From positions 10,292,001-10,356,000 of the forward strand of contig NC_079169.1 in NCBI RefSeq assembly GCF_947568905.1: a stretch of 64,000 nucleotides of DNA, written 5' to 3'. The notes beneath the pieces were generated by a model. The model worked only from the letters and a program-made list of their open reading frames with translations, was not told where the DNA came from and did not search any database. This DNA comes from Ostrea edulis. Taxonomy: Eukaryota. The position numbers and the translations under genes were made by a program. Of the stretch, positions 1 to 64,000 are shown one piece after another (positions within the stretch are counted from its first letter, which is position 1; each line of letters opens with the position of its first letter).

Positions 1-341
1 CATCGAAAATTCGATGAATTATTATTTGAAAAATAATCCTAAATGCAATGCAATTTGCAAATATTTCATCGCTTTGTTTGAATATGCTCACACTTATCAT
101 ATTAAAATATGTCAAAAAATAACAGTTTTAAATCGAATTGACAAAATCCAAGTGCAATTATTTGATTTATGACGTCATAAACAAATCAAGGGATTACCAA
201 AAAAAAAACCATGCAAGAAATGTTTTAAGTATTAATTATCAACCAATGAGAATAAAATTTATTTAGGAATTTAATTAAAAATCAAAGAGTGGACATTATT
301 GCTCATATATGTTTGAATATGATAACTGATCTTTAAATATC

Positions 342-3300
342 TCACCCTCTGATTTCCTCACATATAAAATAAAAACCAGTATAGGTGCATGCTGCATCGA
401 CCCACTTCCCATGTGCAGTCTGGTACATAGCGACACAGTTTTCTTTGGTATAAGCTGTGGGTTCCCCTGGGGAGAAGTTGTTAACCGTGATCTCCCTCAT
501 GTCTGATGAGTATATCCATCGATGTTCTTCCAGAATGTCAGATATGCCGATCCAATAATTTTTACCTAAATCACAACAATTACTTAGTACAGTAATACTG
601 ACGTTTACATGGCAAACCACAAACTCTAGTGATCAACGAAGCTAAATTCTTTTTTTTTAAAATATCTCTTTCTCTTCTCTCTGTATCTCTCCCGGTCATT
701 CAGCAATAGGGCATGTTATCTGATTAAATACAGATCTCTGAAACAGTAACCAAGGCAGCTGGATTTCAATCAGATTGGGTATTTTATCATCGATAATGGG
801 TAAACGTTTTTTCTCCTAACTTCTACAAATTTCAAACTTCCTCGAATTTCGAATCTTTCCCCGATTCTATTGGTCATTAAGGTTCCGTCTGAGTTTAATT
901 GACGGGTGTCTTCTATAATGGTCTACCCCAGTGCCCTCTACAACTTGTGAGTATCATACCGGGGTGTTATGCATGAAAATGTTTGTCGTAGCATCAATAC
1001 GAGACAACAAGCGACAAGCAGTCCGATGATGTACCTTATAGATTATCAAAATCACACTGAAACATTGCCCAAACAAAATAGGTTTAAGAATGAATCTTTT
1101 AATGCTTTAAAATAGATAGTAATGCAAACACTATTGCAGGGCATGCCAGACTTGTCTTTCTATAAAATGTAAATAAAAAATACTTTCATTTTCAATCCTA
1201 ACGTTCTTCATCATCTTAAAGAAAAAAGAAATCTTCAAATAATCCCATTCGAAACAATACGAAATCACCCTTTTTATCGATTGAAATTATGATGAAATAG
1301 ATTTAGGGCTTGACCAGGTGTGCAGGTCTTTACAAACTGGGGAAGACTCGATTCAGTGAATAATGTGAACCATGAAGTCCTTGTGTTCAAGATCTTCATT
1401 TTGTGTTTATTGAATATACTGAACATCAAAGTTTGAGATATAGTTCAAAGAAACAGAGTTCCAACCTGTGCTTTGACTGTGGCTTGTAAGAAAGTTCAAT
1501 TCTCCATCCGTCCTCGGCTCGGCTAACTTTGTATGAAACTGTTGACATGTAGCCTATATTGGTACAAATATAAATGCATTATTGCTATGGATCAGAACAA
1601 ACCCTTACAGCGCAGCAGAATTTAATAACAAAAGGCAATTAAACAATTAATTATATTTATTTACAATTAATAATTCAAAGGAAATTGTAACAATAAATAT
1701 CAAAATCCGTGCCGAACTGAATCTACACGCACAAAATACTTAATTCCAAAATCCTATTTCCCAGTATAATAAAAATCCAAAAAGAGCTTGTCTAAACCAG
1801 AGCTTTTTTTATCATAAAAATTCACAACATTGTCACTGTGTTCTTAATATAAAGCAGTACCGATTCCTACATCATTATCATCTACAGTAAGCTTAAATTG
1901 CTTTAAAAAACCTGGAGGTGAAGGAACTAGACTACTCTTGAGAACAGATTTAATTTAACAAAATGAATCGTCGCAGTCATTTGCCCATAAAAAATTAGCC
2001 CTCTTTTGCAATAAGTGTTTAAGTGGACCAACTTTATAGAAAAATTTGGACCAAAGTTTCTGTAAAAGCCTGTCAATTTATCAATTTATGATATTTGTTT
2101 ACAATTGATAATTCAAAGAAAATTGTAACAATAGCAAAATACTGAATTACGGTAGTTGCATTGAACAATAAATATAAAAATCCGTGCCGAACTATATGTA
2201 CACACACAAAATAGTTAATTCAAACATCCTAGTTCCCAGTATTATAAAAATCAAAACAGCTTGTCTAAACCAAAGCTCTTTTATAATAAAAATTCACAAT
2301 GTATTTATGATAAGAATGAATTTTCTAGTACAATCTTGAAAGACAATGATGCAACCATTACGTTAATTTTCTACTAAAGTAAACATCAAGCTCTAGATCA
2401 ATCTAGGTCACATGTATCAATTGAGTGCAAGTAGTACACAACAAGAAGTAAACATCGAGATCTAGAACAATCTAGGTCACAGGTGTCAATTGAGTGCAAG
2501 TAGTACACAACAATTATGTTTTAATCAAATGACACTTGGGAACTTAAACATTATTATATCCTTTCCTGAATGGATCCAGTACAGTTACCTAACATTCATT
2601 CTGTCCAATACCGCGAGCTTACACAAATTATATTCAATACCACAAGCTTACACTAATCATATTCAAAACCACGAGCTTACACTAATTATATTCAATATTG
2701 CGAGCTTACAAAGGTTATATTCAATACAGCAAGCTTACACTAATTATATTTATTACCACGAGCTTACACTAATTATATTCAATACAACGAGCTTACACTA
2801 ATCATATTCAATATTGCGAGCTTACACAAATTATATTCAATACCGTGAGCTTACACTAATTATATTCAATACCATGAGTTTACACCAATTATATTCAATA
2901 CCGTGAGCTTACACAAATTATATTCAATACCATGTACGTACACTAGTTATATTCAATACTGCAAGCTTACATAAATTATATTCAATACCACGAGCTTATG
3001 CTAATTATATTCAATACCGCCAGCTTACACTCATTATATTCAATATGGCAAGATTACACTAATCATATTCAATACCGCAATCTTACACAAATCATATTCA
3101 ATACCGCGAGAATACACTTATTATATTCAATACCGCGAGCTTACACACATTATATTCAATATCATGAGCTTACACTAATCATATTCAATACCGCGAGCTT
3201 ACACAAATTCTATTCAATACCGTGACCTTACACAAATTATATTTGAAACTGCGAGCTTACACTTATATTCAATACCGAGAGCTTACACTAATTATATTCA

Positions 3301-4590
3301 ATACCGTGAGCTTACACTAATTATATTCAATACCGTGAGCTTACACTAATTATATTCAATACCGAGAGCTTACACTAATTATATTCAATACCGTGAGCTT
3401 ACACTAATTATATTCAATACCGAGAGCTTACACTAATCATATTCAATACCGAGAGCTTACACTAATTATATTCAATAACGTGATCTTATACTAATCAATG
3501 CCTTAACCTTACACTTTGAATACGAATATAGAAACCCCTAGGGTCGTTTTTCAACGGGGCCACTAGTTAGTGTTACATCGGCGACTATATATTCCAATGG
3601 ACGTCAATGAAAGGTGAAGATAACAAACAGTGATCAATCTCATAACTCCTATTAGCAATACAAAATAGACAGTTGGGCAAACACGGACCCCTGGACACAC
3701 CAGATGTGGGATCAGATGTAAACATGCCTAGGAGGAGTAAACATTCCTTGTTGATCGGTCACAAGGTGACTAATAACCAGTACATACTATATATACGAGG
3801 ATCATTAAAATTATGTAGACTTTCGCCAGACATGGTAGACATAATCAGACAATAAATGATATTTAATATTATTGAAGAATAATTGATATATCACGATATA
3901 TCAGAAAATACTTTAAAAATTAAAACCGAAAAATGAATTCACAGCGATCTAGTTCGTCAATACAACCTCGCATTGGGTCAAATGCTGTCTGACGTGTTTC
4001 ATACCGACTGTTAAGCCGTTCTTGGCACACTGATTTGACTGCGGATAACTCCGTTTACCTGATCAGGATATGGGGCTCACGGCGGGTGTGACCGGTCAAC
4101 AGGGGATGCTTACTCCTCCTAGGCACCTGATCCCACCTCTGGTGTGTCCAGGGGTCCGTGTTTGCCCAACTATCTATTTTGTATTGCTTATAGGAGTTAT
4201 GAGATTGATCACTNNNNNNNNNNNNNNNNNNNNNNNNNNNNNNNNNNNNNNNNNNNNNNNNNNNNNNNNNNNNNNNNNNNNNNNNNNNNNNNNNNNNNNN
4301 NNNNNNNNNNNNNNNNNNNNNNNNNNNNNNNNNNNNNNNNNNNNNNNNNNNNNNNNNNNNNNCGACCAGCAACATGAACAACGGTGAATAGTCAAATGTT
4401 CGGGACGAAATATGTAATATTCAATATGTCGACGCTTTGTTATCAGCTTTTGTAGTGTAGTTGTAGATTTAGTTTCCTTTTCTATTTAGTTTTCTTTTTT
4501 ATGTAAATATTTTATTGTCCTGAAGAAGGGACAGGTTGTCCTGAAAATTTGACAATTCACTGTTGATCGTGTCGTTGGTCATTTTTAGTG

Positions 4591-4645
<55 letters not shown>

Positions 4646-7600
4646 GCAAAATTTGAAAATGATAAATACATACCCCCGCCTGGGCCCACGATGCAGTCGT
4701 GTGACTGAAGAAGTAGCACTTGTCGAGGTACTGAACAAATCCAATACTACAACCTGTAGTTGATAATCATTTATAATTTCCAAAACGAATAAATTTATTG
4801 AGGTTTAATGCAATTTATTTTTTTTCTATGGGGTTAATGAGCTCTAGTGGTAATATAGGTATGCTTTTTTAAATGTATATTATGTTTTGCATTTTAACTC
4901 CAAGGCTTTTAACTCTGGGGTGGAGGAATGTTTCTTTTAAGAATTATCTCATCAAATAATCAAGTAATGATTACAGTATATGACTGAGAAAATATAGTTT
5001 ACATGCTTTTACGGATTTTTTGCAGCATCTCAGAATGACGTGCATTTATGTAGACGAGATTCAAAATGGCGAAATACATGTCATTGCGCTTGCATTCGAA
5101 TCGACGCCATTTTCACCAAAATTTTCAAGTTCCCTAAGTATGGTTCAATTTTTCATAAGTTCTCAATGGAACTGCATATTTTCCTGCTTTTTTTATTTAA
5201 TTATTTTGACTCTGTGATATCAAATGAGAGGACTTCAATATCAAGGCAGGGTGGTTTTTCCGTCATGGGGAAACCCATGCCAACTTTGTGCATTTGGGAA
5301 TTTCAGATATAGGAAGAATGTTCAAAGAATGTCTGGGGATATTCCTGGAGGCTCTATTACCTTCGAAGAAATATCACCATGTGTCAACAAATTCATAAGA
5401 GAAGAAAAGCTTCAGGCCCGGACCAGATAACTTACGAACATACCATTTTGGTGGACAAATGGTATTTCGATACGTGAACCAATACCGGAGTTCGATCCGG
5501 ACATGACGTCACGCTGCTAGACCCCCTACTTTAACGGTGTTATATTACATGGAAATATGCCTCAAGCCTGGAAACAAGGACCTATATAGTTCCCCTGTAC
5601 AAAGGAGGAGATAAACAATAATAAGTCTACCAATAGCTACAGACCAGTTGCCTCATTCCCACACCTCCTTAAGATTTTTTATTTTTTAAAAGTGTTTTGA
5701 ATAATAGAATTAAGAAATATATTCTTGATGATCATTCTTTTCCAAACAAACAACAACAGGGGTTTCAAGAAAAATTAGGTTAATGAACTGCTCCATTTAA
5801 TCTACAAGAAACAATTATTGAGAAAATGGAAGTAATGTTCATGTAAGCTTTCTGGATAGTTCTAAAGCCTTCGATACTGTTTGGAGGCTTGGTCTTTTAT
5901 ACAAATTGTACAATTTGGGTGTAACATGTAAACTCTGGTCTATTATCAAAGATTGTCATGACAAAACGTCTAGTGCTAATGTTGTTAACCAAACACAGTT
6001 AAGTTGGTTTTCTGTTCAACAAGGTGTTAGACAAGGTGGTGTATTGTCTACGTTTTTATATTCAGTATTTATTAATGAATTAATTAATACAATCTTCAAC
6101 ATGCACTACATTACTCAATGTTGCAAACACTTGTCCCTCACTGGCAGATGACATCTCATGTATAGGGTTATCGCCCGACTCTCTACAAAGTATGTTAAAT
6201 ATTGCATATGAATACTCGAGAAATGGCGGTTGAAGTTCAACGCGTTCAAATCCTGTACTCTTCGTTTCCGATCAAAGGGCAATAAAGTTAATCAGAACCA
6301 AATCTGGACTTTAGGTGACGATCCAGTTCCCTGTATGGACTCCTGTAATCATCTAGGTATTATTGTCAACAAAAATTGTTCTTTATCAGACCGGATAAAT
6401 ACTGCCTGCAAAAAGGGAAGAAATTCCTTTTATGCTCTTACAGATATTGAATCCGCCTACCGTGATTTATTAACCTATATATACATATTTATAAATCCGC
6501 CTACCGTGATTTATTAACCTATATATACATATTTATAAATCCGCCTACCGTGATTTATTAACCTATATATACATATTTATAAATCCGTCGTCTTACCTTC
6601 CGTATCGTACGGCTGTGAACTTTGGAATAATTTGTCAGCAACAGATTCCCAACGACTTCATGTCTTTCAACATTCCATATATAAATCCACAAAGAATCTT
6701 CCACGTCATATGAGATCCGATATCTGCGAAAGACTTTTCAACGTCCAACCTTCAATGTTAAAATAGACGTAACAAAACTCCTGTTCTTTGGGCGACTGTG
6801 TCATATGAATGTTTTTTCGGTCCGTTTACTTTCTTTTTTCTTTTTGTAAATCTAGGCAACTACGAGTATCAGCGAGGATCTGATCCATATATATATCCTG
6901 AACTTACTGTGTGCATATGATTTACTAGAATTCCTGTACGAATGGGTAGCCGACGGCTTCTTCCCTCCCAAATCATCTCGGAGGAACATTGTGAGATCCA
7001 TAACCAATATAAAACACAAATATCTTAGACGTTGTCGTATTGTGAATGTCACATATTTCTCAAGATTTCTTGCAATCTTCAGTGAGAACGATCCATCTTC
7101 CTTCTGGAAAACTACTAAAAACTACTACGAACTATCATAAAATCCGCTTGTGCTATTTCATATGCAATCTTCTCTCTGATCGTCCGCAGAACTTCATGGA
7201 TATCTGTTGCCTCTGTGGCGAAACCTGTTCGTTCATGTTGCCTGTTCTTGTGTAAGAAATGGTGGAATGACACAGATAAAAATTTCTGCATCGAACTGTT
7301 GCTGAACCGATGAGGATCTTTATATTTTCCTGTTCGATCGCTCTCCAAGAACAAAGATAGAAGCGTATGATGTTGAAGTTCTCAAATTTAGAAACTAACA
7401 ACTTTTACGTGATGTTTCTGCCCATTCAACTACCGCGTCATGCATCAACATATGTCAGTGGGGAGGGTGGGGGCAACTAATTGCCAGCTCATGTCTAGTG
7501 CCCTTCTTATTGAATGTATGGACTCTTTACTTAGTTACATATTCCATTTTTTTTTTTCATTTATTTCTAATTCTGTATGATTTTGTATAATTTGTTCAAT

Positions 7601-9526
7601 AATCTCGAAATGAGGAAATAAAGAATGAATGAATAAATGTTATTATGTAATTCTATTGTTTCGTCGTGCTAGAAGTCGTCCATGGGAATAATCACTGCAG
7701 GTACATAGTGACGGACTGATTCACAATGTTCCCCCAAATTTCGTTTTCACTTTTAATTATCAAAATCTAATGTCTTACGTGTTTCGTTTCGGTAGATTTC
7801 GTTTCGTATCGCACTTTACAGGCACCCCCTTCTTCTTGCATTAAGAAGGTCCAAAGTCTTAGTTGTCAGCTTTAAATGGATTATAACTTTAATGTTTAAC
7901 ATGAAATATCGAAACAAAAAACGTTTCCCAGTCCCTTTAAATGATGTTATATTGAGTAGGGGCAGACAAAGTAAAAGGATTCGTTAATACTAAGCAGTTA
8001 ATTCCGTATCGGAAATATACAACACGCTCAAGTGCAATATCCCCTGTCCGATATTGACCCTCATTACGTGGAATGTGAATATCACATGACCAGTAGTCCA
8101 GTGGTGTAGCTAGGTTTGAAATATTTGTAAGCAGGGGGTCTGGGGGCGGTAGCTGAGGACATTTTACGTTTACGGTGATAAGATTTTTTCATGCTGTTGA
8201 TAGTTTTTACCTGCATGCTCATATTGCCAATGTACAGCACAAGTTGTATAAATCATAGAATCACAGCCAGCTTTGATGTTTTAAACAATTTTTTTTCTTC
8301 TTTTCTTTTTCTATTCTCAACATAAAATCAAACAATACACCTCATTCTCCGACTCTGAATATCTAAGCCAATGGTATTTTTCTAGTCATGATCGGTTGAA
8401 GCCCCTTTTCTTGCCACGTATTTCAGTAAGAGGGAAAACAAACGATGTGGGGTACCATTAATTTTTCAATAGGAATACTTTTTGTTTGTCATCAACGTTT
8501 GACTTGTGATATGCAATGTCTAGACAGCATGTCTGAATTGACTTAGGCGCTGGTATTTTGAAATTCTCTGATATTTTGTCAGAGACGCCTTCATTTGTGA
8601 TTTCCGAGCTGCTTGAGATGGGGTGTTTGAGGGTGCTTCCATTACGTCTTCAATGCCTGTATCAGCAGACGTAGATTTAGGTTGCATAGCATTTACTTTG
8701 CCCTTTTCGTAAATCACGTTCAGAGGCAGTGCTGCTTAATTTCATTTTGAATTTTCAAATAAAAACGCATTGGACAAATCAACAGTTACAAACAGCATTT
8801 ATTAAACCGTTCTGTTAAGATTCGTATAGTGTAGGAAAAGTCCCACCAGCATTATCGGGATTGTTTGATTGATTGCATTATGCTAGACGGCGCTATAATA
8901 TTGGTTTTACCTCCCGCTCGAGAATACTACACTCATATGGAGAAATTTATACCTATGTTCGGCGCTCACAGCCTTTGAGCAGGGAGAGGTCTTTATCGTG
9001 CCACACCTGCTATGACACGGGACCTCGGTGTTCCCCGTCTCATCCGAAGGACCGCCTCATTCAGTCGCCTCTCACGACGCGTAAGGGGATACCGAGGACC
9101 TAAAGGACCGCCCCCTAGAACAAGTAAGGATACTGAGGGCCTATTCTAAACTGCATCCCTACGAGGTGTATTTACTTTGAGAAAATATATATTTGTTTCA
9201 TTAAAAAAAATTATGTAATAAAAATTTAACTAAAATATTTGGTCTTCACAGTTACTGATTGTTTATTCCTTAATTCAGTCGATCAGTGTGTCTTTTTGTT
9301 GACAATGTAGAGTATTAATATTTGTCTTTTTTTCGTAGTGTGTTGTATGAGATATTTGGTTATGTATTACATCTCTTGATAAAGACGTGGGTTGCGTCGA
9401 ACGTGAATACTTCATTCAACACAATCATATTGAATTTAAGACTAACATAATTTCATCAAAAACATACTTACAATTAACACTCGGTACAAGAATGAAAACA
9501 CAGATGACTAAATATTTCCGAAACAT
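342..9526 (-). CDS. C-type lectin CTL-1 (perlucin-like, secreted, EPT/WVD motif), 4 exons, 148 aa
   Basis: Exons 9526-9472 (MFRKYLVICVFILVPSVN, signal-like), 4753-4674 (CCSIGFVQYLDKCYFFSHTTASWAQAG), 1553-1466 (ATCQQFHTKLAEPRTDGELNFLTSHSQST), 565-342 (GKNYWIGISD...FSPGEPTAYTKENC...WVDAAC...FICEEIRG*). All introns are GT-AG with matching phases (1,0,1), and the CTLD cysteines and WIG motif are present. Confidence 0.9.
2602..3500. repeat. 29-bp minisatellite (TTATATTCAATACCGTGAGCTTACACTAA)n, ~30 units, in CTL-1 intron 2
   Basis: Direct tandem periodicity of 29 nt. It explains the ORFs at 2490-2801 and 2998-3225. Confidence 0.92.
3607..3770 (-). mobile_element. Naiad-type Penelope-like element, 3' end fragment
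   Basis: Matches the 3' tail of the RT-bearing copy at 43286-44360 (aggtgaagataac...gggcaaacacggacccctgg). Confidence 0.8.
3944..4213 (+). mobile_element. Naiad-type PLE 3' fragment, inverted relative to 3607-3770
   Basis: cgatctagttcgtcaatacaac...gagattgatcact matches the RT C-terminus plus 3' tail. It runs into an N gap. Confidence 0.85.
4214..4362. other. Assembly gap (N)
   Basis: Run of N. Confidence 1.
4514..4556 (+). ncRNA. Minimal type I hammerhead ribozyme motif (PLE pseudo-LTR type)
   Basis: ATTGTC-CTGAAGA-AGGGAC.AGGTT.GTCCT-GAAA-ATTT-GACAAT. It has a 6-bp stem I, CUGANGA and GAAA cores, stem II, and a tiny palindromic AATT stem III. A (TA)n tract follows ~35 nt later. Confidence 0.65.
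5000..7640 (+). mobile_element. Degenerate non-LTR retrotransposon (RTE-X/CR1-like RT), antisense in CTL-1 intron 1
   Basis: Frameshifted RT motifs: YRPVAL, QQGFQ, FLDSSKAFDTVW, GVRQGGVLSTFLY, LADD, KFNAFKS, NHLGI. C-terminal CCLCGE and an aataaa(gaat)n-like tail near 7620. Confidence 0.8.
8862..9165 (-). mobile_element. Meta-domain-type bivalve SINE (degenerate)
   Basis: Homologous to 34499-34775 and 35242-35558 (ggtcccgtgtcatagcaggtgtggcacgataaaga core, CAAT tail). Confidence 0.7.
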
Positions 9527-9963
9527 TCTGTCTTTCACTATCTGAAAGATAAGCTGTGTGTGAATCGTGCGCGGACGTTATCTACTTCGGGCTCAAACAG
9601 ACGCAATGCATAACATAGATTAACTCTTTACACTTGAATATTACTAATGTTTTCTTTATACATGCCACGGGTGCCTGTGGACATTGTATATAACCCTCAC
9701 CCAGTCACCCCACTCCCTTACTTTACAAGAAAATATTTACGTTTCAAAAATACCATTATCATTATAGCCAAGAACGAACCATTGAATTTTCTGTTTATTA
9801 CATTATGTCGTATTTTCTTTTATTTCTTTTAGCCGTCTCATTGTTGACATTACACACATTCATTGTACCATAAGCCAAATGATAAAGACATCAAAACAAT
9901 AAAATTGTATATTAATTTGATTAGTGAAACATGAAAAATTTAATTATAACACACAAGCACGCA

Positions 9964-10003
<40 letters not shown>

Positions 10004-10070
10004 AAATTATTTTTTCTTGGCATCGGGGTAGAATAAAGTAAAAAAAATAAAATCCAATGCTCAAACTTTT

Positions 10071-10108
10071 ATCTATAGCGCTTTCGCCCTGCGGGCTCAT
10101 CAGTAGAT
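10071..10108 (-). ncRNA. Minimal type I hammerhead ribozyme motif (left arm of palindrome)
   Basis: Minus strand reads ATCTA-CTGATGA-GCCC.GCA.GGGC-GAAA-GCGC-TA-TAGAT. Confidence 0.75.
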
Positions 10109-10116
10109 TTTTAAAA

Positions 10117-10154
10117 ATCTACTGACGAGCCCGCAGGGCGAAAGCGCTATAGAT
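10117..10154 (+). ncRNA. Minimal type I hammerhead ribozyme motif (right arm of palindrome)
   Basis: ATCTA-CTGACGA-GCCC.GCA.GGGC-GAAA-GCGC-TA-TAGAT. Stem I is 5 bp, stem II is 4 bp, stem III is the palindrome AGCGCT, and the predicted cleavage is after UA at 10149. Confidence 0.75.
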
Positions 10155-10168
10155 AAAAGTTTGAGCAT

Positions 10169-10302
10169 NNNNNNNNNNNNNNNNNNNNNNNNNNNNNNNN
10201 NNNNNNNNNNNNNNNNNNNNNNNNNNNNNNNNNNNNNNNNNNNNNNNNNNNNNNNNNNNNNNNNNNNNNNNNNNNNNNNNNNNNNNNNNNNNNNNNNNNN
10301 NN
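10169..10302. other. Assembly gap (N)
   Basis: Run of N. Confidence 1.
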
Positions 10303-11975
10303 TTCCGGCAATTTATTATTTCCTGTCTTTACCTTCATACTGTGAAAATACCACTTTTTTCATAACAGCTGTGAAAATATCATTTTTATCCAATGGATAA
10401 ATTACATAATTTCACTATTGAGAAGGTATTGAGGCATAGCCGAGGTTGATGATGGTTTCTCGAGGGGTGAAAATTTTCAACTACATGTACATGCAATATT
10501 TGTTTCATTATACTGAATGTTATATGAAATAAACAAAGCAGAAAAACTTGAAGTCTGTTAACGTTTGATCAATCACTATCATGCGATGTTTTGTATATCA
10601 ATGCTGGTATTCGCTGTTATTACATACGCTCAATCGACGTTGTCTAACAATCTACGGCGAACTGTAAGCGCATAAATTTGTCGAATGTGATAATTTTTAT
10701 ATTATTATAATTTCATGTAATTTAGTCGAATCTGATTGGTCGAGAAACATTTGGAAAACATATTGTTACCCTCTGAGAACAGAGACCATGCGGTCATAGT
10801 ATCTAGCAACGGGTAAGATTACTTGACAACGGGTGATCAGACGCCAAGGAGGAGTAAGCATCCCTTGTTGACCGGCCATACCTGCCGTGGGCCCTAGCTG
10901 TCTCCTGATCAGGTAAACGGAGCAATCCTTAGTTAAAATGAATACCGTATAATCCGAATTTTAGCGAGAATTTAATTTTGGCATTATTATCGAGAATGGT
11001 GAGATCGCTAAACTTGAATGTCACAAACAATTTATTCGATACCTGTTGCTAAAATTAGCTATCGCTAAATAAATATACCCATTTTAATGGGAAAATTGCT
11101 AAATTTTTGTTTCGCCAAAAATTCCAAATGCTTATACGGTAAATATGTAAAGAAGGGCCTAACAATTGGTATGAAACACGTCAGAGAGCATTTTACATAA
11201 TTACAGGTTGTATTTATAAATAAGACTAATAATTCGTATGAAAACACTTTCTTTTGAACATACATGAGGTAATGAGCTACGACTCTTCATGCCGCCATAC
11301 TTCAAGAAGTTCATATATACATTCTACTTTCGTTTCTCTCGGAATTCCAAGTCTTTCAAATAGACGTACTATATTTATCTGTATTCATATGTGCATTGTT
11401 TAGAACTGCGATGCATTCATGAGAAAATGGCTCTCAGTAAAAATAAAGGAAATGCAAATGTTCTTTGTTGTTTTAAAATCAAATATGAAATAATAAAGAC
11501 AAAACCGAAAAAAGAACACCATAGCCTGAAGTAACATGTAAAATGTTGATTGATGGTAAAACACAATAAAGCGATAAAGTTTATTATTATCACAGAAGCA
11601 TGATGATAACAAACACTTCATCCGATAATTTCTGTGTTTCCACCTCTGCAAATAATGGAAAAGAATGTTTGGTCATAAAAAAAATGTTAATTCTAAAGAA
11701 AAAGGGGAGAATGGGGTAACGATTTAATGATCACGTTTTTCAATTGTTATATTTGAATCGTTATATCGTTGACATGAGTGGCTTTCATTACAAAAACATG
11801 ATTTATCTTTAAAATTAAAATAAGTTTGTTTTCAAAAATTTCACAATTCTAACAAAGTTCTGGACTCTGATCACGAGATACAGTTTAAGTATGATGACAT
11901 TTGATTGTGATGTCATAATGCTAATTTACTAATCTCGTTGTTGTTTTCACTGTTTATATAAAATACATATCCATC

Positions 11976-13445
11976 TTACGCAGCATCCGCTTCACAGATG
12001 AAATTCAGACGTTCTGTACACGTATGATCCGCCCATAGTCCATGGAAATCTTTCCAGAGAGCCACACAGTTCTGATCGGTGTGAGCATTAGGTTCCCCAG
12101 GACCGAATTCGGTGTTTTTAACGACGTCTTGTGTAGAAGAAAACTCCCACCGATCTTCTTCAATAATGTCCGATATTCCAATCCACATGTTTACATCTGT
12201 TTAAATAGGAAAACTTAAGAAATCTCAAGGTTTTCTCTGTAAATGTTTTTCATCAATAAAATGTTAATATGATAAAAAAGACTATTCGCGTGTGCCTTGA
12301 AGATGTCTCGCATATGTGGACGCATGCATCTCCCCATCCCCCCAGGACGGAAGTCAGCATCGTTTGGCTTTTCTACTGAATAATTTAATCACCAAATTTT
12401 CGATACGTTTCTAATTTCAGAATGATATAGAAATAGGTTTGATGTGTAATTACTTAAAGCCTGGCAGTGACTCTTAAGAAAGTTAGACTCCGTAACTGTT
12501 CTGGGTTCTGCTAGTTTAGAACGGAACTGTGCACATGCATCCTATAAAAAAAAAGACAACAAAGTATTACTTCGATAAACGAACACCTTACACACATAGG
12601 AATATATATATATATTATAAACCAACTTTTATTTGCGGCTATATATATAAAGCACTAAGTTCTAACAACACCCGGTACCTAAAAGTGTCGGATCCACAAC
12701 ATCGATGCTAGGTCAAATACAAAAAATTGTACAAAGCACTAAAATAAACAACGATACGAACAACAAGATTGTCAAATTTTCGGGATGACCCGTCTCTTCT
12801 TCAGGAAAAACGAAAGCAATTACATAATGTGCCCAATATCAACAGAGAATAACAAAACCTACATATAGATACATCTAGCACTACAACTACACCAATCTAC
12901 AAACGTATTTACAACGCAGACTACATTTTTTGTTTTCTTTTTAGGCTTGCCAATCAATGTTAAAAGCGGAGCGAATTAGGACATGCCTTATTCGTCCAAA
13001 GAGCTGATCCAAAAGTAATAAAAATAGACTTAATTAATTTCAAGTGGAACGATTAACCATATTACGTTGACAAAAAGTAAAGCCAACCCGTACCCAGAAA
13101 GATTATTTTAATCTAAAGACTATTTTAACTATACATTAAGAATAAATAATTTATAAAAGATAATAGCAAAAAAAAAACTAATAATAAAAATAATATATGT
13201 ATATGAATGAACACTCTAAAAATAAAATATAAAATAAGAAATGAATAAAAATTTGAAAGAAAAATAATATAAATAACAAGTTTGAATTAGTAAACAATGT
13301 GGACCAACGCAAAACAAAAACAAAGAATAAGCAGCCTAGGATATCGATTCAACATCAGACTTCCCCGTACTGATCATGTCTAGGGTAGACGTGTAAAAAA
13401 CATAGAATTACGGAAACTGATAAATAGGTTGTACAAAGCAATTGG

Positions 13446-13487
<42 letters not shown>

Positions 13488-16400
13488 TATATATATATTA
13501 ATTAGAATTCCTCAATACCGTGGCGGTACGGGTTAGAATAGGTCCTTATTACCCCCTTGCCTGTTATTATCATTATTTTTATTTTATTATGTTTATTCAG
13601 ACAAAGCATCAGATAATTTACAAATATACATTGTAAAATACATCAATAATGTCAATTATGGATCACAAATGAATTTTTGGTACATTGCGATCATATGCAC
13701 GCATTAGCACTCCAGATATTATCACAGCTATAGCCACCAACATCATTATCAAAGTACATGATTATCACAGTACCAGGTCTTATCACAGACAATATAAATT
13801 ATATACTCTAAATAAATCTTTGCCTAGGATAACCCATGAAAGCAATTTATAATTCTTGCTTATTTTCAATGGGGTCTTAAGATGTTATAAGTTAATTATA
13901 GATTACGTATGACTAAGACAGCATAGACAAAAATACGATTGAGCATTAGATGATTTGCCTAACCCAAATTAAGTAAAATTATGTACATTTTTGATTATAT
14001 ATTGATACAAAATATTTTTTAAAATATATCATTATACATCATAAAAAGCATTATATATAAATGCTTTCTTCCCTCCTACGAGCTTCTTCTGCAAGATGCA
14101 ACTTGACAGCAGATTTAAATCTAGTTCTATTAGCTAAAGGTTTTACTTCCAAAGGAAGATAAATCCAGTTTAAAATGGCATAATAATAAAATGAACTATT
14201 GTAGGCCCTAACCCTAGGAATATGATAATTAAAATTGGAGGCTCTTCTAGTAGCATTACCATTTCTGTCCAATTTCTCATGTACATGTAAATAATTTGGT
14301 GTAAGACCATGGTTGATGTTAAAGACATGGTTGAGTCTTAATTGTTTAATACGATCTGCTACACAGAGTGTGTTTATTGAATCTAAAATATCACAATTTA
14401 TACTAGTTCTGGGGTTCAGATTTAAGATTAATCTTATTATTTTGTTTTGAAGAACTTGTAGCTTTTTCTTCAAGGATTTAGATAAGCTTTTATACCATGC
14501 AGAAGAGCAATAGTCAAAGTAGCACTGAACAAGTGCAGAAGATAATGTTAACCATGACCTTTTATTCAACCACTTTCCATTTCTATAAAGAAACTTAAGT
14601 CTGGAGTTGACCTTGGACACAATCTTATCCACTATGAGATGACATTTTAAAACTTTATTAATTGTTATTTCCAGATATTTGACGAACTCACTAGATTTAA
14701 TAACATGACCGTGACATTTAACCTCAATCTGATCTTCATATTTTAGCTTGCGATTATAAAGGGCCAAAAAGAATAGCCTCTGTTTTTCCAAGATGGAGAG
14801 ATAACTTGTTATCTATAAGCCACTCGGAACATCTCTCTAACACTTTACCAAGTTTATCAGAGATCGCATTTGGGTCTCTGTGTGAGCACAAAATTACACT
14901 GTCATCTGCATATAGGATAAGGTTACAGTCTGCATCTATACTGATACACATATCGTTTACATAACATAAAAAACAACAAAGGACCCAATATGCTTCCTTG
15001 AGGTACACCACAAGTAATAACCTCTGTCTTTGAAAGAACACCTCCACACCCTACCACTTGAGATCTGCCGGTTAAATAAGATTTAAACCGTTGGTTGTCT
15101 ATTCCCATAATTTCTAATTTATTACCTAAGATTTCATGGTCCACCGTGTCAAAGGCTTTTTGTATGTCTAACATAACCATTCCTGTAAATAATCCTTTAA
15201 GAGTTGTTGTCCCTTATATGATCTAATTGATGAATTAAACATGTATCAGTTGAAAATTTACTTCGAAACCCGAACTGAAGCTTATATAACATGTTATTAT
15301 TATGTAAAAAAAAAAAAATCCTTAAGTTGACAATAAACACTCTTCTGTAATATATTTGACGCCACACTTAAGATACTAACTGGTCTATAGTTTCCCACTT
15401 GTAATGGACTACCCTTTTTGAATAAGGGCTTTACCCTAGTCTGCTTCATACTTTCTGGTACTCTTCCAGAATTAATTGAGTGATTGATGATTAAAGTTAT
15501 AGGAGTTTTTAGTACACTTGCACCTAGTTTTAAAATTTTGCTGACATATCATCAAGACCAGTGCTTTTTGCTGTGCTGAGACCAAGAAGTTCTTCAAATA
15601 CAAAAGTTTCAGACACTGAACCTGGAATAAGGGTATTGTTGTGAAAATTTCTATCTGAATAAAAACTTCTTTACACAATTTGACATGACATTAAATGTAC
15701 CCTTTGTAGTGGGCAGGGCTCCCACAAGTTTTGATGTAACTGTAGTAAAAATGATTAGCGATTTCCTAATCATCATGGCAAACATCATCCTTAATATTCA
15801 AAACATTTTTTTCTTCTTTCTTTTGGTTTCTATAACCCAAATCTTTCAACTGTTCCCAAAGTTTTTTTTAGGATTATCCTTATTTTCTTCAAGTTTATCA
15901 GATACCTATTCTGATCTTGCTTTTTTAAATCTTTCTTTGAAATAAATTTCTAACTCGTAAATTTTTTTCTGATCTTCATCCTTTTTACTTTTTCTAAAAA
16001 TATTCAAAAGCTTATGTCTTTCATCTGTAGGATCTAAGATTTCATGATTTATCCATGGTTCTGTTCTCTGTTTCAACCTCACTTGTTTTACAGATGCAAA
16101 TCTATTGACAATGTTTAAAAATATCCTGTTGCAAGAGACGACTAAATAGGGCGGTCCTTCGGTTGAGAACGCAAAAACCGAAGTCCCGTTTCACTGTAGG
16201 TGTGGTACGATAAAGATCCCTTCCTGCCCAAAGACTGTTTTGGATAAAAAAAAAGATATAGCTCAAGTTTTATATTCGAAAAATCAAGCTATAGAACAAA
16301 TTCAGCAATATCATGTCGCTGTTTTGGGAGACTAAAGGTAATCAATGCAGATATAACATGCATGGTGGTTTTGTAGATAAATTATCGTAGAATAGAACGG

Positions 16401-17743
16401 TAGTAAATACATTTACATAACATATTCCTTGGAAGTAAAAATACCGGAATTCTCGGGGGGGGGGGGGGGCTTTGTTCTGAGTAATTTCAAGTTACATGCA
16501 AGTACCTTGTGTTAATTCTTAGTATACAGCTGACGTCACCTTATCTCTCTGCTATCTGTGGTAGAAAATGAAAGTAGACTGGAGAGTGAAAATGGTTGAT
16601 TTTAATTGAATTTGTTTCTTCACATCTAGGATTCGCCGTTTTAGAGATTCTGGTTTCAGGTATGCATCCCAACAACTTCGAAGGAGTGTAAACCAAAGTT
16701 GCGAAGGCGAGTCTGAGTGCTAAAGCGAAATTAGTTCACATATGTTACGTCACATCCGCGTTTTCACTCTTTCAACCTCGCAAAATCGCTCCGTAGCCCC
16801 GCAGTTTCGCTAGTTCGCTCTAGCAGTCCTTAATTCGTCCTTAACGCGGAGAAAAAGAGCAAGGGAATTGGTCAAGACATTATACCAACTATTATTTCAT
16901 TACCTAACCTACACTATAAATTAAAGTAATTTCTAACTGTTATTTCATTACCTAACCTACTCTATAAATTAAAGTCATTTCTAACTGTTATTTCATTACC
17001 TAACCTACTCTATAAATAAAGATTATCTCTGTTTCCCTAGGTTTAATTATGATTTTTCATATAATATCTATATAATATTTAGCAGTCGCATTGTTTCTCG
17101 GACTGTGTATAAGCGTTCATGTGATCTAAATGTTGTTTATCAAACGACAGACCTACTTTTGATATGGCTAGTTACCGAGAACGATTGGCTGGATCTTTTG
17201 AATAATACGTGACAAAATGGTGTTAATATTGTTACAGATATTAAAAAAAAGAAAAGAAACACTGGATATTAGTTGCATTGAATAGAAGGTTAGGATCACA
17301 ACACTTACTTCATGGATTCTTAGCTTCTCTCGGTTGGGTAGAAGACCTGGGAAACTAGATTGCCCTCGGCCTTCTGCAACAGTTTCCCTGGTTTTCTCTG
17401 CTAACTTCGGCACAACAATATTACTGTTCACTAAGAAGTCATGCAGTAAGTGTATAATATTCTACAACGATGATTGTGGTGATACTGAGAGTTGTAGATC
17501 ACTGAATGCAATACTTACACCGGCATCGAACCAGCTGGCTGTGGTGTGACTGAAAAAATAACATTTGTCCTGCAAGCGCATCCAGCCCACATGACAGCCT
17601 AAAAATAAATAGAGAGAAGAAAATGAAAAGATACAATGTTTGAGACAATTCATGCTACCTTTAAAAAGTGAAATTTCCTTACTTTCCGGCTGTGAAGAAA
17701 CCACTAGGATAAAGGAAAATATAATAATACAAGAACACCTCAT
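11976..17743 (-). CDS. C-type lectin CTL-2 (perlucin-like, secreted, EPN/WAD motif), 4 exons, 149 aa
   Basis: Exons 17743-17683 (MRCSCIIIFSFILVVSSQPE), 17598-17519 (SCHVGWMRLQDKCYFFSHTTASWFDAG), 12541-12454 (DACAQFRSKLAEPRTVTESNFLKSHCQAL), 12196-11976 (NVNMWIGISD...GPGEPNAHTDQNC...WADHTC...FICEADAA*). Introns are GT-AG and phases match. The exon 1 donor is the least certain. Confidence 0.88.
12765..12805 (-). ncRNA. Degenerate hammerhead motif, same family as 4514-4556
   Basis: Minus strand reads CTGAAGA-AGAGACGGGTCATCCC-GAAA-ATTT-GACAAT with a similar downstream tail, but the 5' side of stem I is not complementary. Confidence 0.4.
13517..13565 (+). mobile_element. 5' part of a SINE split by a LINE (rest at 16125-16245)
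   Basis: ccgtggcggtacgggttagaataggtcc...ccccttgcctgtt matches the start of the 34499 SINE. It continues after the LINE as cctgttgcaagagacgactaaat. Confidence 0.75.
13566..16124 (-). mobile_element. 5'-truncated CR1/L2-group LINE with frameshifted RT, in CTL-2 intron 2
   Basis: LDIQKAFDTVDH, GVPQGSILGPLLF, LYADDS, LSLHLGKTEAILFG, YFDYCSSAW. A-rich 3' tail at ~13566 and a CCTGTT target duplication (13560-13565, 16125-16130). Confidence 0.9.
16890..17020. repeat. 48-bp tandem repeat, ~3 units
   Basis: ttatttcattacctaacctac recurs at 16892, 16940 and 16988. Confidence 0.85.
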
Positions 17744-18394
17744 TCTTACAGAGAATTAAACATATGTGAAATGTCAGATAAGTTTGGTCTTGGTTACGGT
17801 TTCCGACCTTCGTTACCTCGACATAATGCCAGCAGTGATATGAATTTTATAGGCTAGATATTTTAAATATGAAAAGTTTTACTGTTTAATATGTTTTTAT
17901 GAATTTTCGAACATGTGGTACCCTCTGATTTAGAATATTATACATCGTGGATAAAATCCAAGTAATAAACTATTCGTTGTAAGTCCAACCATAATAATCC
18001 GTCTTGTTGCGAACTTGTGCTATTTTTCTCAGGTTTATTTGCTAACTCGAGTCTTATGCGTTATGTTCAAGTCTTATTTCATTTATCATTTACAATTGTA
18101 TATAGTTCATTTTACAACTACTATAAGCTCTTTACATGATATATAACCATAATTGATGGGTCATCTCTAGGACATGTATAAAAAAGTAAAGGAGAAAACA
18201 AGACGGATGATTAACATAACAAGAACATGTCGTATCAGAGTGAGGAAATAATTGAAATATTGGATTGATTGATTGTTTATGATTTTATGCCGTTTTGCAA
18301 TATTTCAGCCATTTTACGACGGTAAATATGCGAAAATATTTTTGAGTTCATGTGATAAGATAATATCACCAACAACCATAACTTTTAAGAATGA

Positions 18395-18758
18395 TATAGT
18401 TGATGGTACAGGGATTTCAACAGTCTCGATTGAAGTCAGCATTTCGCAAATTCTATGGTCGTTATAACGATCTAGTTCGTCAATACAACCTCGCATTGGG
18501 TCAAGTGCTGTCTGACGTGTTTCATACCGATTGTTAAGCCGTTCTTGGCACACTGATTTTGACTGCGGATAACTCCGTTTACCTGATCAGGTTATGGGGC
18601 TCACGGCGGGTGTGACCGGTCAACAGGGGATGCTTACTCCTCCTAGGCACCTGATCCCACCTCTGGTGTGTCCAGGGGTCCGTGTTTACCCAGCTATCTA
18701 TTTTGTATTGCTTATAGGAGTTATGAGATTGATCACTGTTCGTTATCTTCACCTTGCA
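18395..18758 (+). mobile_element. Naiad-type PLE 3' fragment
   Basis: Near-identical to the RT C-terminus and tail of 43286-43650. It ends cttcaccttgcat. Confidence 0.88.
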
Positions 18759-18899
18759 TATACATTATTATAAGCTTTCCTATAAAAGATACATTTTGAG
18801 GGTTTCCTCAAAACTTTTAACAGCATCATATAAGCGAAAGTACATTACTAAACTTTTGAAGAGTATGGCGGCTGCTACCTCAAATCGCCGATTACCCTG

Positions 18900-19640
18900 T
18901 CTTTGTTCGGGCGCGGGGTTTTTCTAGTGTGTATCGACTTGGTTCGTACACAGTGACGAGGTCTCTGATATAGACCGCTGCTAATTTGTATAGTGCACTG
19001 TATGTGGATAGAAGAATCTTGTATTCGACATGAAAATCAACCGGAAGCCAGTGTATGGATGATTGTTCATGCTCCTAGCGCGGACGGAAAGTCGAGATGT
19101 TGAATTCTGAATTATCTGCAGCTTGCTCAGATCTGTTTGGGGAAGCCTTTGAAATAGTGCATTTCTATAGTCTAAGCGTTATAACACAAGAGAAAATACT
19201 GGTGTCTTACAGGCGTCATCGTTGATGAAAGAACGAATGTGTGTCATATTGCGAAGATGATAATAACAGGAACGGGATATCGATTACACTGTCAAAAACA
19301 CCAAGGTTTCTAACACAGTTCGAGTTGGGAATAATGGTATTTCCAAAAAGGCAGTTGATAAGATGGTAATAGTTTTGATTGATTTTTGGAAGTAAATTCC
19401 ATCTTTTCTTCGTTGAGTTTTATTAGATCGACGTTCGTCAATGTGATCATGAAAATATCTGCTATGCATTCCTGTACTGGTATTCAATGTTTCTATAGGT
19501 CCGATAATTAAGTATACCTGGGTATCGTGCAATGACAGTAAAGGTATAATGATAAGTTTTATCACCCCTAAAACTTGACTGTCTAAACCAATCAGATTAC
19601 GCGTTGCATAGAATTTTCTCATACTGAGGTATAATAATAA
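18900..19640 (-). mobile_element. Degenerate L2/CR1-like LINE RT fragment
   Basis: Across frames: (D)DTQVYL, KLNEEK, GNTIIPNSNCVRNLGVF, IHWLPVDFHVEYKIL. Confidence 0.7.
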
Positions 19641-19710
19641 AAGTTAGCCTAGATATAAACAGAACAGGAATTCTTTTTATAGATTTCATATCCCTGAGGC
19701 TTGTGATTTG

Positions 19711-20652
19711 TTTTTAGTTCACCTGAACTGAAAGCTCAAGTGAACTTTTTTGATCGCCTGTTGTCCGTCTGTCTGTCTTTCCGTATGTACACTTTTTACA
19801 TTTTCGATTTCTTCTCCAGAACCACTGAACCAATCATAAACAAACTTGGCAAAAAGCATTCTTGGGTAAAGGGCTTTCAAGTTTGTTCAAATGAAGGGTA
19901 ATACCCCATCAACGGGGAGATAATCACAAAAATAGGGTGGGTCATTTAAAAATCTTCTCAAGAACCACTGGGCCAGAAGAGCTGAAATTTACATGAAAAC
20001 TTTCGGGCACAATGCAGATTCAATTTTGTCAAAATCATGACTCCCGGGAGTAAGATGAGGCGACAATAGGGGATCAAAGTTTTACATACAAATATGTGGG
20101 GGAACTATTGAAAAATCTTCTTCTCAAATAACCAATGAGCCAGAAAATCTTAGATTTACATGAAAGCTTCCTGACATAGTGCAGATTCAAGTTTGTTTTA
20201 AACTCGTGACCCCGGGGGTTAGGGTGGGGTCACAATAGGGGATCAAAGTTTTACATAACTAATAAATAGAAAAAATCTTTTAAAATGTTCTCCTTAAGAA
20301 CAATTGGGCTAAAGAAGTTTACATTTGCACAAAAGCTTCCTGACATAGTGTAGATTCAAGTTTATAAACAGCATGGTCCCCGGAGGTAAGATGGGACCAC
20401 AGTAAGGGATCAAAATTTTACATACAAATATATAGGGAAAATCATTAAAAACATTCTTCTGAGAAATCACTGGCCAGAAAAGTTTATATTTACATGAAAG
20501 CTTCATGACATAGTGTAGATTCAATTTTTAAAAAATCATGGCCCCCGGGAGTAGGTTGGGGCCGCAATAGGGATCAAAGTTTTACATGCGAATATATAGG
20601 AAAATTCCTTAAGTATAAGCCAAGGTGACGCAGGTGAGCGATGTGGCCTCTT
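19711..20652 (+). mobile_element. Helentron-associated non-autonomous element (HINE) with ~4 internal Cg170-like ~165-170 bp repeats
   Basis: tttttagttcacctgaactgaaagctc start, (GTCT)n microsatellite, repeated aaagcttcctgacatagtg...ggggatcaaagttttacat units and a caggtgagcgatgtggcctcttg end. This architecture is recalled from oyster repeats. Confidence 0.7.
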
Positions 20653-21465
20653 GATTTTACTTAGATGACCGACAAGACCCGTGGGTCTCATTTTTAAAAA
20701 AGTCAATTATTCATGTATAAAGGAACCAAACACGTTTTTCACATTATACATATTCACTGAAAGATAAAAGATAAAGCAAGAGGCAAACACAAAGTTTAAT
20801 CATTGAACTCTAATATTACAGTTTCTCTGAAGTACACCAGCAACAGACGCCTCAGCCGATAACGTCTACATTGGAGGCTCTGCAGAGAATTCAAAAGAAA
20901 AAATGTTCGGTAACAAAGGTAGTGATTTTATCTACAGAAAGGACAATAAGGTCACAATTTGCCGAGAATATCAAACATTTTATCGTAATATTACCCCCTT
21001 CCCATTTTTTATCTCAGTGTTAGCTTCAACTATCCTTATAGTGATAACGTGATTGTCTTTTGATATCAATAATAACGTCATAAATATACACCAGATTTTT
21101 TAACGTCCAGAAATGTGAACTGTTTGTACATCGAAAATTCGATGAATTATTATTTGAAAAATAATCCTAAATGCAATGCAATTTGCAAAGATTTCATCGC
21201 TTTGTTTGAATATGCTCACACTTATCATATTAAAATATGTCAAAAAAATAACAGTTTTGAATCGAATTGACAAAATCCAAGTGCAATTATTTGATTTATG
21301 ACGTCATAAACAAATCAAGGGATTACCAAAAAACATGCAAGAAATGTTTTAAGTATTAATTATCAACCAATGAGAATAAAATTTATTTAGGAATTTAATT
21401 AAAAATCAAAGAGTGGACATTATTGCTCATATATGTTTGAATATGATAACTGATCTTTAAATATC

Positions 21466-24400
21466 TCACCCTCCGATTTCCTCACATATAAAATAAAAAC
21501 CAGTATAGGTGCATGCTGCATCGACCCACTTCCCATGTGCAGTCTGGTACATAGCGACACAGTTTTCTTTGGTATAAGCTGTGGGTTCCCCTGGGGAGAA
21601 GTTGTTAACCGTGATCTCCCCCATGTCTGATGAGTATATCCATCGATGTTCTTCCAGAATGTCAGATATGCCGATCCAATACTTTTTACCTAAATCACAA
21701 CAATTACTTAGTACAGTAATACTGACGTTTACATGGCAAACCACAAACTCTAGTGATCAACGAAGCTAAATTCTTTTTTAAAAAATATCTCTTTCTCTTC
21801 TCTCTGTATCTCTCCCGGTCATTCAGCAATAGGGCATGTTATCTGATTAAATACAGATCTCTGAAACAGTAACCAAGGCAGCTGGATTTCAATCAGATTG
21901 GGTATTTTATCATCGATAATGGGTAAACGTTTTTTCTCCTAACTTCTACAAATTTCAAACTTCCTCGAATTTCGAATCTTTCCCCGATTCTATTGGTCAT
22001 TAAGGTTCCGTCTGAGTTTAATTGACGGGTGCCTTCTATAATGGTCTACCCCAGTGCCCTCTACAACTTGTGAGTATCATACCGGGGTGTTATGCATGAA
22101 AATGTTTGTCGTAACATCAATACGAGACAACAAGCGACAAGCAGTCCGATGATGTACCTTATAGATTATCAAAATCACACTGAAACATTGCCCAAACAAA
22201 ATAGGTTTAAGAATGAATCTTTTAATGCTTTAAAATATATAGTACTGCAAACACTATTGCAGGGCATGCCAGACTTGTCTTTCTATAAAATGTAAATAAA
22301 AAATACTTTCATTTTCAATCCTAACGTTCTTCATCATCTTAAAGAAAAAAGAAATCTTCAAATAATCCCATTCGAAACAATACGAAATCACCCTTTTTAT
22401 CGATTGAAATTATGATGAAATAGATTTAGGGCTTGACCAGGTGTGCAGGTCTTTACAAACTGGGGAAGACTCGATTCAGTGAATAATGTGAACCATGAAG
22501 TCCTTGTGTTCAAGATCTTCATTTTGTGTTTATTGAATATACTGAACATCAAAGTTTGAGATATAGTTCAAAGAAACAGAGTTCCAACCTGTGCTTTGAC
22601 TGTGGCTTGTAAGAAAGTTCAATTCTCCATCCGTCCTCGGCTCGGCTAACTTTGTATGAAACTGTTGACATGTAGCCTATATTGGTACAAATATAAATGC
22701 ATTATTGCTATGGATCAGAACAAACCCTTACAGCGCAGCAGAATTTAATAACAAAAGGCAATTAAACAATTAATTATATTTATTTACAATTAATAATTCA
22801 AAGGAAATTGTAACAATAAATATCAAAATCCGTGCCGAACTGAATCTACACGCACAAAATACTTAATTCCAAAATCCTATTTCCCAGTATAATAAAAATC
22901 CAAAAAGAGCTTGTCTAAACCAGAGCTTTTTTTATCATAAAAATTCACAACATTGTCACTGTGTTCTTGATATAAAGCAGTACCGATTCCTACATCATTA
23001 TCATCTACAGTAAGCTTAAATTGCTTTAAAAAACCTGGAGGTGAAGGAACTAGACTACTCTTGAGAACAGATTTAATTTAACAAAATGGATCGTCGCAGT
23101 CATTTGCCCATAAAAAATTAGCCCTCTTTTGCAATAAGTGTTTAAGTGGACCAACTTTATAGAAAAATTTGGACCAAAGTTTCTGTAAAAGCCTGTCAAT
23201 TTATCAATTTATGATATTTGTTTACAATTGATAATTCAAAGAAAATTGTAACAATAGCAAAATACTGAATTACGGTAGTTGCATTGAACAATAAATATAA
23301 AAATCCGTGCCGAACTATATGTACACACACAAAATAGTTAATTCAAACATCCTAGTTCCCAGTATTATAAAAATCAAAACAGCTTGTCTAAACCAAAGCT
23401 CTTTTATCATAAAAATTCACAATGTATTTATGATAAGAATGAATTTTCTAGTACAATCTTGAAAGACAATGATGCAACCATTACGTTAATTTTCTACTAA
23501 AGTAAACATCAAGCTCTAGATCAATCTAGGTCACATGTATCAATTAAGTGCAAGTAGTACACAACAAGAAGTAAACATCGAGATCTAGAACAATCTAGGT
23601 CACAGGTGTCAATTGAGTGCAAGTAGTACACAACAATTATGTTTTAATGAAATGACACTTGGGGACTTAAACATTATTATATCCTTTCCTGGATGGATCC
23701 AATACAGTTACCTAACATTCATTCTGTCCAATACCACGAGCTTCCACAAATTATATTCAATACCACAAGCTTACACTAATCATATTCAAAACCACGAGCT
23801 TACACAAATTATATTCAATACTAAAAACTTACACTAATCATATTCAAAACCACGAGCTTACACAAATTATATTCAATATTGCCAGCTTACAAAGGTTATA
23901 TTCAATACAGCAAGCTTACACTAATTATATTTATTACCACGAGCTTACACAAATTATATTCAATACCAAAAGCTTACACTAATCATATTCAAAACCACGA
24001 GCTTACACAAATTACATTCAATACCAAAAACTTACACTAATCATATTCAAAACCACGAGCTTACACAAATTATATTCAATATTGCCAGCTTACAAAGGTT
24101 ATATTCAATACAGCAAGCTTACACTAATTATATTTATTACCACGAGCTTACACTAATTATATTCAATACAACGAGCTTACACTAATCATATTCAATATTG
24201 CGAGCTTACAAAAATTATATTCAATACCATGAGCTTACACTAATCATATTCAATACCTCGAGCTTACACAAATTATATTCAATACCATGTGCGTACACTA
24301 GTTATATTCAATACTGCAAGCTTACATAAATTATATTCAATACCACGAGCTTATGCTAATTATATTCAATACCGCCAGCTTACACTCATTATATTCAATA

Positions 24401-25510
24401 TGGCAAGATTACACTAATCATATTCAATACCGCAATCTTACACAAATCATATTCAATACCGCGAGAATACACTTATTATATTCAATACCGCGAGCTTACA
24501 CAAATTATATTCAATATCATGAGCTTACACTAATCATATTCAATATTGCGAGCTTACACAAATTCTATTCAATACCGTGACCTTACACAAATCATATTTG
24601 AAACTGCGAGCTTACACTTCTAATATTCAATATTTCGAGCTTACACATATTATTTTCAATACCGAGAGCTTACACTAATCATATTCAATACCGAGAGCTT
24701 ACACTAATCATATTCAATACCGAGAGCTTACACTAATCATATTCAATACCGTGATCTTATACTAATCAATGCCTTAACCTTACACTTTGAATACGAATAT
24801 AGAAACCCCTGGGGTCGTTTTTCAACGGGGCCACTAGTTAGTGTTACATCGGCGACTATATATTGCAATGGACGTCAATGAAAGGTGAAGATAACAAACA
24901 GTGATCAATCTCATAACTCCTATTAGCAATACAAAATAGACAGTTGGGCAAACACAGACCCCTGGACACACCAGAGATGGGATCAGATGCCTAGGAGGAG
25001 TAAACATTCCTTGTTGATCGGTCACACACGCCGTGTTTTAAAAGGTGACTAATAACCAGTACATACTATATATACGAGGATCATTAAAAATTATGTAGAC
25101 TTTTGCCAGACATGGTAGACATAATCAGACAATAAATGATATTTAATATTATTGAAGAATAATTGATATATCACGATATATCAGAAAATACTTTAAAACT
25201 TAAAACCGAAAAATGAATTCACAGCGATCTAGTTTGTCAATACAACCTCGCATTGGGTCAAATGCTGTCTGACGTGTTTCATACCGATTGTTAAGCCATT
25301 CTTGGCACACTGATTTGACTGCGGATAACTCCGTTTACCTGATCAGGATATGGGGCTCACGGCGCGTGTGACCGGTCAACAGGGGATGCTTACTCCTCCT
25401 AGGCACCTGATTCCACCTCTGGTGTGTCCAGGGGTCCGTGTTTGCCCAACTATCTATTTTGTATTGCTTGTAGGAGTTATGGGATTGATCACTGTTCGTT
25501 ATCTTCACCT

Positions 25511-25557
<47 letters not shown>

Positions 25558-25803
25558 ATATAAAACGCACTAAAAACAACCAGCGACATGAACAACGGTG
25601 AATTGTCAAATGTTCGGGACGAAATATGTAATATTCAATATGTAGACGCTTTGTTGTCAGCTTTTGTAGTGTAGTTGTAGTTTTAGTTTCCTTTTCTATT
25701 TAGTATTCTTTTTTATGTAAATAGCTTATTGTCCTGAAGAAGGGCAGGTTGTCCTGAAAATTTGACAATTCACTGTTGATCGTGTCGTTGGTCATTTTTA
25801 GTG

Positions 25804-25850
<47 letters not shown>

Positions 25851-26154
25851 CCAAATAGAAAGAGTTGATATCACACAGTCAAAATAATTCAATAAAAAAA
25901 ATCAGGAAAATATACAGTTCCAAAATATATTTAAATCACTAGCGCTTTCTGGATTTTAACATCCATCCTCAGGTGAATACAAATTTTAAATAATGAATAC
26001 AAAGTTGTTTATCTTAGAGACTCTAAGATAAACAACTTTGTATTCATTATTTAAAATTTGTATTCACCTGAGGATGGATGTTAAAATCCAGAAAGCGCTA
26101 GTGATTTAAATATATTTTGGAACTGTATATTTTCCTGATTTTTTTATTGAATTA

Positions 26155-26199
<45 letters not shown>

Positions 26200-37174: not shown

Positions 37175-40100
37175 TTACATAACGTCAGTTTCACAGATGA
37201 ATTTAGATGGAATTGAGCAGGTATAGTCTCCCCAGCGTCCGTGGTAGGCCTGCCACAACAGCACACAGTTTCCAGTGGTATGCTGGTTAGGTTCACCAGG
37301 GAAAAAATCGTTAAAAGTGATTTCAGTCTGGTCAGAATATTCCCATCTTCCTTCCTCAATGATATCAGATATACCGATCCAGAAATTGCCCCCTGTTTCC
37401 ACAAAAAGGTATCAGAAAAACTAAACAAAGACCATGTTCATCACAAGGCATGCATACTTTAACTTAAATATAGTGGTGCCTTGTTAATCCAAACACCGGT
37501 TGTTTACAGGAACTATATATTTGTGCAGAGTTAATAATCAGCCAAAAACGCAACATTTTATAAAGAGAATGGCTCAACATATATTAAATAGCTCAACCAC
37601 TGCTTATGTGCTTACTATGTGGAAATTAGCCCTAGTCTGTGTTCCCAATCAGTTGGACATCATAATCAAAACATGAATATCGGTGTGACCTTTATACCGG
37701 TGTGACCTTTATACCGGTGCGACCTTTATACCTTGGGATTGGCTGTGGCTCATTAAAAACTTGGATTCAGCTGCAGTTCTTGGTTCGGCCAGCTTGGAAT
37801 GGAATACACTACAAACGCCCTGAAATATCGAAAATACAAAGGAAAACATAGCGACCAACCACTGTGTAAAATTTACATCCGTTTTGATGATATAATGTTG
37901 TTTCAGTGTTATAGAAGTATAAAATAAGATAAAACTCACGGCAGCATCTGCCCAGCTGTCTAGTGTATGACTGAACAAGTAACATTTATCTTGAAACTGT
38001 ATCCAGCCCACATTACATCCTATTCAAGAGTATGAAAATAATGTAATCGCAAGCAGAATTAGCTATCCAAATAAAAATCATCGAAGCAATGTTTGCAGAA
38101 AAGGATATAAATATATGAATATACAACTAAAACATATACATATATCAATATACAACTAGAATATATATACTAGCGGGAAAAAGAAACTGCATTATAAAAT
38201 TTAGGATAATTTATTTATATATATTGTTTATATTTATAAAATCTAAACAATCGATAAAGGTGATGTTTTTGAACAATATCGGATAGTACCCGACTCAGAC
38301 GCACGGACTTTTTCATGGTTAGTGAACACATGTCGTTTATTGAAGTGTTCGTACGCACGAGTTTTACTGGTCAATACTGTTTGGAGTAAGAAGTGTAAAA
38401 GGTTTGTTTGGACACTATTCGTTAAGGAAAGCACTTTAGTTTTGACAATATTTACTCTTCTGTCATGCCACGATTCAGCGAAAAGCAAGCGTGATCGTGC
38501 TCTTGGGATGCTTCAAGCTGGAATGGCACAAAATATCGTAGCAAGACACTTTGTAGTTCATCAGAATACCATCCAGTCATTATGGAGACGTTTCGAACAA
38601 TCTGGTAACACTCGGGATCGACCATGTTCTGGGCGTCCTCGTGTGACGTCGCGTCGACAGGACAACCACATTAGACTTGTGGACCTGAGAAATCTTTTCC
38701 AGACGGCAAGTTTGACTGCTTGTAGCATTCCTGGACTTCGACCAATCAGTCCAAGAAATGTGCGTAATCGTTTGCGCGAGCAAAAGTCCAGCGGTGGGAC
38801 CAATACTGCTACAACATCATCGTATCGCTAGAATAGCGTGGTGCAGACGACATCTGCGATTGAGAATACAGGACTGGGCCAATATTCTGTTCACTGATGA
38901 ATCCAGATTTCATGTGGATAGCAGTGACGGCCATTATAGAGTGTATCTTCACGTTGGGGAGCGGTACCAGGACGCTTGTGTTGTGCAACGTCGACAATTC
39001 GGTGGAGGTAGCGTTATGGTGTGGGGTGGAATAACAGCACGTGGAAGGACCCCTCTATAAATTGTCAATGGAAATCTCACCGCGGCGTACGCTATCGAGA
39101 CGAAATTATTCAGCGCCATGTGATACCCTTCATACAGAGACAGCAAAATCACATCACTCTGCAGTAAGACAACGCAAGGCCACATGTTGTACGTGTAGTC
39201 AGGGACTTTTTTGTTCAACAGAATGTCGATATCTTGCCTTTGCCAGCTGTTTCCCCGATTTATCGCCGATCAAGCACGTCTGAGATGAAATAGAACGACG
39301 TCTACGCTGTTTACCAAATCAGTCAGTGACATTGGCTGATTTAGGCCAGGCTTTAACTAACATCTGGAACAACATCCCTCAAGCATTTCTGAACAATTTA
39401 GTGGCATCAATGAGGCGCCGTTGTCAAGCATGCGTGAATGCACATGTTGGTCGCACGCGTTATTAACTTTCTTAATTCAAGTCCGAATACCAGTGTCTTT
39501 CGAGTGTGCTGAAATTGACGTTATTTAAGAAATAAGATATCATTTTTTAATGTTGTTGGGATATGACATGAATTTGGTCACGTGATCAAATCCTATAACG
39601 CCCGAAGGGCGTTATAGTAGATTTGATCACGTACCAACTTCATGTCATCTCCCAATAACATTCAAAAATGATATTTTATTTCTTATATTTATATTTTATA
39701 TTTTGATTTGTGTTCTTACCGAGCTTCCATGATTATGTAGCAGATGACCAAAATAACGATCGTAGAACACAAAATATAGTTCGTTAGAGTTTTATCGAAT
39801 AAAAAATTAGGAACAATATAAAAGAGAATATAAGATAGGGATATTTAATTGAAATTGTTAAAAAAAAAAAAAAAAGACTAAACATGTGTAAAATAAAGGT
39901 AATTTAGAGCGTAAAGTTAACTGAAATGACGACAAGAAGAGCGGAGTAAACTACATCCGTGATGTGATTTGGTCGCGATCAGCGATGGAGAAACTGGTGT
40001 CGTGTCGGGCTAGCTTACTAAGTTGAAAACGCTTGTTGATCACAAATTTTGACAGAAATTCAAAGAATCTGAGAGAATTGATGGTGGATATGATGGGTCA

Positions 40101-41549
40101 AGTTAACGTTAAGCTCTTAGTCAGGTTTTTGAAAAGAAACAACGGTATGTTCATCGTTAGGACTCGTGGTAAACGTAGCCATGCAGGAGACGATACGCGC
40201 GATTCAAGACAGTAGGACAGATTTAGACAAAGTGCAGGTAGGTTGCTTCTTTTATTTACATTCAGTGTGTGTAAAAGAAAATAAAAACGAACTGACGGAG
40301 TTTTTGTTCACTTGAGAAATTTCTGTTGTAGGAATTTAATGAAGACTCGCACCGGTACCCTGACATGAACATCTAAATTTTTCGAGCCTCGAAACCAGCC
40401 TCGCTTATGATCATGCCGAGTCATAGCCGTGATGGAAGTTGTCAGGAAACAACAGATTAACTTATCATCATAAAGTAAATAGGCTTATAACTCTGTCTAC
40501 ATGTCTTCGCTTCCAATATCATAGAACTTTATAAAATCGCCATGCAGAAGTTGAAGACGGTATTTAAAACTATATAAAATGAAACAACAGAATGATATGT
40601 TTAATGTTTCTCTTTTATAAATTGATGAAATTCTTGTTTGTTTACAACATAAAATCTGTATAAATATCCTGCTGCGTTTGTTTCTGTTATCATATCATTT
40701 CAGTGGCGAATCCAGATTTTACGAAGGGGTGTGTATGTGTTTTAAAGTCAAGTACTAGCCAAAATACTCAGCCATTTTGGGTGCCAATCTCGAATTTTAC
40801 TCACACTATTTCTATTATTTAAATTTGTGGGTGTGTGTGTGTCTAAATTCCCCACTGCATTGCATAAACAACAAGCCAGGTGAAAATACAGGAACTGACT
40901 TTTGAAGCGGTGATTGTATTCATACGCAAGAACAAACTGATCACGTGACCAAATTCATGTCATACGAAATTGAACATCGATTTCATTAGTACTGTCATAT
41001 AAGGAAGTGCATTGGCAAATGTAAATATTCGACGTTATCATTAATGGATTATGAAATGTTGTAACGAATACATTTGTTAACAGTATTACAAAAAATAAAA
41101 TTTGTTCATTGTTAATTTTTTATTATTTTTTCTTAAATAATGCAGTTTCTTTTTTTTCCGCTAGTATACATATATCTATATCCAACTATAATATATACAT
41201 GTATACAAACAACTATAATATAAAAATGTAAAAAAAAAAAAAAAAAAACAAACAAAAAACAAAACAACAAAAAAAACAACCAAACAAACAAACAAAAAAC
41301 AAAAAAAACAAAACATGCGCATTTCGACAAATAATGTCTCCAGTGATGCTCAATATATATAGGTATCTATATAAAACTATCATATATGCATGTATATATA
41401 ACTAGAATATATACATGTATCTGAACACAACTATAATATAAACATATATTTATATAGAACTATAAAATATGCATGTATCTATATACAACTATAATATATA
41501 CATGTATCTGTATAGACCAATAATATATACATGTATCTATATACACCTA

Positions 41550-41600
<51 letters not shown>

Positions 41601-42339
41601 CGACTAGAATTTATACATGTATCGCTATACTACTAGAATATATACATGTATCTATATACAACTAGAATATATACATTTAATATACCTCAGAACGTTTTTG
41701 CTATATAAATGTTAGGTGAATAAATTTGCTATTTTAGCCGTGAAATAGTTTCTGAACTATCTCACCCTAGGGAAATAGTCTCGAAACTATTTACCGGATA
41801 CTATATTTTCCCGGGTTTTCTTTTCTGTGACGTCAAAGTTTGATAACTCTAACTAGTTTACCACTCGGATCACCTCGGTCGATTCCATCTAGGCTAATGC
41901 CGAATGTTAGTTTACTTCACTTTGGTATGTCTGACACAAGTAAAGTCTACTTCAGTGTAATAAAACACATTTACTGACTATTCGGACAATAGCAAGTTTA
42001 TTGTCCCCCAAGACAGCAACTATTTCCCTCGGCTGCACACTCGGCTGCGCCATGGGAAATGGTTGCTGCCTTGGGGGACAATAAACTTGTTATTAACCTC
42101 ATAGCCAGTAAATAGGTGTATACTATCTATATACACCTAGAATATATACATCTATCTATATACAACTTGAATATATGCAACTAAATTGATTTTATTTTTA
42201 ATTGACATTAACTGGTTACCTCTTTCATAAAGATTCCTTTATGATGTTGTTCGAAATGCAGTAGTGTTAAAATTGATGGAGTGTGCTTACCGTGACATGA
42301 TGTGAAACCAATAAATAACCAAACGGAAAGCAGTTTCAT
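37175..42339 (-). CDS. C-type lectin CTL-4 (perlucin-like, secreted, EPN/WGD), 4 exons, 144 aa
   Basis: Exons 42339-42291 (MKLLSVWLFIGFTSCH), 38019-37940 (GCNVGWIQFQDKCYLFSHTLDSWADAA), 37819-37732 (GVCSVFHSKLAEPRTAAESKFLMSHSQSQ), 37392-37175 (GGNFWIGISD...FFPGEPNQH...WGDYTC...FICETDVM*). GT-AG introns, phases match. Confidence 0.92.
38465..39466 (+). pseudogene. Tc1-family DDE transposase, frameshifted
   Basis: HTH region (RDRALGML...VARHF...GRPRVTSRRQD), ILFTDESRF, GGGSVMVWGGI, DNARPH, PDLSPIKHV and C-terminal GRTRY*. Several frameshifts and stops. Confidence 0.9.
40701..40857. mobile_element. 157-bp MITE (CAGTGG...CCACTG), imperfect 5-bp TSD
   Basis: TIRs cagtggcgaatccaga / tctaaattccccactg, flanked by CATTT / CATTG. 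Confidence 0.65.
41690..42120. mobile_element. Non-autonomous element with internal hairpin, specific to the CTL-4 unit
   Basis: Inverted repeat ttattgtcccccaagacagcaactatttccc ... gggaaatggttgctgccttgggggacaataa. It sits in the TA-rich minisatellite and is absent from the other two units. Confidence 0.55.
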
Positions 42340-43285
42340 GTTCGTCTGAAGAATGGAAGTTCTCGACGTTTGTTGTTATCAATATATTACGCTATCTTTA
42401 CCTATTCTGCTTCAAGTAATCTCTAGCCTACACACGTAGTAAAGACATGAGGCACATTTCATACTTTACAATTTCACCTAAACCCCGATCGTTTTAAACA
42501 ATTATTAATAAAAGGAAGCACAGACCTAGGATTTCCGCAATTGCCTAAGTTGTACTCATTTCAATTTTTAAAATCATTTAGTCTTCATCAGCTCTAACAT
42601 TTACTGACAAACCACTAGGATCCTATGTATCAATGTGAGAGTGGAACAGGACACCAGATTTGGATTTCTTGAAAAATCCCTCATGCTTAAGTTTGATATT
42701 TATTTTATTTCATCAGTCAAAATTTACTTAAAATCCCAGACTTAAGTCCAAATTTCGACCTCAGATTTTTTATACCTGAGAATTTTTATTTGTCACCGAA
42801 TTTCAGAAACCCTTACTTACCTCAAACACTTCGTTCGTGTTTCATGAGTAGGTCTACAGCGTTGAAATTGATGGTTTAAACCCATCTTTCTCGGTCACTT
42901 CATCTTATCTGAAAATGTTTTAACAGATGTCTCTTTGAAATTACACTTGAAATATTAACTGAGCTTCAGCTTGCCTATGGAAGGAGGTTGCCTTGCAGAT
43001 GAAGATAAAACCTCATTGATACTGCCCTGAGCGCTAAGCATAGGTGTGTATTTGAATTTTTTTGTGGTACCTCACCTACAGTTGTTGACATCTCAGTGTG
43101 AGTGAAAAATTCTTGAAGGGGCGTAAAATAAACAAACCCAAGTTCCTTGGTACATCACGATAGTTTACAATTTGCAACATATCATACCGTATAACGAGTA
43201 TTTTCTGCGGTTGCCCTTTTTGCGGTTAGGACTAATCCGTAAAAATTACAATCACAAATTTTAAAGTATCATTTGGTCGTTATAA

Positions 43286-44360
43286 TGCAAGGTGAAGATA
43301 ACGAACAGTGATCAATCTCATAACTCCTACAAGCAATACAAAGTAGATAGTTGGGCAAAGACGGACCCCTGGACACACCAGAGTTGGGATCAGGTTCCTA
43401 GGAGGAGTAAGCATCCCCTGTTGACCGGTCACACCTGCCGTGAGCCCTATATCCTGATCAGGTAAACGGAGTTATCCGCAGTCAAAATCAATGTGCCAAG
43501 AACGGCTTAACAATCGGTATGAAACACGTCAGACATCATTTGACCCAAGGCGAGGTTGTATTGACGAACTAGATCGTTATAACGACCATAGAATTTGCGA
43601 AATGCTGACTTCAATCGAGACTGTTGAAATCCCTGTACCATCAACTTGTTTGTCAGTAGCTTACCTCGATTTAAAAACTGACTATATCCAGAACAAGCTC
43701 TTGCATATCGAATCAGTTGAGATATATAAACACCATATGCAGGTGATAATGGAATATTGCTACACAAATATGGGAAGTTGACGATGGAGAAGCTGAAATC
43801 ATCCCGTTTGTCATACAGTTGAGTTGTCATTTTGCCGTTAATGTTTACTTTCAATAAAATATCTAAGTATGAAGCAGAAGTGGACGACTCTGTGGTGTCC
43901 TTTATTTCGAGCTCACAGGGATATATCAAATCGACATATGAATGAAAGCTATCATTGTTAATAGACAAAACGTCATCGATATATCTAAAAGTCGAATTGA
44001 AGGTCACAGCGAGAGATTTTTTCTTCTCACGTAGAAGTTTTTGAATAAATTCTGCTTCATATGAATGTAAAAACAGGTCAGCTAACAAAGGAGCACAGTT
44101 TGTGCCCATGGGAATTCCAACAGACTGTTGAAAGACCTGATCACCAAAGACCACGAAGATATTGTCAATGAGGAACTCTAGCATATATTTTTTATTTCAA
44201 CTTCAGAGTACTTGTGCGTGGAATCAGAGTGGTGTTTAACAAAGTAAGTTTTGAATGACTGTTCACTAGATATGAATATTTCCGTTTTCCGTTTTTGTTG
44301 AAGAAGCAACTGTCTATGATGTCAAAAAGTCTAGTCTTTAATTTATCGTGAATCATGGAA
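43286..44360 (-). mobile_element. Naiad-type (N-terminal EN clade) Penelope-like element, 5'-truncated, best-preserved RT
   Basis: ORF 43507-44184 has GIPMGTNCAPLLADLFL, FRYIDDVL, YLDI, LYDKRDDF and AYGVYISQLIRYARAC. It stops right after the RT thumb with no C-terminal GIY-YIG. An upstream frame (HDKLKTRL...NKNGKRKY) is joined by a frameshift. Confidence 0.85.
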
Positions 44361-44370
44361 GTTACCAATA

Positions 44371-44590
44371 CCGTTCTTGGCACACTGATTTTGACTACAG
44401 ATTACTCCGTTTACCTGATCAGGATATAGGGTTCAAGGCGGGTATGACCGGTCGCCAAGGACGCTTACTCCTCCTAGGCATCTGATCCCACCTCTGGTAT
44501 ATCCAGGGGTCCGTGTTTCCCCAACTCTCTATTTCGTTTTCCTTGTGGGAGTTATGAGATTGATTGCTGTTTGTTGTCTTCACCTTTCAC
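44371..44590 (+). mobile_element. Older Naiad-type 3' tail, fused directly to the 5' end of the inverted copy
   Basis: ccgttcttggcacactg...cttcacctttcac. Orthologous to 54800-55100. Confidence 0.8.
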
Positions 44591-45448
44591 ATACTTGCTA
44601 AAAGATGCAAGCGCCGAAATTGAAAACGCAGATTATTTGCTTTCATTTACAGATTAAATCGCAAAAATTTCCAATCGCAGAAAATACCCGTTATATGGCT
44701 TGTTCCCTGGAACATTCTGGTGCCTCATGTTTGGAAACACACCATGTCTGATAATGTGTACTTAAATTTTTTTTAGGAAGACAACAGACTCCTGGCTTAT
44801 AGGTTATCCTTTATTTTTCCTGAATTTGAATAATTGTTACTTAAATCATCCAATAAGATCTGAACCAGGTAATCTACAATGCAGAAATAATTGGCATAAA
44901 ACAATGAATTTATATCATTTTTTCTACAATCACTTATATCCCGCCATCATGTATTATATGGCTGTTAAACTTATTGACTTTGAAGCACATGATTGTTCTC
45001 GAAAATAAATCATTTCAGTGGTGCATAATGTATTTCCAAAAATAACATGTTTAAATGTGAATATAAGCGCTAAAAAAAATTCCATTCATTTATTTTACAT
45101 CTATTGTATTCATAACACACAAACGTGCAGGCAAGTTTCCATTACGAGTTACATGTACATGTAAATTGCATTATGATGTTAACAATATTTTTGTGCGACA
45201 TTGTGATTAATGGTCAAATAATAACATTTAAAGTTTTTTCTTTATAGCAAGATAATGTTGTATTGTAGATAATCAAAATTTAGGGGTTCATCGCAGACTT
45301 GACATCAGCCAAAGAAAATATCTAAAAATCATCGAAAACAAAAATGCAGTTCATACTAAGTATCATATCCCTATTCATGTTGCCACATCTCAGAATCGAC
45401 AGTCATAGTATTCAATAGACAAACATAAGTGCATGCTGCAAAACTAAC

Positions 45449-48400
45449 TTACATAACGTCAGTTTCACAGATGAATTTAGATGGAATTGAGCAGAAATAG
45501 TCTCCCCAGCGTCCGTGGTAGCCCTGCCACAATATCGCACAGTTTCCAGTGGTATGCTGGTCCGGTTCACCAGGGACAAAATCGTTAACAGTGATGACAG
45601 TCTGGTCAGAATATTCCCATCTTCCTTCCTCAATGATATCAGATATACCGATCCAGAAATTTCCCCCTGTTTCCACCAAAAAAAATATCAGAAAAACAAA
45701 CATACCATGTTCACCACAAGGCATGCATACTCTACTTACTGACGTATAAATAGTGTGGTACCTCGTTAACCCGAACACCGGTTGTTTACAGGAACTATAT
45801 ATCGTGAAGAGTTACGCAGCCAAAAACGCAATATTTTACAAAGAAAATGTCTTAATATTGCTCAAAATGGGAAAATTAGTTCCTATTCAGTTGGATATCA
45901 TAATCAAGAAATGAATACCAGTGCGACCTTTATACCTTGGGATTGGCTGTGGCTGATTAAAAACTTGGATTCAGCTGCAGTTCTTGGTTCGGCCAACTTG
46001 GAATGGAATACACTACAAACTCCCTGAAATATTGAAAATACAAAGAAAATTATGCAGGGTCACCCCATTTCAGCATCACCCCGGGCCACCCTATTTTCTA
46101 CAGTTCACTACGCTTTAAAAATAGTTCCACATAAAAGTGAAAGTACAATGCAGACAATGTATAATGCATACTACCAAAGGAAAATGAATATTGAGCAGGT
46201 CATTATTGATCATTTATGTGTCATCATTTTAAGCCAAGTTATCTGCAACCCCCGATTTTCCCAAATACAAGAATATTATATTAACCTAGCTTATAATAAA
46301 TGCAACGCAATGAAATTCAACTTGGAATATCATCCTTTTATTTATTTGCAATCTATTTACAGATAGTTATTATAAGATAATGTTGCACCGGGGTGACCTC
46401 TGGTCACCTATTGATTTCAGACATTACAATTATGTTACTATGCATCATATTTTATGATGCTACATAGTACAACAGTGTCAAGATGAAATGTTTAGCTCAC
46501 CTGAGCCAAAGCATAAAATGAGCATTTTTGTTCATTTGTCTGTCCGTTTATAAATGTTTTATCTACTGGGCATGTTTTCACCAACCTTAAGTAAACGTTG
46601 TCCAAATTTATGTTCATGTGGTTTATGGGTAATTTGTTTAAATTATGTTATAATTTGACTGTGTAATTGTTCATTAGAATTGTTGTAAGTAGAAAATAAA
46701 ACGTATATAAAGCGTGTCTGTAAGATAAGAGATAACGGGAAGTATGAATTTCGGACGTAACAGGAGATTGGTCATGTGGTCACTCTACCAGTTACCTGGC
46801 TATGTATTTGAAATAGAAGTAGAAAAATATACACAAGGGTGACCTAAGATCATCAATACGCTGAAATGTCGGTTACCACGGGACAGCTTTCTATGATCTG
46901 AAAGTATAATAGGTGATCAGAAGTAACCCTTATATGATATTTACATCAACGACTGCCCAAATATAACCTTATATGACCACTATACATCAATAGGTAACCA
47001 GATGTAACCCTTATATGACCATTATACATCACTAGGTAACCAGATGTAACCCTTATATGACCATTACATCAATAGGTAACCAGATGTAACCCTTATATGA
47101 CCATTACATCAATAGGTAACCAGATGTAACCCTTATATGACCATTACATCAATAGGTAACCAGATGTAACTCTTATATGACCATTACATCAATAGGTAAC
47201 CAGATGTAACCCTTATATGATATTTACATTAACGAGTGCCCAGATGTAACTCTTATATGACCATTTACATCAATAGGTAACCAGATGTAACCCTTATATG
47301 ATATTTACATTAACGAGTGCCCAGATGTAACCCTTATATGATATTTACATCAATAGGTAACCAGATGTAACCCTTATATGATATTTACATTAACGAGTGC
47401 CCAGATATAACCCTTATATGACCATTACATCAATAGGTAATCAAATATAACCCTTATATGACCAATGCATCAATAGGTAACCAGATGTAACCCTTATATG
47501 ATATTTACATAACCAGTGCCCAGATGTAACCCTTATATGATATTTACATCAATAGGTAACCAGATGTAACCCTTATATGATATTTACATTAACGAGTGCC
47601 CAGATGTAACCCTTATATGACCATTACATCAATGGGTAACCAGATGTAATACTTATATGACCATTACATCAATAGGTAACTAAATGTAACCCTTATATGA
47701 TATTTACATCAATAGGTAACCAGATGTAACCCTTATATGACCATTACATCAATGGGTAACCAGATGTAACCCTTATATGACCATTACATCAATAGGTAAC
47801 CAGATGTAACCCTTATATGACCATTACATCAATGGGTAACCAGATGTAACACTTATATGACCATTACATCAATAGGTAACCAGATGTAACCCTTATATGA
47901 CCATTACATCAATGGGTAACCAGATGTAACCCTTATATGATATTTACATCAATGGGTAACCAGATGTAACCCTTATATGACCATTACATCAATGGGTAAC
48001 CAGATGTAACCCTTATATGACCATTACATCAATGGGTAACCAGATGTAACCCTTATATGACCATTACATCAATAGGTAACCAGATGTAACCCTTATATGA
48101 CCATTACATCAATAGGTAACCAGATGTAACCCTTATATGACCATTACATCAATAGGTAACCAGATGTAACTCTTATATGACCATTACATCAATAGGTAAC
48201 CAGATGTAACTCTTATATGATATCATGGGATGAACTGAAGTAACCCTTTTATAATGGTGACCACGGGTAACCTTTGTAGATACAATAATCAACAGGTTGG
48301 AAACATTTTCTCTATATCGATATGATTCCACTAAAGTATTTTAAGGTTCTATACAATGGTGAAGTGTATTGATCTGTAAGCATCGAAACAAAACTGTCAA

Positions 48401-51400
48401 TTAGTCAGGAAAAGAAATGTAGAATTATAATAATAGTAATAAGCATAAGAAAAACACAGAAGTGGAAAGACCTACATGTAATGAAAGGATTCATAGCAGA
48501 ATGTAAATTGGAGTATGTCTACCTGCTGAAACATTTGTTTCGACAATGACAAAGTCATGCAGAAATTATATTCACTCTTTTCTAACAGATAAGAGTTTCA
48601 CTTATATTTATTATAAGGCGCATTAATTTCGAGATATAAGAACTACTTTCAGGTGACCCTGGGACCGACTTGAGGGTACGTATAATCTTTCTGCGAAAAA
48701 TATAGCGACCAGCTATTTAGATTTTACATCCATTTTAATAATATTATGTTGTTTCCTTGTAATGAAAGGTAAAGATAACGAACAGTGATCAATCTCATAA
48801 CTCCTATAAGCAATACAAAATAGAGAGTTGGGCAAACGCGGACCCCTGGAAACACTAGAGGTGGGATCAGGTGACTAGGAGGAGTAAGCATTCTCTGTCG
48901 ACCGGTAACACCCGCCGTGAGCCTTATATCCTGATCAGGTAAACCGTATTCAAAATCAGTGTGTCAAGAACGGCCTAACACTCGATATATAAAAAAACGT
49001 CAGACAGCATTTGACTCAATGATAGGTTGTATTGACGAAGTAGATCGTTATAACGACCATAGAATTTACAACATGCTGTAATATAAGTATGGAAAAAAAA
49101 AAAAACTTACGGCAGCATCTGCCCAGCTGTCTAGTGTATGGCTGAACAAGTAACATTTATCTTGAAACTGTATCCAGCCCACATTACATCCTATTCAAGA
49201 GAATAAAAGTAATAGAATGGCAAGTAGAATTAGCAGTCTCAATCAGAATCATCAAAGCAATGTATATCAATATACAATATACAACCAACTAAAACATATA
49301 CATATATCTATATACAATTAGAATATATACATAATATTGATATATAACTAGAATATATACATAATATTGATACATAACTAGAATATATACATAATATTGA
49401 TATACAACTAGAGGGCAGCGAAATACGCATTACATGGATAGTCTACACATATTTTCTATCATGATAAACTTCACTTTCGATACAATATTTTGATAAATGG
49501 CTAGGCTCCGTAGAACTAAGATGGCGACCTTTGGCTTCGCAGCTAGACGCTTCGTGTCGCTGTTGCTAAGTAAATCATTGCGCGGCTTGGTTGACCTGTA
49601 TTTTTCCGAGTTTATGTACATTTTGATAAACGAAGGTTAGCATCTTTGTCTCTTGCATTAAATTATAAGGAATGACTTTAATTCTGGGGCAAGTTATACG
49701 AGTATAACCTGGTTTGGGTCAGTTTACGCTTTTTTATAATCCGCGTCGTAATGCAACTAATATAATTTCTTTCGTTTTAACTTGGTGAATTAGACCGAAA
49801 TTATTTTCTTTTTTGGAATGATGAATAATTATGAGGTAGGTGGGATTTGATAGTGATGACAGGTAGAGGGCATTCGAATATTATTCATTCCGACGATTCT
49901 GGACGATACGAGAAAGTAGCAAGTGATCTCAAATATGCAGAAAGAGCCGTCCATAGCAAATATGCAGATATCCTGACTTAAGTTTCAAGCAGTACATAGA
50001 AAAAAATACGTGAATATTAAAATATCATGTTTAAGACAAGAAATGCAAGGCCCAAATATTTCTGTGAGTACGGAACTGAAGAAATTAAAGAATGAAAATG
50101 AAATTGTTTGGAAGTCAAAGGGTAATAAAATGCAGTGAATCTTGAATATTTATCTGTGCTATTGAAAACGGGACGTTAAAGTAGGCGGATACAGTGACTC
50201 AGTATGTTTCTAATCTTATAGCTTGTGATTCTGAAGATGAGAGCAAACTCCATCAAGCAGAGAATCGGGCAATTACGAAGCAGAAGATGTCGAGTAGAAT
50301 GGGAGAACCAAGTATTCGTCCCCCAAATCCGCTCTCGGTTTCCTATCCTACTCGTTAACAACATTTTCTTTAGGAACAGTAGTTGGGGACAACTCCCTTT
50401 CGTTTCCTTGGGCTTTACATCTGGGGTGATTTCATCCACGTGCATAGAGAATGTCCGCTCGCCGTTCTGAGGTGATTTCATCCACGTGCATAGAGAATGT
50501 CCGCTCGCCGTTCGAGGCAGAAATAATGGTGGACAACATGTTTTGATAAAGTTAAAGTTTGTGAAAGATGAGTATGTATTAGTACACTGTGAATATCAAA
50601 GTAACGTGTCATGTTCTGGTAAAGTTAAAGATGAGTATGTATTAGTACACTGTGAATATCAAAGTAACGTGTCATGTTCTGATAAAGTTAAAGATGAGTA
50701 TGTATTAGTACACTGTGAATATCAAAGTAACGTGTCATGTTCTGATAAAGTTAAAGATGAGTATGTATTAGTACACTGTGAATATCAAAGTAACCTGTCA
50801 TGTTCTGATAAAGTTAAAGATGAGTATGTATTAGTACACTGAATATCAAAGTGACGTGTCATGTTCTGATAAAGTTAAAGATGAGTATGTATTAGTACAC
50901 TGTGAATATCAAAGTGACGTGTCATGTTCTGATAAAGTTAAAGATGAGTATGTATTAGTACACTGTGAATATCAAAGTAACGTGTCATGTTCTGGTAAAG
51001 TTAAAGGTAGATTAAGATCATATGCACAATGCTTGGGGAGGGGGGGGGGGGTGGGCGGATATGATAATATTTTAAATTCTATAAAGATTGAATATAAAAT
51101 ACCTTTTTACAGCTTACCGCTAAAGATAACAATTCAGCATTACTGAATAATGAATTTGTTGAAAACAAAATTTCAGAATTGTTAGATGATGGCTTAATTG
51201 AGGAATGTTGTGATAAACCACATATTGTTAACTTCTTTACAGTGCCCGTGCACTTAAGCAGCTAAAAGAGGTTAATATGATTTCTCATGTGTGTCAATTT
51301 ACATGTTTTGAAGGTGAAGATGAATCTCAATTATTATATAGAAAACAAAGTACATGCAATGAATAGGGCAAACACGGACCCCTGGATATACCAGAGGTGG

Positions 51401-53524
51401 GATAAGGTGCCTGGGAGGTGTAAGCATCCCCTGTCACACCAGATGTAAGCCCTATATCTCCATCAGGTAAACGGAACAATATTTAGTCAAAATAAGTGTG
51501 CAAAGAAGGGCCTATCAATTGCTATAAAACATGTCAGACAGCTTTTTACCCAATGACAGGTTGTATTAGTAAATTAGATCGTTATAATGACCATCAAATT
51601 GCGACCCGCTGACTATAAATGAGACTGTTGAAATCCCTGTAACATCATTTGAGAGACATGAACACAATATACAGGTGATAATAAAATATTGTTACATAAA
51701 TACGGAAAGTTGAAGATGGCCATGCTAAAGTCATCCCGTTTGACATAAATTTCAGTCGTTAGCTTGCCGTTGATATCAATGTTCTATAGAATATCTAAGT
51801 ATGAAGCAGATGTGGAAGACTCTGTTGTGACTTTTATTTCGAGTTCACTGAAATATATATCAAATGGATGGGTGAATGAAAATGAATAATGTTACTAGAT
51901 AAAACGTCATCCATATATGTATGTCAAAATATTGAGTTGAAGATCACAGTATGTTGAAGCTTTAGAATAAATTTTGCCCTGCAAAAATATATTTTAAAAA
52001 AACAAACAACAGGTCAGCTACTAAAGGAGCAGAATTCGTGCCCATGGGCATTCCAACAGACTGTTGGAATACCTGATCACCAAAGACTACGAAGATATTG
52101 TCAATGAGGACCTCTAACATCTTTTTGATGTCAACTTTACTTGTGGAAAAAATCATAGCGGTGCTTAACAAAGTTATTTTTGAATGACTGATCACAAGGT
52201 CTGAACATTTCATTTTTCCATTCTTATTGTGGTATGTCAAAAAGTCTAGTCTTTCATTTATCGTGAGGAATGGCCGTGTCAAGTGTTGAAAAGTCATACA
52301 TTTTCATGTTGCTGAATTGAGAAAAGTTTTTTTTATTCCAAATCTACGAAAAGTCTTTGGAATGTTTTTATAAGCCATATTTGTCGTGGTACAATACGTT
52401 TGAAGTGTCTCCTTCAAACCAGTTAATATCTTATATCATGCCATGCATAAAATAATAACATTTATCACATATTTGGTGTGTTAATTTTATATAATATTCA
52501 ATGCGAAGATATAAAAGAAATGTATTAATTTCTTTGTTTGAACTCGTTGAATTATTTTCTTTTGTTGGAATGATGAATAATCATGAGGTAGGCGGGGTTA
52601 GACAGAGACGATTAGAAGGAATTCATTCTGACAATTTTGGAGTACTCGAGAAAATCATTTTGATTTAAGAAAGAAATATTTTATATTGCATACATGATTA
52701 ATTCATTTTTGATTGATTATGTGGTGCTACTGAGTTTCACTGACAAAGTGTTTTTCATATTACAAAAGTTTTAAATTCGGTTTCGTTGGTAAATTTGATG
52801 AGAAAATTGAGTTTTACTTTAATGGTGATGTGAAATGACGGGAATTATTTGTTAAGAGCGTCCATTTGTATCACACGTCAAACAATGCAAAAATAACATA
52901 TATCATATATTAATGTTAGACGAGGTGAAGGAACAAAAGAAAAACATATACTTGGTTTAATAAACAGAATATATGCATGCAAGGTGAAGATAACGAACAG
53001 TGATCAATCTCATAACTCCTAAAAGCAATACAAAATAGATAGTTGGGCAAACACGGACTTCTGGACACACCAGAGGTGGGATCAGGTGGCTAGGAGGAGT
53101 AAGCATCCCCTGTTGACCGGTCACACCCGCCGTGAGCCCCATATCCTGATCAGGTAAACGGAGTTATGTATCGATATATACAACTAAACTATATACATGT
53201 ATCGATTTACAACTTGAATATATACATGTACCTATATACAACTAGAATATATACATGTATCTATATACAACTAGAATATATACATGCATCTATATACAAC
53301 TAGAGTATGCAAGGTGAAGATAAGGAACAGTGATCAATCTCATAACTCCTACAAGCAATACAAAATAGATAGTTGGGCAAACACGGACCCCTGGACACAC
53401 AAGAGGTGGGATCAGGTGCCTAGGAGGAGTAAGCATCCCCTGTTGACCGGTCACACCCGCCGTGAGCCCCATGCATGTATCTATATACAACTAGAATATA
53501 TACATGTATCTATATACAACTAGA

Positions 53525-53567
<43 letters not shown>

Positions 53568-53859
53568 ACTAGAATATATGCATATATCTATATACACATA
53601 GAATATATACATGTATTTATAAACAACTAGAATGTATACATGTATTTATATAGAACTAGAATATAAATATGTATATATATACAACTAGAATATATACAAC
53701 TAAATTGATTCTATTTTTATATTGACATTAACTGGTTACCTCTTTCATAAAGATTACTTTATGATGTTGTTCGAAATGCAGTAGTGTTAAAATTGATGGA
53801 GTGTGCTTACCGTGACATGATGTGAAACCAATAAATAACCAAACGGAAAGCAGTTTCAT
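45449..53859 (-). CDS. C-type lectin CTL-5 (perlucin-like, secreted, EPD/WGD), 4 exons, 144 aa
   Basis: Exons 53859-53811, 49190-49111, 46023-45936 and 45666-45449, with GT-AG introns. CRD reads FVPGEPDQH...CAILWQGYHGRWGDYFC. Confidence 0.92.
46055..48661. mobile_element. Unclassified insertion in CTL-5 intron 2, bounded by inverted CAGGGTCACC / GGTGACCCTG
   Basis: Absent from CTL-4, whose intron 2 is 120 nt. Present as 56614-57940 in CTL-6. Rich in GGTNACC motifs. Confidence 0.5.
46910..48225. repeat. 40-bp minisatellite (CCATTACATCAATAGGTAACCAGATGTAACCCTTATATGA)n, ~32 units
   Basis: Clear 40-41 nt periodicity with variant units. A single unit lies at ~57465-57495 in the CTL-6 unit. Confidence 0.95.
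48762..49075 (-). mobile_element. Naiad-type PLE 3' fragment in CTL-5 intron 2
   Basis: aaggtaaagataacgaacag...aacgaccatagaattt. It ends ~35 nt from the exon 2 donor and is shared with CTL-6 (58040-58365). Confidence 0.85.
49850..51260 (+). mobile_element. DIRS-like (tyrosine-recombinase retrotransposon) gag / pol N-terminal remnant
   Basis: ELKKLKNENEIVWKSKGNKMQ and DSEDESKLHQAENRAI (gag-like). VKGRLRS, YKIPF and NSALLNNEFVENKISELLDDGLIEECCDKPHIVN (DIRS RT N-terminus-like). No YADD or recombinase region seen. Confidence 0.62.
50545..51006. repeat. 63-bp tandem repeat, ~7 units (encodes KVKDEYVLVHCEYQSNVSCSD)
   Basis: 63-nt period. The ORFs at 50486-50842 and 50856-51146 read through it. 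Confidence 0.93.
51355..52300 (-). mobile_element. Old degenerate Naiad-type PLE RT fragment (copy at 61555-62495)
   Basis: IDNIFVVFGDQVFQQSVGMPMGTNSAPL with internal deletions, plus the 3' tail. Confidence 0.82.
52980..53472 (-). mobile_element. Two short Naiad-type 3' tails (52980-53166, 53309-53472) inserted in the TA-rich 29-bp minisatellite
   Basis: Both begin atgc|aaggtgaagataa. The empty site is at ~62885-62900 in the CTL-6 unit. Confidence 0.88.
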
Positions 53860-54799
53860 GTTCGTCTGAAGAATGGAAGTTCTCGACGTTTGTTGTTATC
53901 AATATATTACGCTATCTTTATCTATTCTGCTTCAAGTAATCTCTAGCCTACACACGTAGTAAAGACATGAGGCACATTTCATACTTTACAATTTCACCTA
54001 AACCCCGATCGTTTTAAACAATTATTAATAAAAGGAAGCACAGACCTAGGATTTCCGCAATTGCCTAAGTTGTACTCATTTCAATTTTTAAAAACATTTA
54101 GTCTTCATCAGCTTTAACATTTACTGACAAACCACTAGTATCCTATATAGGGTTTGTTTCAATGTGAGAGTGGAACACGACACCAGATTTGGATTTCATG
54201 AAAAATTCCTCAGTCTTAAGTTTGATTTTTATTTTATTTCATCAGTCAAAATTTGCTTAAAATCCTACTTAAGTCCAAATTTCCACCTTAGATTTTTTTC
54301 CTCAGAATTTTTATTTGTCACCGAATTCCAGAAACCCTTACTTACCTCAAACACTTCGTTCGTGTTTCATGAGTAGGTCTACAGCGTTGAAATTGATGGT
54401 TTAAACCCATCTTTCTCGGTCACTTCATCTTATCTGAAAATGTTTCAACAGATGTCTCTTTGAAATTACACTTGAAATATTAACTGAGCTTCAGCTCGAC
54501 CATGGAAGGCAGTTGCCTTGCAGATGAAGGAAACACAGTATTGCTACAGCCCTGAGTGCTAAGCATAGGTGTGTCTTTGAGTTAATTTGTGGTACTTCGC
54601 CTACAGTTGTTGACATCTCAGTGCGAGTGAAAAATTCTTGAAGGGGCGTAAAATAAACAAACCCAAGTTCCTTGGAACATCGTGATAGTTTACAATTTGA
54701 AACATATCATACCGTATAACGAGTATTTTCTGCGGTGCCCTTTTTTGCGGATAGGACTAATCCGTAAAATTTACAATCACAAATTTTAAATCATTGTTT

Positions 54800-55100
54800 G
54801 GTCGTTATAATCATCTATGTTGCCAATACAACCCATCATTTGGTCAAATGCTGTCTGATGTGTTTGATACCGATTGTTAGACCATTCTTGGCACACTGAT
54901 TTTGACTACAGATTACTCCGTTTACCTGATCAGAATATAGGGTTCAAGGCGGGTGTGACCGGTCGCCAAGGATGCTTACTCCTCCTAGGCACCTGATCCC
55001 ATCTCTGGTATATCCAGGGGTCCGTGTTTGCCCAACTTTCTATTTCGTTTTCCTTGTGGGAGTTATGAGATTGATTGTTGTTCGTTGTCTTCACCTTTCA
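54800..55100 (+). mobile_element. Older Naiad-type 3' fragment
   Basis: ggtcgttataat...cttcacctttcacatac. Confidence 0.8.
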
Positions 55101-55946
55101 CATACATGCTAAAAAAATGCAAGCGCAGAAATTGGAAACGCAGATAATTTGCTTTCATTTACAGATTAAATCGCAAAAATTTCCAACCGCAGAAAATACC
55201 CATTAAAAAGCATGTTCTCTGAAACATTATGGTGCCTCATTGTTGGAAACACACCATGTCTGATAATGTATACTTTCATTTTTTTAAGGAAGACAAGAGA
55301 CTCCTGGCTTATAGGTAATCCTTTATTTTTCCTGAATTTGAATAATCATCCAATAAGATGTGAACCAGGTAATCTACAATGCAGAAATAATTGGCATAAA
55401 ACAATGAATTTATAGAATGTTTTTCTACAATCACTAATATCCCGCCACATGAACTACATGTATTCTATGGATGTTAAACTTATTGACTTTTAAGCACAGG
55501 AATGTTCTCAAAAATAAATAATTTCAGTGGTACATAATGTATTTCCAAAAATAAGATGTTTAAATGTGAATATAAGCGTTAACAAATTTCATTCATTTAT
55601 TTTACATCTATTGTGTTCATAACACACGAGTGTGCAGGCAAGTTTCCATCACGACCTAACTTACATTATGATGTTAACATTATTTTTTTGCGACATTGTG
55701 ATTAATGGTCAAATAATCAACAATATTTAAAGTTTTTTCTTTATAGCAAAATGATGTGGTATTGTAGATAATCAAAATATAGGGGTTCATCGCAGACTTG
55801 ACATCAGACAAAGTAAATATTTATAAATGATTGAAAACAAAAATGCAGTTCATACTAAGTATCATATCCCTCTTCATGTTACCACATCTCAAAATCATCA
55901 GCCATCGTATTCAATACACAAAAATAAGTGCATGCTGGAAACTAAC

Positions 55947-58900
55947 TTACATAACGTCAGTTTCACAGATGAATTTAGATAGAATTGAGCAGATATGGTC
56001 TCCCCAGCGTCCGTGGTAGGCCTGCCACAATATCACACAGTTTCCAGTGGTATGCTGATCCGGTTCACCAGGGGAAAAATCGTTAACAGTGATGACCGTC
56101 TGGTCAGAATATTCCCATCTTCCTTCCTCAATGATATCAGATATACCGATCCAGAAATTTCCCCCTGTTTCCACAAACAAATATCAGAAAAACAAACATA
56201 CCATGTTCATCACAAGGCATGCATACTCTCTTTACTGGCGTATAAATATTGTAGTACCTCGTTAATCCGAACACAGGTTGTTTACAGGAACTATATATCG
56301 TGAAGAGTTACGCAGCCAAAAAACGCAATATTTTATAAAGAAAATGTCTTAATATTGCTCAAAATGGGAAAATTAGTTTAGTTTATGTTCCTAATCAGTT
56401 GGATATCATAATCAAGAAATGAATATCGGTGCGACCTTTATACCGGTGTGACCTTTATACCGGTGTGACCTTTATACCGGTGCGACCTTTATACCTTGGG
56501 ATTGGCTGTGGCTGATTAAAAACTTGGATTCAGCTGCAGTTCTTGGTTCGGCCAACTTGGAATGGAATACACTACAAACTCCCTGAAATATAAAAAATAC
56601 AAAGAAAAATATGCAGGGTCACCCCATTTCAGCATGACCCCGGGTCACCCTCTTTTCTACACAGTTTACTACGCTGTAAAAGTAGTCCCACATAAAAGTG
56701 AAAGTACAATGCAGACAATGTATAATATCAAAGGAAAATGATTATTGAGCAAGTCAATATTGATCATTTACATGTCATCATTTTAAGCCAAAAATCGTCT
56801 AATATCAAAAATGATAATTCACTGTTATCTGCAACCCCCGATTTTTCCAAATACAAGAATGATATTAACCTAGCTTATTCAACTTGGAATATCATCCTTT
56901 TATTTATTTGCAATCTATTTACAGATAGTTATTATAAGATAATGTTGCACCGGGGTGACCTCTGGTCACCTATTGATTTCAAACATTACAATTATGTTAC
57001 TATTCATCATATTTTATGATGCTACATAGTACAACAGTGTCAAGATGAAATGTTTAGCTCACCTGAACCAAAGCATGAAATGAGCATTTTTTTCCATTTG
57101 TCTATCCGTTTATAAATGTTTTATCTACAGGGCATGTTTTCACCAAACCTCAAGTAAACGTTGTCCAAATTTATGTTCAGATGGTTCATGGGTAATTTGT
57201 CTAAATTATGTTATGGATTGACTCTGTAATTCTTCATTGGAATTGTTGTAAGTAGAAAATATAACGTATATAAAGCGTGTCTGTAATATGTGTTGAAGAG
57301 ATAACGGGAAGTATGAATTTCGGACGTAACAGGAGATTGGTCATGTGGTCACTCTACCAGTTATTTGGAATAGAAGTAGAAAAATATACAAAGGGTGACC
57401 TAAGGTCATCCATGCACTGAAATGTCGGTTACCTCGGGACACTTTTCTATGATGTGAAATTACAATAGGTAACCAGATGTAACCCTTATATGATATTTAT
57501 TATGGGATGAACGGAAGTAACCCTTTTATAATAGTGACCACAGCTAACCTTTGTAGAACCATTAATAAACAGGTTGGAAACATTTTCCCTATATCGATGT
57601 TATTCCTCTAAAGCATTTTAAGGTTCTATATAATGGTGAAGTTTATTGATCTGTAAGCATCGAAACAAAACTGTCAATCAGTCAGGAAAAGAAATGTAGA
57701 ATTATAATAATAGTAATAAGATTAAGAAAAACACAGAAGTGGAAAGACCTACATGTAATGAAAGGATTCATAGCAGAATGTAAATTGGAGCATGTCTACC
57801 TGCCGAAAGATTTATGTTTCGACAATGACAAAGTCATGCAGAAAATACATTCACTCTTTTCTAACAGATAAGAGTTTCACTTATATTTATTATAAGGCGC
57901 ATTAATTTCAAGATATAAGAACTACTTTCAGTTGACCCTGGGACGTACTTGAGGGTATGTATTATCTTTCTGCGAAAAATATAGCGACCAGCTATTTAGA
58001 TTGTACACCCGTTTTAATAATATTATGTTGTTTCCTTGTAATGAAAGGTAAAGATAAGGAACAGTGATCAATCTCATAACTCCTATAAGCAATACAAAAT
58101 AGAGAGTTGGACAAACACGGACCCCTGGAAACACTAGAGGTGGGATCAGGTGACTAGGAGGAGTAAGCATTCCCTGTCGACCGGTCACACCCGCCGTGAG
58201 CCCTATATCCTGATCAGGTAAACGGAGTATACCGTATTCAAAATCAGTGTCCCAAGAACGGCCTAACACTCGATATATAAAAAAAACGTCAGACAGCATT
58301 TGACTCAATGATAGGTTGTATTGACGAAGTAGATCGTTATAACGACCATAGAATTTGCAACATGCTGTAATATAAGTATGGAAAAAAAACTTACGGCAGC
58401 ATCTGCCCAGCTGTCTAATGTATGGCTGAACAAGTAACATTTATCTTGAAACTGTATCCAACCCACATTACATCCTATTCAAGAGAATAAAAGTAATAGA
58501 ATGGCAAGCAGAATTAGCTGTCTAAATCAGAATCATCAAAGCAATGTATATCAATATACAATATACAACTAAAACATATACATATATCTATATACAACTA
58601 GAATATATACATAATATTGATATATAACTAGAATATATACATAATATTGATATACAACTAGAATATATACATAATATTGATATACAACTAGAATATATAC
58701 ATGATATTGATATACAACTAGAATATATACATGATATTGATATGCATCTAGAATATATACACAATATTGATACACAACTAGAATATATACAAATAATTTA
58801 ATTCTTATTGTATCCTTGTCTCTGATTGGTCAATGTTCAATTGAGGAACGCAAGTTATTTTTGTACAACCTGGTTTGATATGGGGACACACCCCCTTGAA

Positions 58901-61900
58901 AACCAGATGTCGGAACTATTTGTTTCTCTCTCTCTCTCTCTACATTTACATCGCAGCACTGTTTTCAGCGTTCAATGGAATAGAAAGTCAACGTGCACAA
59001 TAAGATACTTCGGTTTGATACACATGTTGTTTTCTCTATGTCAATATTAGCATCTAGGCCTACTTGTACGCAAATCACTTTTGTAAAACATCTTTCTCTG
59101 TATGTATGGTCGAATAATACTATTAATAGATTAAAACAAAGATATTATATTCGAATTAATGATTTGCCAATTAAGCATTACCCTGTTCATTTTGAAATAC
59201 ATTTCTCACTTGGGAAAAGGAGAGGGGTGCGTTGTTTCATTCCTTGATCCGTCTTTCAACAAAGCAAACAAAAATTCATACGTCACATTTTATCACATGA
59301 CGTCAGACACATTGACATGTGGATCGCTATTTGTTACTTGCTTACATATTTTCTTGTGTCGGATTTACTATTAGCGACAACATTGCATACAAGGGTAAGT
59401 TTTCATTTAGTAGAAGTTTTCACAGAATTGAAAGCCGTAAATTATTGCATTTTCTGATATTTGAAGATTTATTTTGGGTAGGCCTAAACAATGCAATTTC
59501 CCGTATTTTCTCAATCTGTCGGAGATGAGCGACTTCAAAGTCGATCTCTATCTCTAAAGGGCAGCGAAATACGCATTACATGGATAGTCTACACATATTT
59601 TCTATCATGATAAACTTCACTTTCGATACAATATTTTGATAAATGGCTAGGCTCCGTAGAACTAAGATGGCGACCTTTGGCTTCGCAGCTAGACGCTTCG
59701 TGTCGCTGTTGCTAAGTAAATCATTGCGCGGCTTGGTTGACCTGTATTTTTCCGAGTTTATGTACATTTTGATAAACGAAGGTTAGCATCTTTGTCTCTT
59801 GCATTAAATTATAAGGAATGACTTTAATTCTGGGGCAAGTTATACGAGTATAACCTGGTTTGGGTCAGTTTACGCTTTTTTATAATCCGCGTCGCGGATT
59901 ATAAAGCGTAAACTGACCCAAACCAGGTTACACTCGTATAACATGCCCCAGAATTAAAGTCATTCCTTAAGTAATGCAACTAATATAATTTCTTTCGTTT
60001 TAACTTGGTGAATTAGACCGAAATTATTTTCTTTTTTGGAATGATGAATAATTATGAGGTAGGTGGGATTAGATAGTGAGGACAGGTAGAGGGCATTCGA
60101 ATATTATTCATTCCGACGATTCTGGACGACACGAGAAAGTAGCAAGTGATCTCAAATATGCAGAACGAGCCATCCATAGCAAATATGCAGATATCCTGAC
60201 TTAAGTTTCAAGCAGTACATAGAAGAAAAAAATACGTCAATATTAAAATATCATGTTTAAGACAAGAAATGCAAGGCCCAAATATTTCTGTGAGTACGGA
60301 ACTGAAGAAATTAAAGAATGAAAATGAAATTGTTTGGAAGTCAAAGGGTAATAAAATGCAGTGAATCTTGAATATTTATCTGTGCTATTGAAAACGGGAC
60401 GTTAAAGTAGGCGGATACAGTGACTCAGTATGTTTCTAATCTTATAGCTTGTGATTCTGAAGCCATAAAGCAGAGAATCGGGCAATTACGAAGCAGAAGA
60501 TGTCGAGTAGAACGGGAGAACCAAGTATTCGTCCCCCAAATCCGCTCTCGGATTTCCTATCCTACTCGTTAGCAACATTTTCTTTAGGAACAGTAGTTGG
60601 GGACAACTCCCTTTCGTTTCCTTGGGCTTTACGTCTGGGGTGATTTCATCCACGTGCATAGAGAATGTCCGCTCGCCGTTCTGAGGTGATTTCATCCACG
60701 TGCATAGAGAATGTCCGCTCGCCGTTCGAGGCAGAAATAATGGTGGACAACATGTTTTGATAAAGTTAAAGTTTGTGAAAGATGAGTATGTATTAGTACA
60801 CTGTGGATATTAAGATAACGTGTCATGTTCTGATAAAGTTAAAGATGAGTATGTATTAGTACACTGTGAATATTAAGATAACGTGTCATGTTCTGATAAA
60901 GTTAAAGATGAGTATGTATTAGTACACTGTGAATATTAAGATAACGTGTCATGTTCTGATAAAGTTAAAGATAAGTATGTATTAGTACACTGTGAATATC
61001 AAAATAACGTGTCATGTTCTGATAAAGTTAAAGATGAGTACACTGTGAATATCAAAGTAACCTGTCATGTTCTGATAAAGTTAAAGATGAGTATGTATTA
61101 GTACACTGAATATCAAAGTAACGTGTCATGTTCTGATAAAGTTAAAGATGAGTATGTATTAGTACACTGTGAATATTAAAGTAACGTGTCATGTTCTGGT
61201 AAAGTTAAAGGTAGATTAAGATCATATGCACAATTCTTTGGGGGTGGGGGTGGCGGATATGGTAATATTTTAAATTCTATCAAGAATGAATATAAAATAC
61301 CTTTTTACAGCTTACCGCTAAAGATAACAATTCAGCATTACTGAATAATGAATTTGTTGAAAACAAAATTTCAGAATTGTTAGATGATGGCTTAATTAAG
61401 GAATGTTGTGATAAACCACATATTGTTAACTTCTTTACAGTGCCCGTGCACTTGAGCAGCTAAAAGAGGTTAATATGATTTCTCATGTGTGTCAATTTAC
61501 ATGTTTTGATGGTGAAGATGAATCTCAATTATTATATAGAAAACAAAGTACATGTAATGAGTAGGGCAAACACGGACCCCTGGATATACCAGAGGTGGGA
61601 TCAGGTGCCTGGGAGGAGTAAGCATCCCTGTCACACCAGATGTAAGCCCTATATCTCGATCAGGTAAACGGAACAATATTTAGTCAAAATATGTGTGCAA
61701 AGAAGGGCCTATCAATTGCTATAAAACATGTCATACAGCTTTTTACCCAATGGCAGGTTGTATTAGTAAATTAGATCGTTATAATGACCATCAAATTGCG
61801 ACCCGCTGACTATAAATGAGACTGTTGAAATCCCAGTAACATCATTTGAGAGACATAAACACAATATACAGGTGATAATAAAATATTGTTACATAAATAC

Positions 61901-63001
61901 GGGAAGTTGAAGATGGCCATGCTAAAGTCATCCCGTTTGACATAAATTTCAGTCGTTAGCTTGCCGTTGATATCAATGTTCTATAGAATATCTAAGTATG
62001 AAGCAGATGTGGAAGACTCTGTTGTGTCTTTTATTTCGAGTTCACTGAAATATATATCAAATGGATGGGTGAATGAAAATGAATAATGTTACTAGATAAA
62101 ACGTCGTCCATATATGTATGTCAAAATATTGAGTTGAAGATCACAGTATGTTGAAGCTTTAGAATAAATTTTGCCCTGCAAAAATATAAAAAAAAAAAAA
62201 AAAAAAAGGTCAGCTAATAAAGGAGCAGAATTCGTGCCCATGGGCATTCCAACAGACTGTTGGAATACCTGATCACCAAAGACTACGAAGATATTGTCAA
62301 TGAGGACCTCTAACATCTTTTTGATATCAACTTTATTTGTGGAAAAAATCATAGCGGTGCTTAACAAAGTTATTTTTGAATGACTGATCACAAGGTCTGA
62401 ACATTTCATTTTTCCATTCTTATTGTGGGATGTCAAAAAGTCTAGCCTTTAATTTATCGTGAGGAATGGCCGTGTTAAGTGTTGAAAAGTCGTACGTTTT
62501 CATGTTGTTGAATTGAGAAAAGTTTTTTTAATTCCAAATCTACGAAAAATTCTTTGGAAAATCATTTTGAGTTAAGAAAGAAATATTTTATATTTTATAT
62601 TGCATACATGATTAATTCATTTTTGATTGATTATGTGGTGCTACTGAGTTTCACTGACAAAGTGTTTTTCATGTTACAAAAGTTTTAAATTCGGTTTGGT
62701 TGGTAAATTTGATGAGAAAATTGAGTTTTACTTTAATGGTGATGTGAAATGACGGGAATAATTTTGTTAAGAGTGTCCATTTGTATCACACGTCAAACAA
62801 TGTAAAAATAACATTTATCATATATTAATGTTAGACGAGGTGAAGGTACAAAAGAAAAACATATAGTTGGTTTAATAAACAGAATATATGCATGTATCGA
62901 TATATACAACTAAACTATAGACATGTATCGATATACAACTTGAATATATACATGTATCTATATACAACTAGAATATATGCATGTATCAATATACAACTAG
63001 A

Positions 63002-63044
<43 letters not shown>

Positions 63045-63263
63045 TGTATCTATATACACATAGAATATATACATGTATTTATATACAACTAGAATATATA
63101 CAACTAAATTGATTTTATTTTTAAATTGACATTAACTGGTTACCTCTTTCATAAAGATTTCTTTATGATGTTGTTCGAAATGCAGCAGTTTTAAAATAGT
63201 TACAGTGTGCTTACCGTGACATGACGTGAAACCAATAAACAACAAAACGGAAAGGAGCTTCAT
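55947..63263 (-). CDS. C-type lectin CTL-6 (perlucin-like, secreted, EPD/WGD), 4 exons, 144 aa
   Basis: Exons 63263-63215 (MKLLSVLLFIGFTSCH), 58474-58395, 56582-56495 and 56164-55947, with GT-AG introns. CRD reads FSPGEPDQH...CVILWQAYHGRWGDHIC. Confidence 0.92.
58040..58365 (-). mobile_element. Naiad-type PLE 3' fragment in CTL-6 intron 2
   Basis: ORF 57928-58440 contains KFYGRYNDL...SDVF followed by the tail frame. Confidence 0.85.
60060..61460 (+). mobile_element. DIRS-like remnant with 63-bp array (60775-61207), copy of 49850-51260
   Basis: Collinear with the CTL-5 intron 1 copy. Confidence 0.62.
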
Positions 63264-63941
63264 GTTCGTCTGAAGAATGGAAGAATGGAAGCTCTCCACT
63301 TTTGGTGTTATCAATATATTACGCTATCTTTACCTATTCTGCTTCAAGTAATCTCTAGCCTACACACGTAGTAAAGACATGAGGCACATTTCATACTTTA
63401 CAATTTCACCTAAACCCCGATCGTTTTAAACAATTATTAATAAAAGGAAGCACAGACCTAGGATTTCCGCAATTGCCTAAGTTGTACTCATTTCAAGTTT
63501 TAAAATCATTTAGTCTTCATCAGCTCTAACATTGACTGACAAACCACTAGGATCCTATGTATCAATGTGAGAGTGGAACAGGACACCAGATTTGGATTTC
63601 TTGATAAATTCCTCAGGCTTAGATTTGATATTTATTTTATTTCATCAGTCAAAATTTGTTTAAAATCCCAGATTTAAGTCCAAATTTCGACCTCAGATTT
63701 TTTCCTCAGAAATCCAGGCGAGAGTTTAAATCGAGCTTGTTTACTCACGATCACGAGGGCGTTGAAATGTTTGGAACAAATCTGACTCGGATTGTTTAAC
63801 CTTCTTAAAACTAACGGCTTAAATAAATTGACAGAGACTTAATTGATGATACTATATACTTAAATAACAAGAGCGTAAGAGAGGGGAACAATTCAGACAC
63901 GTGTTCCTGCTCTTTTAAGAGAAAAATCATATCTTGCATCT

Positions 63942-64000
63942 CAAAGGTGAAGATAACGAATAGCGATCAATCTCATAACCCCTACAAGCAACACAAAATA
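63942..64000 (-). mobile_element. Naiad-type PLE 3' end running off the window
   Basis: aaaggtgaagataacgaatagcgatcaatctcataacc. Confidence 0.8.

What the first reader, a model, noticed from the sequence alone, without database searches (positions are those of the whole stretch)
25884..26155. ~270-bp near-perfect palindrome carrying a hammerhead on each strand, inserted into (TA)n in a lectin intron
The arms are ~135 bp with a 1-nt spacer (CTTAGAG-A-CTCTAAG). Each arm contains TCAC-CTGAGGA-TGGAT/ATCCA-GAAA-GCGC-TA-GTGA. It is flanked by (TA)n on both sides, is not next to a gap, and is absent from copy A (plain (TA)n at 4593-4641). Its stems I and II differ in sequence from the 10057 element while keeping pairing and the same GAAAGCGCTA core, which is covariation-like support. 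Two independent inverted-dimer ribozyme inserts at TA microsatellites in one window suggest a recurrent class of tiny, non-coding, ribozyme-bearing foldback elements, probably PLE-mobilised and retrozyme-like. It lies ~70 nt from the CTL-3 exon 2 donor, so the pre-mRNA holds a long hairpin plus a sense ribozyme that the hairpin would mask.
Basis: partly seen in the sequence, partly recalled or inferred. Interest (0 to 1): 0.78.

Follow-up and report, generated by a model that had tools for sequence, protein, structure and literature searches.

The report
Head-to-head Penelope retrotransposon stub with hammerheads
The 270-base palindrome is real, but it is the usual footprint of a young oyster Penelope-like retrotransposon: two short head-to-head copies of its own 3' end, each with the family's small hammerhead motif, landed in a TA microsatellite inside a lectin intron.

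Summary
Observation confirmed. The arms 25895-26019 and 26021-26145 are 100% complementary with a 1-nt spacer, and extend with one indel to 25884 and 26155. A CUGANGA...GAAAGCGCUA hammerhead core lies on each strand, (TA)n flanks both sides, and the paralogous lectin copy has a clean empty site.

The "new class of tiny foldback ribozyme element" reading is not supported. Each arm is the last 135 nt of the 3' UTR of an autonomous Penelope-like element (PLE). [quoted passage not shown]

The locus shows the published PLE insertion features: severe 5' truncation, an inverted partner copy, a 36-nt tail at one end only (25848-25883), and a (TA)n target. About 780 copies of this 3' end exist in the genome, and roughly 60% of sampled loci have an inverted partner, nearly always head-to-head. 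Their junctions differ in sequence, so they are independent integration by-products, not copies of one foldback unit.

The second palindrome, at 10057, is the same thing from a sister PLE family. The hammerhead is the known metazoan PLE type, expected to work only as a tandem dimer. Here it is single per strand and buried in a -202 kcal/mol hairpin.

Two earlier follow-ups of this scan reached the same reading at other loci of this genome. Read support was inconclusive.

The parts
25805..25847 (.). (TA)n, left remainder of the target microsatellite
   Evidence: Sequence. Aligns with the uninterrupted (TA)n of paralog copy A.
25848..25883 (-). 36-nt PLE 'tail' extension, present at this end only
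   Evidence: The same 36 nt follow the 3' end of one arm, and never both, in every inverted pair examined. Matches the 30-40 bp one-sided tail of PLE insertions in PMC8557442.
25884..26019 (-). Left arm: minus-strand copy of the last ~135 nt of the PLE 3' UTR (136 nt, one extra A)
   Evidence: (99% match).
25936..25976 (-). Type I hammerhead motif on the minus strand (helix I, CUGAGGA, helix II, GAAA, GCGC, UA, helix I); predicted cut between 25940 and 25939
   Evidence: Pattern match at 25940-25972 (-). Mirror image of the + strand motif.
26020..26020 (.). 1-nt junction between the two copies. It lies inside the element's own 8-nt palindrome AGACGTCT and is 3 nt shorter than the perfect junction seen at 3 other loci.
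26021..26155 (+). Right arm: plus-strand copy of the last 135 nt of the PLE 3' UTR, ending without a tail
   Evidence: 100% identical to at least 18 other genomic copies, including 3' ends of ORF-bearing copies.
26064..26104 (+). Type I hammerhead motif on the plus strand: UCAC / CUGAGGA / UGGAU-GUUAAA-AUCCA / GAAA / GCGC / UA / GUGA; predicted cut after A26100
   Evidence: pattern; the MFE fold of the isolated 49-mer forms helices I and II; covariation across families.
26156..26195 (.). (TA)n, right remainder of the target microsatellite
26228..26311 (-). C-type lectin exon. Its donor lies 71 nt from the element, which sits in the following ~3.6 kb intron.
   Evidence: Translation TGCSIGFVQFLDKCYFF.... 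Downstream exons are at ~22540-22650 and ~21475-21700, the last matching Pfam Lectin_C at 4.3e-9.
9999..10168 (.). Second head-to-head stub, from a sister PLE family. The left arm carries a 34-nt tail and hammerheads lie on both strands. It runs into the N stretch, which I did not read.
   Evidence: Long copies of that family end in a homologous GIY-YIG ORF C-terminus.

Best explanation
The palindrome is a dead-on-arrival insertion of a young Penelope-like retroelement (PLE). The element is a canonical C-terminal EN+ type: a single ORF with a reverse transcriptase and a GIY-YIG endonuclease, a DKG motif, a CX4CxxC linker, and cysteines between GIY and YIG.

**Shown.** One integration event in a (TA)n microsatellite left two extremely 5'-truncated copies of the element's 3' UTR. 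Each is 135 nt, they are joined head-to-head, and the 36-nt PLE tail is on one side only. Each copy carries the family's minimal type I hammerhead, which sits 52-92 nt from the 3' end.

**Inferred: how the palindrome formed.** The near-equal arm lengths, and the junction inside the element's own short palindrome AGACGTCT, suggest that reverse transcription stopped about 135-138 nt in. The polymerase then turned back on the nascent strand (snap-back or self-priming, or a template switch).

**Inferred: the ribozyme here.** In full-length copies, two direct hammerheads (upstream pseudo-LTR and 3' end) are thought to process the transcript as a dimer. In this stub there is only one sense motif per strand, helix III is 1-2 bp with a palindromic GCGC, and the motif is locked in a 135-bp perfect hairpin. 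It is therefore almost certainly inert as a ribozyme.

**Speculative.** For the host lectin gene it is a long intronic hairpin 71 nt from a splice donor. Any effect on splicing or small-RNA production is untested.
For: **Identity with the PLE 3' end.**
- The arm matches at least 44 scored places at 94-100% identity, with 1045 first-look candidates.
- Inward, long copies continue into an ORF with YLDD and a Pfam GIY-YIG match at 1e-5.

**Structure of a full-length copy (L113).** It consists of an inverted 616-nt copy, a direct 160-nt pseudo-LTR and a ~3.7-kb body. This is the arrangement drawn in PMC8557442 Fig. 2.

**One-sided tail.** In all 25 head-to-head pairs mapped, one arm runs into the tail and the other stops at the body end.

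**(TA)n target and empty paralogous site.**

**Census.**
- The hammerhead-bearing 36-mer occurs 782 times.
- In the first 100 hits there are 24 head-to-head (-,+) pairs and 1 (+,-) pair.
- 9-10 of 20 apparent solos also have a short or diverged inverted partner.

**Junctions.**
- Junction sequences are heterogeneous, with 0-8 nt fillers.
- Inverted-repeat lengths include 58, 157, 178, 201, 305, 358, 569 and 793 nt.
- Five loci share the AGACGTCT junction, 3 perfect and 2 with small deletions.

**Hammerhead.**
- The motif occurs 4 times in the window against 0 expected, and about 1993 times genome-wide against 1 in the control.
- Helices I and II covary across families.
- The architecture matches the metazoan PLE hammerheads of PMC4209133: short helix III with a palindromic loop, active only as dimers.
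- The hairpin folds at -202 kcal/mol against -9.2 for the isolated motif.
Against: - No Rfam hammerhead model matches, even at E<=10.
- The isolated motif folds no better than shuffles (z = -1.1).
- Helix II closes with U10.1-A11.1 rather than the usual G-C.
- Self-cleavage is untested.
- No read or contig spans the locus. The public runs available are short-read contigs that break at (TA)n, so the palindrome at this particular locus rests on the assembly alone.
- Truncation points cluster (d~101-115, 141, 78) rather than being random. A propagating short template could also produce that pattern.
- The snap-back mechanism is inferred, not shown.
- The PLE clade was judged from motifs only, without a phylogeny.
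Confidence: 0.88

Rival explanations
1. A distinct non-autonomous, retrozyme-like or foldback element. In this reading the ~270-bp inverted hammerhead dimer is itself a unit that is transcribed and re-mobilised in trans by PLE reverse transcriptase.
For: - Short head-to-head stubs are very common: about 20 of 24 pairs in the sample have arms under 150 nt.
- Junction positions cluster.
- Five loci share the junction site used in the window.
- PLE-derived non-autonomous retrozymes do exist in animals (PMC7229834 and bioRxiv 10.64898/2026.07.22.740005).
Against: - Junction sequences and fillers differ among loci, even within a cluster.
- Arms are identical to autonomous copies, with no private substitutions.
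- Arm lengths form a continuum up to ~800 nt.
- Solo copies show the same truncation hot spots.
- Animal retrozymes are direct tandem repeats that place two sense hammerheads on one RNA. Here the two motifs are on opposite strands.
Confidence: 0.07
2. Assembly artefact: a chimeric foldback read or a mis-joined repeat created a perfect palindrome that is not in the animal's DNA.
For: - The arms are 100% identical, which is a typical artefact signature.
- PMC8557442 warns that PLE structures cause assembly problems.
- The sister element at 10057 abuts an N stretch.
- No spanning read was found.
Against: - The same architecture, with the one-sided tail and varied junctions, recurs at hundreds of loci on all chromosomes.
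- Orientation is strongly biased, 24 (-,+) pairs against 1 (+,-). That is unexpected for random chimeras.
- The unique flanks on both sides are collinear with the paralog.
- There is no gap next to this element.
Confidence: 0.04
3. A MITE or foldback DNA transposon with 135-bp terminal inverted repeats and a TA target preference (Stowaway or Tc1/mariner-like).
For: Inverted termini, (TA)n flanks, small size and many near-identical copies.
Against: - The 'TIR' is the 3' UTR of an RT/GIY-YIG retroelement.
- Inverted-repeat length is not fixed.
- The ends are asymmetric, with a tail on one side only.
- Solo, non-inverted copies are common.
- No transposase-bearing master copy was seen.
Confidence: 0.01

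Closest known systems
Canonical C-terminal EN+ Penelope-like elements (Neptune/Nematis-type, with a CX2-5CxxC linker) and their complex insertions (Arkhipova 2006; Craig et al. 2021, PMC8557442)
   Same: - RT plus C-terminal GIY-YIG in a single ORF.
- DKG motif.
- Cysteines between GIY and YIG.
- CX4CxxC linker.
- Pseudo-LTR.
- Inverted 5'-truncated copy.
- 30-40 bp one-sided tail.
- (TA)n insertion bias.
- Hammerhead in the pseudo-LTR / 3' UTR.
   Different: - This locus holds only the last 135 nt, twice, with no coding part.
- Clade assignment rests on motifs read by eye, not on a tree.
- About 60% of loci having an inverted partner, and the near-equal arm lengths, may be more extreme than usually described.
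Metazoan PLE/type I hammerhead ribozymes with minimal helix III (Cervera & de la Pena 2014, PMC4209133; newt, schistosome and cricket satellite hammerheads)
   Same: - Type I topology.
- CUGANGA and GAAA cores.
- U-H cleavage site (UA).
- Helix III reduced to 1-2 bp with a palindromic GCGC that allows dimerisation.
- Many covarying families within one genome.
   Different: - Helix II of this family closes with U-A instead of G10.1-C11.1.
- No Rfam model hit.
- Here the two motifs are on opposite strands, so the dimeric active form cannot form in cis.
Animal non-LTR retrozymes (Cervera & de la Pena 2020, PMC7229834; Li et al. 2026 preprint)
   Same: PLE-derived, non-coding, hammerhead-bearing short repeats.
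   Different: - Retrozymes are head-to-tail tandem monomers that yield circRNAs.
- This is a head-to-tail-less, head-to-head pair with heterogeneous junctions, and there is no evidence of RNA circles.
L1 5' inversions (twin priming) and hairpin-primed cDNA foldbacks
   Same: An inverted, 5'-truncated partner is generated during target-primed reverse transcription.
   Different: - L1 inversions are not perfect palindromes with both 3' ends facing outward.
- The PLE mechanism is unknown, and the snap-back reading here is an inference.

Membership tests
Penelope-like element (C-terminal EN+) insertion | The sequence is part of an element whose single ORF encodes an RT followed by a GIY-YIG endonuclease | tested here: met
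   The arm is 100% identical to the 3' end of copies whose ORF matches Pfam RVT_1 (5e-10) and GIY-YIG (1e-5).
Penelope-like element (C-terminal EN+) insertion | PLE-specific motifs: DKG, CCHH with two Cys between GIY and YIG, CX2-5CxxC linker | tested here: met
   Read by eye in the translation: EADKGG; LLYCIICNGCGEEYIG; CGDSRCGTC. No profile or phylogeny was run.
Penelope-like element (C-terminal EN+) insertion | Pseudo-LTR (partial direct tandem copy), often with an inverted 5'-truncated copy upstream | tested here: met
   L113 has an inverted 616-nt copy, a direct 160-nt copy and a 3.7-kb body. Variable inverted repeats at other loci.
Penelope-like element (C-terminal EN+) insertion | [quoted passage not shown] | tested here: met
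   The 36-nt tail lies at 25848-25883 only. The same holds in every pair mapped.
Penelope-like element (C-terminal EN+) insertion | Microsatellite insertion bias, here (TA)n | tested here: met
   All copies shown abut (TA)n. The paralog's empty site is plain (TA)n.
Type I hammerhead ribozyme (metazoan PLE type) | Conserved core CUGANGA ... GAAA ... U-H cleavage site, in type I order | tested here: met
   4 matches against 0 expected; about 1993 genome-wide against 1 in the control.
Type I hammerhead ribozyme (metazoan PLE type) | Helices I and II supported by compensatory changes | tested here: met
   In one search, helix I pairs 1-3 and helix II pairs 2-3 show 3-4 Watson-Crick pair types across 9 selected variants. 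The only exception is one A-C at helix II pair 3. Rows L104, L105, L106, L108 and L111 were left out as degenerate or chance matches.
Type I hammerhead ribozyme (metazoan PLE type) | Short helix III capped by a palindromic loop (dimer-competent) | tested here: met
   A-GCGC-U is invariant in all variants. Feature as described in PMC4209133.
Type I hammerhead ribozyme (metazoan PLE type) | Match to the curated covariance model (Rfam Hammerhead families) | tested here: not met
   No hammerhead hit at the gathering threshold or at E<=10, even on a 71-nt slice. The minimal helix III probably falls outside the models.
Type I hammerhead ribozyme (metazoan PLE type) | Self-cleavage | not testable with these tools
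   Needs in vitro transcription. The literature reports no activity for single PLE motifs and low activity for dimers (PMC4209133).
Animal non-LTR retrozyme | Head-to-tail tandem monomers, each with a sense hammerhead | tested here: not met
   The two motifs are inverted. In the sample, 24 pairs are (-,+) and 1 is (+,-), and no short direct tandem was seen among the loci mapped.
Animal non-LTR retrozyme | Unit-length circular RNA | not testable with these tools
   No RNA run holds the stretch.
MITE / foldback DNA transposon | Fixed terminal inverted repeats and symmetric ends with a target-site duplication | tested here: not met
   Inverted-repeat length varies from 17 to 793 nt and the ends are asymmetric because of the tail.

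The most novel reading that the evidence does not exclude
The population of these stubs may record how PLEs make their inverted copies.
- Arms are mostly equal in length: about 15 of 19 sampled pairs are within 7 nt, and several are exactly equal.
- Junctions sit at the element's own short palindromes or AT-rich palindromic stretches (AGACGTCT at d141-134, TTTAAA/AAATTT at d~106-98, ATTTAAAT at d52-45).
- Orientation is almost always head-to-head, with one tail.

Together this points to snap-back (self-primed) synthesis on the nascent cDNA rather than twin priming. Such a signature has not, to my knowledge, been worked out for PLEs, whose inverted-repeat formation is still called unexplained in PMC8557442. 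A further untested possibility is that hundreds of perfect intronic hairpins of PLE 3' ends feed small-RNA silencing of the family.
Probability: 0.35. Interest if true: 0.45.

Novelty: new member of a known kind. Interest (0 to 1): 0.17.

Why it matters
It matters mainly as a clean-up. Perfect palindromes with back-to-back hammerheads in this oyster genome are ordinary Penelope-like element footprints, not a new ribozyme-bearing mobile element, and similar findings in this genome can be triaged accordingly.

There are two modest points of value:
- The paralogous lectin genes give a natural filled-versus-empty pair. This allows a test of whether a 135-bp perfect intronic hairpin 71 nt from a donor affects splicing or yields small RNAs.
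- The hundreds of young, near-identical stubs with mapped junctions form a usable data set for the still-unknown mechanism by which PLEs create inverted copies and one-sided tails.

Tried and rejected
- **Rfam.** I searched at the gathering threshold on the whole window, then at E<=10 on 601 nt and on 71 nt. There was no hammerhead hit. The only matches were long-hairpin miRNA models, which simply reflect the palindrome.
- **Hammerhead cleavage as the source of truncation.** I considered that inverted partners starting at d~51-52 (L076-L078) mark reverse transcription of hammerhead-cleaved RNA. I rejected this. The predicted cut is at d56|55, and the junctions sit instead in the ATTTAAAT palindrome.
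- **MITE or TIR transposon.** Rejected once long copies showed the RT/GIY-YIG ORF and variable inverted-repeat lengths.
- **Propagating foldback subfamily.** Five loci share the junction site. However, junction sequences across the family are heterogeneous and the arms carry no private substitutions.
- **Read evidence.** The only holders are short-read Logan contigs that break at the (TA)n runs, plus one low-coverage metagenome run. No record spans the locus, and the many 'joints' come from other copies of the family. This was inconclusive.
- **Searches not run.** I did not run the large protein searches, because Pfam plus motifs left the protein identity clear.
- **N stretch.** I did not read or fill the N stretch at 10169-10302. 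A genome-search row reports a match reaching into those coordinates, and I left it alone.

Full report
**1. The observation**

The sequence at 25884-26155 is a near-perfect palindrome. The repeat finder reports arms 25895-26019 and 26021-26145: 125 nt, 100% complementary, 1 nt apart. By eye the arms continue to 25884 and 26155 with a single A8/T7 length difference.

The pattern CTGANGA-N(6-30)-GAAAGCGCTA occurs four times in the window, against none in 100 shuffles. Two matches are in this palindrome, at 25940-25972 (-) and 26068-26100 (+). The other two are in the smaller palindrome at 10076-10149.

(TA)n flanks both sides. The paralogous lectin copy is 96-98% identical in both flanks and has only (TA)n between 4587 and 4642, so it is a clean empty site.

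The host gene runs on the minus strand. One exon is 26228-26311 (TGCSIGFVQFLDKCYFF...). Further exons lie near 22540-22650 and 21475-21700, and the last matches Pfam Lectin_C at 4.3e-9.

The left end carries an extra 36 nt (25848-25883) that the right end lacks.

**2. What the arms are**

A search of the window's own genome (894.8 Mb, 52 contigs, window on C6) with the right arm gave 1045 first-look candidates. 44 places were scored, at 94-100% identity, many of them 100%.

Orienting 30 copies showed two things:
- The outer end either stops at ...TTATTGAATTAT or continues with the same 36-nt tail, and is then followed by (TA)n.
- Inward, most copies continue into a common sequence instead of turning back.

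Complete elements have inverted repeats of 58, 157, 178, 201, 305, 358, 569, ~766 and 793 nt, with or without a unique centre.

The inward sequence is coding. L031 has a 362-aa ORF with YLDD and a C-terminal domain that matches Pfam GIY-YIG. L081 has a 768-codon open frame with Pfam RVT_1 (5e-10) followed by the same C-terminus.

Three motifs are readable in the translation:
- EADKGG, the DKG motif.
- CGDSRCGTC, the CX2-5CxxC linker.
- LLYCIICNGCGEEYIG, with cysteines between GIY and YIG, which is the CCHH signature.

These are the hallmarks of canonical C-terminal EN+ Penelope-like elements with a Neptune/Nematis-type linker. They exclude Hydra, which has DKT and no CCHH, and Penelope/Poseidon, which has no linker (PMC8557442). 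I ran no phylogeny.

One full-length locus (L113) shows an inverted 616-nt copy, then a direct 160-nt partial copy (a pseudo-LTR containing the hammerhead and the tail), then a ~3.7-kb body ending in the same 3' UTR plus tail.

**3. Comparison with the literature**

Craig et al. 2021 (PMC8557442) describe PLE insertions with these features:
- high 5' truncation;
- partial tandems forming pseudo-LTRs;
- often an inverted 5'-truncated copy at the 5' end;
- a 30-40 bp tail, often at only one end;
- hammerheads in the pseudo-LTRs of canonical PLEs;
- insertion bias for microsatellites, (TA)n among them, linked to the CX2-5CxxC linker.

Every one of these features is present here. The window's palindrome is the extreme case: only the last 135 nt were copied, twice, head-to-head.

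**4. How common, and is it a unit of its own?**

A 36-mer spanning the 3' half of the hammerhead occurs 782 times at up to 2 mismatches, with a control of 0.

In the first 100 hits (chromosome order, so unbiased) there are 24 head-to-head (-,+) pairs within 1.5 kb and one (+,-) pair. Of 20 apparent solos that I fetched, 9-10 also have an inverted partner that is diverged, internally deleted or very short, down to 17 nt. So about 60% of loci carry an inverted partner, and most pairs are short.

In each of the 25 head-to-head pairs mapped, exactly one arm has the tail.

Junction positions cluster at about 101-115 nt from the 3' end, at 78, and at 141. The junction sequences and fillers nevertheless differ from locus to locus, and solo copies share the same truncation hot spots.

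The window's junction lies in the element's own palindrome AGACGTCT. Genome-wide five loci have a junction there: three with the perfect CTTAGAGACGTCTCTAAG, one with 2 nt missing, and the window with 3 nt missing.

The arms carry no substitutions that would set the stubs apart from ORF-bearing copies. I conclude that the stubs are independent by-products of PLE integration, not copies of a propagating foldback element.

The equal arm lengths and the junctions at intrinsic palindromes suggest snap-back synthesis. That is inference only.

**5. The second palindrome**

The left arm of the 10057 element (9999-10110) also belongs to a family of several hundred copies (525 candidates). These again show inverted partners that lack the terminal 34 nt, which is a one-sided tail.

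Long copies of that family end in an ORF C-terminus clearly homologous to the first family's...RVHKQQIRDPTIRNTPCSGHFD...AKENYFIKLFKPKLNC against ...RVHRQQINDPSTRNTPCSEHFD...AKENYFIKLFSPKLNKL. It is a sister PLE family. The element abuts an N stretch, which I did not read.

**6. The hammerhead**

The motif has type I order: helix I, CUGANGA, helix II, GAAA, A-GCGC-U, H, helix I. It occurs about 1993 times in the genome, against 1 for the reversed control.

It comes in at least five sequence families. Their helices I and II differ while keeping Watson-Crick pairing. GAAAGCGCUA is the fixed part of the search pattern.

This is the architecture Cervera and de la Pena 2014 describe for metazoan PLE hammerheads. 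Helix III is 1-2 bp, capped by a small palindromic loop. Single motifs are inactive, and dimers in tandem copies are weakly active (PMC4209133).

Points against are:
- no Rfam model matches;
- the isolated 49-mer forms helices I and II in its MFE fold, but no better than shuffles (-9.2 kcal/mol, z = -1.1);
- helix II of this family closes with U-A rather than G-C.

In the palindrome each transcript strand would contain one sense motif and its exact complement. The full hairpin folds at -202 kcal/mol (z = -35.6). Cleavage in this context is therefore very unlikely.

**7. Reads**

Twenty-one public runs hold part of the stretch, and none is on record as RNA. I laid three short-read contig sets and one raw metagenome run.

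The unique flanks are present, and depth over the arms is in the thousands because the family is repeated. Contigs break at both (TA)n runs, and no record spans the locus. The many joints listed are junctions of other copies.

This neither confirms nor refutes the palindrome at this locus. Three things argue against an assembly artefact: the recurrence of the architecture with varied junctions, the strong orientation bias, and the collinear flanks.

**8. Earlier notes of this scan**

Two follow-ups on other loci of the same genome reached the same reading for a 1.1-kb and a 187-bp palindrome. I reached mine independently from the calls above and list those notes as agreeing.

**9. Verdict**

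The proposed new class of retrozyme-like foldback elements is not supported.

This is an ordinary, recent, truncated head-to-head PLE insertion. Interest is low. The remaining value lies in the junction statistics as a clue to PLE integration, and in the filled/empty paralog pair as a natural experiment.

Noticed in passing
window 25300-25520 (also 4020-4213, 18543-18765, 43281-43501, 52969-53167, 58041-58257 and others): A ~220-nt dispersed repeat occurs at least 12 times in the window, in both orientations, at 78-98% identity. Here it lies next to another (TA)n run (25514-25555). It looks like a SINE or MITE-like element and was not characterised.
   Followed up: no
window 23700-24770 and 2600-3500: Long internally repetitive (tandem-repeat) blocks within the lectin introns of both paralogs, 80-84% self-similar at many offsets.
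   Followed up: no
G000 genome-wide, e.g. C1:12462829-12462910, C1:19997319-19997374, C1:25812783-25812838: Further hammerhead families share GAAAGCGCUA but have very short helix II inserts (TTTGAAAT, TGTAAT). Many occur as very tight head-to-head pairs only ~30-60 nt apart. Whether these minimal variants can form helix II at all was not examined.
   Followed up: partly
G000:C9:36774796-37248827: A PLE ORF fragment (query 56-305, 92%) joined to an inverted 75-nt piece recurs at least six times at spacings of about 30-130 kb on C9. This suggests a PLE fragment caught inside a larger segmental or tandem duplication.
   Followed up: no
window 26720-26756: A 38-nt, 89% match to the last 38 nt of the PLE arm, about 570 nt to the right of the palindrome (locus L006 2200-2236). 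It may be an older PLE 3' fragment.
   Followed up: no
window 10115-10191: The genome search reports the right arm of the 10057 element as reaching coordinates that read N in the window (10169 onward).
   Followed up: no
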